Source of the DNA: Dicyema japonicum
Taxonomy: Eukaryota; Animalia; Dicyemida
Assembly: GCA_011109175.1 (NCBI GenBank)
Contig: RDEW01000007.1
Span: forward strand, 1,378,295 to 1,442,294
Reading direction: 5' to 3'
Length of the DNA: 64,000 nt
This document shows positions 1-64,000 of the stretch, piece by piece. The notes below the pieces were generated by a model. It did no database searches. It was not told the DNA's origin and saw only the letters and a program-made list of their open reading frames with translations. The stretch's first letter is position 1. The number at the start of each line of letters is the position of its first letter. The translations under genes and the position numbers were made by a program.

Positions 1-1300
1 GAACACTTTTTGTCTTGTCCTCCCCATCTGTAATACGTGGTATTTCCCAGTATATGAGTCAATGGCTTTGCTTCCCTTTAAGTTGCTCGACATCCTGTTC
101 TAAACGACTTCTCCATTCTTAATCATTCTCAAGGATTTATCGATTCGTTGCAATTTTTATTGATGCTCTCTTCAACTTTTTTAACAGTGCGACAATCTGT
201 TGCTTTGTTTTTTAAAGTAACATTCCCTAAGACCATAAATGAGGTAGAGAATCACTGTTTGTTACTTGATGAACAGAAATGTGTTCGTACCAAGCCTTAG
301 TTTCCATATACAGAAGAGTACCTGATGTGTTTTCTTTTTATACTCGCTATGTCTCCGGTTAAGTTTCCTGTTTTCTTAAAAACAACATTCATGTATTTTA
401 CGGAGTCAACATGATTGACTCCATCCAAAGTGCCTCCTTCACGTCCACATCTCCTCAGTCAAAATGGATGGCATTTGTATCGTAGTTTCAGCCCATGTAG
501 GCTACACCAGTTCCTGATTTCTTCCATATATAGTCTTTGCATCCATTTGAGAGTGTACTCGATCTTAATGCGTCGGATGTGAGCACATTGTCGGCATATA
601 ATAACTGTCTTTTACTTGGGCATTTAGGTAGAGGAAAGCTTGTCATGATAATGCCAAAGAGTAGAGGGCAGAGGATACATCCTTGAGGGACTTCTCTCTC
701 CAGCTCTACTATATTAAACAGGTAACGTTCGTGTTTTATCTAAAAGTTTCTTTCGCGAAGTTTTACTGAAAACGATTAGTTCCATTATCTTCGAGCAAAT
801 AAGATCGATAGATTTGCGGATCTTTCCTCGGTTTTCCTGGTTTTGCTATCATTAGAACATTTGTCGTTTTCCAGCTATCAGGAGAGTATGGCATATTTGA
901 GACCTCCCATTAAACACATTCAAGAAAAATCCAAGTAAAACTTCAGGGCCTACTGTATAATCATCTTCACCTTCAGGAGTGAGATTTCCTCAGCAGTTTA
1001 GGGTAAGTTACCCTGAGGTACAGTATCAACCTCAAAAGAATCTCTCAACGTTCCAAAGTAGCAAAAAATAACGGGCATGTACAAATTCTTATTGAGTTGG
1101 GTCTCAAAGATAAAAAGCATCGCTTTATCCGTGGAGAAAGATCTGGTTTTCCAATTTTTATAGCACAATATTGTCGGGGTGATTCCTTACCATTCTGATA
1201 GACTTTCCAGAAGGAAGGATTGTATTTATTCAATTTACTCAATTCAGAATTCCATTTGTCCTCGGACTAAGATGGACCACCTATTTTTGTAGATTTTTAA
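1..1300 (-). mobile_element. Decayed APE-RT LINE fragment (RT region)
   Basis: Manual minus-strand reading gives VPQGCILCPLLFGI and a VIYADN (YADD-like) motif; many stops and frameshifts; boundaries approximate. Confidence 0.7.
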
Positions 1301-1896
1301 TCATGCTGGTCCGAGCATAGTATTTTGCAGATTTACATTTTTCCAGTTGTTTCAACCTCATGTTGTTTCTCTTTACAATCGAAGATACGTCTGCCCGATA
1401 AGAAGAGGGAAATTAGGGAAACTCCTAGTTTGTTTCCCTTGTGGGCAAAAAATTGGTTGTTTTCTTTTGATGTAAAGATTTTCAAGATTTTCTGATTCCG
1501 GTGTCTATGGTTAGCTTCCTCTCTCATTTCCTTGAATACTACTAGAAAGATCTAGACCCTTTGCCATTGACTCTGATATTCTTCATAGATTTTAACGCTC
1601 ATAAGGAGTAGGGAAATATAATATTGCCTTCGCTCTATTCAATGACAGATACTACAACTGTCTGGGGGATGTTTGTTAACCTTAATGTCATCTTCCACGT
1701 TGTTTCCTTGTCGATGTGTACGTCATATTGCATTTTCATGTTGCTTCCATTTGCTTTCCTTGAGTATTCCTTTGATTTCTGAATTCTTTGAATTATCGGT
1801 GCTAAGAGTTATACACATGACTTATTAAAATTGTCAGGTCTCATCTGGGTTATTATACTCAGATGGATACGATAAGAAACTTTTTCCTTTATAAAA

Positions 1897-1976
1897 ATTC
1901 AAATACAAACCGTAGGAGGAAGCTAGCCATGGAACCAAGATTCAAATACAAACCGTAGGAGGAAGCTAGCCATGGA
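1897..1976. repeat. 37-nt direct repeat, 2 copies, period 43
   Basis: attcaaatacaaaccgtaggaggaagctagccatgga starts at 1897 and 1940. Confidence 0.9.
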
Positions 1977-2254
1977 CACCGAAATCACTTAATTAGACGA
2001 TAACTCTTATCCTCTTCTTATGGTTTTGTGGTTAATAGACTATTATACCAACAGCTTCAAATAGATGATCCTCAAGTTCTGAGATGGCAAAATCAGAGCC
2101 TTAACATAAGTGCATTCGAGACTTTTTTTTTCTCAGAATTTAGGGTTTCCGATATTTCTTGAGTCAGCAACCTCGTCCATGCTCACAAGAGGGAAATTGG
2201 TTTTAATCTACCATGAAACTCGCTGTCGTCAAAGGTAGGAAAGACACTGAAATT

Positions 2255-4460
2255 GAAATTAATTTCTGAAGACCACAGTTAACGACAAAAACAAGAAATT
2301 ATGTGATCCCGGCGAATTTCAATAGGGCTCTCAGCTTGGTCCGGTGGTCTTCCCTCGATCCAACACAAGCACGCACTAGAAAAGTGATCCTCTGGTATCG
2401 TCGAGTTTGGCCTCCTTTTCTTCTTATTAGGTCTTCCAGGGGGTAGGTGTAAATTTAGATCGCCTTTGATCCAGTTTTCTATCACGGAAAACGATCTTTT
2501 TTGGGTTGCCCCAATTCTCTGGCATTCGTCCAAGAAATTGAGGGCCCCATGATTCACATGCATATGCTCGACGTACTGGCTGTATAGTGATTTCAGAACG
2601 AGATGACTTCCGATCTTCCATAAACCAGAGATCCCATTCAAGAGGTTGATTTTCTTTTCACATTTGTTTAAAACATTTTCCACGTGGCGCGAGAAAATCA
2701 TATAGGTGTCGAATACTACTCCCAAGATCTTCTGCCATTTTTGAATGACAACTTCCATCTGCTTCTACATCCACTGTCCTGTTGGATGTTCTCTTATCAG
2801 AGGTAAGGAGAGACGTAACCGATTGACAGACTGTTTTCACTTAACCAGTAGATTAAGCAGTTTACAAGTAATTGTAATCTCTCCGAGGGGACTTGAACGT
2901 CTTGGTCCCTGGATGCAATAACAATATCATCTCTCATAAGCTAGTAAAAGTCATCCCCATGTTCTGGAGTCGGGACATCATTCAAGAAAAGGTTGAAGAG
3001 TATAGGGGACAGAGGAGATCTTTAGGGTATTCCATTTGGAATTATACGGGAGATCGACCGTAAGTTTCCCAAACAGACCCGTACTCTTCGTCCACTGAGG
3101 AAATTCACCAGCCTGAGTTTGAAATTCCCAGGTATATCCGTCTGATAGATTTTCCTGGTGAGTCTTTTCTTGGGATGAGTCAAATGCCATGTGAATGTCT
3201 ACAGAACATAGAATTGTCTTTTTGTGCCTGGATTTGTCGGTGAACCCGAGCGAATAAAATCACTCAGGGATAGTAGGTAGGCTATTTGTCGAGTGAAGGG
3301 ATTTAAATCCGTGTTGGAATGGTTTCTCTGGGATTGTTCCTCTGATCTTCTGAAGAACTGGTTTTTCCAAAATTTTCGACATTGAAAATAGCAACGATAC
3401 CGGTCTGAATGATGCCGGGTCGTTTTTTGGTTTCCATCTTCAATATCGGGCGGATGTAGGCGAGTTTCCATAGTGAGGGATCGCGTTTTCCCTTAAAGAC
3501 CAATTATAATCTTTGTAAAGGTCCTGATCCTCTCCGGTCCAAAATTTTTCAGCAGGATAACAGGGATTCCATCGGGCCGTGGGAATAGGTAGTCTTTGTA
3601 TTTAGCAGTGCTTCTTTTACATCCGTTTCTGAAAAGTAGGAAAATAAGCGGTCCCTCTTCGGTTATTCCAAAAGAAGTTGACCTGTCTTGATCTTCCGTT
3701 TCTCTTTATGGGCAATTTTCACATAATACTTCATAATGGAATTCAGATCCTTCTGGCTGTATTCGGATTCGTCGATTGGTCTATCATCAACCCTTGATAT
3801 GTCCAGAATGATTTTCCATACTTGGGGTTGTCTGATTTAAGTTCAAAGCTGTGAGAACTCGTGACCATTTTGCTTTCTGTATTTTAAGTTCTTTGGCCTT
3901 TATATTTTCATTCAGTGCTTTCAGTCGGAGTTTTGCCTCGGTTGAGCGAATTCCAGCCTTTTGAGGCTATTCTTTCCTTGACCAAAGCCTCTTGTGTAGC
4001 AGGTGTGTCTTATTGGGGCAGCCATTTTTCTCCCTTGCAGAATGATGTCATTTATGTGATACACCGCCTTGTCAAGAAAGGAGAAATCCTCCAGATTTAC
4101 GTCAGCCAAACGATATTCAGTAATAATCCGGAAAAGGTTCCAGTTTGCGGATTTGTACATGTAGGTCGGCTTCTTTTATCACAAAATACCTCCCTCGGAT
4201 CTTCAATAAAATAGGGTTGTGGTCGCTTCTGGTATCGTATATGACGGACCAAGTTACTCTTGTAGAGAGGGTTGGAGAGCAGAGAGTGATGTCTGGGGAT
4301 GTGGGATGGTCAGAATTCCTGAAAGGGGTTGTTGTGTGTTTCGAGGGGTCATTAATGATCATCAGTTTTCCAGACTGCGAGAGTAGAAGTCTTCCTCTTG
4401 CATCGACAGGCTGACTTGACAGCCAAATGGGATGTTTGGCAATCAGGTCTCATCAGATCA
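2255..4460 (-). mobile_element. Ingi-like APE-RT LINE, internally deleted and frameshifted
   Basis: APE motifs GDLIAKHPIW and SPDIT...SDHNPI (4117-4450), RT pieces (3199-3503, 2978-3190), C-terminal LGVVFD (2279-2758); ends in the family 3' motif cgggatcacataa. Confidence 0.85.
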
Positions 4461-4529
4461 AGATATCCAGACAAACAAGCAGAAAACTTCAACCAATTAG
4501 CCACGCAGCACCACATGGCGCCAGGCGGC
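4461..4529 (-). mobile_element. SINE1 5' head (copy E) joined to the LINE APE region
   Basis: Reverse complement ccgcctggcgccatgtggtgctgcgtggctaattggttgaagttttctgcttgtttgtc matches the 5' ends at 47316, 40093 and 50066. Confidence 0.85.
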
Positions 4530-4669
4530 TCTTAAATTAACCAAATATTGAATACAAGTGGGAAACAATAACATAATTAAGAGCAGACACAGAAAATCAA
4601 AGATATCTATTTTAAATTATAAATTACTTTTAATTTGTATTTTTTAAATATTTTCATTTTTTAAATCGC

Positions 4670-5096
4670 ATGGTGGTGGAAACTATTGAATCTGGTTTTA
4701 TACAATTTTTAACTATAAGGGAACAATAAAATGATATTTGTCTCTGAGGAAGACTTAAAGGATCTTCCCGACCTTAATCTTGTTGACGTTGAACGGGAAT
4801 ATGGAGCGATTATGCCAAACGGTGAGATTAATTGGCTCTGTCCTTGTTTGGGAGGAATGACATGTGGTCCCTGTGCTGCTGAGTTCCGGAAGGCCTTTTC
4901 GTGTTTTCATAGCAGTGAGGATGAGGTTAAAGGACAAAACTGTTTGGATGATTTCCACGAAATGCAAAAATGTATGGCCAAATTTCCTAAGGTTTACGCA
5001 AATGAAGAACAGGTACCTGATCTCAACAACCAGGAAAACGAAACCAATAAATTATTAATTCTGACTTTTTTTATAATCCAGTCTTATTTTAAATAA
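4670..5096 (+). CDS. CHCHD4: Mitochondrial intermembrane-space import oxidoreductase MIA40
   Basis: join(4670-4694,4720-5096) with a 25-nt intron gives MVVETIESGNNKMIFVSEED...INWLCPCLGGM; CPC motif plus twin CX9C. Possible further 21-nt intron at 5013-5033. Confidence 0.95.
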
Positions 5097-5104
5097 TAAA
5101 TTTT

Positions 5105-5330
5105 AATGTTTTTTGCGAAGGCGTTTTATCTAATCACCGCCGTTTGAGTCTCTGCTTCAGCCAAAGTCCTTTGCGGGGTCTCAGGGCTCGCATCTCTTCG
5201 AAGCAGGCCTTCGTGAAGAGATGCGTCCGCCTTTTCTCCCACGACCCCGGAAGTCTCCACCGCAATAGGGGTGAAATGGTGGTAATCGCTGAGAGATCAT
5301 TACTTTCGGATTTTCCCGCCCTCAGTTTTA
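5105..5330 (-). mobile_element. CRE-clade (REL endonuclease) retrotransposon 3' fragment
   Basis: Minus strand reads FTPIAVETSGVVG and GLWLKQRL, homologous to the CRE C-termini at 12100-12372 and 33180-33317. Confidence 0.65.
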
Positions 5331-5679
5331 ATGTTATGTGTGAGGTATTGAGTCTATTATTAGGAATATTCGAGAATTAATTACTAATAATTTTCTTTGT
5401 TCCCCCCCCCTAAGCAAATGGTTTTTTTCAAATTCCTCCAATATGAGCGAGCTTGATAGCAACCAAAGGTCACTCTCAGGACCACTAATGTCACTAAGTG
5501 ACTTGTAACGTGCGAATACTATCAGCTGAGTACTTGATGGTATCCGCCTCCTACAACTAATATGCCCCAGACGGGATTCGAAACGAAACATTTGATTTGA
5601 CCCCCCAAATCTCATTCTAACATTAATAAATTGATGTGTCGGTCTTTCCGTAGTACTGTCTTTTTTTAAGGTTAAGAAC

Positions 5680-8459
5680 CATTTGCTCTTCCCCACCCAG
5701 ACTCTTTATGCCTGGATGGTATACCTCAACTGGAAACTCGAGATGTTGTTTGTTCCCCTGGATTCTATTGCTTTCTGGAGATATTGAACAAAACCCTGGA
5801 CCAAAACCCTTTGTTATTATGCAACTCAATGCTAACGGAATAAAAACAAAGATTCGATCTTTATTAACGAAGCACAAGATTGACATCTGCCTTATCCAGG
5901 AGTCAAAACTATCTACAAAGAGTTCAACCCCACTTTTTCCTGGATACATCTCTATCAGAAAAGACCGCATTGGACGTGGTGGCGGCTTACTCACAATTAT
6001 CAGAAACGGTCTATCCTTCCACGATGTAAGCTTGCAAGTGGATGATTTAATTCTACACGACAAGACCGCGGAACAAATTTCTATTGATCTTATTAATGGG
6101 TCAGAACATCTTATTCTAATCAACATTTACATTCCACCGCCGGGATCCTGTCCTAATAACTATGTTCCGAAGCTCGACAAACTACAAGAAATTCGAAATG
6201 TGTTGCTATGTGGGGATTTCAACGGCAAACATCCGCAATGGCTTAGTACCCAGTCGGCAGACAAGAGGGGGAGTCTAATTATCGACTCTCGAAAAAATGG
6301 TGATTCTGAATCACCCGAATGTGTTCACAAGGACACCTATCCGAAGAAATGACAACCCAACCTCCCCCGACATATCCATTGCTTCTTCTAGGATTACCCC
6401 GAAGATTTCATGGAACGTCTCCTACGATTTTCATAGTGATCAATAACTCCATTGCTTCCTCTAGGATTGCCCCGAAGATTTCATGGAACGTCTCCTACGA
6501 TAAGATTTCATGGAACGTCTCAAATTATATTAAAACTGAGCCGATTCAATAACTCGCGTAGAATTAAAGCAACCTTCAAGGTCTACAAGAAAGCTGACTG
6601 GTCGAATTTCAAGCTCTTCGTTGACAATAACCTAATACACTTTGATCCCACCTCATTTTGCTCCATCGACATGCTTAAATCAGAGAATTACAAAGCTCAT
6701 CAGAGAAAAGAAAGATAGGGCGTGGAAGCTCCTATTATCATCTATTGGACATATGAAATCCACGAGTCTTTTATGGAAAACTATTCGTCGAATCAAGCTA
6801 AACTTATCAGATGAATCAGAATCTTTTTCTGCTCCAAATACTGTGCAAGCTAACAACCTAATGAAATATTACGCATCCATAAGCCACAAGGACTTCTCGA
6901 AATCCCATTATTGTCAATTTCGGAATTTAGTGCCTAAACCAACTTCATGGATCAATCTGTTTACGCATGCCGAGGTCACACAGGCTATAAGATCGATGAA
7001 GAGATCTTTACGTGTGGACCTGACGGCATCCCGGGAATTTTGTTAAAACACCTTGGTAATGCTGCAATCAATTCAATTACGTCAATTTTTAATTTGTCTT
7101 CTAACATGAACGTCATCCCATGCAAATGGAAAAACTCACTTATAATACCGATCCTTAAACCAGGAAAACCGAAAACCTTACCTTCTTCCTACCGTCCAAT
7201 TTCATTAACGTGCGCATTATCGCGCCTAATGGAGAAACTCGTACTCTGGAAAATTAAACCCCATTTGCCCGACTGCCACTTTCAACATGGTTTCAAATGT
7301 GAGCGTTCAACTACGACACATTTGACTTCACTGTCTCAATTTATATCAGAAGGGTTCAACGTACCGAAACGCCATCTACGGACAATAGTGGTTTTCTTGG
7401 ATATCCAGAAGGCGTTCGATTCTGTCTCGAGAACATTACTCACGAAGAAGTTTTTTGACACACCATTCAGACGGATTTGAAAAGATGGATAGCCAATTTT
7501 CTCTCCGGAAGAAGAGGACGTGTCTGTATAGACCACGCAAGATCGAGGTCCCGTCTCCTACCAAATGGCGTCCCTCATGATCGCCCTCTCTCCGGCATTA
7601 TTCAACTTGTTCCTCAACGATTTACCCTGCCCTGGAGGACCAGATTCAATGCTTCTCACTTATGCTGACGACCTAATCATCGCTAGCAGGAACAAATACG
7701 TGGGTACAGCAAAATCAGAGCTTCAGTCACATATTGACGACCTGGGAGCCTGGTTGAAGTTGAATCGTCTCTCCGTATCCAGGGATAAATCAACGTATAC
7801 AATCTTCACCACGGACAGAAAAGAAAAACATACACTGGATTTGAACATTTTTGGAGACTCCTTACCACTACAGACTCGTCCAACTATCCTGGGAGTGACA
7901 TTTGACCCTTTGATGACATTTTCTCAACATGTGAAGAACGTTATGACAAAGGGTCTCAGGAAACTTAATATAATCAAACCGCTCTTGAAGTCCAAACCTT
8001 CACAGGAATGCGCCCTCGTCGTTTTCAATTAACTCCTAAAATCGACGATTGAGTACGCTTGTGCCTCATGGGCCTATGGAGCTTCGATATCAAATTCACT
8101 CAAGATCAATACCCTAATTAGTAAACTAGCACGTCAAACGAATCTACTCCCGATCTTTTCCCTCCAATGCTTGACCACGCCGCAATCAAAAATAATGGCT
8201 CCGGCTTCATCTGTCTGTGTGGCAAGTCGTTTCTTCCATTCAAGGCTAAAGGCCTCAAATACACGAAATTTGGGGAAAAACCCCACTCCTCTTCAAACTC
8301 TAATGAAAGATGATCGTCGTCTATTCAGGAAAGCCGTGGGTACTCTGGAGGAACACAGGAAAAACCTCTCGATCCTGTTGAGGCGTACCGGGATCACTTA
8401 ATTAGTTGGTTTACTCCTTCTTTCTTGGTGTTCCCTTTTCGGGTTATTAAATAAATAAA
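5680..8459 (+). mobile_element. Near full-length Ingi/L1Tc-like LINE (2A peptide-APE-RT), frameshifted
   Basis: LLLSGDIEQNPGP, then APE (IQESK, GDFNGKH), RT (YRPISL, QHGFK, FLDIQKAFD, GVPH, YADD) and LGVTFD; 3' tail cgggatcacttaattag...gggttattaaataaataaa. Confidence 0.9.
6375..6521. repeat. Nested tandem duplication inside the LINE
   Basis: About 54 nt repeated at 6375 and 6448, plus a third 20-nt copy aagatttcatggaacgtctc at 6502-6521. Confidence 0.85.
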
Positions 8460-8539
8460 GGTTAATAAAGCAAAAATGCTTGCTTGAATATCAAGCACTC
8501 TTGTTGATATTAATTAACTAAGGAAGTTGATTAGACATA

Positions 8540-9040
8540 AGGAAGATACGGACTTATAAAAACCGAAAACGGCCGTTTATTGTTGATATTAAAATGGTTA
8601 GTGGTATTGAGTTACTTTAGAACTATAAATACGATCCCAATAAGACCTATTACAATTTTGAGGGTGCGGAGATTATTACTCCTAAGAATATATACCACCA
8701 AGTAGTAAATCTATAAATATTAGATATGTCTTGAGTACGAAGAATTGATTGATCAAGCAATTGCTAATCAACAAGAGAAGAAGGTTAGTTTATTTTTTAA
8801 CAAACACAGATACCTCACAAAATAGAAGAAAGAGCTCCCCCAACACCAATATTTGAAAAGAAAGTCATTCCTGTCGGCATCTTTGGGGACAAATATTCCC
8901 CTAAACTTTCACGTACAAATCATATTAATGCAAACAATGTTGGGAGTCGCGAAATTGATAAAACAAATAAAGTTAAGGCAACTAAAAAGAACAAATCAAA
9001 TAAAAACACTTCACGTAAGAAAAAACAAAAGAACAAGTGA
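8540..9040 (+). CDS. Hypothetical multi-exon protein with basic C-terminal tail; 5' end unresolved
   Basis: Short GT-AG introns join GLIKTENGRLLLILKW / YKYDPNKTYY...IYHQ / ICLEYEELIDQAI / IPHKIEE...KKKQKNK-stop(9038-9040). Confidence 0.45.
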
Positions 9041-9676
9041 AGAATGTAAACACTAACAAGAAATCTGGAAAATCTAACTGTCCACCAAAAACAAATAGAA
9101 ACCATGCATTAAAAAAATCTTTAAAACTTAGTAATTTTGACATTTTTTAATTGAGTTTGTTTTTAATTTTATTACCTGAAATGTCAAATGACAAATGACA
9201 GTCAATTTTTTGCTCTTTGACTTCTTCAATTCCTAAGAAGCGCTATTTGATGTACCTAACTAAATAGACGCCTGGTAGCTAACCGGCAGCCAAAAAGACC
9301 CTCTCTTCCATACTCTTGTGGAAGGCTTCCACAGTGGCAAATATAGAAGAACGTGATGTTTGGAAAATGCGTCCTACCTAGAACATGGAAACTGAATAAA
9401 AACTCTTTCATGTATATCTGACTCCTTTCTATTTTATCCTTTTTCCTCGCGGAGGGTCAGTGATCTGCCTCCTATGAGTCCAGATGTTTCCATGACGACT
9501 GGTTTAAAAATGAACTGTCGGGCTAGAAATTCGTATTTCTTAAGGGTCTCAGTTTTTTCCGAGCCTGGGTGAGTTGCTGTCATAGCATTAATTTCTGGCA
9601 TTTTATTAAATTTCTATGTCAGCCTTTAGTTCCATATAATCCACGATAACACCAGACTAACTAATCAACTGATCAT

Positions 9677-10531
9677 AAGGGCGATTTTTATTTTGACTTT
9701 ATAAATCGGAAATTTTGATCTAAAAATTGACTTTAAAATTGCAAAATTTTGACTTTTTTGATGATAAATTTATTTACAGATTATCTGACAGATAATCGAA
9801 AAGTTAGCCGCAGAAGACAATGACGACAAGATATTAAAAATATTTTTTTGTGATCAGAAATTCTTACAATAAATGTATTGACATATTTCTGTCCACACTT
9901 TTTCAGGCAAGTGTAATTAGAAGGAAGATTATGTCCAATACCCTCAAACAAGTCTCGTTAGCTTTTACTGTTCATCTTATGGAAGAGAATATCGGATTCG
10001 ACAAAAGCCTTAGTGACTTTATCGTTCCATGTGTTCGGCAGATGGGACAAGAAAATCAATGGGTTTCATAGTATTGAAACGTAAAATAGTTATAAAAATA
10101 ATAAACCTGCTAATTTGAATGATTTTTAGACGATCTATGCGATTCAATAAAAAATGCTTTTTTACAGTTAAATGTCCCACATAAATTCCAAAAAATTTCT
10201 TGTGAGTTGATGATAGAAAATTCATCAGGATATTTCTAACAACAGACTTAATATTGACAATGTCATTCACAATTGAACGCGGCATCACAGTGAATGTTGA
10301 TAATTGATCCCACGCTAGTATTTTTATTTTAAAAATCGAAAAATTAAAAAAATAAAAATCAATAAAAATTTTGACTTTATTGACCTAAAAATTAAATTTG
10401 ACCTTCTTTGACATTACCCAAATTTTGACTTTTATAACTTTTGATTTATATTATATTTTTGATTAAAAATTACATTTTTATAAGTTTAAAATTTTAAAGA
10501 ATTTTTGACTTAATTGACAAAAATTGCTCTA
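9677..10531. mobile_element. hAT-type non-autonomous DNA transposon
   Basis: Imperfect TIRs aagggcgattttt / aaaaattgctcta; 8-bp TSD ctgatcat (9669-9676) / gtgatcat (10532-10539); many ttgact subterminal repeats. Confidence 0.7.
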
Positions 10532-11559
10532 GTGATCATATTCAGTTATTTCATTAAAGTAAAATAACTATGGGGGAGAGCTGCTGCTGACATTACGGAG
10601 TAAGCGTTTTCGCGGACAACTGCGATCCCAATTCGTTACCTCAACCAGACCGCTTCCCTCACGTCATTCTTTACATTTTACTTCACTGTGTGAAACTGAA
10701 TTTTCCACCATTTCGACTTCTTCCATTTGAATTGACACATGCGCAAATAATAGATGATACACATGATGTGTCTGGTTCATCCCAAAAAACCTCAGATCAT
10801 CAAAGTCTTTATTATTTATTAGTGCTCAACTTAAGTCACAGATTACTACCCAAAAGATCATGAATCGTTGTACATGGACATCCGTGAAATCTTCCTCCAT
10901 GTAGACATTTTCTGGAATTCTTGAATCCATTCATAGATTGTGACCAAACAGATTCCACGAGACTGTGTTATTAACCTATTTAGGGGTTTGCTAGACCCAT
11001 GTCTGTAAAGCTTCGAGTATTCTGGCACCCCAAATACATCTGACAGTTCTCTGAGAGCGTCCGATCTTGGTTGTGACTTTTCTGCTAGCCACCGGTTTCT
11101 TCGCTTGAATAAATATTCTAAAGGTTCCTCTCAGTCAAGGGTGGTATTAAACAAAAATTATTGGTTGATATAATTAATTAAGTTATCAGTATCTTGGTGG
11201 ATAGTCGGTTTAGACAAATTCATAAGACTGGGACTCGAAAGTCGTTCACAGTGAGTTTGGTTAGAAGATACAAATTGGTAATTGGATAAATCCACAAGTT
11301 AGTGATTAAAGAGTTGAGGTGGTGACGTACCTCTATTGCAAGAATCTCTAATAATCTTGATTATAAATGAAAGTCATTATCTCCCTTCATCTCGTGTGCA
11401 TGGACGAAGTGACAAACTTAGACGACATCAGAAAAAAGTAGTTCTAAAAAAGCAACTGTCGGATACCTGTATGATTCGGAGTCTACGTAAAAATTCAGAA
11501 AAAATAATGATCACAAGAAGAAATAGCTATTTTGATCTCATCAACAAATTTGAAGGGGA

Positions 11560-12390
11560 TGATGCCTGAGCAGAAAGATCGTTACAGGACCATCTGCGAG
11601 GATAAATATGAGAGGCTTCTGAACAAATCAAACCAACACAGACGTGCATGTCTAGTCACTGGAAGATGCAAATCGAGTGGCGCATGGATCAATGCACTCC
11701 CAGTTGGCAGTGTCGGGACCCATCTTGACGACGATACTGTCCGCATCGGCATCTCCACCAGACTTGGACTGGAGATTTGCCGGACCCACAAATGCCGATG
11801 TGGCGCAACCGTCGATTGTTATGGACTCCATGCCCTCTCTTGTCGAAGGAGTGCAGGACGATTCCCAAGACACAAGGCGATCAACGGAATTGTCAAGCGA
11901 GCCCTGGAGTCTGCGGGATACCCAGCCATACTAGAACCTGTTGGTCTGGACAGAGGAGACGGAAAACGTCCCGACGGGATCACAATTTTCCCATTCGAAG
12001 AGGGGAAACCTTTGGTCTGGGACGCTACTTGTGTCGACACGCTTTGCCCGTCCAACATTGTCGGGAGCGCGGTAGACACACTGTATTCCGCAAAAAACGA
12101 TGATGGCAAAGGAGAAGTACGAAGCGCTACGCGACCGATTCGCGTTTTATCCGATAGTGGTCGAGACAACTGGAGGAATAAGTGGAAAATCGCTTCGCTT
12201 CCTAAAGAAACTTGGACGCTTAGCTACACTAAAAAGCCACGACGCACGTGAGACCCGGTGGCTACTCCAGTTGATCTCTGTTGCAATTGTGAGAGGCAAC
12301 GCAACGTCGATAATGTCGGCGGGGTCCACTTTGGATGGCAGTTTTAAATATGCTTTACTGGGGATAAATTAACTGATCAACAAATTATAA
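11560..12390 (+). mobile_element. CRE-clade retrotransposon, 5'-truncated (subfamily 1)
   Basis: CRCGATVDCYGLHALSC zinc knuckle, KRPDGITIFPF...LVWDATCVDT REL endonuclease, FYPIVVETTGG and IVRGNA. Confidence 0.9.
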
Positions 12391-12469
12391 CAAAAAGCAC
12401 TGTTCTTACGAGTTAAGAAATTGTTAAAGTATTTGTCGGTTAAGTAAATAATCAAATTTTTAAATGTTA

Positions 12470-12857
12470 TTAATTATTTGCGTAAAATTTGGTTAAAAAG
12501 TCATCAGATTTGGTTGGTTTATTAAAGTAATCCATAATATGATGAGACTGCTTCCATAATTCCTGAGTTTCCACAAAATCCATTTCCCCTCTGGCAATCA
12601 CTATATCAATGACTCGGACATCCTTAATGTGTCTGTTAGCCTCAAACAGTTCCCTCATTTTAATCCTTACTTGATCCACTGTGAGGGGGACATAGTAAGC
12701 ACCAACTGGGGTTAAAACATGAAATACCGATAAATGGAGCCAATCTCAGACATTCCTTGTATAATTTTAAAACTCGTTCCCTTGTCTCATCAACTGATTT
12801 CGACACAACCGGACGTGAGATTTTAACTGCTGAATGTAGTACCTTTGTGACCAACAT
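12470..12857 (-). CDS. NDUFA6: Complex I LYR-family subunit NDUFA6
   Basis: 22-nt intron 12706-12727; SRPVVSKSVDETRERVLKLYK...WKQSHHIMDYF...DFLTKFY aligns with the NDUFA6 pattern. Confidence 0.92.
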
Positions 12858-12923
12858 AACACAGAATTTATATTTAAATATTATTTATTTTAATTAATAA
12901 TTTAAATATTATTTTTTGATGTG

Positions 12924-15383
12924 ATGTCTGCTCAATCGCCAAACCAAAAGATTCGGTCCCAGCTTTTAAGTTGGTCATCCGACAAGGAGTTCCAGTCACT
13001 TTTCACAGAAAAGGCGAAACAAGAGTTTACAGAAATGTCTGTTTTAGCAAAGTCATACTACAATCGTAAAGCAGTATCATACCTCTTAATTTTAGGACAA
13101 AATGATCTCCCAAACAACTCATGATCCAATTCCACATTCCACGGAAACCCCTGAACCTCGAGTCCCCGGCTTTGTTCGAACTCTCAAATCCCATATTCAG
13201 GAGGTTACTGCCAAAATAGAATCGCTTGACGAAATTATGGGTCATTTCTCTCGCTAAACTCGTGTTTGGATGACTTGGATTCGGGAATCGGAACATTATA
13301 CGCTCAAAACGAAAGCACACTTACAAAGAGACAACAACTCAAGGACCACATTACGCAGATTGAGTGGGGGTTAAAGAAAATGGCGGGATTCGAGCAAATA
13401 AAAAAGGTTTCCTGTTGACTTATCTGAGGAAATAAAAGTTGAAGACGATTTGTCCAAGATCATGGAATTACTTAAGGAAGTGACAGATTCCATACAATTT
13501 GTCCAGGAACACGTTTTCTGTTGTCATGTTAGTTAGGGTCACTTTATTGACTCAAAGCACTCCCTCAAAATGTGGGATGAGTGTCTTGAAGAATCTCTAA
13601 GCATTGCTGTCTTCAAATTTGTTAAAATTACAGAAAAGCTGTTCTCACAAGTTTGTGTATTAACTGATGTACTAAGGGAACCGAAAAGGATCACGAATCC
13701 GCGGAAAGTCTCAACCAATTGGTTGAACTTTTGCAGAATTCATCAAATTTCAAGTTCTTTTCCTTTAATTCGCTAAATCTGTCTTGTTTACTTTAGATTC
13801 GCAGAGGCTTTGAGTGATTTGTACAGTCAGTATTCAAATCTGAGGGTGAATCAAATTGTACCCTCTTTGGCTGGGCGATCTCCCTCAGAGTCATTATCTG
13901 AACTCTGTTCTGTCATTAAGAGGGAACGACAACTTCTTCCGTCAATCCCATCAACTTGCTTCATTGAAAGGCTTTGCCAGTTCATTCAAGGAATGATTCG
14001 ACCGGTCATTAGGTCGGCCAAATTGTCAGAAATAGCAGATTGCCTCCAAAATATCAAAGTTGTACATAAATGTTTACCATAGGACATATCTGCCTATTTG
14101 AGGACCTCTGGTGGTGATTTCTCTTTAATTGGCAGATTGTGAGATCCCACATTCTCTTCAGGCTATTTCAGGGGATTTGTTAGAATATGTTGTGCGTCTG
14201 ACTGACAATCTCTGCCAAAGTTTTAAACAAACCAGATTAGAAGGCGTCAATAATGCTATTCAGTGGCTTGACGACCTTCATAAATGCTGTGATTCCACGT
14301 TTTTCACCGAACTTGCCTCGCAAATAATGTCTTCTGCAGTTTCAGCCTTTTCCACCAAATCAGTACGAATATCCATGACTTGCAGGAAAATATAGAGGAC
14401 ACTCTTCATGTAATTCACAATGCCCTCCTTCTAAGAGAAAAGTTTACTCTCCTACAGCTGGGTGGCAGTGTTTACTACTCCAACTTTGATTTCTCTTATC
14501 TGAAGAGTAATGGTGGTCAAAATTTAGATGCTGTGAGGGAACTCTTCAGTAAGAAGTTCTTCCAGATGATAACTAAGATCAGAATGAACACTTTGCTTAA
14601 TTTGGTCCTCAATGTATGAGTGAGCTTATTGTAGCTGACGCCTCTTGTACGAGAGGACGCTGTTGAGCTCTATGGTCCCCTGGATGATGTTATCAGGACA
14701 AATTGTGAGTCTCTGTACGCATTCTCTAAGGAACTTGTGATACCTGAACTGATGGGGTATTTTAATTTCATTGAATTGTAGAGTAGTGGATAAACTTGAT
14801 AATATTGGGGGGACACTTATTAAGGAGGCAATCTCGATCTCTTTTGTGAATTTGAGTGAGCGACTTGGCTGTTTAATCGACAGAATGGACAAAGTGATGA
14901 ACAATCCTACACACTGCTACATTCTACTGGGACCTATCAAGGTTGTTGGATAAGCGGCTATTGTAGGCTCAAATAAAAGATGTCTTTCTAAAGATTTTCT
15001 CGTTTGTCAATTCTGGAAAGTTTACGGAAGAAGAGATTGCCACCATATCTTGTCCTGGAGTGAATGAGGTTGATTATTTGTTCGTTATAGGAGATTGAGG
15101 AAATTATGTCAAAGTGGGAACTTACTACCTTGGTGGAGTAGTGACTTGTAATATGGGGACAAATGATTTTATTAGTTGTTAGAACGTGTTTTGTCAAAAT
15201 TTAAGTGGGGTTGTTAGTAGTTTTCTCTGTCTAACTTCTTCGGTTCTAAACGATTTTAAGGCGTCGGAGGTTGTTTCCACAAAATTCTTCCCGATAATGT
15301 ACCTTGAATGGGGGACAAACCCGGCGTATCCTAATGTTTTCTTAGTTGGAGATACCTGGTCTGTGGTAATTTACTCCGATTGA
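12924..15383 (+). CDS. Unidentified multi-exon protein (about 10 or more micro-introns)
   Basis: ORF pieces 12921-13124, 13570-13776, 13810-14082, 14129-14395, 14380-14619, 14771-14953 and 15186-15383 join through 21-30 nt GT-AG introns; no family recognised; some junctions unresolved. Confidence 0.7.
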
Positions 15384-15408
15384 GTCCACGTTAGACTTTC
15401 TTGTATAG

Positions 15409-15920
15409 TTAAAAGTTGTTGTAAGCTTGACTCATTATTTTTATTACTTTTTGGCATTTTTGATTGTTTTCCCCAAATCTTCTGTTTTTATGTGCGTCAT
15501 ATTCTCTAGAAAAGTCATTTATGGCTTTTTCAGAGAGCTTAGAATAAGTTTCACTTATGTAGTTTTGAGAACAGGGGACGAACCCTTAAAATATAAAACA
15601 CTAATAGACCAACCGGAATATCCAGGGACCAGGGGTTTTTTATACCGCCCTTCTATGAAAGTTGCGGAGTGAGAAGGCTGATATGAAATAGGTTTGGCAT
15701 AATTTCGAGTTGGTGTTTGAGGTTTTGCAATATTTTTCATTGTCAGTGCTTTGTGTGTTTGTTGAGCATAAGTTTTCCCACAGAGCTCCCTGTTATGAAC
15801 CACAAAGCCGCAATATCTGCGATGATTAAAGAGAATTAATTTTACCCAGGAAATATGAAAAAGGTTGTCTAGTTACCAAAGGACTGTCCTTGTGTAATTT
15901 TAAGCATGCTCGATGTTTAC
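15409..15920 (-). CDS. FAM166: FAM166/CIMIP2-family ciliary microtubule inner protein
   Basis: After removing two ~29-nt introns: PGYCGFVVHNRELCGKTYAQQTHKAL and VPGYSGFVPCSQNYISETYSKLSEKAINDF, two PGYxGF repeats. Start codon unresolved. Confidence 0.75.
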
Positions 15921-17033
15921 CGCGTAGTTGCTATATAAAAGAATCTAAAAACGTAGAAATCTAATTATGACGCTATAATTTATAATACCGAGTATTGTTT
16001 GTGATCTTACAGAAATAATTATAATTTCTAAGTACTAAAATGATATTTTTGTCACGACAGGGACTGACGCATTAATAATTGGATAATTACAGGTCGATTT
16101 ACGCTAACAGCTGTACTTATATTTTGAACTCTCAGATCAGTAGTCCTTACTTAAAGTATCTCTCAATAATTTTACATCTGAAATTAGTTGAACGGGAGAT
16201 AAATCAATAACCACACCTTTAAACAATGGTAATAAATATTTAACATTTTAATGTATTTCCACTAAAAATGTTATTTTTTATCTTAATTTTTAAATTTACT
16301 GCAAATTGGGCAAAACAGCAGGAATTTAACGCGACTCACCTACTTAGTGTCGAAAAATAATCGCAATCTCATCTTGTTCTGATATGACGATATGCGAAAA
16401 GAGTACCTCTCATGGGTCTATGTCATTCTTAGCTAGACTTTGCTTTCATAATAAATGAAGGTTTGAAAACTGTCTGGGGATAAATGACCGTAAATTGATT
16501 TATCCGTTGCTTGTCAGGTCGTTCAAAGCATGATGCTTTATCGACAGAATGAACAAGTGCTTGATTGCTTTACCAATCTATTTGATACCTATCATCGGCA
16601 TGCCTATAACATTATTTGATGGAGGACGTTTATCTTAATGAGATCACTGGAGAATATTAAGAAAGGTACTACCGATCGATGTTACTTTAGAATGATTCGG
16701 TGAAATTAAGTCTACTAGGAAAAAGTATTATGCGATTATACTGGAAATAATCCTAACTCTTCGCTACAATGAAGTCACACATATAACAATCACACCCATG
16801 AGCTTTGAGTCACGTGTCTCCTACTGGTTAGTAAAGATAGGGTAATTCACTAGTCAAACTAATTTGACATGAAGGACAAGTTCAAAGACTGTGAAGTCTA
16901 ATATACCCGAAAAATAAATTGATTTCTGGACCCTTCAATGTCATTTTTGACATCGTGACCTTCTAGTAGTCAATCAAAAATTACAAAAATATTTTTTCAA
17001 AACCAAGCACAACAAAGATACAGTAATAATTAG

Positions 17034-17852
17034 TATGGCAATTTAAATGCTATAATGCTATAAATTTTTTTGATTATAATTTAAAAATAAATTAATTTAT
17101 TTATTTTTTGTAACTTATAATGTATAATTGTTATAAATAAATTCTAAAAAATAATAAATTGATCATAATTTAATCTAAATAATCCAAAATGTAATTTTTA
17201 ATTCAGTTAGTTGTTTATTTACTGACTTATAAATGCTATAAATTTAAGGCCATAATCAATTAATTAACATAAAACGAGTTTGATTTACTGTCATATCAAA
17301 GAACACTAAATCAATATATAACAATATTCTGCAATTTATTATTAAAAACAAGTAATCAGTTAATTTATCCCCAGTAAATCATATTTAAAACTGCCATCCA
17401 TCCAAAGTGGACCCCGCCGACATTATCGACGTTGCGTTGCCTCTCACGATTGCAACAGAGATCAACTGGAGTAGCCACCGGGTCTCACGTGCGTCGTGGC
17501 TTTTTAGTGTAGCTAAGCGTCCAAGTTTCTTTAGGAAGCGAAGCGATTTTCCACTTATTCCTCCAGTTGTCTCGACCACTATTGGATCTGCAATTCAAAG
17601 AAGAATTCGAAATTTATGATCGACTGTCCACGAAAGACTCTGGTTGAGACAGAGACTCGAAATGACAGTTATTAATGGGAACGCTTTCGTAATCCTGGCT
17701 TCGTTACTAAAAATCTTAAATTGTTTTAATGTTTATCTTTCACAAATTGAAAAATTTTAAGTGCTATATTTTTTAAATGCTATATTTTTTTGGTTTATAG
17801 CTATTTTTCAAATGCTATTTTTTAATTTTAAGTGCTATAAAAAATTGCCATA
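17034..17852. mobile_element. hAT-type MITE with nested CRE tails
   Basis: Perfect 11-bp TIR TATGGCAATTT, perfect 8-bp TSD ATAATTAG (17026-17033, 17853-17860), tgctata subterminal repeats. Confidence 0.85.
17345..17582 (-). mobile_element. CRE subfamily 1 3' tail
   Basis: Near-identical to about 12155-12380; the antisense ORF translations are identical over 60 aa. Confidence 0.9.
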
Positions 17853-18099
17853 ATAATTAGAATATGTTGCAATTTATTTAAATATTTATTTCATAGGTAA
17901 AATAACGATTTACATTAATGTAATTTTTAATTCAGTTAAAAAAATACATTAATTAAAGAAACAATGTTTAGTAAGGTTGTGTCATGTGCATCTTTCACAA
18001 ATGTCTTTTCCATATTTGATATATCTATCAGCCCGTTCTCCCTTGGCACTTTTAAAACTAGACGACTTAATCCTTATTAAGGCACTTTCACGAAAGCCA

Positions 18100-19800
18100 T
18101 AATGTTTATATCCCCGCATGTGCAACACTCAAAGAAACAATATTTATAGTTAGTCTTTTCCATCTTCCTCTGTCGAATGCGAGTGATCTCAGTTCGTCCA
18201 GGTCGTCCCCTGTCTTTAGATTTTTTCTCACACAATTTAAGTCTTTGTTTAGGGCTGTCGGAAGTGTCAATCTAGGTCGTCCGCGGAAGGGTTTTTCGCA
18301 TCTGTCAAAGTAATCTTCCATCGCTTTGTTAGAGGGTGCGTCCGGGTTCATTCTTAGTACATGCCCAAATAGCCACCACCGGGCATCTATCACATCCTTG
18401 CTGATGTAAGAACACATACACTTGTTGTAGATACCAGTGGTTGATATTCTACGTGTCCACTCCATTCCGAGTAAGCTTCTTAGTTGCCTTCTATGGAACG
18501 AATCCAGTTTTGATAGTTCTTTGAAGGAACTTCCCCATGTCCAGCGTTATACAGTAGTATCGGTTTCACAAACGCGTTGTAAAGCCTGCATCTGAAGTCA
18601 ATTCCGAGTCCTTTGGCCCTTAGCCATCCTTTCTTCAGTGTGGCCATTGCCACGGTTGCCAATGTTTTCCTCTTTAGTACATCTTCAGTGTCTCCTAGTA
18701 GAGAGCCGAGCTTATTAGTACGTCTCCATCTTTCATGAGTGATATCGTCTTTTCTTTTAATTTCCGTGATCTCAGTTTTGTCTACATTTACGCTGAGAAA
18801 CCATTTCCCAAGCTCCGCAGGTGCATTTTCTAGCAGGTGTTAATAATCCATTTCCAAGTCCTTGATCGGTATTAGTTTCAAAGACGTCATTTAGGGTTTT
18901 TGCAATTGTGTCGCTAAGTTTTTTGGCCCATATTTTAGGAGCTCAGGGCTTATGTTGTCTGGCCCAGCACTCTTGTTGTTCTTAAGTTTATTTATCGCTA
19001 ATTCCACCTCTTCCACTGTGATTGGGATTTTTAGCGCTTTTGCTTCTTCCTGGAAAGGGGGAAAGTCATTATTTTCTTCATTCAACAGTGTTTCGAAGTG
19101 TCGTGCAATCAATTCTGCTTTTTCTTTCGGGTTACCCACAAATTTTCCATCTTTGTTTTTGATGTGAAGGATGTTTTGTCCTTTCTTTGTCCGCAGCAGC
19201 CGCAAAGCCGCATACATCCTTGAATTGTCCTTTAGGCATTCCACATCTTTTAATAGGGATGTAATAATTTCCCGTGAGTGTTTTCTGTTCATCTTTTTGA
19301 TTTTCCATTTTAGTTCCCTTTGTTGGATATTAAGCTCTTTTTTTACTCTCGTCTGACGTGTTTTCCGCTTTTAGTCGTAGCTCTCTGCAATGCTTTGCCA
19401 TATCTGACAAGTTCGGGTTGTGATCCAATTTTAGGACGTGATGATTTTGGACTCCAAGGCATATTTTGGTGACTTGTTTGATCCCACAGAGTTCGTACTG
19501 ATGATTCCGGCGCGGTTTTCACCATAAGAGTTTCGATTTGTTCGTGATATTTAGCTCTACAAGTTGGCTCTAACCACAATTTTTCTGTTTGAAAGTATAT
19601 ATTGGGCCTTTGTCTCGCCTTCTTCGCGTTTTCAATGTATTTTTTCCCAGTCAGGTGCTTTTTTACACAAAGTTTTGCAAGACATAATCCTATTTATAAA
19701 AAAAAAACTTCAACTCACACAAAACCTGGAACGATACAAGCTATCCATGTGTTGCCTATAAGAGACAAAAATAACAGACAGCATAACATTTCAAATTGGT
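18100..19800 (-). mobile_element. RTE-like LINE with the RT core deleted
   Basis: KSAGPDNISPELLK jumps within about 40 nt to post-RT sequence; RLYNAFVKPILLY and WLFGHVLRM...RGRPR follow. Confidence 0.8.
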
Positions 19801-20055
19801 AATTACTGCCTGATTACTAGGGCGATGTTTTATCTTTATAAATAATGTAATTAAAAACGTTTTTAGGCTAAAAATTTCTTTCTTTAGGTATAATTTTAGC
19901 AATAAAAATTTTTTTCTGAATAGAAGGATATTTTTCAATATGCATGGAGAAATATGTTGCTTTTCCATTTTTAATAGAAAAAAAACTTATTAACAGAAAA
20001 TCTAGATTTCAGATACTTCGTAATTCAGCATAACTCGTTACTGGAATATTTATTT

Positions 20056-20344
20056 TATTTATTTATTAACCCCGGATCACCGAGAAAGAAGTTAAAGTAA
20101 ACAACTAATTAAGTGTATCCAGTTTCCACTTCTACAGAAAGAGTCCATCCGGAATCAACATAAGGGGTTAAAGACGTCCATACTTGCAGTTGTGGAAACC
20201 CCTCCAGTGGAGTCGGGGAGAGCAAATGATCCTTTTTTGTGCCGGCCTGGCACAGGGCGCCACCTGGACAGGTAAATCACATGACGCCACTCTAATAGGA
20301 AGAGAGAGGAGGAACAGACGAGCAAAACAGAAACTTCAACCAAT
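20056..20344 (-). mobile_element. SINE1 copy C (lacks the 5' hairpin)
   Basis: Colinear with 47316-47637, 40093-40402 and 49812-50066. Confidence 0.9.
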
Positions 20345-20844
20345 CTTGTTTGTTTTGGTTAGTTAGTCAATTAGTCAATTTTATAAGATTTTTAATGAGA
20401 AACAATAATTGCATAAGAGATTCAAAAAATATTGAATGCGTCTACAATTATTTTAAATAAACAGGTGAGTTATCTTGTACCACGTTGTGGAGAGGTACAT
20501 ATAATTGCCAAAAATCTTATTAAGCCATGTTCAAAAAAGATCATCGAGTGTATTCATGGCGAACAAATTTTAATGGTCTTCCGTAAATAAAAATAACATT
20601 ACATGCTTTGCCGTTCTGCAAGAGTATCTTGATGAATCAAAATCGCATTGGATGATAAAGTACTTTAGGTAATTTTGGATGAAATCATGCGAAATATTTT
20701 CTGTATAAATTTGATGACGATTGGGTACAAAATCCATTCCAAGTTAAGTAATATCAGCAAATCTAACATCAATTGAATATTTTTATTGATTTTATTGATT
20801 TGCCATCATCAGAATCAACGTCAAATCAGATATATAAATGAATC

Positions 20845-21001
20845 CCTCGAGGGAGCGTCGGGAAACCGAGTGGCTTTTCCAAAGGATATCCCTGGCAGTA
20901 GTCAGAGGTAACAGCCACTCGATCATATCCGCTGGACTTTAGAACGATTTTATTGTTATAAATAAATTTCTTTAAGTCTTCAAAAAAAAAAAAAAAAAAA
21001 A
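20845..21001 (+). mobile_element. CRE subfamily 2 3' tail with poly(A)
   Basis: Matches the reverse complement of 26530-26655; followed by an A-run at about 20982-21001. Confidence 0.85.
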
Positions 21002-21313
21002 TAAAATGAATCCCTTTTTAATTTTTTAAGAGCATATATTTCAAAATATCCTGATATCTCAGGAAAGGCTATACGTACACTATTACTTTTCCCAGCAACT
21101 TACTTATTCGAGTCGGGGTTTTCAATATATACCAAATGCTCCTGATATGAGGATACAGTTGACAACTATAACTCCAACGTTACAAAACTGCCATAATAAA
21201 AAGTTAATGTTCACATTAAAATTGTTTTTTGGTTATTACGATTATGTTTTAAGTGAAAATTGTAATAATGAATTGGAAGGGTTCCGCAAAAAAATGGGTT
21301 CCGCGAGCACCTT

Positions 21314-21330
21314 AAGGTTGAGAACCACTG
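21314..21330. mobile_element. hAT/Charlie-type terminal inverted repeat (right end of a relic)
   Basis: aaggttgagaaccactg is the reverse complement of CAGTGGTTCTCAACCTT, a typical Charlie terminus; followed by tgctagag. Confidence 0.55.
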
Positions 21331-21422
21331 TGCTAGAGTAAAACGATATCCAATAGCTTCATAAAAAGTTTTGTAAACTTTACTGTTCGATCATATTCGA
21401 GTAAGCATTAGTTATCTCATTG

Positions 21423-24342
21423 GAGAAAGACCTGGCAACCTACCCTGTATTTAAATGCCAAGAAAATCTTATGAGCAAACTCTCGTACGATCTAATTGGA
21501 TGCAACGTTACTGCAAAACATCAAATCTCGAGTCTTCGTCACACAGAATCTCACAATTTCGCAACATGGAACGTAAGAGGCTTAAACAAAGGGAAACTAG
21601 AAGTCGTAAAAAAAGAAATGAGAAGGCTTGATATTGACCTTCTTGGAGTAAGCGAACTTCATTGGATTGACAGTGGTTTTTTTCGTTCTGATGATTTCGT
21701 CATATATTATTCTGGTAACATTAATGCGAAGAGAAACGGAGTGGCCTTCATTGCTTCAAAGAAAATTGCACGTGCTATTGAAAGTCATAGAATATTTAAT
21801 GATCGGATAATACTAATCCACGTCCGTGGACGACCATTGAATATTACGGTCATGCAAGTGTATGCCCCAACATCTATTGCCAAGGATGACGAAATTGACC
21901 AATTTTATTATGAATTTCAAGAGGCACTAAAACTAATACCCAAAAAGGACATAACCTACATAATGGGGATTTCAATTCAAAAGTTGGGTGTATGCCACAT
22001 ACGGATATTGTGGGAAGTTTTGGTTTGGGGAAAAGAAATGATGCTGGGGATCGACTGGTCCAATTCTGTCAGGAAAATGGATTTCAGATAACTAACACAT
22101 GGTTCAAACAGCACAAACGACGATTATACACTTGGACGTCGCCAAATGGAATGTCTAGGAACCAGATTGATTATATTTTGTGCGCCAAACGTTGGAAAAG
22201 CTCTATAACAGCCGTCAAAACATATCCAGGGGCAGACTGTGGAACAGACCATCAGCTACTTGTTGCAAAAATTAGGACGAAATTCAGTAACACTTGGAAT
22301 ACCCCCGAGTAAAGAAATTCGATGTCTCAAACATACCACCAGAATACGCAATGGAAGTTAAGCACAATATTGGATTACTGGATTTGAACGGAAGGATGCC
22401 TGATGAATTATGGAATGATATGCAGTTGGTTATCAGGAACGCTGCAATAAAACATGTCAAATACAAAACGCCGGCCAAGTGCTCTGAGTGGCTCTCTGCC
22501 AACACCCTAAACATTGCTGAGGCTCGTAAAGCTGCTAAAGTCTCTGGGAATATAGACGAGATAAGAAAACTTAACTCTGAATTCAAAAAGGCAGCCAGGA
22601 AGGATAAAGAAGACTACTGGAGGTTACACTGCAAAAAAATGGAAGATGACTATAAGAGAGGTCACACTAGGAATGCGTATTTACAACTAAAAAGATTACG
22701 AACCCCCTTTACGAAAATGATGGGCAAAATCAAGGACAAGGATGGTGTTGAATTGCTAGGCCAACAGAACATCCGAAATCGTTGGAGAGAATATACGGAA
22801 CGGCTATATTCAGAAACTGTGTGCCCACCCATATGTGTTGATGAAGCAACGTCGGGTGAGGGGCATAAAATCCTTGAGGAGGAATGCGTGTGGGCTACAC
22901 GGCAATTAACGGGGAACAAGGCACCGGGGATTGACAACATCTCAAGCGAATTGTTGAAGGCTATACCGGTGACAGCTATCACCAGTCTATGTCAAAAAAT
23001 TTGGGAAACTGGTATTTGGCCACGTGAGTGGAAAAGATCTATATTTATTCCAATACCGAAAAAAGGGGATAGCAAGGACTGTTCAAACTATCGTACAATA
23101 GCCTTAATTCCCCACGTCAGCAAAATACTTCTAAAGATAATACAACATCGTCTAATGCCAAATGCCGAAATGATTCTACCGGATGTCCAAGCAGGATTCA
23201 GGAAGGGACGAGGCACACGTGACCATATAGCAAATGTCCGGTGGATTATGGAGAAAGCCCATGAATCCCAAAAGAGTGTATACATGTGCTTCATTGACTA
23301 TCGGAAAGCTTTTGATTCCGTTATACATGACAAGCTGTGGTCCGCTTTAAAAGAATTTGGATTCGATGCCCATCTGATATTGCTTATCAAATCTCTTTAT
23401 AAGGATCAAGAAGCTACTGTTAGAACAGTGTATGGAGATACCGATTGGTTCAAAATTGTAAAGGAGTAAGACAAGGATGCTTATTATCTCCCATCCTATT
23501 CAATATTTATGCCGAAATGATCATGACTAAATTGGATACTGTATCAAATAACGGGATTAAAATTGGAGGCAGGAACATCAATAATTTGCGCTATGCTGAC
23601 GATACAACCTTACTGGCTGAAACAGAGGATGGCCTCAGGGAGTTGATTCTAAGATTCAGAGAAGAGAGCGCCGTCTTTGGTTTATTGCTAAATATCAAGA
23701 AGACCAAAATTATGACTACTGCTAATAATGGAATAATGGAACTAAAAATTGGGAATGAGAAAATAGAGAGTTGCGATAATGTTGTCTTTCTGGGATGTCT
23801 AATTAATCGGAATGGTGACGGAGGCTTGGAAATCAAGAGGCGAATTGCCATGGGACGAGACACCTTCCAAAGAATGAATAGAATTTGGAAAAGCAAAGAT
23901 ATTTCCTTAAGGACCAAATGCAGACTAGTTAATGCAATCGTGTTCCCGGTTTTTCTATACGGCGCAGTATCATGGATATTGAAAAAGGCGGATAGACGAA
24001 AAATTGATGCTTTTGAGCTGTGGTGTTGGAGGAGGTTACTAAGAATCACTTAAAATTCCAAAATAACAAACATCGATGTACTCAAACGAGTGGAGACGAC
24101 ATTTCGCTAGAAAGAAGAATCGTAAAACACAGATTGGCGTTCTTTGGGAATGTTGTCCGCTCTGATTCACTGGAAAGAAACCTAGCCGAACCAAGGACTC
24201 GGTGGCTATCCACGGTGGAAGACGTCACGGGAATGCCTATATCAAGGCTACTCCAAATTGCAACGGATCGGGAGAGTGGAGGAAACTCGTTCATGAGATC
24301 TCCGAGGGTCGGACACGACTTAATTGGATAACATAACATAAC
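21423..24342 (+). mobile_element. RTE-clade (BovB-like) LINE, APE-RT, with frameshifts and stops
   Basis: ATWNVRGL, GVSELHW, GADCGTDHQLL, QAGFRKGRGTRDHIANVRWIMEKA, GVRQGCLLSPILF, LRYADD; 3' gtcggacacgact plus (ATAAC)3; 7-bp TSD ctcattg (21416-21422, 24343-24349). Confidence 0.95.
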
Positions 24343-24439
24343 CTCATTGATCCTAGACTCGGTAGGTTGAATGAAAAAATCAGATATTTTACAGTAGCAC
24401 CTGTAAAATAGTAATAAAAATTATAGACTTGTTAGTTTG

Positions 24440-24737
24440 AAATGTTTATTAGACAAAAAATTCAATAAAAATCTGTTGTTAGAAAATTCATCGGGATATT
24501 TCTAATAACCAGTCTTAACCTTGTCAAAACAGTTGATGACGTGTAAGTATTTTATTCAAAAACTAGTATAATTAATAATTTGACTTTATTGACCTAAAAT
24601 AATTAAATTTTGACTTTTTTTGACTTTACCCAAAATTTTGATTTACATAATATTTTTGATAAAAATCACATTTTTATAAGTTTTAAACAATTTAAAAAAA
24701 ACATGAATTTTTGACTTTATTGACAAAAATTGCCCTA
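24440..24737. mobile_element. Right-end copy of the hAT element at 9677-10531
   Basis: Colinear with 10190-10531; ends aaaaattgcccta. Confidence 0.75.
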
Positions 24738-24774
24738 ATAATGCCCAATTTAAAAATTATGAAATAGTTTATTA

Positions 24775-25058
24775 GAGTCCAGCGGATTATGATCGAGTGG
24801 CTGTTACCTCTGGACTACTGCAGGGATATCCTTTGGAAAAAGCCACTCGGTTTCCGAACGACGCTCCCTCGAGGCTTTGGTCAATAGACACCCAAGTGCT
24901 CTAAGGAAAGAGACCGTCTTGGGGCCAAAGACTCCGCTCGTCTCGACGACCACTGGCTGTATATGAAAACGGTTTATGAGGCTGTGTGTATTTCTTTATC
25001 TTTGAGTTCCATATAAACGGGCGGCCTCTCCCGCTTTCATTGCGACCTCAAAAGTTTC
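24775..25058 (-). mobile_element. CRE subfamily 2 3' fragment
   Basis: Near-identical to 26560-26840. Confidence 0.9.
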
Positions 25059-25299
25059 GTCAAAATTCTGCAATTATTTCTAATTCTGGCTCATATGAGC
25101 TTATTGCTATTCTAATGCAGTCCCCAAAGATGGTCATCTGTTACACGGGTCCTGTGTTGAGATTTAATCATTTTCATCCTCGAAAATGATGTTTCGGATA
25201 AATACGTGCTTCCGAAGCACAAAAGATTGGTTGATACGCAATCAAAATCGGATATTTTTCTGGAGACATAAATATCCACATGTCGACAATTGAATGTAC

Positions 25300-25790
25300 T
25301 TTTAAAATAATGTCATTTTTTAGATTTATAATTTCTATTTTAATCTTTCTTGGATCAACGTCAAAAATTTTTCTAAATTCTGAAACATTTTCGATATCAC
25401 TCTAATGAACGGAACAGCAAAAAAGTGCATTAAAGAGTAATTTTCTTGAAATCGCCAAATGTGATTAAACTCGTTCATTTTATTTTGTACTACCACAGCA
25501 AATTCTTTGACATAATAATTTTTATTAAACAAGTTTTTTTTTGTGAATTCATCTTCAATATTAGGAAAATGGGTAAATTTTTTTAGATTTGAGATATCCA
25601 CAATTCTAACTTCATTTTGAAAGAATTTATTGAGCTGATCATATCGAGAATATATTTATGTCTCCTTGTAATTCCAAATTAGTTCATTCAGTTTTGTGGT
25701 AAAATCAGTTAAAAATGCCTAGTTAAAAAAGCCAATCAAGTTTCTAGAGTTCCACATGCTTTGTCACTACGTGTGTTGATGCATACTCTC
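25300..25790 (-). mobile_element. hAT transposase relic (GTF2IRD2/SPIN-like)
   Basis: Minus strand WLAFLT...KLNELNLELQG and RFQENYSLMHFFAVPF; stops present. Confidence 0.55.
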
Positions 25791-26281
25791 CGAAAAATTT
25801 AGCCGTTTTCAGTCTTGGACCCCAAGTCATGTCTCTAAGCAAGCCGAGGATCAGAAGAGAATGAAGCAACGAAGCATTTCGGAGGATCACTTGTTTGTCC
25901 CATCAAGAATCATTGGCTCATGAGCGGGTTTTACTTGTTTCTCGACAGAAACCGAAGGAATACGCGTCCATTACTTCGTACACGATTCCGACAGTAGAGC
26001 GAAGAGTCTACGATCTGTTTGAATAATTAAAGGTTGCTGATTTTGTCCGGAAAACGACCGCTCAGAATCCATACTTCCATGAAATATACATATTCTATAG
26101 CGAAACGATAGTTTGACTGTTTAAAGGAAGTTAAGTTGAGGGCTCTTCGAGAAACCAGAAATAACATATTTATTTAGTTCTTCCTTTTATTTATTGTCTT
26201 CTAAAGTGCATCATTCAAAACACGTAATTTTCAGTCAGACATCCTTTTCCCTTAACACAAAATAAGTCCACCTTATAAAAT

Positions 26282-26477
26282 CAGAGGTTTCCAAACTTTT
26301 TTACACGCCTCCCTAGAAAAATTATACAATCTTTGCGCCTCCCTTTATATTCCATGATATATTTTAGCCGAAACAATTTTTAAAACAAAAAAGTTAGTGA
26401 GATAATTTTTTTTCATTCTTAAGCTTTTTCGCGCCTCCTTTTGCACAAGTCCGTGCCTCCCATTTTGAAAACCTCTG
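26282..26477. mobile_element. hAT/Charlie-type MITE
   Basis: TIR cagaggtttccaaa / tttgaaaacctctg; flanked by ttataaa(a)t; four internal gcctcc repeats. Confidence 0.8.
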
Positions 26478-26481
26478 TTAT

Positions 26482-26484
<3 letters not shown>

Positions 26485-26528
<44 letters not shown>

Positions 26529-29500
26529 CAGAAATTTATTTATAACAATAAAATCGTTCTAAAGTCCAGCGGATATGATCGAGTGGCTGTTACCTCTGGA
26601 ACTACTGCCAGGGATATCTTTGGAAAAAGCCACTCGGTTTCCCGACGCTCCCTCGAGGCTTTGGTCAATAGACACCCAAGTGCTCTAAGGAAAGAGACCG
26701 TCTTGGGGCCAAAGACTCCGCTCGTCTCGACGACCACTGGCTGTATATGAAACGGTTTATGAGGCTGCTGTATTTCTTTATCTTCAGTTTTCATATAAAC
26801 GGGCAGCCTCTCCCGCTTTCATTGCCGACCTCAAAAGTTTCGACTGGGAAAAAGCTGTCAGTACAGGCAGCATCCCAAATTAAGCATTTGCCCCGAAGAG
26901 AAGGGGAAGACAGTAATTCCATCGGTCGCTTCCCATCATCCCTACTCAAGCCCGTTGGCTCTAGAATGGATGGTATCCCGCCAACTCGAGGGCGCGCTTC
27001 ACCACTTCATTTATAGCCTTGTGTCTAGCGAATCGACCTGCGCTTTTTCGACAAGAAAGGGCATGATGTCCATAGCAGTCGACCTTCGGCCGCATCGGCA
27101 CTCATGGGGTTGACAAACTTTCAATCCAAGTCTGATGGAGGACTCCGGTGCGGACCGTTTCATCGTCTAGGTGAGTTCCCACCGTTTCCAATTGTAGGGC
27201 ATGATCCAAGCCCCGCTCCACTCGCATCTTGCAGTTAAAAGACAGGCTCGTCGGTGTTGGTTAGATATTTCAAAGCCTCTCGTAATTTATCCTCGCAAAC
27301 AGACTCATAAAGGTCTCTCTGCCCGAGTTGTTTGACTTTAGGGTGTACCAAATCTTCGATCTTTGACGACTCTGATGGGAGCTGGAGAATCATCATTGAT
27401 CAAATTCTGATTGGAGTCCAATGAGGATTGATATGCCGGGTGTGCCAAATCAGATGGTGAGAGAATTCCGAGTCCACCAAAGCGAACGGGCAAGGTTGCT
27501 TGTTCCCATCCTTGTTCGTCGAATTCGACATTAGTAATACGTTCGGTCGTAGACCGGAATAGGGAGTCAATCGCCCCGAGTTGTTGCATTTTCAGGTAAC
27601 ATGGAGCCCTCGAAGGACGTAATTTAATTTCTGCGTGGATAAAGCGTTTTTCATGAGAAAAAGAGAGGTATGTGCATCCAGCATCCCAAGGCGTAAAAAA
27701 GTTTTTCTTAGTTGCTGTTCTTTAGCCAACAGAGTGTCGTTAATTCCAGTTTCAGCCAGAGGGCATCCAAGTATTTCCAAATGATCCGGCTGATTTCCGA
27801 TATTTTAGGAATAATCCCCCGAAACATTAATAGGATCCGATTCCATTCATATCGGGAGAATCCATAATTAACAATTTCGCATTTGGCTGCGTTTAGCTTT
27901 AAACCAAGCGTATCCAATTGTGTTGTAATCTCTGTAGACAGTCATATACATTGTTAGGATGACCTCCCAGGGTGCAATCATCCAAATACCACACGTTCAG
28001 CGGAGTAGTAAGGCATCTCATGACACGGTCGACACCGAGGCAGAACAATGCCGGTCCTAGTGGGTCTCCTTGTTGAACCCCACACGACGAGGGAATGAAG
28101 TATTTCCCATGTACAAGACTGGACGGTTTTCCATACGAACAATGAACATAATTATATATAGACGGGTAATGGGTAAGACAATCTTCCAAAATTACATCGC
28201 GCCGTATGGTATTAAAGGCGTTTTTTATGTCAATCTTGAGGACCACACAAGGCATGTTCGTTCTGTTTCCAGTAAACATCCGAACGGCATGAACCGCCGC
28301 CTCACATCCACCAGGAGTACCGACCCCTACTTGGGTTGGTCGCAGTTGTTTGACAAGCATCGGAAGGATTGCTCTGCTAGCAAGTTTAGAAGCCAGTCGA
28401 CGAAAAACAAACCCAACAGCAATAGGACGAATTCCTCCTCCACATTTATCAAAGGCAATTAACTTGGCGGAAAACATAATATGACGGATTGCTTCTGGTA
28501 ATCTTCCGGAAAGCATTCTGTTGATTAACCTCGTTATAGCCGATAATAGCCGAACACCAGAGTTCCCCGTATTCTGATCAATTAAGTCTTTTAGGTGTCC
28601 TGGACGGAGTCCGTCGAGTCCCCACTGCTGCTCGGGGCGAATGAGAGGATCGCATCTTTCACGTCCCCCTCAGAAATAATCAGACTAGGTAATTCTCCAG
28701 AGCAAGTAGGGATCTGCTCGTCCACTGGCGGACCAGGATGTCGTTCAACCAGTGCATCGTAGGAGTGTTCAGTTGGCTCAATTAGACGGTTATGCTCTTC
28801 TAGAGTCCTCACGGCGGCCCGGACTCCACCTTCAGATAGTTTGCGATGTATCGCTCTTCTCAATCTTTGTGTTTCTGAGGCATGGTTCTCGTGGTTTGAG
28901 GGCTTGAAGGTATATTCTCGGGAGTCACTGAACAAATTTCCAGAAGAAAACAAGCAAATATTCAGATAGTTTGCGATGTATCGCTCTTCTCAATTTTGTG
29001 TCTTTTTTTTCTGAGGCATGGTTCTCGTGGTTTGAGGCTTGAAGGTATATTCTCGGGAGTCACTGAACAAATTTCCAGAAGAAAACAAGCAAATATTTCC
29101 TTTACAATAGACGTGAGCGATTCCTGATCTTTCCTCTTTCTGACAGGGCATACATTAGCGTGTATGGTGCAAAGTAGAATAATCGTGTCCAATCAACTGG
29201 GTCAGTCGAAGAAATTGCCCTTTCAATACAATCGTGTAAACAGTCGGCGGCAGGAACACGGGCTGCTTTTGGAATTTTGATCATGATCCTTCGTGTAGAT
29301 GCCAGGTTTGCAATTGATTCAAGGGTTTTCTGTAATCTATTGGTATTCGTTCAGGTGAATTTAGGTGGAGTCGATGGTGCTTTCGTCCCAGGAAGGAGGC
29401 ATGCCTGGCAACACCAGTTGGTAATGGTGGTAAGGGCTTTTTGGTCATTCCAAACACATGACATGTGAAAAACGACGAACAAACGACACAACATATCAGC

Positions 29501-29650
29501 CGCTTTCTTTTGTTATTTTATTGCAAAATTCACAAAGCTCTTCTCTTTTGTCGATCTTGTGCATATCGCTTCTGGTTACTTCTTCTTTTTCTCAATTACA
29601 CCACACCACCACACACCACGTTTTTGAAAAATCAAATTTCTCACTCGGCG
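26485..29650 (-). mobile_element. Apparently full-length CRE-clade retrotransposon (subfamily 2), frameshifted
   Basis: RT motifs IRPIAVG, LKIDIKNAFN, GVQQGDPLGPALF, WYLDD; REL C-terminus; 40-nt poly(A); candidate TSD ctgttataaa (26475-26484) / ctgtttataaa (29651-29661). Confidence 0.9.
28831..29095. repeat. About 130-nt tandem duplication within the CRE element
   Basis: ttcagatagtttgcg...caagcaaata at 28831-28960 and 28961-29095. Confidence 0.9.
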
Positions 29651-29723
29651 CTGTTTATAAATTATCTCAAAATTGAAAAGTAAGGCACAAAGATAACAAA
29701 ATAACGCTAAAATCAAAATCAGT

Positions 29724-31064
29724 TCATTCAGATAAAACATCAATATTCACAATTTGAGAGCATCGACTATCCACCCAGGAATTTCAGTGTACCGCCTTTT
29801 GAAAAAAATTCTGGCAAAAAGAAGGAAACACCCCATCAATAATGGCATCCCTCATTCTCTTAAAAAGTCTCATCTGACAATAACAACCCCCATACCTGAT
29901 AGGCAATATTGTGCAGACTAAGTAAGGAGGCCACCGAACTTTTTTGCTTGTTTTTTATTAAAAAGTGAATAAATCCGCGGGAATAGCTTCTACAGGTAGA
30001 ACATGTGCAATCCTCATCAATTGGTGACATGTCTGCTGAAAATTCCAGACTCGATAGTCTCAGACTTCCGGAGTCGACCAGAGCGTTTCCAAACCTCTAC
30101 AACTTGACAATATTCTAATACAGCTGTCCTGGTGGGGAAGACACAGTCAAACATGTCCACCCCCAAGGCAACGAGGACAACCAAATCTTCAGCATAGCTT
30201 AAATCATTATTTGAAAAAACCCAACTCCCATAGCATAACGAGGACGGTCACGTGGAAGATACTGAGTACATAAAACAATACTTCTCCAAAACTCATCCTT
30301 GCTTTCTCCCCACTAAGTCCCCCAATGGCATAACCAGCGTAATCCCCCTTAGTTAGTTCATTGAGACATTTGATTCTCAGTTCTGAGTTTGTGGCTCCCT
30401 GAATTATTGGGAATAAATTCTGAGTTCAGGATTTCTGTTGGCCTTATAACACCGTTCTGCCCAGCGAATTGTCCTTCAATTATTTTCTCACAAAACCTTT
30501 CCATAGCATCCAAAACCACGTGGCATTTCAGTGGAAGGATTAACCACATCATCCAACTGCATCATAATGTCCGAGCCTACATTAAAAAATCTCAAACCAA
30601 GTAATTTTGAATTTCGATGGACTTTTCGGGGGTTAAAAAGCATTTGAGAAGAATCGTGGGGGGAACAGAAAAGGACTCCCTCCTCGCTCATTGAAGAGAA
30701 GCTCAAAAGTGATACCATTTGAAAGCCTCCACTATCCTAAAATTAGCATTTTATTAACCGTAAGAATTGAATTTTTCCAATTCATGAACTTATGAAGACC
30801 TCCAGCTAATTTGATGACTTCAGTCCCCTCAAATAATTAATCAGAGTACAGGACGGTGACCCAAGTGGTAGGTGTTCCCTAATATGATTTTACATCCCAA
30901 TTCCTCGAGTTGTGAAGGTAGAAGTCCTTTGACTGTCCCTTGAGTACCAACTGGCATAAAAACAGGCGTAGGAACTACTGAATGTGGGAGACTTAACAGT
31001 CCAGTACGTGCCCTCCCAGTAAATTGACACTCGCTTATTAATGAGAACTTTAAGGACAAGCCAT
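29724..31064 (-). CDS. QTRT1: Queuine tRNA-ribosyltransferase catalytic subunit
   Basis: [65 protein letters not shown]; 22-nt introns (e.g. 30828-30849); single-base homopolymer frameshifts at 30635-30639 and 30308-30311. Confidence 0.92.
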
Positions 31065-31399
31065 ATTTAAAATTTAAATAATTTTAGTTTTTTATTTGTT
31101 ATATTAATATTTTTTTTAATTTAAATCACAAATTAATTATGAGTGGATATCATAATTTTTGCTGAGTGCAGGTGCTTAGAGTATGTCGACGTTAAAATGC
31201 AGTCTCCCATTTATTATTCAGGCCGCGGTGGGTAATAATCATTGAAAAGTTAAATAGATTATTTGTATTGTACACAATCTGTGATACTTTATAAACACTA
31301 AAATGAGAACGATCATTATCTTCAAGAATGAAGGAGGTATTAAGTGGGACATAAACGAGAATACATAACTCCCCTTTGAAAAAAATAGAATAACGACGA

Positions 31400-32330
31400 G
31401 AAACCTCGTTCACTCGTGAGAAATGGCATTTCCACTTGAGTTAACAGGCTTAATAACTCGCATTGTGATGTTTGATCCTCCTATTAATGTGGGAGAAATT
31501 TTGGTAATTTTTTATAGTGGATCTCAATTTTTACTATGCTTGCCTAATGATTCATGTCTCCCATTTAGTTAGTAGATATTAGATGATTCTTGGATCTCCT
31601 ATAAATTTTTTTGATTAACCTACCGAACAGCTCTCCTTATAAATTTCTTTGATTCTCTAAAAGTTCCCTAAACTGCGAGCTGACGTTAGGAGAAGATAGC
31701 TGGTGATACCAGTCCACCGCCGTATCCTCGGCCTCCTCGATAATTGTCTGAGTGATCAGCGTAAGATGACTGGGGTGCCTGTCCATATTATCCTTAAATA
31801 ATTAGTCACGTGTGGGTGTGTTTTGACAATTTGTGAATCAAACCATGGTTTTGAATGACATTTTTGGAATCAAATAAAAATTTTCGACTGATCTCAGAAT
31901 TGAAAGATGTCAATAATTCACTTACACAAAATGAAATGTCAATGCCATATTGGGGATCGATTCAGATTTGAGACAGGTCCTCGCCATTATGTCGAATGTT
32001 CTCGCAGTTGAATCATCTGTTGCCCTTGAGCCTGCGACCTGGAATTCTTGAGTCGTCTAAGGAATCGGATTTATACACGAACAGGAGACCCTCGTTAGCG
32101 ATGCTGGTTATAAAATGGATGAGTAATCCAATTATTGCAATCGTATTAAAATTACAACAACCAAGATAGTCTAACAAATCATGCTTTATTCCACTTGAGT
32201 ACGGAGAGTCCATCCTCCCAGAAGCGAACCAAGCGAACTGCACTGTTAGTAGCCGATAAAGGAACTGCCCACACAAAATGAACTGCCTTTACCTATTTCC
32301 ACTATTAATGTCTGATTTAGTAAAATCATT
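31400..32330 (-). CDS. Possible multi-exon gene, unidentified
   Basis: Open frames separated by short GT-AG stretches (e.g. ISRKFLFDSK..., QTIIEEAEDTAVDWYHQL); no full model built. Confidence 0.3.
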
Positions 32331-32689
32331 CCAATTTGAGAAAAGTCAAATTAATTAAATTAAAATTGATTTGATAAATTGGCCCGAAATTGAATTGATT
32401 AATAAAATGGCATTATTCATAGCAAATTTCGATTGAATTGCATGAATAACCGATATTAGGCATTTAAATACATCACAAACTCGCTTCACGAATGAATCCC
32501 ACAAACAACGAGTTTGTTTCATTTTTACTTATAAGAATTGGTTTTCAGAAATTTGAAGATATTCTTCCTTTCATTTTACTTCTTCCTTTGCCTTACTTCA
32601 TCCCCCATCATAATTCTCCCCACCGTGAAGTGTTTTCATCTGACAAGAATGCTGATTTCAGTCACACTAAAGTTAGTGGTGGTAGGTTG

Positions 32690-32967
32690 ATTCAAAGAGG
32701 AAACATAAAATTGAAATATTCGCTGAAATATTCAAGAAACGACGGGTTGAAATGAGTAATTTTTTATTAAACAAAGAATATACCCAAAACCAAGTCATAA
32801 CATCTATGCAGAAAAACTGTAACATAAAAATAAGCCAAACGACCGTTTCTAGATTTGAAAATTGCACTTTGGGGCTGAAAAATATGAATAAATTGCATAA
32901 TTTGTTTAAAAAATGGCTGGACTTTGTGAGCACTGACAATATGGATCGCAATGAAGGTTCCAAATAA
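32690..32967 (+). CDS. POU-specific domain protein; no homeodomain found
   Basis: IEIFAEIFKKRRVEM[21-nt intron 32756-32776]KYTQNQV...ISQTTVSRFENCTL..KNMNKL..LFKKWL, stop at 32965-32967; 5' exons unresolved. Confidence 0.8.
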
Positions 32968-33179
32968 ACTAATTTCACTAAATTAACACTTTAAATCTTA
33001 TTTTGTATTTTTTGACGATTTTACTGCGACTGGTAGTTATTCTCATAGGAAATTTTAATTTTTCACAAATTTCTCACTCGGCGTTGTTGACATAAAAATA
33101 TGGTTTTCTGGTTTTGGTGAATCCTCGATTCACTGAACCCAATATCAGTAATTTTAAATTTTATTTAAATTATTTGCCC

Positions 33180-33320
33180 TTGGTCACATCAATTTCTCAA
33201 AATATTTTATTTTCAATTAAGGATCAACGAGAAGGGTTATGGCTAAGACAAAAGATTGGAATAGCCATACTCCAAGGGAACTCGTTCGCAATCCACGCAG
33301 CAGGCTTCCTCAACTGACAT
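33180..33320 (+). mobile_element. CRE-type 3' tail relic
   Basis: GLWLRQKIGIAILQGNSFAIHAAG. Confidence 0.65.
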
Positions 33321-33853
33321 TTGTTTAATTGTTAAAAAAAATTTTTCTTTAAAAAAAATTAATTTTGTCGAAATAATTTTCAATTTTTTCCCCAACTGAT
33401 CCTTTACGGAGTTCTATATTCAATTATCCAATTGGTAATCATTTTTCACTGCCTCAAGACATATTGTTGCGCAAGAATGAAGTAAACAGTCAAGAAATAT
33501 GTATCCAGTTACACGGTCACAGACGCATAGAAAACCAGGATCATTCCTTCTTCCAACTTATCGTGGGGGGATCAAACCTATAAATTAAATATACCATAAA
33601 AAACGCTTATCAGGTCAACAAGGATGACTAAAAATCACACTCAAATTGAAACAAACAGCGATTTTGAAAAAAAACATAAACGTCAATAATGCTGATTTAA
33701 ATTTGTCAATTTTGTGTCTTCACTGGAAGCAGCCGCATTGTGGAAAATTTTAATAAAGCGAGAACATGCTTTAAATATATCCTCAGTGTAAGCGACTATC
33801 CCAAAATTTTTAAGTCAAAAAAATTAAAATAATTAAATTTCATGAGTAAAAGC

Positions 33854-34157
33854 GCCAGTCTGGATGGCTTAGTGTAATAAGTCCCGGACCAAAATCATGA
33901 GATCTCATGTTCGAATTTCCCTGCTGTCCATTCGGTTGAAGGTTCCACGAATCTACGATGCTTTGGGGTTGACGAGTGACGCCGTCATCAATGTTCAGCA
34001 CTGAACTTGGTTGTTTTCTGGACTCACACACAAAAAAGAAAATCACAAGAAGTCAAGAACACTTTCAATGTCTTGGATATGCCTTGGATTAGTTAGCATT
34101 ACTGTTTTTGCGTCTTAAAATAAAGTGTGAGTTCTGCCTAAGGTGGGTTTAAGTAAT
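33854..34157 (+). mobile_element. SINE2 (tRNA-derived head plus conserved core), copy 1
   Basis: A-box-like tggcttagtg, B-box gttcgaat; core and tail shared with 38300-38600. Confidence 0.75.
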
Positions 34158-35011
34158 GGAAACGTTACCTACTCCTTGCCGACAAGACTGTGTTATATAC
34201 ATTATAAGCGACGGGTATGGACGGTGACAATCTGATATTGGTCGGGAGACCCTATATTTAAATTAATTCTTATATTTGATCAAATCCAAGACATCGAAGA
34301 CTTGGGGAGGGGACACAAACTGTGCAAGAGATATTAAACTTGGTGAGGATCGCTCACAGAACAAATTGGAAATATGAAACCAATATCTAAGTTTTATTGC
34401 GGTGTTGGAGACGGGCAGCCACTTGTTACGGAAAACTCTAAACTTCGCAATAATTATGAATTACCAGACGTATTGCCTGCAAGATTTCTCTAAAATGGGG
34501 TCTCCAGTATCGCCTTGAGGTGAAAGTCAGGAGATTCCAGGATACTAAAACAAAGACTAGGAAAAACTATACATGGACATCACTTACTTAGAGGATAACT
34601 CATCTCCTCTTTATTTTGGTTTCCACAGGTAGTAAAATAATTTTACCCCCAGTCCTTCAATGATGGAAACCGAAGGTAACTGAAAAGTAACAACTAAAAA
34701 CTAACACTTCCAGTGATCTATCCGCCGTATTTGATGTGTCGCCAGATATTGTAAGCATAAGTAGAAATACGGGTTGATACCTTAAGATTCACTGACACAA
34801 AAATACAGTATAACCATATATTGCTAAAAAACTCCAGAGTATGGTAATTGTGTCAAACATTGGATAAAGGTGTCTGGTGAAGAGTTCATCCTTGTTTTCG
34901 ACCAAAGGAGGAAAAACAGTGGAGAGATATGTGGATTCTTGAAGTCAACTCCAAGAAGAGGTTGATTTCTATCGATTTGGATGAATAATCGCAATGGTAA
35001 TTAAATCTAAG

Positions 35012-35083
35012 GTCAGTTCCAAGCTTAGTGGTTTGAATGTCATACTATAACAATAGTCCTGGGTTCGATTCCCCCCGCTGGCT
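35012..35083 (+). pseudogene. Degenerate tRNA-like sequence, probably a solo SINE2 head
   Basis: 72 nt, ggttcgattcc B-box, partial acceptor stem gtcagt/gctggc, followed by T4; D and anticodon arms do not form. Confidence 0.55.
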
Positions 35084-35418
35084 ATTTTCTCGAAGGTTTC
35101 TCTTCCTTTTCTTGGTTTCTTATCATTTCTCATTTTACTGAAGTCTCGTCATTCGATTCGTCTACCTCGATTGACGCCCAGTGGCAGGATGACTTCCCCA
35201 TTCCATTGGAGGGGTTCCCATAACTGCGAGGACTGGATGTTTTCTTCCCTTTCCGTTGGTCCTGGATGGACTTGCGTTTGTGCAAATTGATCAGGAATGA
35301 TGTCAGAAAGTAAATAATATATCTTTTGGGAATATTAAAGTACAAAATTATATAATTTATGAATAAATCAATAAAATAATTAAATATATATTTATAAGAA
35401 CAGAAATTAATTAATTTG

Positions 35419-38201
35419 ATGTGTTTACTGTTATTGATACTCCAATACGTTTCAATGTCAAATTTGTTTGGGATCTTGATAATGGTATCCAATAAAGCTA
35501 ACATCCCCTTTATAAATAATTACTTTAAAAGTAATCAAGCAACCAATTTCAATATATCGCACCACACTGTTGCTATAAAACATAATCCCGCCGAAATGGT
35601 GGATGAACTATGCCAAAAGATTGCCTTAGTGAAACCCAATATTGTCATACACAGCTTTGACGACCAAAAGTGGAAGAAGGCCCCTCTTATTTTAAATTTA
35701 TTAAATTACATAAATATTCCAGTGATGACAATCGAATCCAAAAATAGAATTTTAAAAAATAATGTATTTTAATCTGATAAGGGCAGAATGAAATACGAAT
35801 GACCCCGACTCTGCTAGACGAGGCGAATGCATGGATACTGCTGTTGCAGCAAAATAACTGGACTTGTGTTATTTACATCCACAGTGGGGACAAGATTGGA
35901 CAGTTCATGCTGAGCAGACTTAAAAATATTACAACGAATATACACGTTTGAGTATATTATTGAGGTTAGATTCAACTAGAAATGGTGGTAACACACAAAA
36001 CTAAAAACATTTCTAGGGAATTGTTGAAAATCAAAAGATTTTCCGCGAACATTATTATCGGATTTTTTGAGTAGTCGAGTTGTAAATTTTAGGGAAAACG
36101 TCGCCCTTGACCTTGTTGAGGCGGCAAAAAAATTGAATTTGATGAACCCGCCGTATGTTTGGCTGGTTAACCAACCAATAATAAATTTAAAAACCCCTGA
36201 CGGTTTTCTTTCTGAATATTAAAGGATTGCTAACTCTAGCTAATCACCTGAACGATGAATTGAAGATTATACAGGACGCCATAAATATCATAAACTATAC
36301 CTTCAGATTCTCGAATTTAGTCAACAAGGAGTTCGCACGATTTGATAGTTGTTTCAAGGTACCAAGTAATCCTTTGGACATTTTAAAGTAAACTTATCGG
36401 TACCTCTAGTATTATCACCAAAACGAATTCTGCTGGATTTTCTGGAAAGATTAAATTCTCGTCAAGCGGGGATCGCACGTCAAACGTGTTTAGTTTACTC
36501 AACAAACAAAAAAACAAATTGATTCAAACGGGAGAAGCAATTTTAGTCGATAAACATGTAGTAAGCATATTACATGGAAGATTACTTTGAATATGAATAA
36601 GGGGAACATATTATTTCCCGGAACCTCCCTTCCGATTCCTCTCTGTAATAGAAGAACTGACTTTGGCGTTCCAAAGAACAAACTATTCAGGGTCACTTAC
36701 ATAATTCACTTTTAGGTCATTTCCAAAGAGGTCGTGCCTTATGTTATGAAACATCTTTTGAACCAATCCTGCCTTCCTGGGGAGGTGAAGTGCCTCTATG
36801 TTGATTCTTCCAGTATAATATTTTACTCGAATAGACAACAAAGCACAACATTGCTGTTTTGGATTCCTAATCGACATTTTGAGTTTATATATGAAGGAGT
36901 TAAACCTCCCCCTGGAACTCACTATCACTAACAAAACGTATGGAACCTTCGACAACGTAACGTTCAACTAACTTGTAGCACAAACAATATTTTAAATATT
37001 GGGATGGACTTATAGGAGATTTGGTTAGCGACAAGGTTGATGCTGTGTTCGCGCCTCTCTACATCACAACTGACAGGGCAAAGTTTATATCTTTTACGAT
37101 CGCTTTTGGAAACCAGGAAGTCATAATTGCACAAAATAAAGTAACTTGGCTTGTAAATCTCTCGGAAACCAAAAGAAGTCGATGTCCTCAATTTTCTAGA
37201 ACCATTTTCTGTCCAATTGTGGGTATGGATTTTGATATCAGTGAATATTATTGCTGTCGCTTTATGCTTGTTTGATTCATTCTCGACATATAAATGGGGT
37301 CAGATTATTGGAAGGGTCAATTTCTTGAGTACATTCTGGTTTTCATGGGAGTAGCCGTCAATTCAGGTCTCGGAGAAGGTCGTCCTGTTATTAATATTAG
37401 GTAATCCAAAAGTTTGTCTGGACATGCCTTGTCGTTTTTCTGGGCATTCTTTACTATGTTCATTTCCGCCTCATACACGGCACAATTGGCGGCAATGCTG
37501 GTGGTGGAACAGGCAGAATTCAATGAAGTCGTAAAATATGGATTGCCGGTATGGGAGTTGATTTGTTTTAGGGAATGGTTTTCGGAAGAAGTGAAAATCA
37601 ATTCACCTCCGAAGCCTTAATGTCCTTCGAAATGTTGGAGATATCCAAGAGAATCAAAAAAACATATCCCTCTACGGACGCGGGAATATCAGCCTTAGCG
37701 AACAAGTGGAGTTGATTTGTGACCAAAATTAGAGAAATTGACGGATTAGTGATAGAAAAGGAACGCCTTGTTTACGAAAGCTACAAAGAATGTAATTACA
37801 CAATTCTGCACATGAGTATTACTGACTTCAATTTGGGGATTGGGCTGCAGATAAACAGCTCTTACAAACCAATCCTAGATAATTTGATAAGACGTCTAAT
37901 AATGAGTAAGAACGAAGTAAGCCTCATTGTAGACGATGAGATCAATAAATTGGAGATAAAGTGGCATTTGAAATTTGCCAAAAATAACTGTTCTTTGGAG
38001 ATTGACAACTTGTTAGGAAATTTCTACAAAACAGCGGGTTTGATTAAATATGTTATTTAAGGTTTATTTGCAACCACCGTTTTTGGGATTTTTGTAAGTC
38101 AGTTAGTTCTTATTCTTGAAATATTGTCATTCAACAATTTTAAAATATTAAGAAAGTGTGCCAAATTATTTTGGATTAATTTAAAGAAAATAAACCGATA
38201 A
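35419..38201 (+). CDS. GRIN1: Ionotropic glutamate receptor, NMDA GluN1-like subunit
   Basis: CCFGFLIDIL, WDGLIGDLV...APLYITTDRA, FLEPFSVQLW, WFSW-GVAVNSGLGEG, SYTAQLAAM, GIGLQINSSYK, M4 AGLFA...ILEI; many 22-27 nt introns; one-G frameshift at 37347-37349. Confidence 0.88.
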
Positions 38202-38299
38202 ATATTAATATTCACTAATTTTCTTTTAATAAAAATTAGTAATTCTTAGTGTTTATTTTTTGAAGCTGTTAGTTTAGTATTAAATAATGTTAACTATTT

Positions 38300-38600
38300 T
38301 TTCCCCGTGGCATAGTAGTTAGGTGTTGGGCTTAAGTGGCTTAGGCTACAAGTTCGAATCTCGCTAATGTTCACCTGGTGGAAGGTTCCACGCATCTACG
38401 ATGCAGAAAGGGTTTGACGAATGACGCCGTCATCAGTGGATACTCACTGCGGAACTGGATTGTCTAGAAAGGACACTCACACAAGAAAAAGAAAAAAAGA
38501 AGTGAAGATCATTCCTTGGTTCTACGATTAGTTAAAATTAACTGTTCTTTACTTAAATAAAGTGTGTGTCCTTCCTATGCGGAGCTATAAATACTATGGC
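38300..38600 (+). mobile_element. SINE2 copy 2
   Basis: tggcatagtag A-box-like, gttcgaatc B-box; core gaaggttccacg.atctacgatgc...tgacgccgtcatca and aaataaagtgtg tail shared with copy 1. Confidence 0.75.
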
Positions 38601-38869
38601 TCTCGTGAAAAGGCTTTAATTATTATTATTTTTCCCCAAGGACAATGTCGTTTCCTGGAGACAAGTTCTGGAACGCTGGAACGAGTCAGGAGTTAGTTAG
38701 TTTGGTTACCCTTGGTCTTTGAATAATTTTAATTTAATTTAAAAGAGCACATAATTTAGGAAGCTTGAATGACCAGCTGTTTCCTCTGAAGATAGCTATC
38801 GAGATACGCCCTCGAAGCCAACTTTGTTGACCCTTTGGATCATTGAGCCGATCTTGCAGACTAGATCGT

Positions 38870-39290
38870 CCGCTTATGGGCCAAGAATTTTTGACGTCTC
38901 AACAGCAAATGGTACATAGTATCCTCCGAAATGCTCTCTGGAGCGAGTCATCTTCCTACACTTACCTCTCTCATTCGTAAACTCTCTTAGTCAATTCAGA
39001 TCCTTTCCCTCTCTTAAGCCTCTCCCAACCTCGAGGACCATAGAATGGGTAGTTCTCAGTCGTCTACGGAGGATCGTCAGAGGCGAAGAAGTCGTCCATG
39101 GTCAAACTAACTGGGGCTTCTGGTCAATTCAATGTGTCCAAAAAGCATTCATCTAACTTCAGTGATTAAATCAAGATTGGGTCATGAGTCCAGGAAAATG
39201 TGGAAGAGAAGTTCAAGATCTGTTTGCTCGCCCTGGAGCATCAGTTATATACTTGGAAAATCTCTGGGAGCGATCTGACTCAGCAGCGTT
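38870..39290 (+). mobile_element. Highly decayed LINE RT relic
   Basis: Traces resembling GP-x-x-F and VQKAF motifs only. Confidence 0.35.
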
Positions 39291-39373
39291 ATAAAAAATG
39301 TGGTAATAACTCAACTAATAAAAAATAATTAATAAACGAATCAAAAACAATTTTGTTAAAAATTAGACTATGA

Positions 39374-40029
39374 TTATTCATGACCACTCATAACTTGATA
39401 GTTTCTCTTAAAAATGTCCAACTCGCTAACAATCTGGTCTACCTCCTCGGGTTCAGAAATGCCAGATTCCTCCTGAAAGTAATAATCAAGGTCATACTCT
39501 TTGTCTTCTTTCCTCCTCCTCTTGGATCTTCCTCAGTTTTGGAAGCAAAAACACAGAGACCAAAGTCAAGGAGGCAATCAGAAACTAAAATGAGAATATT
39601 GAGTACCATTGGATTAAAGATAACGTCACGAATCTGAACTTGAGGACGTTCGATGAAGAACATTAGTTTGGTAAGAGCCCTGATCTTAAGAGGATTCGAA
39701 GGCACAACTTCCACACTTCCAAGCTGAAGTAAATTGAGTTTTCTGGCCCGAACAGACAATCTGGGAGAAATATCGAGTCTAGCTGATTCAAATGAAAAAT
39801 GAGGGGATTCCACTTGGAGAATGTACGATCCGGGGACCAGTCTGTTGAATGAGAAAGAATTGTCGGGTTTGGGAAATGTTGTGTATAACACTCTTCCGTC
39901 GTCAATGAGTTGAATGGAAACTGCTTTCAGCCATTGGTTGTTAGTCTCGTTCTTATTTTGAAGAATTCCATTAATGGAGGCAGTCATACTTTGCATTTGA
40001 TTACATAACAGAAGAAACAGGCACAACAT
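39374..40029 (-). CDS. EMC7: ER membrane protein complex subunit 7
   Basis: Signal peptide, FSFNRLVPGSYILQVESPHFSFESARLDI; introns 39585-39606 (22 nt) and 39473-39497 (25 nt) restore NPMFLIASLTLVSVFLLPK and a stop at 39374. Confidence 0.9.
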
Positions 40030-40092
40030 CACCAGTTAATTATTATTATTTAAATATTTTTATTTTATTTTAAAAACTTAATAACGAATACA

Positions 40093-40402
40093 CCGCCACG
40101 TGGTCCATGTGCTGCTACGTGGCTAATTGGTTGAAGTTTTCTGATTGTTTCGTTTGTTCCTTTCCTTTCCTATTATAGTGACGTCATGTGATCCACCTGT
40201 CTAGGTGGCGCCCAGTGCCAGGCCGGCACGAAAAAGGATCATTTGCTCTCCCCCACTCCACTGGAGGGGTTTCCACAACTGAAAGTATGGACGTCTTTTA
40301 CTCTTTATGTTGATTTTGGATGGACTCTGTAGAAGTGTAAACTGGGTACATTTAATTAGTTGTTTACTTTAACTTCTTTCTCGGTGTATCCGGGTTAATA
40401 AA
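40093..40402 (+). mobile_element. SINE1 copy B
   Basis: Colinear with the other copies; ends tcggtgtatccgggttaataaa. Confidence 0.9.
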
Positions 40403-40629
40403 TTAAAATTACTGCTACAATGCTTTTCGGAAAGCTCGAGTCCATCTGGCCTGTCTCATTGTGGGCATCACAACCTTACATGCTTACAGGAGAAAAACTG
40501 GACAATTAGACTGTCTGTGGGGATGTTCAAGTTTATCTGGCGCGTCTTCACTGTGAACATCAGCATTGTCAGTGCCAACTAATTAAATGACCCCACTATC
40601 TAATAATTCCCACACTCTCTTTGAGTGGT

Positions 40630-41640
40630 CTGCCAGTGATCCCAGCGTCTTCTGTAAGTGTCTTTTCGAATTTCTGAGAAGTAACTCGATCGGGGTATCT
40701 TTCTTCAAAACTTGTCGTACATCTTCCGCATGAATAACTTATCCTCGAAATAAATTTCCTGATTCCCTCATAAACACAGGAAACCCCAACTATTTTTTTG
40801 GTGACTCTTTCTGAAAGGCAGTAGCGCTCGATCCCCTTCTATGTGAAGGGAGAAGGTGCACAATTTTCCTCTTAAATTTTCACGGAGAAAGAGCAAGAAT
40901 CCAGGCAGAACAACCGTATTCGACGGTCGGAGCAATTATTTGATCATAAAATTTGTGGATGCAGGCCACGAGAGAGAAGGAGCTCTTCGTGTAATAACCT
41001 TTAAAACATTCCACTTTTGAGCCTCCTAGTCATGGTTTCTTCAGCACGATGAGTGAATGCCATTAACTCGTCAAAGGCAACACCAAGGATCTTTTCCCAT
41101 TTTGTGAATGGGATGCAGATGTCTTCGATGAATAACTCAGGTTCTCCCTTTAACCTCATATCTGTAGTAAAAAGGATAAACTGGGATTTGGAGGTTGATA
41201 TTGATAACATTTTGGTGAAGAGCCAGTCATCCACCAAGTTAAATTGTGACTGGAGAACTATCTCTAGCGGCAATAATATAGCCATCTAGAAACAAATCAA
41301 ATAAAATCGGAAGCAGAGGGGATCCGTGTGGGACCTTGTTAGGAAGTAAGCCAGATCTTAGATTTGCTCAATAAACGCGAATTCTTCCTCTTGGATCAAC
41401 AGCCATGTTAGAACGCATGTATTGGCATACAAGGGAGGATTAACATAAGAATAAGACTCTCAACCACTTTTGAAATGGTGTAAATTGTGGAGACGGCGAT
41501 AAGAAGATAGTTTATGTTTCGGTTTTCTCGTCTTCAAGATCGGCGTAATTAGTGAGTTTTTCCAGATATTCAAAATTGTGTGTGAAATGAGAAAAAAATG
41601 TATAAATCCTTTAACACTATCATCGTCCGAAGACCTAGGT
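40630..41640 (-). mobile_element. Ingi-like LINE fragment
   Basis: ILKTRKP...SYR, ILGVAFDELMAF, 3' ctgggatcact motif. Confidence 0.75.
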
Positions 41641-41999
41641 GTTTGAGGTGATACCAGAGACACCATCGGGACCACTAGAGCGGGTGGTATGTAATGTAGT
41701 TATGGACTAGTTCACAACTTGCAGATTAAAAAACTAGTCTGGTTCGCGGGCTTTGGTCTGTATCGCTTCACATGCAGGGAATGGGACAATTTCTTGTAAT
41801 TAACTCAAATTAGTTGCGATACTCTGCTAAACAAAATACAGAGTCTTCTAGGTCTTCTTCAAGGTATCTTATTTGTAATATGTAAGGATAACCTCGGGTT
41901 AAAGTTCTTGTGGGAATAGAGGAATGAAGATCTTATCGGTTTTCAAAATCACTGACGACATTAACTTGGTGCCTTGTCAATTGAAAATTTTTCACAGCG

Positions 42000-42500
42000 A
42001 AACCGGGAAGGCTATCCCGGCATGCTCTAACAGAGACTTAACTTGGTACGATGTTCCTCCCTCGAGACCACACAAGCACGTATCGGCCGTACAATTGATG
42101 CTCGTAGTAGCACGTACCTGCTCATCGTTTCATGCAATTAGGAAATACAGAGGCCTTTGAGGGGGGGACCTTTCCAGAAGTCCGACACTACCTTTTTTCA
42201 CTGGCTTTGATCTTCAGAGAATTTGTTCAGGATATAAACGGGGCCAGGAAGCACAAGCATAGAACATGCATGGTTCGATGTACTGTTTGTAGATAGAATT
42301 CAGGACTGGATGGTTTCCGACTCTCCATAATCCTAAGAGGATTTTCACAGACATTCTCTTACTTTTGATAATCACGTTTTCGACAGACTGGGAAAACACA
42401 TGTGCATGTCGAATATGATTCCCAGGATTTTCGGATGTTTGCCAAATGGGATTTCAGCATTATCAACTTTTAGCTCTACCGTCCGTCTGCTTAGTTTTCC
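42000..42500 (-). mobile_element. Ingi-like LINE 3' fragment
   Basis: FSQSVENVI...SIYKQYIEPCMFYACASW; EEHRTKLSLL matches the C-terminus at 8350. Confidence 0.75.
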
Positions 42501-42579
42501 ATCGGAAGTGAATTGCTTTGTAGGATACCATATTAACCTTATTTCATATTAAACTTAAAATAAAAAAATAAATTAATAT

Positions 42580-42798
42580 TTAATTATCAATGTGTGCATT
42601 GTAAGATAAGGCCTCCAAGTACTCATCTGTCTTTGACTTAACAAAATTGAGTGATCCTCTTGTAATAAATATGTGTGTTTCATCCAAATCATTAAGAATA
42701 AATTTATTATCAGAAGAACACTCATCGTCTATTTTAAGAAGGAGTTGTTTTATTGTAGACTCGCATTCAATCAGAATACCTTTTGACGTGTACACCAT
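42580..42798 (-). CDS. GTF2H5: TFIIH subunit p8/TFB5, intronless
   Basis: MVYTSKGILIECESTIKQLLLKIDD...FILNDLDETHIF. Confidence 0.9.
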   Translation of the reverse strand: MVYTSKGILIECESTIKQLLLKIDDECSSDNKFILNDLDETHIFITRGSLNFVKSKTDEYLEALSYNAHIDN

Positions 42799-42899
42799 CA
42801 CGAACTATCATAAATATAATAATTAAATTAAATTAATAATTAATTTTTTGAGAATAATAAAATAATTACGTAATAAAATCTCCTATTCCACATCTTTAA

Positions 42900-43740
42900 T
42901 CACTAAATTTCTACCGAACGGGGTCCCGCAAAGATCCCCTCTCCCATTCTATCCAACCTATTCATGAGCGACATGCCTTCCTACAGCTGCGACGATACCC
43001 TATTTCTTGCTTACGCCGATGACTTAATCCTGTGAACAAGAGTCAGTGCATCCACACAGCGGGTACCCGCTTACAAGATTCATTGGATAACCTGAACTGT
43101 TGGCTTACGAAGAAACAACTACATACAAGTCCTGAAAAGTCGTGCTCTATGATCTTTACTTCCAATATAAAATTGACTAACTTGGTTCCTCCATTGACTT
43201 TAAATGGAATAACAATCCCCTCCACAAATTCAACCGAAATACTTGGGGTCACATATGACCCACTAATGACCTTCAGAAACATGTGAGCAACATAATCTCC
43301 TTTTCCCAGAGAAAATTAAACTTTGTAAAAACGCTACTTGGATACTACAAGAGATGGTTCCACCCAACAGTAGATCATCTCTATTACCAATACATACTTC
43401 CGTCAATCAGTTACTGCTGCGCGGCATGGGGTACTAACATATCTTACACCAACCTAAAGAAATTAAACTCCTTCCAAGAGACAGTAACGAAAACCCTACA
43501 AAGATCCACCTCCTCGTCATTAAAACCAACCACGTTCGAGGAACTCGTGGGGAAAACGGGAGCTCAGTCAAAACCCCCTAAACTTCCAAAAATGATTCGT
43601 TCATACAGGAAGTGTGTCGGCACTCGGAAAGAACACCGAGGAAAGATGAGGCGGCTGCTCAAGGGGGCAAAAATGACCTGACGGCCCCTACTATCCTTTG
43701 TTTTGTCGGTGATTCTTGATTTTTAAATTTAAAAAAAGTA
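42900..43740 (+). mobile_element. Ingi-like LINE 3' half
   Basis: GVPQ, AYADD, ILGVTYDPLMTF, YILPSISYCCAAW. Confidence 0.85.
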
Positions 43741-43910
43741 CCCAGATGTTTCAAATTCCCAAATTGGCCATAAATAGTTTAGGAACAATTTTGAACCAAT
43801 TTAAGGGACTTTACTGTATTTATTATTATAAATCCATTATGCTTGAACCACAATTAGTAAACTATTAATATTAATTTCAATATATAAATGGAAATATCTA
43901 ATCAGTTTGA

Positions 43911-44748
<838 letters not shown>

Positions 44749-45433
44749 ATCTTGTATATTAGTTCGATAGTACCGTTTATTGTGGGTGAATATGCCACAC
44801 GGCTTCCTCACAAGGACCTCAAATGGGGTTGCCCTTATTGGTAGTCCTGTGATTCGAGAGATTGTTTTAGTTCTTTTTGATTGAGGTGAGTTGATCTTAT
44901 CAATGTTTGTTTTACCAAGTTTTGTTCCCCAAGCTGCAGTTCGATAACTTATAGTGGGCTCGATGAATTGGGTGTACAACTTGGGTGATGACCGGTTTGA
45001 GGATCCTTTAAAATTTGAGACGATCGCTTTCATGAAGTTAAGCTTTCGTGTCGAAGCACTAATTACGTTTCCCACATTTGTGCTGAATGTCATGAGGGCG
45101 TCAAATGGTACTCCCAGAATCTTAGCATTTTCTTGTGTGGGATAAGTTTACCATTCAAAAACAGTTCGGCGGAATAATTTGATAGCCTACAATTCGACGT
45201 AAAGAGAGAGGTCGAGGACTTTTCTGTAGACTTTAACAAAAAATTGTAGAATGGATAATGAAGCCAATATACAAAGGTACCCATTATTTGATTGTTTGGA
45301 TACAGAGAAATACCCTGTAGTAGAACAAAATTATTCATTTTATTGCGGACTACCCCACGGTTCTCCTTATCAATCTTTTCCTCCACGACCTACCAAATTA
45401 CGAGGAAGAATTTTTTTATTATCCTACGCAGAT
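44749..45433. mobile_element. Ingi-like LINE fragment with an internal inversion
   Basis: 44749-45247 is minus-strand post-RT sequence; 45250-45433 is plus-strand RT motifs (GLPHGSP, NLFLHDLP, SYAD). Confidence 0.75.
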
Positions 45434-45532
45434 TATGCCCAGCACGATGATAAACTAAGATTTAAAATATTTAAAGACAATTATGCTCAAATCACACAAT
45501 AAATCGTACGAGAGTGGAAAGGTCTCATATAT
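45432..45532 (+). pseudogene. Duplicated cathepsin prodomain fragment
   Basis: Near-identical to 44066-44170 (YAQHDDKLRF.IFKDNYAQI). Confidence 0.9.
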
Positions 45533-45984
45533 ACTCGTTAGCAACAATTGACTACACGGAGTGTGTCTTGAGTCTCTTAGACTTCTTAATTCCATATTGA
45601 CAACACAAGTGCAGATATATGCATTTAACTGCCTTCGCAGATTGTTCAACATACGACCACACATTGTTGCCAAACTTTTCCTGGCAGGTTACAAGAACAA
45701 ATTAAGGTCTTGTACAAGTCACAACAATTCTTCGGATCTTGGAGAATTGATCCCATGTGATAACCACTGACGTCGACGTCGACATTATCAAAACATTCGA
45801 AAGGGTTCCATGCGATTACTTCCTCCGTATTTGTTCGATTAATTTTTTTGAACTCTTTTAGTAATTTGAGATCTTTATACCTCCGATTGAGGAATTGAAC
45901 GATTGTGACGACCTAGACATCGGTCCCCCTTTTCGGGGGAAATGAACTTTTTAATTTTGTCTTAAAATGTGATTTGTGTTTAAA

Positions 45985-46400
45985 ATAACAAAAAACTTTT
46001 TACTGGTGCAGTATAGTACCCACTAAGCGCTTTTAGTTTCCTTAACAATTATTGTACTCCCAAGCACTTATTACCCCTAAACAATTATAGTATCCCCATA
46101 AAAATAACAAGTTTTTTTCACCATGAGACAACAAACATCAACAGTTAGAACTTATCTCCCAAAATCCACATGAAAATTGTAAATGGGCAGTCATATTTAA
46201 ATTCATAGATGAATGAAAAAAATCGAGATGGGATTGTAATTAACTTTATTGGCACACCTTTCTTTGCACATTCTCCATACTCTCTCGACGGTTTGTGTGT
46301 GAATATTACTCTCATTGGGGTCAATAAAATTTTCAATATGGTTTATCCAGCTATGAGTTGCAAAATGTTTGTTAAAGTAGCATAAGAAGACCATTGATCA
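45985..46400 (-). mobile_element. Merlin/ISXO2-like DNA transposon relic
   Basis: INHIENFIDPNESNIHTQTVERVWRMCK; short repeated motifs (tagtaccc, tgtactccc, tagtatccc) at 46010-46100. Confidence 0.7.
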
Positions 46401-46439
46401 CTATAAATAGTCGTTCACTATCCACATTCTCTTTTTAGA

Positions 46440-47100
46440 AATTTATTATAAAGATGCAGGGGACCCATCATGATATTGCAACAGTGGAATTTCTTTTCTG
46501 GATTTACGTCCGGTTACTTTATTATAGACTTTCCAAAAGTTTGGGTTTTTTTGATAAAATTCGCTGCACTGAGCAATCCAAAAATTATTTTTCTTAACTT
46601 TTTCTAATCTGTGTATTTCTTGCGTGATCATCATAATTTCTAGCTACATGATCCTACGATCATGGGGATCAGGACATTGACGTAATTTATTTTTCAAGCA
46701 TTGTTTCCTTTTCAAAAGGACTATAACATTTTTTGGTGTCAATGGAAAATTCTTGTTAACCGAATAGACATTATTCGCATATGTTTCGAGGTACGATTTA
46801 AAAAAAACAATTAGAGAGGCACTCGAACTCTCAAGACCCAACTTGGAAGACTCCGGATTACAAAAATACCCAAAACGTTCCAAATATATAGTAATGCTTT
46901 TTCGGTAATGGTTCCAGTTTATACTTGTCAGATCATAGCGTGCTAGAGCAGGTTTGATTTCTAAAGGAGTTAGGTTGAGTTTATAAAGGATTGGTAGATG
47001 ATCACTACCAATATCACTAAGCGTAATCAGTCGTTCCAAAAATTGATGAACAGATTCCGATATTAACGACATTCTCAAATAATCCCAGCCACGTGGAGAT
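46440..47100 (-). mobile_element. LINE relic (APE end and linker)
   Basis: DIGSDHLPILYKL...INWNHY. Confidence 0.7.
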
Positions 47101-47315
47101 TAGTGATTCGGGTCGATGACATCACAACAGAAAACCCGGAAGACACAGACAGATCTTTCAAAACAAGACCGTCTCTATTCGTCCCCAGACAACCAACGAG
47201 GTATCTTTTATTTATAGTAATAATATATTAATATTAAAAATAAAAAGAAAATTTATGGATAAAAATTACAACTCAATTTAATTAAGTTCAAAAATCGTAT
47301 CCGACATGTGATTAA

Positions 47316-47637
47316 CTGCGTGGCGCCATGTGGTGCTGCGTGGTTAATTGGTTGAGGTTTTCTGCTTGCTTGTCTGTTCCTCCTCTCTCTTCCTATTAGA
47401 GTGGCGTCATGTGATCCACCTGTCTAGTTGGCGCCCAGTGCCAGGCCGGCACAAAAAAGGATTATTTGCTCTTCCCCACTCCATCGGAGGGGTTTCCACA
47501 ACTGCATGTAATGGACGTCTTTAACCTTTTATGCTGATTCCGGATGTACTCTGTTTCTGTAGAAGTGGAAACTGGATACACTTAATTAGTTGTTTACTTT
47601 AACTTCTTTCTCGGTGTATCCGGGGTTAATAAATAAA
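47316..47637 (+). mobile_element. SINE1 copy A (complete)
   Basis: 5' 12-bp hairpin, internal pseudoknot-forming block, LINE-like tail cacttaattag...ccggggttaataaataaa. Confidence 0.92.
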
Positions 47638-49812
47638 TGTCGCGTGGCTCACCTACGATGTGGTGGCATTGCACAATTTATGTGGAAAAAAGCCGCAAAA
47701 TCTCTATCCCTTTTTCATTAAGACGTGGATGGTGTCGTGCATTATTACTTATTTCCGGCGATGTCAAACCGAATCCAGGACCGCCATTGATTATTGCCCA
47801 AATCAACATAAATGGAATTCGAACAAAGATTATTGAACTTAACGATTTTTTCAGTCCAACTCAGTGGATATCGCTCTAATTCAAGAGTCAAAGCTTACTC
47901 ATAAAGATTCAACTCCAACGTTTCCTGGATATTACGTACTCCGGAAAGACCGAAAATTCCAAGATGAACGCGAAGAGCCCAATTTGGTACACAAATCAAC
48001 TATTGGAACAAAGATGATCTATTATGTTAGACAACATTGACGACTTGGGAATCCTTAACAACAGGAATAAACACACAAGAACTCCTTCAAGAAATGGTGA
48101 CTCTCCTACCTCACCAGATCTGACTCCCTATCCTTTTTCCGAACTTTTCCTCGATAGATGCAACCGTTGGATTTATTAATGAAAATATTTTGCAAGCCCG
48201 AAAAAAGTTTATTCCAATGGGACGATTCAAGACTTTCAGATAACTTCGACACAGAAACGAGAGTCCTTGTTACAAGAAGAAATAAACTAAAGAAAACTAT
48301 AGATAAAACAACATCCTTGAATACTGAAATTACAGATCTGAATTAGGAAATTACCAAAAGGATCAGAAATAAAAACAAATCGAATATTTCAAACCGCTGG
48401 AGGTATTTTCATGCAACTAAATACATGAAAAATACAAAATCCAAAGGGGCGGATGACATTTCAATAACTGAATTGAGACACTTGTGCCAATAGCAATCGA
48501 TGCCCTTACTGAGAATTTCAATTACTCAGTGAATAGAAATGAGATTCCCTCATTATGGAAAAAATCACTTATACATCCAGTACCTAAAAAGAACAAAGCC
48601 TTAGACAACCCCTGGAGTTATCGTCAAATATCGATTCTTTGTGGCCTTTCAAGAACATTGGAAAAATTAATCTTTCACAAGATTACTCATTCGCTTGATC
48701 TTGCAAGTTTCCAACATGACTTCAGATCGAGATACTCAACTTCAACACATCTAACAAAACTAACTCAGTTCATCTTGGATGGACTGAACTACTGAAAATC
48801 ACATAAAAGAACGGTACTTGTCGCTCTGGATATCGAGAAGGCGTTTGATTCGGTACCGAGGAAACTCTAACAACAAAAAATATCCATCCGAAAATCCAGA
48901 TGTGGCTGGCCAATTTCATTAATGGTAGAAGAGGCCAAGTTATCATGAATAATAGAAAATCAAGACAACAAAACCTCCCCAAACGGGGTCCTTCAAGGAT
49001 CCCCTTTATCACCAACCTTGTTCAATTTATTTACAAGAGACCTTCCAAATCCAAACATCCAAAATACCATCTTTCTGCCTTATGCCGACGATCTCATTGT
49101 CGCAGCAAGACACCAAGACCATAAAGAAGCTGCGCGAAGGGTTCAGGAGGCCCTCGACATTATGAACACATGGTTCCTCAAAAACCACATGAAAATATCC
49201 TCTGGGAAGTCGAACACTGCGATTATCCTACAGGAAACATACATCCTTCGATCCTAAAGTAACTTTGAATGGAGAGCTTATCCCAGTTAATAAGAACCCA
49301 TCAATCCTTGGAGTTACATATGACCCGTTGAAGACGTTCACACATCATGTGGACACAATAATTTCAAGAGTTCAAAAAAATGGGGATCCTCAAGACCTTT
49401 GCTAGATCTCCAATATCTTCACTTTCTCATATCAAGTTATTACAAACAATATATTCTACCGACAATGGTACATGTATGTACGGCGTGGATTACCCCTTGT
49501 CAATATCCACGCAGAACAAATTAGAGGTCATACAAAACCAATGCCTCCGGATCCTTCTTAATGTAAATGACGCCTACGTCAGAAATGATAAAAACTTTAG
49601 ATCTCAAAAAGTCATTCTTGAAAATGGTGCGATTTTTTGGTAGCCCCCTTGAAAATGAGTTTCTTGCCTACCAGAAGATCAAACCTTCCCCCTTTTGGAC
49701 GATAAGAAAAGATTGCAGACAAAGTCGAAACAAAGGGACGCACTGACACCGGGATCATTTAATTAGACGAAAACTTTTTCCTCTTTCCTGTGTTCCCGGG
49801 GTTATAATAATA
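47636..49812 (+). mobile_element. Ingi-like LINE with 5' pseudoknot and degenerate 2A, decayed
   Basis: LLLISGDVKPNPGP, APE start, SYRQISIL, FQHDFR, AYADD-like YADD, ILGVTYD; 3' cgggatcatttaattag...ccggggttataataataa. Confidence 0.88.
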
Positions 49813-50066
49813 ACTAATTAAGTGTATCCAGTTTCCACTTCTACAGAAACAGAGTCCATCCTGAATCAACATAAGACGTCCATACTTGCAGTTGTGGAAA
49901 CCTCTCCAGTTGAGTGGGAGATACCAAATGATTCTTTTTCGTGCCAGCATGGCACTGGGGCCACCTAGACAGGTTGATCACATGACCCCACTCTAATAGG
50001 AAGAGGAGGAGGAACAAACAAAAACTTCAACCAATTAACCACAAAGCACCACATGGCGCCACGCGG
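49812..50066 (-). mobile_element. SINE1 copy D (last ~45 nt missing)
   Basis: Colinear with copy A; abuts the LINE tail. Confidence 0.9.
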
Positions 50067-50199
50067 CTATTACGAAATTTTAGCAACCATATAATTCTTT
50101 ACAATTAAAAAATTAGTTCCTTTTTTATTAAAAAATTTATAAAACTAAATCAGATAACCAGTCATCATTAAAAGCATTCCAAACGATAGGAAGAGTATA

Positions 50200-51492
50200 A
50201 ATGAACAATCTCGAGTTATCATTTGGTTTTTGAATTCCCCCAGTCTATCACGAAACCATAATTCGACTGTTTTACACTTGTTGAAAAAATTAATGGTTAT
50301 TAAGATATCATCGAAGATATCATCGTTTCATAAACTAAAGTATTTGGTGAAAAGCTTGGAACCAATGATTTTGAGTTAGTAAAGGCTACACAGATTTAAA
50401 GGAAGATTTAATCTTAAACTAACAGCTTAACACAATGAAATTAATTTGAATAAACAAATATTAGTTAAAAGAAGTGACCCTGACGTTTTGGTAAAAATGG
50501 ATGAAACTAAACTCTTTTTTCAATTTTACCCTACGAATCGTACACGGACAGAAGACTCTCGTGCGCGCTGCTGGGTATTTGAGCGAATATCGCTTGCTAT
50601 CCTGACAGGGAATAGCCACGCAGTCAGGGAAGCCGCTATCTAACCGTTTACTCTTTTTTCTTTCCTTAATAAAATTTTATTATCTTACCCTTTTAAAACA
50701 ACTTCATCTAAAGATAGAAATTGCATAAAGCAATCAAAGGTAAGGATCACTATAGCTCTTTGTGCTAACGAGAATGGAACAATAAAAAATAATTCTTTTT
50801 ATTTGCCATAATAAAATACCAAGATTTTAAAAAGACTTTGAAAATTATAATCATGTAAATAAAAGGGTTTGAATGAAAACAGAATTTTTTAATGTTTTCA
50901 TCAGTCATCATGTGATGAATTAAAATGTTAAAGAAAAAGTTATATTTACTGATTGATAATACTCCACGTTTTAACGAATTTTGTTTGAAAATTTTATTCC
51001 TTCCAAAAAACACAACTGCACATCTTCAACCATGGATGCAGGCATAATCAAAAACTTTAAGCATTATTATAGAAAAAGGCATATTTTGGAATATATACCC
51101 TTGATTTGGAAAAAGATTTTTTTGTGAATTTATGAAAAGCATCATTATGTTATCTCACACACGAAGTAAAAGACCATAAAAATTGTTTTAAAAGACTTGA
51201 TTTAATTTGCTAATGAAGATATAATGCAAGATCCTGTTTTTAATGGCTACCGAAAGAACTGGAAGAACTTGCTATGAATAAGAAATAACTCAAACAGAAG
51301 TGTTCGACGAGAACGAAATCGTCATTTTTTGTAAAGATTATAATGTCGACGAGGAATTTATTGATGCTAAAATTGAGGGATTATTATGTATGAAAACATA
51401 AATATTAACTACAATGAAATTAATATATTTATACCCTTCACAATCCGAAAGTCATCCAAATTTTTTTAGTTTTGATTAATGAGGGTTTACTG
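50200..51492 (+). mobile_element. Tigger/pogo DNA transposon relic with a nested CRE tail (~50540-50645)
   Basis: HRFKGRFNL HTH, MDETKLFF, LLIDN, LFLPKNTTAHLQP; right TIR gagggtttactg followed by TA. Confidence 0.85.
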
Positions 51493-52299
51493 TACTTACC
51501 AAAATCTTTGACGTTTGGATTTTTGTAAAAGGCAAAAGTTAAGCTTGTAATTTAAAATTCAATTTTTTATTAAAAAATTAATCTTTATTTAAAAAAAATT
51601 GAGAAATTGACTGTTCCGTTTTTTATTTGTATCGCTGTATATGGCAGAATACTCAAGAAGGGTAATAGTAATTCTAAATTACCATAATATCCACACGAGG
51701 ACACAAAGCCGTCATAGGAATATGTTGCCGCCTTATAAAGACGATGATGGAGCACACCTGTGCCTCTTGAGATTAGGAAATTAACGATTAATGATCTAAT
51801 AACGAAAATAGTCCATTTATATAATTTCCCTATTCTACTATTCCCACAATTACTTGATCAGTCGACAATCCGGGTTTTTTCACCCTGTTGTGCATAATCT
51901 GATCGTTTTTTTAGATCAGCGTAGAAGCTATCTAAACACGTAAATTTAGGAAAAAACCTTTCCAAATTAAACTAAAAGTGGAATGTCGTGGATATAGAAA
52001 AACAATAGGTACTATTCAAATCCTCGCGAGCATATTAAGGTCTACTGGGATAATTTAATTAGATGTTTTAACTTCTTTGTGTTTTTTCGGGATTAAATAG
52101 TATGTGACATGCTGGACTGGTTACCATCACCTGTCATTAGTGATGACTAGGTCAACCGTTTGCTATAAAAATTTATTTAATAAATATGCACAAAAAAAGA
52201 ACTTTCGATTTAAACATGGTACTAAAAACAAATACAAGAGCAACGAGACAGCAACTCTTTTAGTCTTCTAGGAACTGCAATTGTCAAATCCTTCACGGA

Positions 52300-54350
52300 G
52301 GAAGACAAGGCAAAGCTAAAGAATTTGAATCCATTCATAGGAATTCCTATAACGATGACCAATCCAGAACCCATAACCAGAAAGCTGAATCTGTTAGTGA
52401 AAGCGATACGAAAACGACCAATACCACTATGGAGTACTCAGACAACCTGACTGTGCAGATCTCAGACTACTCAACTATGAGCGCGATAAAGATCGGGAAT
52501 GTACTTTACCTTCACGACGAATCAGGATCTATGAGGATGAACTACAGAGGCTCAGGCATCTTCAGTCTTGAATTCTACAGAAACTGACAAGATGGCCTTT
52601 ATAAAGACCGTGAACAATGCTTGCCCTTTCGGATCGGATAATCACCGGTTCAGAGAGATAATTTTGAGACTATCAGAAAAAGAAATTGTACCGCATTGGG
52701 TGGAGGACAACGAACTTCTGAACTACTTCTAAGAGATAATCCCATCCACTACGAAGGTCTCTCGAATGTTCAGAAGAGGACAAACGTTGCCAATGGCCTA
52801 GGCGTCAGTTGGACATAAGGCGGAGGCCATCTCGTTAATCAGCTGCGGCTCTTTATTGAAAGGAACATGATCACAGCGAATGGATGCGAAGAGGTCCGAT
52901 GATTTGTTATAACTGCCAACAAATCGGACACTTCGCATATCAATGAAAAAAGAAGTGCATGGGCTGTGAGCGCGACATCTCCGACTGCAAGATGGATCCT
53001 GGATTGATAATAAAGTGCGGATGGAGGATGCCCCATGTTAATAAAAGCTAGAGCTAGACAAAAACTGGATACTCGCAACAGTAGACCGGAATCAAGACAG
53101 ACGGAAAAAGACCAAATTCAGAGGTAACACGGAAACACCACCGAGAATAAGTATGCTTCCAGAATCGAAGACATCGGCTGACATAGATTGTGTTTCAGAA
53201 AATGATCTGGAACTTGGACTTGCTTTAGAGAAAATCCCTGGAGAATTTAAGAATTGGTCTCTGCAAGTTTATCAGGAAAAAACTGAACAAATGGGAATCA
53301 CAAGGTAATTAAAATTATTGATGAAAGTTGGAAAAAAAGGAAATTGGAATCTTTACTTGGTGATAGTGAGGACATGATGTATAGGTGAAGCAAACCATTA
53401 TGGAGTGCCTAATAAAGCTCCTGGAATGGAGGGGATACGGATAAAACTTTTCAACTCCGGATTGTCTATTTGAAGTCCTCCTTTGCCTATTTGAAGAAAG
53501 TCTCAACACGGAACATGTACAGCAAGCTTGTAAGGACTCCATTATTCAGATGATCCAAAACCACGAAAATCGAGGATGGATACCTTGGGCTACAGACTTA
53601 TCAGTCAAATAAACTCAATCTCAAAATTCATGGAGAGGCTGAATTATACAAGACTTATATCGAATCACGAATTTTTATTAACAATGAGGCTTTCGTCCAA
53701 GAAGATCCTGTGGAGATTGTTTTTTCATCTTGAACTTTGAAATTGAGAAGGACAGGAACTTCAAATATCAGTTGATTGTCGTCTGTTTAGATATATTGAA
53801 GGCTTTCGATGGTGTCTGCTGTGAAGCAATATTTATCAGCTAGTCGCAGCTGAAATTCCAAAACTTTTGCTCGATTGGTTAAGAAATTTTCTGGCAAGAG
53901 AAAATCAATTGTAAGAAGCTGGGATTTACTTCTGAAGCGATTGCAATGAAGAAGGGAGTACCACAAGTCTCAGTCTTGAGTCCTTCTCTTCAATATATTT
54001 ATGATGGATTTTCCGGCATCAGTGATTGTGTCTTCCATAAAGGTGCCACACGAGTTCTTGTGGAATAGTCGACCAACAAGCTGGCTCCACTTGTGTCTGT
54101 GGATATCACGGATTAGTTGGGAAATTCTGCGATTTAGAGAGCGTATGGACGATGCAGAGCCATCTGATTGCATTCCGTTTCTTGATAAGTTCCTCGATGC
54201 CCCAAGATAGTTTTTGGGTTGATTATCGGCACTTTAGTAAGGCGTATTTTTAAGTGATATGCAACATCTAGTATTTCTGTTTTTTGAAAAAATTGTTGTT
54301 TGAGCTTGTGGTTTTTCGTCGAAAGTGTCTTCTGATTCACTATGTCTACA
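52300..54350. mobile_element. Jumbled LINE relics (mainly plus-strand RT)
   Basis: KAPGMEGI, LDILKAFDGV, GVPQVSVLSPSLFNIY; a minus-strand relic follows 54000. Confidence 0.6.
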
Positions 54351-55053
54351 AACCTCCTTAAGTTTGTTTGCTTCTCTTTAAGATCGCACGTTTAATGTAA
54401 AAATTTAACCATTCTCACAGAGAATATCAATCGCAAAAGACTCATAAAGACTTTTACTAGAAAATAGACGTTCCCGTCTTAGGTATTGCTCTATCTCTTC
54501 ATTTTAAAAATGCTGAGACGTAACCTTGCTTATCGGCTTTGAATTTTGTTTACTATAATGATTTCTGGCTCTTCAGCTTTCACTAGGGAACCTAACTCGT
54601 GATGCCTCTTCATACAAGTCCAAGATTTATTTCGAGTAAAAGTTTTAGTGATTTTGATCTTTTCAGTGTCCACCGCTTTTTAATCCATATTTGCCTTCAG
54701 GTTTGTGATTTATTTGGTAAAAATATATTCCAGCACAATATCTCTGATTTGTTACCATTTAGTGTTTCTAAAATATCAATAATTTTATAATCAAAAATAT
54801 TGAGAATCGATAGTTAAATTGTTTATATTTGAAAAGCCATAGAGACATGGTGTTTTAAAATTTAAATGAAAACCAATCGGATAGCAGCAATCACGCATGG
54901 AATTGATATTTTTTAATCAAATTACTGTAAGTGACCCACAGTAAGAAAGTATAGTTGGACTAGAACTATAAATAAATTTAGTATGAGTATCGATAATACT
55001 CCATTAATTGGCAATTCAAATCGATATCAGCATGTCCAAATGCCGGTAAATTT

Positions 55054-56315
<1,262 letters not shown>

Positions 56316-56619
56316 TTAGTTGATTATATTTTCCTAATTTTTCTGCCTATTAACCTATATTTTCTCACAATGTCACAGTACACCAAGATAGACAGTATAA
56401 TCTCAAACTCGGTGCTAGTCATTTTGGTACACGATAGAGTCTCGAAAGGTCACAGCTTCATTAGACCATTTATAAATTGTAGAGATGGGTTGGAAGTGAT
56501 GGTATACGAAAATTATTAATCCTTGCTGATCAACACCATATAATTGAACCGTCTGAACAGCCATACGCAGCACTTGTTGAGTGACACCCAAGTGCCTTTA
56601 ACGACCACCGGATTCCGCC

Positions 56620-58520
56620 TTGTCCACGACGATTACCCAATCTACTTGTTTCTGACGAGGACGTAAAAGATGGGATTCTCTCTTTCGTCCCGAGCAGTAG
56701 TGGAGAACTAGATGGGCTCCGTCCGGGGCACCTCAAAGACCTCATTGTGTAACACGGCAATTCTGGTGTCTGGCTCGTGTTGGCTATCACCAAACTATTG
56801 AACAGGATGCTATCAGGGACACTACCAGAAACAATTCGGCACGTAATGTTCGAGAGGGGTGGAATACGCCCTATGCTGTTGGTTTGGTTTTCGTCGGTTG
56901 GCCTCAAAACTTGTAATCCTGCTAGAGCAACCACCCAAATAGGGGTCGGCACACCCTGGGGGTTGTGAAGCGAAAGTCATGCTGTCCAAACATTCACCGA
57001 AATGAACGAGAACATTCCTCACGTAATCGTCAAAATTGACATTAAAAATTCCTTCAACATGATACGACGTGATACAATTCTGGAGGATTGCTTCACATAC
57101 TACCCATCAATGTACAGCTATGTTCATAGCTCCTACGGAAACCCTACCAGTCTAAACGGCCATCCAAAGGATGTACTGGATTGTTTGAAAAGTCTGATAG
57201 TTCAAATAGAATCCCTACGTCTAACTCTAAACACCTCAAAGTGTGAAGTTATCAATTTTGATTTCCGCAGCCTGATTGGGACTCGATCCTTGCGATGTTC
57301 GGAGAGATCATTCCGAAAGCCACAGAAACCAAAGCAGAACAACTGGAAAAAATTGGATGCCCTCTTCTGATGCTGGAATCAGTAACACTCTCAGAACAAA
57401 AGAACAACAACTAAAAACAAAATTCAGACGTCTGGAGATGCCTCCTATTCCTCTGAGAAACGCCTTATCAGCACAGAAATTGAACTACGTTCTTCAGGGG
57501 GCACCCTGCTACCTGAAAATGCAACAGCTCGATGCTATCGATTCCCACTTCCGGACCACTATTGAACGTATCACCAATTAAATTTGACCGAGGGTGGGAC
57601 CAAGCGACCCTCCCGTTAGCCTGGGTGGACTGGGAATCCTTTCACCTAAAGATCTGGCTTGCCCCGCGTATCTTTCTCTTGGGCTCCAGACGACTGCTGT
57701 CAGGATGATTCCAAAAACAGAATCGTCTGAAGTTACAGACATAGAGCATTTGAAAGGGATGATGCCTAGGCAAAAACCGTTACAAAACCATCTGCGAGAT
57801 AAATATGAAAGGCTTCTGAACCAATCAAACCAACAAAGACGTCCTGTCTAGTCACTGGAAATGCAAATAGAGTGGCTCTTTGGTCAATGCCTCCCCGTTG
57901 TAGTGTCGGGACCCACTTAACGACGACACTGTCCGCATTGGCATCTCCACCAGGCTTGGACTGAGATTTGTCAATCTCACAAATGCCGTGTGCGCACCGT
58001 CGACTGTTATGGACCATGCCCTCTCGTGTCGAAGAAGTGCAGGACGATTCCCAAGACACAAGGCGATCAACGGAATTGTCATGCGAGCCCTGGAGTCTGC
58101 GAGATACGCCGCCATACTTGAACCTGTCGGCTTGGACAGAGGAGACGGAAAACGGCCTGACGGATCACAATTTTCCCATTCGAAGAGGGGAAAACTTTGA
58201 TCTGGGATTACTTGAGTCGACTACCTTTGCCCATCCAACATTGTTGGGAGTGCGGTAGACACACTGCATTCCGGCGAAAAAACGATGAGGGCAATGGAGA
58301 AGAAATACGAAGCGCTACGCGACCGATTCGCGTTCTATCCCATTGTGGTCGAGACAACTGGAGGACTAAGTCGCAAATCACTTCGCTTCCTAAAGAAACT
58401 TGGACGCCTAGCTACTCTAAAAAGCCACGACGCACATGAGACCCGGTGGCTTCTCCAGTTGATCTCTGTTGCAATCGTGAGAGGCAACGCAACGTGATAA
58501 TGTCGGCGGGGTCCACTATT
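56620..58520 (+). mobile_element. CRE-clade retrotransposon relic (subfamily 1-like)
   Basis: VKIDIKNSFN, HALSCRRSAGRFPRHKAING, KRPDG, FYPIVVETTGG. Confidence 0.88.
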
Positions 58521-58599
58521 CATTCCTATTCCTTCTTCCACGTCTTGAATGGGTAAAAACGCAAGAGCGTCTATCGTTGCGCAAAAAATGTTAAAATTA

Positions 58600-59400
58600 A
58601 TATTTTTTTATATAGTCTTACTAGATGCAATTTTTGAATTTTTCCCTGGTTGACTGTCTTAGATGATAATAAATCCTCTAATATGTATTCGTCTCACAAA
58701 TACTGCAAGGACAGCTCGAAATACCGAATCTTCAAAGTCTGCCATTATAGTTTCAAGACAAAACTCCAAATTCAATTATGAATTGCATTTTGAATAGCCT
58801 CAAAAAATTCTTGTAAATCTTCCGTGAGTTAGAAGGTAGTATTCCGTAAATAACTGTAAATGCACTGGTATTGAACTGAATCCAGATAAAATAGATTTGC
58901 TTGAAGATACATGGTGCCATGGAGAAATATCCATCATATACCATGATTTTGAATTCGCCAATAACGTTAAATTAGTTTTGGTGCTGAATATTAATATTCT
59001 ATCGGTTCTTCTATGATTATCATAAATAAAAAATTTTCTAATTCTGGCCCAAGAGTTAAAGAGGATGGAATATCTCGAAATCGAAAATATTTTTTAGAAT
59101 AGGTAGAGACAAGCGTTGATTCCTTAGTGTTCGTTTGAAAGAAACTGCAGAAGGGGGAATAATTCTGGTTGCTGTTTCACATTGAGACGCAACATTTGAA
59201 TAAATTTGCAAGGGATTTTCTTGACTCGTTTTAGCAATAAGTTTTGCTTCGTTGCACAATTTCATCAGTTTTATTAGACTTTCGTCAAATTCGTGATTGT
59301 GAGAGATTCCTTCTTTGGGAAATTCAAAATTATGATCTGTTCTTAGGCTTCTTCTGAATCCTTGTGAAGATTTTTTCACACATTTAAAAATTATATAGTT
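58600..59400 (-). mobile_element. MULE transposase relic
   Basis: DGYFSMAPCIFKQIYFI...VIYGILPS MULE pattern; upstream HNH motif. Confidence 0.7.
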
Positions 59401-59569
59401 TTTCTGTCACCGAGTGCTTTGTATACATATAAATCTTAAAATAAATTTTTTTTCTCCTTTGAAGTTGATATTATCTCTATTTTGTCACTTATTTTTGAAA
59501 TGAAAGATCAACAACAACATGTTACGAATTGGTACTAATAAGTCTGCCTGTTAGGCCTGGACTCTTCAT

Positions 59570-59910
59570 CCCGGTACCCTTTTTCTGACAATCCATCCTA
59601 TGTCTATTTCCTGATTCGGATGTCCTCCTTGATCGGCCTGACAAGTTTGTTCTCTTCCTCCGTCAGGGCTTCTTGTAATTTCTTACCGAGGGCTAGTTTT
59701 ATCGCCGCCCGCCGTGTTCTCTCCAGTCGGGCGAGAATCCTTTCGCTCGAAGGGGTGTAGAACCATCCCTCGCTTCCGTAGATCAGTCTGGGAAGAATCA
59801 CATTCCGGAAGATGAAGAGCATGGAATTGACGTCTAGCTTCAGTCTTTTAGTGCAGTACAGTACCTGCAAAGCCTTTTTCCTTCGCCCTTCAATGTCCTT
59901 CATGTCCTAC
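59570..59910 (-). mobile_element. GC-richer LINE 3' fragment
   Basis: IFRNVILPRLIYGSEGW...LERTRRAAIK. Confidence 0.7.
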
Positions 59911-60179
59911 GGGACATATAATAAAATTGGAACGATACAGCGAAGATTAGCACTTATTTTTGCGGCAAGCACAATATTTAAAATACGCTTAATCATAACC
60001 TTGAAATCCGTAAATTGATTAAGTCAAAAAAATTAAACTAAAACGAAAAAAATCAAGTCAATTTTATTATTACCTTGAAATTCTTTAATTGATTTAGTCA
60101 AAGCGATTATATCAAGCGGAACAAAAGTCAAGTCCGTGATTTTGTTAGCGGACTTCGAAAAGTGTGACTTATAGAAGCG

Positions 60180-60565
60180 TTATACTTTATCAGGCTATTG
60201 AGGGTGTTTGGCGTTGAGGTAATATAATATTTCCCAGTTCATAGATTATATCCAGTTTTGGGACATAGTTCCAACGGGGGAATGTATAAGTTGATCAAAA
60301 TGAGGTGATCTGATCCATTAACGATATCGATCGAAATTTGTTCAGCTGTTCGATCAGCCTGATAAACTAGCGGTACAGGCCCCATCCGAAATCAAACATT
60401 TCTCCCGATAGAAGGAGAAGACAGTTACCCCGTCTAGGGGCTTTCCATCTCCACGATCCAGGCTCAAAGGTTCCAGAGACGCGGGAACCCATCCACCTCA
60501 AGAGAGCGCTGTACAATCCCGTGATAGTTGCATGCCTCGGAACCTGCCTCTGCTGAGGCGGCATT
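60180..60565 (-). mobile_element. Ingi-like LINE 5' relic with decayed 2A
   Basis: RRGNCLLLLSGE parallels RRGWCRALLLISGD at 47720; NYVPKLD shared with the 5680 element. Confidence 0.6.
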
Positions 60566-60859
60566 AAATCATATTATTTACCTTTAGATGCCATAAATGT
60601 CATTTTTTGAAATTTAGATGCCATAAAAAATGGCATACTCATTACCTTCAAAGAAAAGTTTCAATTGAAAAAAATCTATTTACTTTCAGAGTAAAAACGT
60701 TGACAGAATTTTTTCATACTTTGTCAACTACCACATGGTTTGATCCAAAAAACTTCAAATCCGTATTCTACTATTTCAATAGTGTAGTGAGTATAAGGTC
60801 TTTAATCAAAAGAAGCCAAACCAATTTCACAAAGAAGCCTTCCACGAACCGATATATTT

Positions 60860-62400
60860 ATGAAGGAAGATTGTTTTAAAAGTCTACACATTCACTCATG
60901 GGAAATGAGCAAGAGGATTCGTTCCTGTGAGAGGGATAGAAAAAGGCCAAGATTAAACAGGAGAGGAATAACCTCATTTCCATCCCAAGAAAACAGACCC
61001 TATCACGAGTATGTGGAATACTCTTCTGGGTTTCACCAACTCTGTGAGTACGCATCCTTGTGAAGACCTGGAAAACAAGAACTTTTTAAACAAGACTAAT
61101 TCTTCGGTGAGTTTTATCAGAAAATTGAGGGTCCTTCCGTTTCATCAAACTAAAACGTAACCTCACATGGTCTTTCGATGAATGATTCAAAATCAATTTA
61201 TTCCAGCGGTCCAGATGGAATCCTTATAATGGTATTACAGAAGATATGCTATCATGGACCTCACCCGATTTTTCAACTTCTCTATCAACAGAGCTCCAAC
61301 TCTTTCTTGTGGAAATTATCTAATATACGAACAATTTTAAAACCAGGACTCGAATATCTTTTCTATGTGCCTCTTCAAAACTCTCAATCAGATTAGACCT
61401 TACCTTCGGACGTATTTTTCAAATATGGATTTAAGAAGGGTCACTCTACAACTACTCAACGAAATTCATAAATGAGGGCCTACAATGCAAACCTCAAAAG
61501 ACCCTTATGATCTCCACTGAAGGCTTTTGACTCGATTTAAGAAATTACTAGGAAGATCTTTGTATCCAACATTTCTTTGGATTACAAACTTCCTCATAGG
61601 ACGAAGAGGACGTTCCACATATTACGTCACTAAATCTTTACCAAACGAATACCACATGGATCTCTACTGTCACATATTCTCTTCAACCGCTTTATGAGAG
61701 ATATGTCTTCCCATAGTAGGGACAAAACTCTGGTTGTCGCTTATGCTGACGACATAATCGCATCAACAAGAAACTAATGTGTTCACACAGCGAGTACCCG
61801 CTCACAGGATTTACTGGACAACCTGTTGGCTTATGAGGAACCTATTACACACAATCTCTAAAAAGTCATCCACAATGATTTTTACCTCCAAACTCAACTC
61901 AAATTTTTTAATCCTTAGTGGAATATCAATCCCCTCCAATAACTCTATCAAAATACTAGTGATCACATACGACCCTCTTATGACTTACAGCAAGCAACTT
62001 CATGTCCTCCTCCCAACAAAAGCCAAATTTTGTAAAAACACTTATTGGATACTACAAAGGATGTTTATACTCAAAGTTAAGCCACATTTCAACCACGAAT
62101 AGCTTCTGATGTGCGGGATGGGGCACAAACCTGTCATATATGAACCTAAAGAAAATCAATGTCTTTCAAAAAACAGTCACGGGGCCTACAAAGGTTCTCC
62201 TTCTTTCCACTAATGTGAATTCAGTCCGAAGAACATGTGAGGAGAATGTGAGCCCAATTGAAATCTCCGAAATTCAGAAAAGTATCTCATATAATGCGTC
62301 GGTTCAAAGAAGGAACACCGAGAAAGTATGCTTAAGGATGCCGGGGTCACCTGTCAGCCAACTTAATGCCTTTAATTTGTCGGTAATTTTTGAGATATAA
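60860..62400 (+). mobile_element. Ingi-like LINE relic
   Basis: SSGPDGI, ILKPG, AYADD, VITYDPLMTY. Confidence 0.8.
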
Positions 62401-62448
62401 ATAAAACATATGACTACCAAAACTAATTTCAAATTAGATTAAGTATAA

Positions 62449-62748
62449 TTAGTGTGAATCCCCGTAACCAAGGAGATGTTCAAGTCCAACGGTGATCATT
62501 GTTAATCCAAGTGCCAACGGAAATCCCTTAAACAATGTCCTTAGAACTGCTCTATGAGGAGGAAGGTAATCCTTTCCGGTGTACCTCCAAACCTCATTCC
62601 TCTTATAAAAACAGGCCAAATACCTTATCCAAGGATCCTTTAATCCCCTTTTCTTTAACATTTCTTGGAGTTTCTCGAGCTCTTTGACTCCTTTAACTTT
62701 ATATTCTCTCCAATCTGGTACTACGTATGGGGGTTTATCGCTTCCCAT
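62449..62748 (-). CDS. NDUFB3: Complex I subunit NDUFB3
   Basis: PDWREYKV...GLKDPWIR|NEVWRY after removing a 24-nt intron at 62600-62623. Confidence 0.92.
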   Translation of the reverse strand: MGSDKPPYVVPDWREYKVKGVKELEKLQEMLKKRGLKDPWIRYLACFYKRNEVWRYTGKDYLPPHRAVLRTLFKGFPLALGLTMITVGLEHLLGYGDSH

Positions 62749-62843
62749 TACTAATTACCCACAAAACAACAAATTATAAATTGTTTATTTTTTATTATTT
62801 AAAAATATTAAATTAAAATTTTAAATTTTATTTTCTATCTTGT

Positions 62844-63180
62844 ATGTCTTTTCAGCGTTCCTATACAACTCAAACAACTCAAACAGAAACGGTAATTCTT
62901 TGTCTTAGTGGTTTAGGTCCAACCAATACTGGTTCTAAGGCTAAATACTCAACGTAGACCAAAAAAGGTTAAATGGTCTGATGATACTGTTGACAATGAG
63001 GACATGAATAAGAAAAAGTCCAAATGTATATACAGATGGTAAAATCTAGGCTGCTGTGTTTACGAAAAACGCCGTCTATTTGATGAGTCTTCTTCTGAAG
63101 ACGAGAGCTCCCACTGCACGGAAAACTGTTGTGGCCATAAATCCAAGAAAGATTACAGAAAGAATCAGCCGAACCAATAA
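62844..63180 (+). CDS. PPP1R11: Protein phosphatase 1 inhibitor-3
   Basis: Introns 62892-62916 and 63026-63049; [28 protein letters not shown]...FDESSSE. Missed by the ORF track. Confidence 0.93.
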
Positions 63181-63229
63181 CTTTATTATTCTAATTTTAT
63201 TATTAGTTTTCACATAATTTATCAGCTTG

Positions 63230-64000
63230 GTTAACCAGTCTTATGGACTCCTTTCCTCTTAGCGAATATCAAGTACCTCCTTCCTCTGCAGTTCAGCACG
63301 GAAATCATGCCAGACAGCTTCTCTTTCGTCATAGAAAAAATCAGCAACCACCTTTTGAATCAGTTTCATCCAAGGTACTCTCTTTTTCTCAAGTTCTCTT
63401 AATTCATGAGATCGTCAGCCGTTTTTAGTTTTCTGCCTACGCCTTTTAATTTTTAATTTGACAGAGGTAGAGTTGTCCTAGGCCTTCCTCAATAATTTTT
63501 ATGTTCCATGAGATATTCCTGGTACGCCCAACTCATCCTCAAAATGTGACAGTCGCATATCGATCGTCGTATTTTCAATCGAGAGTGGTGTTACATAATT
63601 TGTATAATTTTGCGTTAGTGATCCTCATAGTGTATCGTATATTGAGTATGATGTGGTGAATCTTCGGTAAGTCCCATGTCCTGCAATTATAAATCATGGT
63701 GGATAAAATAAAACATTTTATATCTTTGGCTACTTTCAAGTTCCAGACCATCTGTGGAGTCTATACGACGTCTGCTGTATACTTTCCTTCTCTGAATTCA
63801 CTCTGTCGAGGTGATAACAATTTGTTGACTTAATTTTTGACGTAATGCGAGAAAGTGTTTTCCATAGGTTGACGATACAATAATTGGTTTTTGTTTACTT
63901 GTGGGACCTCTAGGTTTTCCAGGTTTCGGTAGAAGAATTACCCAACCTTCCAAGATCAAATTTGTCTTCAAATGCTTTGTAATGTGTGTGAGTAAGAATT
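63230..64000 (-). mobile_element. Decayed LINE RT relic
   Basis: PKPGKPRG, QSEFREGKYTADV traces. Confidence 0.55.

Follow-up and report, generated by a model that had tools for sequence, protein, structure and literature searches.

A putative HDV-type double pseudoknot at the head of an L1Tc/ingi-related LINE of Dicyema japonicum and inside its SINEs

Does a decayed LINE in the dicyemid Dicyema japonicum begin with an HDV-type RNA fold that evolution has kept, and do the copies of that fold cut? HDV-like ribozymes that head LINEs are already known, and in trypanosomatids they are common to non-autonomous elements; for those of R2, RTE and other animal LINEs, a role in processing co-transcripts and in helping uncapped RNA to be translated has been proposed. 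The locus lies in a 64,000-nucleotide stretch of contig RDEW01000007.1, here called the window, which also carries copies of SINE1, a very abundant short-repeat family.

The candidate fold occupies 61 nt (47636-47696, forward strand), and when its pairings were recounted every helix proposed in the initial annotation was found in its place. P1 joins 47636-41 to 47665-70 and P2 joins 47644-49 to 47691-96, each with 6 bp including one U.G; P3 (47651-53 with 47662-64) is ACC/GGT and encloses L3 (47654-61). P4 pairs 47672-75 with 47681-84, and J4/2 (47685-90) reads GAAAAA, without a C. The helices follow one another as P1-P2-P3-P3'-P1'-P4-P4'-P2', with P3' contiguous with P1'; the SINE1 consensus shows the same nested double-pseudoknot order. 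The LINE, designated LINE-A, starts at P1 directly behind a SINE tail, and since AAT, the first three bases of P1, overlaps the (TAAA)n of that upstream tail, the first base of the LINE is known to about 3 nt. No convincing target-site duplications were found around this SINE and LINE-A.

LINE-A (47636-49815, forward strand) is a decayed, internally deleted APE-type non-LTR retrotransposon. Its ATG at 47637 falls inside P1, with an in-frame TAA just upstream. A 2A (StopGo) motif, GDVKPNPGP, at 47757-47783 on the same strand is followed by the endonuclease N-terminus; reverse transcriptase fragments extend over 48484-49643, and the 3' tail (49745-49815) is homologous to the tails of SINE1 and of a second LINE, LINE-B. 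The latter, a sister 2A LINE (5631-8456, forward strand), has APE and RT domains by Pfam and the 2A motif GDIEQNPGP at 5777-5803, in which LLLSGDIEQNPGP is identical to L1Tc. The nearest named relatives of the endonuclease are T. cruzi L1Tc elements (E about 1e-15); the placement in the L1Tc/ingi clade is one by nearest named relatives and 2A motif, not by a tree. The endonuclease relatives and the 2A motif bear out the initial placement of the fold at the 5' end of an ingi/L1Tc-type LINE, upstream of the N-terminal 2A and APE. Protein searches with the N-terminal ORF of LINE-A and with an RT piece came back blank or with 2A-repeat matches only. LINE relatives with a 2A-PHD-endonuclease arrangement are present in ENA (P0005-P0020). 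LINE-A is the only LINE copy in the window with the fold; the first ~45 nt of LINE-B were searched for it, and in this copy it is not formed. These LINEs lack a separate 5' UTR.

The closest known system is the trypanosomatid ribozyme L1TcRz and its Pr77 hallmark, present in L1Tc, ingi, NARTc, RIME and SIDER elements (PMC3185411, PMC4035085; also PMC3383444). In both systems an APE-type LINE that encodes an N-terminal 2A opens with an HDV-type fold, the endonuclease and 2A motif are homologous, and the ORF is open across the fold; in L1Tc, too, the called ORF passes through the ribozyme region. The fold is likewise common to non-autonomous derivatives, and SIDER2 also has an internal copy. P3 is ACC/GGU in both, and a CACCU-loop-GGUG core is common to LINE-A and Pr77. 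Of the 77-79-nt sequence signature, the P3/L3 region of Pr77 aligns with LINE-A at 19 of 23 positions, a score reached by 37 of 3000 shuffles; for SINE1 the comparison is not significant (501 of 3000). The sequence beyond this core is unrelated, however. The Dicyema elements live in an animal genome and have a longer and cleaner P2, the LINE-A J4/2 is a run of A without C, and the folds of SINE1 and a second repeat, SINE2, lie behind unrelated heads. The ribozymes of R2, RTE and other animal LINEs likewise place a nested double pseudoknot at the 5' end of the element. They belong to other LINE clades, and their canonical 7-bp P1, C in J4/2 and G-C P1.1 are incomplete in the Dicyema fold, which matches no Rfam model.

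Four SINE1 copies in the window, 94% identical to one another, all show the proposed helix order upon recounting. Copy A (47315-47638, forward strand; fold 47403-47465) consists of an ~85-nt head and CT-rich spacer, the fold, a body derived from a LINE leader, and a LINE-type tail whose terminal (TAAA)n adjoins LINE-A. Copy B (40105-40406, forward; fold 40180-40242) is accompanied by copy C (20057-20344, reverse; fold 20226-20288), which is 5'-truncated inside the head, and copy D (49809-50064, reverse; fold 49928-49989), 3'-truncated at the end of LINE-A. The fold is internal in SINE1, ~85 nt from the 5' end of the repeat. The stem sequences initially given for SINE1 are correct for the P1 of copy D (ggggtc/ggcccc), where a C-G pair has become G-C by compensation and two P2 pairs are broken, but not throughout: P1 of copy B begins GACGTC, giving one A.C mismatch, and P3 of copy A has GTT in place of GGT, so that one P3 pair is mismatched.

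SINE1 is a composite of an unrelated head, the fold, a LINE leader and a LINE tail. Both its 5' part, which comprises the fold and the leader up to and including the 2A-coding stretch, and its 3' tail were shown to derive from a LINE of the LINE-B family: the body is homologous to the LINE-B leader from ~5680 through the 2A-coding part (0 of 1000 shuffles), and the tail aligns with LINE tails, including that of LINE-B (8391-8456). The head had two chance-level Rfam matches only (E 5 and 8.4), and ARAGORN found no tRNA in it. A resemblance between the start of the head and the P1-J1/2-P2 strand of the fold (GTGGCGYCATGTG) was marginal (43-504 of 2000 shuffles) and was set aside. SINE1 DNA patterns had no match in metagenome and viral collections; a second metagenome pattern led to eight marine contigs that carry a tandem coding repeat and are unrelated, and it was discarded. 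SINE2 (35020-35330, forward strand) has the same core and body as SINE1 with a different tail, and its head differs from that of SINE1 and contains a tRNA-type T-arm (GGGTTCGATTCCC). Its fold is a remnant (35140-35193) in which P2 keeps 7 of 7 pairs and P1 4 of 6, while P4 and the A-rich J4/2 are deleted; an Rfam scan of the region at E<=10 gave no significant match. SINEs with bodies from the 5' parts of RTE and Vingi LINEs have been described (Kojima 2018, PMC5786205). They share with SINE1 the layout of head, LINE 5' part and LINE 3' tail, and a modular make-up in which heads and tails are swapped. According to that paper, which does not describe a ribozyme-type fold inside such SINEs, a 5' ribozyme would behead them; SINE1, by contrast, is very abundant and has kept the fold.

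Pairing at this locus has outlasted sequence, as LINE-A and SINE1 are not significantly similar in primary sequence. Between the two, nine pairs have changed on both sides with compensation, three each in P1, P2 and P4; P3 carries no covariation since it is invariant. The initial annotation had the fold conserved by covariation in the four SINE1 copies, but among these there is a single two-sided change (copy D, P1). Covariation is seen between the lineages LINE-A, SINE1 and SINE2, and the near-identical SINE1 copies do not provide it. A structural covariance model built from the SINE copies only (R1) found the start of LINE-A at full length (47636-47699; 9.9 bits, rank 6), with a window-wide E of 0.39 that is not significant by itself; a sequence-only model (R3) missed the LINE-A start in the window. 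Another R1 match, at 9432-9499 on the reverse strand, has neither P2 nor SINE body and was taken as chance, and R1 run on L1Tc did not recover Pr77. A model of P2, P3 and P4 (R2) missed LINE-A in the window because the length of J4/2 differs by 2 nt, and P2 pairs were therefore counted by script: LINE-A retains 6 of 7, with three two-sided changes relative to SINE1. SINE2 keeps its P2 through a compensatory swap of G-C to C-G. In the model-fitted alignment 96.9% of cells are paired and six pairs are altered on both sides, a result matched by none of 500 shuffles; slid controls were 34-70% paired. Dinucleotide shuffling produced the HDV-type fold in 0 of 20000 trials for LINE-A and in 2 of 20000 for the SINE consensus. 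A loose descriptor run over the whole window picked out 14 loci; the 13 besides LINE-A are mostly A+T-rich, and none of them lies at a recognised LINE 5' end.

Energy-based predictions gave other folds. RNAalifold favours lengthening P1 to 8 bp, in competition with P3, and the nested minimum free energy fold of LINE-A (-16.0 kcal/mol, z -0.67) differs from the proposed one and is more stable than either of its nested halves. The minimum free energy folds of LINE-A and SINE1 are unlike each other; what the two share is the HDV-type fold.

The core was initially called atypical, and rightly so with respect to the J4/2 of LINE-A, which lacks a C, and the L3 of SINE1, which is 6 nt long. It had also been noted that LINE-A has A where the catalytic C is expected; there is indeed no C between P4 and P2' (47685-47690), but the aligned base is G47685, and the A run comes after it. 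All four SINE1 copies have a C directly after P4 (e.g. 40229, 47452), followed by (G/A)AAAAA, although this C could alternatively extend P4 to 5 bp by pairing with the G that precedes it. A P1.1 of 2 bp (UG/CA) is possible in three of the four SINE1 copies; J1/4 of LINE-A is a single G, which allows at most 1 bp, as has been reported for the P1.1 of L1TcRz (PMC3185411). A scan of the window at Rfam gathering thresholds and a scan of the fold at E<=10 yielded neither an HDV-type match nor any other of significance, which is uninformative because the proven L1TcRz likewise goes unrecognised by Rfam. Four sequencing runs of one sample, made up of contigs of unknown kind, bear on copy boundaries and depth rather than on transcript ends. 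In these runs loose contig ends for SINE1 copy A gather at 47318 rather than at 47403, and there is no rise in depth past P1; at 47639-47696 there was no fully supported alternative base among those listed. The ~85 nt upstream of P1 are retained in the SINE copies.

We judge it somewhat more probable than all else together that the 61-nt stretch is an evolutionarily maintained HDV-type double pseudoknot, the 5' module of an L1Tc/ingi-related LINE and a diverged fold of L1TcRz type, whose copies in the window cut poorly or not at all. The LINE is laid out as fold, short leader ORF, 2A peptide, endonuclease and reverse transcriptase. By analogy with L1Tc, the module most likely works, or worked, by cutting read-through transcripts just 5' of P1; the element RNA would then start with a compact knot that protects the uncapped end and covers the ORF start. 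These steps of cleavage and 5'-end protection are modelled on L1Tc and R2. SINE1 arose when the 5' part and tail of a LINE-B-family element were placed behind an unrelated head, with great amplification following. In view of the lack of C in the LINE-A J4/2, the head kept in SINE1 and the loss of P4 and J4/2 in SINE2, the window copies are probably poor cutters or non-cutters, and the functional reading leans towards non-cleaving or weakly cleaving RNA. The SINEs would therefore carry or keep the fold as a structure, not as an active ribozyme.

A possible further reading, held with distinctly lower confidence, is that the knot is a selected non-cleaving RNA module, a signal from the LINE 5' end that SINEs must carry. 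Such a module might recruit the protein of the partner LINE or the ribosome, or shield the RNA.

That LINE family and SINE1 consensus are both efficient self-cleaving ribozymes today, cutting 5' of P1, appears unlikely. On this account the C at the start of the SINE J4/2 would be the general acid, and other LINE copies would have a C or use another base. The C and (G/A)AAAAA after P4 in all four SINE1 copies, which resemble the HDV J4/2, argue for it, as do the possible 2-bp P1.1 in three copies, the U before P1, and the start of LINE-A at P1. Against it, head and spacer are kept in all four SINE1 copies of the window, whereas efficient cutting would breed headless copies (the argument of PMC5786205); nor do contig ends at 47318 and flat depth after P1 fit. 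LINE-A has G and then A's at the catalytic position, with no fully supported alternative among the listed bases of 47639-47696, the SINE L3 is 6 nt, and SINE2 is without P4 and J4/2.

We are equally doubtful that the structure was never a ribozyme in this lineage and resembles HDV by convergence, serving to bind the LINE protein, to block 5' exonucleases or to help start translation. Retained helices with weak or absent catalytic features would be expected of such an RNA, and the AUG and ORF start inside P1 and the upkeep of the fold behind SINE heads agree with it. But L1Tc, a relative at the protein level, has a proven HDV-like ribozyme at the same place (PMC3185411), the P3/L3 core resembles Pr77, and of the two accounts inheritance from a ribozyme is the simpler.

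Quite improbable is a Pr77-like internal promoter that acts mainly as DNA and for which RNA pairing is of secondary importance. The same 77 nt of L1Tc serve as promoter and ribozyme (PMC3383444, PMC8190864), and a separate 5' UTR is missing from the LINEs described here; a promoter, however, would keep sequence rather than pairing, and here sequence has diverged beyond recognition while the pairs were kept, and SINE2 already has its own tRNA-type head. Least credible are chance pairings or plain hairpins (extended P1 and P4) without a pseudoknot, the SINE likeness being recent common descent: the 94% identity of the SINE1 copies, the stability of nested folds without P2 and the E of 0.39 for R1 on LINE-A fit this, but the shuffle tests (0 and 2 of 20000), a P2 kept in three lineages with two-sided changes, a fold that falls exactly on the LINE 5' end, and an HDV-type fold common to LINE-A and SINE1 where their minimum free energy folds differ all speak against it.

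If the preferred reading of a maintained, L1TcRz-type module holds, the arrangement of fold, 2A and endonuclease known from L1Tc would carry over to an animal genome, and the fold would be seen to persist well inside a very abundant SINE, a position at which a ribozyme that still cuts ought to defeat itself. Should the knot instead be a non-cleaving module, an HDV-type fold would have been conserved for a non-catalytic role, and with a genomic copy number of the order of ten thousand it would stand in many host transcripts. Two questions are made testable: what LINE 5' parts do within SINE bodies, and whether host transcripts are cut or stabilised by the thousands of these folds that they contain, as has been proposed for SIDER2 in Leishmania.

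The double pseudoknot is maintained at the 5' end of LINE-A, a decayed L1Tc/ingi-like LINE that runs from 47636 to about 49815 on the plus strand. The helices listed in the initial annotation for 47636-47696 were borne out by a reading of 47300-48100 and by a pair-by-pair script: P1 is AATGTC/GGCATT (6 bp, the fifth a U.G), P2 GTGGCT/AGCCGC (6 bp, one U.G), P3 ACC/GGT with an L3 of 8 nt, and P4 CACA/TGTG, joined to P2' by GAAAAA (J4/2). The same strand order, P1-P2-P3-P3'-P1'-P4-P4'-P2', was found as claimed in all four SINE1 copies, at 47403-47465 (+; copy A), 40180-40242 (+; B), 20226-20288 (-; C) and 49928-49989 (-; D), with P1 GGCGTC/GGCGCC, P2 GTGATCC/GGATCAT, P3 ACC/GGT, P4 TGCC/GGCA, J4/2 C(G/A)AAAAA and, as also claimed, an L3 of 6 nt. 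However, pairing defects had gone unmentioned: P1 is interrupted by an A.C in copy B, P3 has one mismatch in copy A, and two P2 pairs are broken in copy D. P1 of copy D carries a true compensatory change, C-G to G-C.

A loose descriptor (P1 6 bp, P2 6 bp, P3 3 bp, P4 4 bp, flexible joiners), applied to both strands, matched 14 loci in the window; all except 47636 were mostly A+T-rich, and none of these others lay at a recognised LINE 5' end. Among dinucleotide-preserving shuffles, the fold was formed by 0 of 20,000 for LINE-A and 2 of 20,000 for the SINE1 consensus. A covariance model of P1, P3 and P4 (R1), derived from the four SINE1 copies only, matched 47636-47699 over its full length with all modelled pairs formed (9.9 bits, window-wide E 0.39, rank 6), whereas a sequence-only model of the same alignment (R3) did not recover the LINE-A fold and plain local alignment of LINE-A with SINE1 gave no significant similarity. 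Thus, the likeness between LINE-A and SINE1 lies in pairing, not in letters. In the R1-fitted alignment, which is biased toward the structure to which it was fitted, 96.9% of cells were paired and six pairs showed two-sided changes, three in P1 and three in P4; none of 500 shuffles reached the observed pairing and two-sided changes, and when the 3' partners were slid, pairing fell to 34-70% and two-sided changes to one or none. P2 was counted by script, as J4/2 is not equally long in LINE-A and SINE1: LINE-A keeps 6 of 7 pairs, with three two-sided and two pairing-preserving one-sided changes relative to SINE1.

Competing folds were weighed against this arrangement. RNAalifold favours an 8-bp extended P1 at the cost of P3, and this extension is also preserved in LINE-A, via one-sided changes. 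The nested minimum free energy (MFE) fold of LINE-A is different again, at -16.0 kcal/mol, compared with -7.5 and -11.4 kcal/mol for the nested halves of the proposed fold, values that do not include pseudoknot energy. LINE-A and SINE1 do not share an MFE fold, and the HDV-type arrangement is the sole one common to both. Its core is atypical. The initial annotation had an A in LINE-A in place of the catalytic C; a C is indeed absent from every J4/2 position, but the base aligned with the SINE1 C is G47685. All four SINE1 copies have a C directly after P4, followed by an HDV-like run of A, and this C could also close a fifth P4 pair. A P1.1 of 2 bp is possible in SINE1, whereas LINE-A allows no more than 1 bp.

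The LINE-A ORF starts at an ATG at 47637, within P1 and immediately after an in-frame TAA, and codes for a 2A (StopGo) motif, GDVKPNPGP (47757-47783), an AP-type endonuclease N-terminus and reverse-transcriptase fragments, interrupted by many frameshifts and an internal deletion. Among the listed differences from other copies, the fully supported ones include 47720 and 47745 and none falls within 47639-47696, which weakly suggests that the LINE-A fold is near its family consensus. Its sister LINE-B (5631-8456, +) has 2A GDIEQNPGP and Exo_endo_phos and RVT_1 domains. The fold was not formed by the first ~45 nt of LINE-B, and this copy may be rearranged at its 5' end. Both 2A LINEs begin directly after TTAATAAAT-like sequence (47630-47640 and 5620-5632), and LINE-A adjoins a SINE1 tail head-to-tail; such starts could have arisen by insertion into (TAAA)n tails, or by a template switch from the 5' end of the LINE RNA to a SINE RNA. 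Since the (TAAA)n tail overlaps the first three bases of P1, the first base of LINE-A is fixed only to within about 3 nt. Seven other reverse-transcriptase/endonuclease fragments of related LINEs in the window, at 2639-3576(-), 22879-23322(+), 41016-41564(-), 42940-43339(+), 45019-45147(-), 60220-60355(-) and 61667-62000(+), showed no recognisable 5' end or 2A.

The sole named relatives of the LINE-B endonuclease ORF are T. cruzi 'endonuclease-reverse transcriptase' proteins, that is, L1Tc (32-33% identity, E about 1e-15), and T. cruzi L1Tc and LINE-B have an identical 2A motif, LLLSGDIEQNPGP; by these nearest named relatives and the 2A, the host LINE is classed as ingi/L1Tc-like. Homologous elements share the L1Tc-type architecture. 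For L1TcRz, the 5' module of L1Tc, experiments have shown HDV-like ribozyme activity; it is also an internal promoter and is common to NARTc, RIME and SIDER elements, with a second, internal signature in SIDER2 (PMC3185411, PMC3383444, PMC4035085). In one L1Tc 5' end (L001), this module, Pr77, lies at 1512-1588, and the called ORF passes through it, as the LINE-A ORF does through its fold. The Pr77 P3/L3 core (CACCU, 6-7 nt, GGUG, then P1') aligned with LINE-A at 19 of 23 positions, a score reached by 37 of 3000 shuffles; alignment of SINE1 with Pr77 was not significant, and an R1 search of L1Tc did not recover Pr77. An Rfam scan gave no match in the window, which says little since Pr77 is also without a match. 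LINE ORFs from ENA sample ERZ26222911 (P0005-P0020) encode a leader, 2A (LLLSGDVHPNPGP), PHD-type zinc finger and endonuclease, and are 35-42% identical to LINE-B.

The 5' part of the LINE has been transferred into SINEs. Homology to the LINE-B leader covers the SINE1 body, beginning right behind P2' and extending through the part that encodes the 2A in LINE-B (0 of 1000 shuffles), and the SINE1 tail is homologous to the LINE-A and LINE-B 3' ends. SINE1 therefore consists of a head plus CT-rich spacer, together ~85 nt, a LINE 5' part (fold and leader) and a LINE 3' tail, and the LINE-B leader and tail are the source type of its body and tail. A 20-nt SINE1 body pattern in marine metagenome contigs (L002-L009) proved to be an unrelated tandem coding repeat. 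No tRNA was found in the SINE1 head by ARAGORN, and Rfam gave no meaningful match to it, just two at chance level (E 5 and 8.4). At 4468-4526(-) the head occurs alone, 93% identical to 47318-47376 and followed by unrelated sequence, which hints that it is a separable module. Its start, GTGGCGCCATGTG (47320-47336), is similar to GTGGCGTCATGTG (47401-47417), the P1-J1/2-P2 strand of the fold, with only marginal support from shuffles; by analogy with SIDER2, it may be what remains of a second fold copy that has degenerated.

Contigs of four runs from one sample were mapped at 80% likeness. Summed contig depth, which is not copy number, was roughly 40 to 600 times higher for the SINE than for LINE-A. 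Loose ends piled up at 47318 (28-35 contigs per run), with a second cluster at 47634-47638 (31-106 per run); among those listed, none fell at 47402/47403, and depth did not rise downstream of P1. Sequence upstream of P1 is kept in all four SINE1 copies of the window. By these boundaries, depths and upstream sequences, the head stays on SINE1 as the family propagates.

A second family, SINE2 (35020-35330, +), shares the core and body of SINE1 but has another tail and another head, with a perfect tRNA-type T-arm. Its fold remnant keeps 7 of 7 pairs in P2 (GTCATTC/GGATGAC), via a G-C to C-G swap, and 4 of 6 in P1; P4 and the A-rich J4/2 are deleted. That P4 is gone speaks for a relaxed constraint on the fold in SINE2. 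In both families, cleavage is presumably absent or inefficient, since cutting would remove the head; Kojima made the same argument in general terms (PMC5786205). The fold in SINEs may be kept for a reason, such as protein recognition or stability, or may merely be inherited.

The window shows the fold, its placement inside SINEs, two head types and an atypical core. Among the papers searched, none tied HDV-like folds to mollusc or cephalopod LINEs or SINEs of the Vingi/ingi-like kind. The module would, in active LINE masters, cut read-through transcripts before P1. The cleaved LINE RNA would be uncapped, with the knot at its 5' end and an ORF starting within the knot, and the 2A would then free the enzyme from an arbitrary leader peptide.
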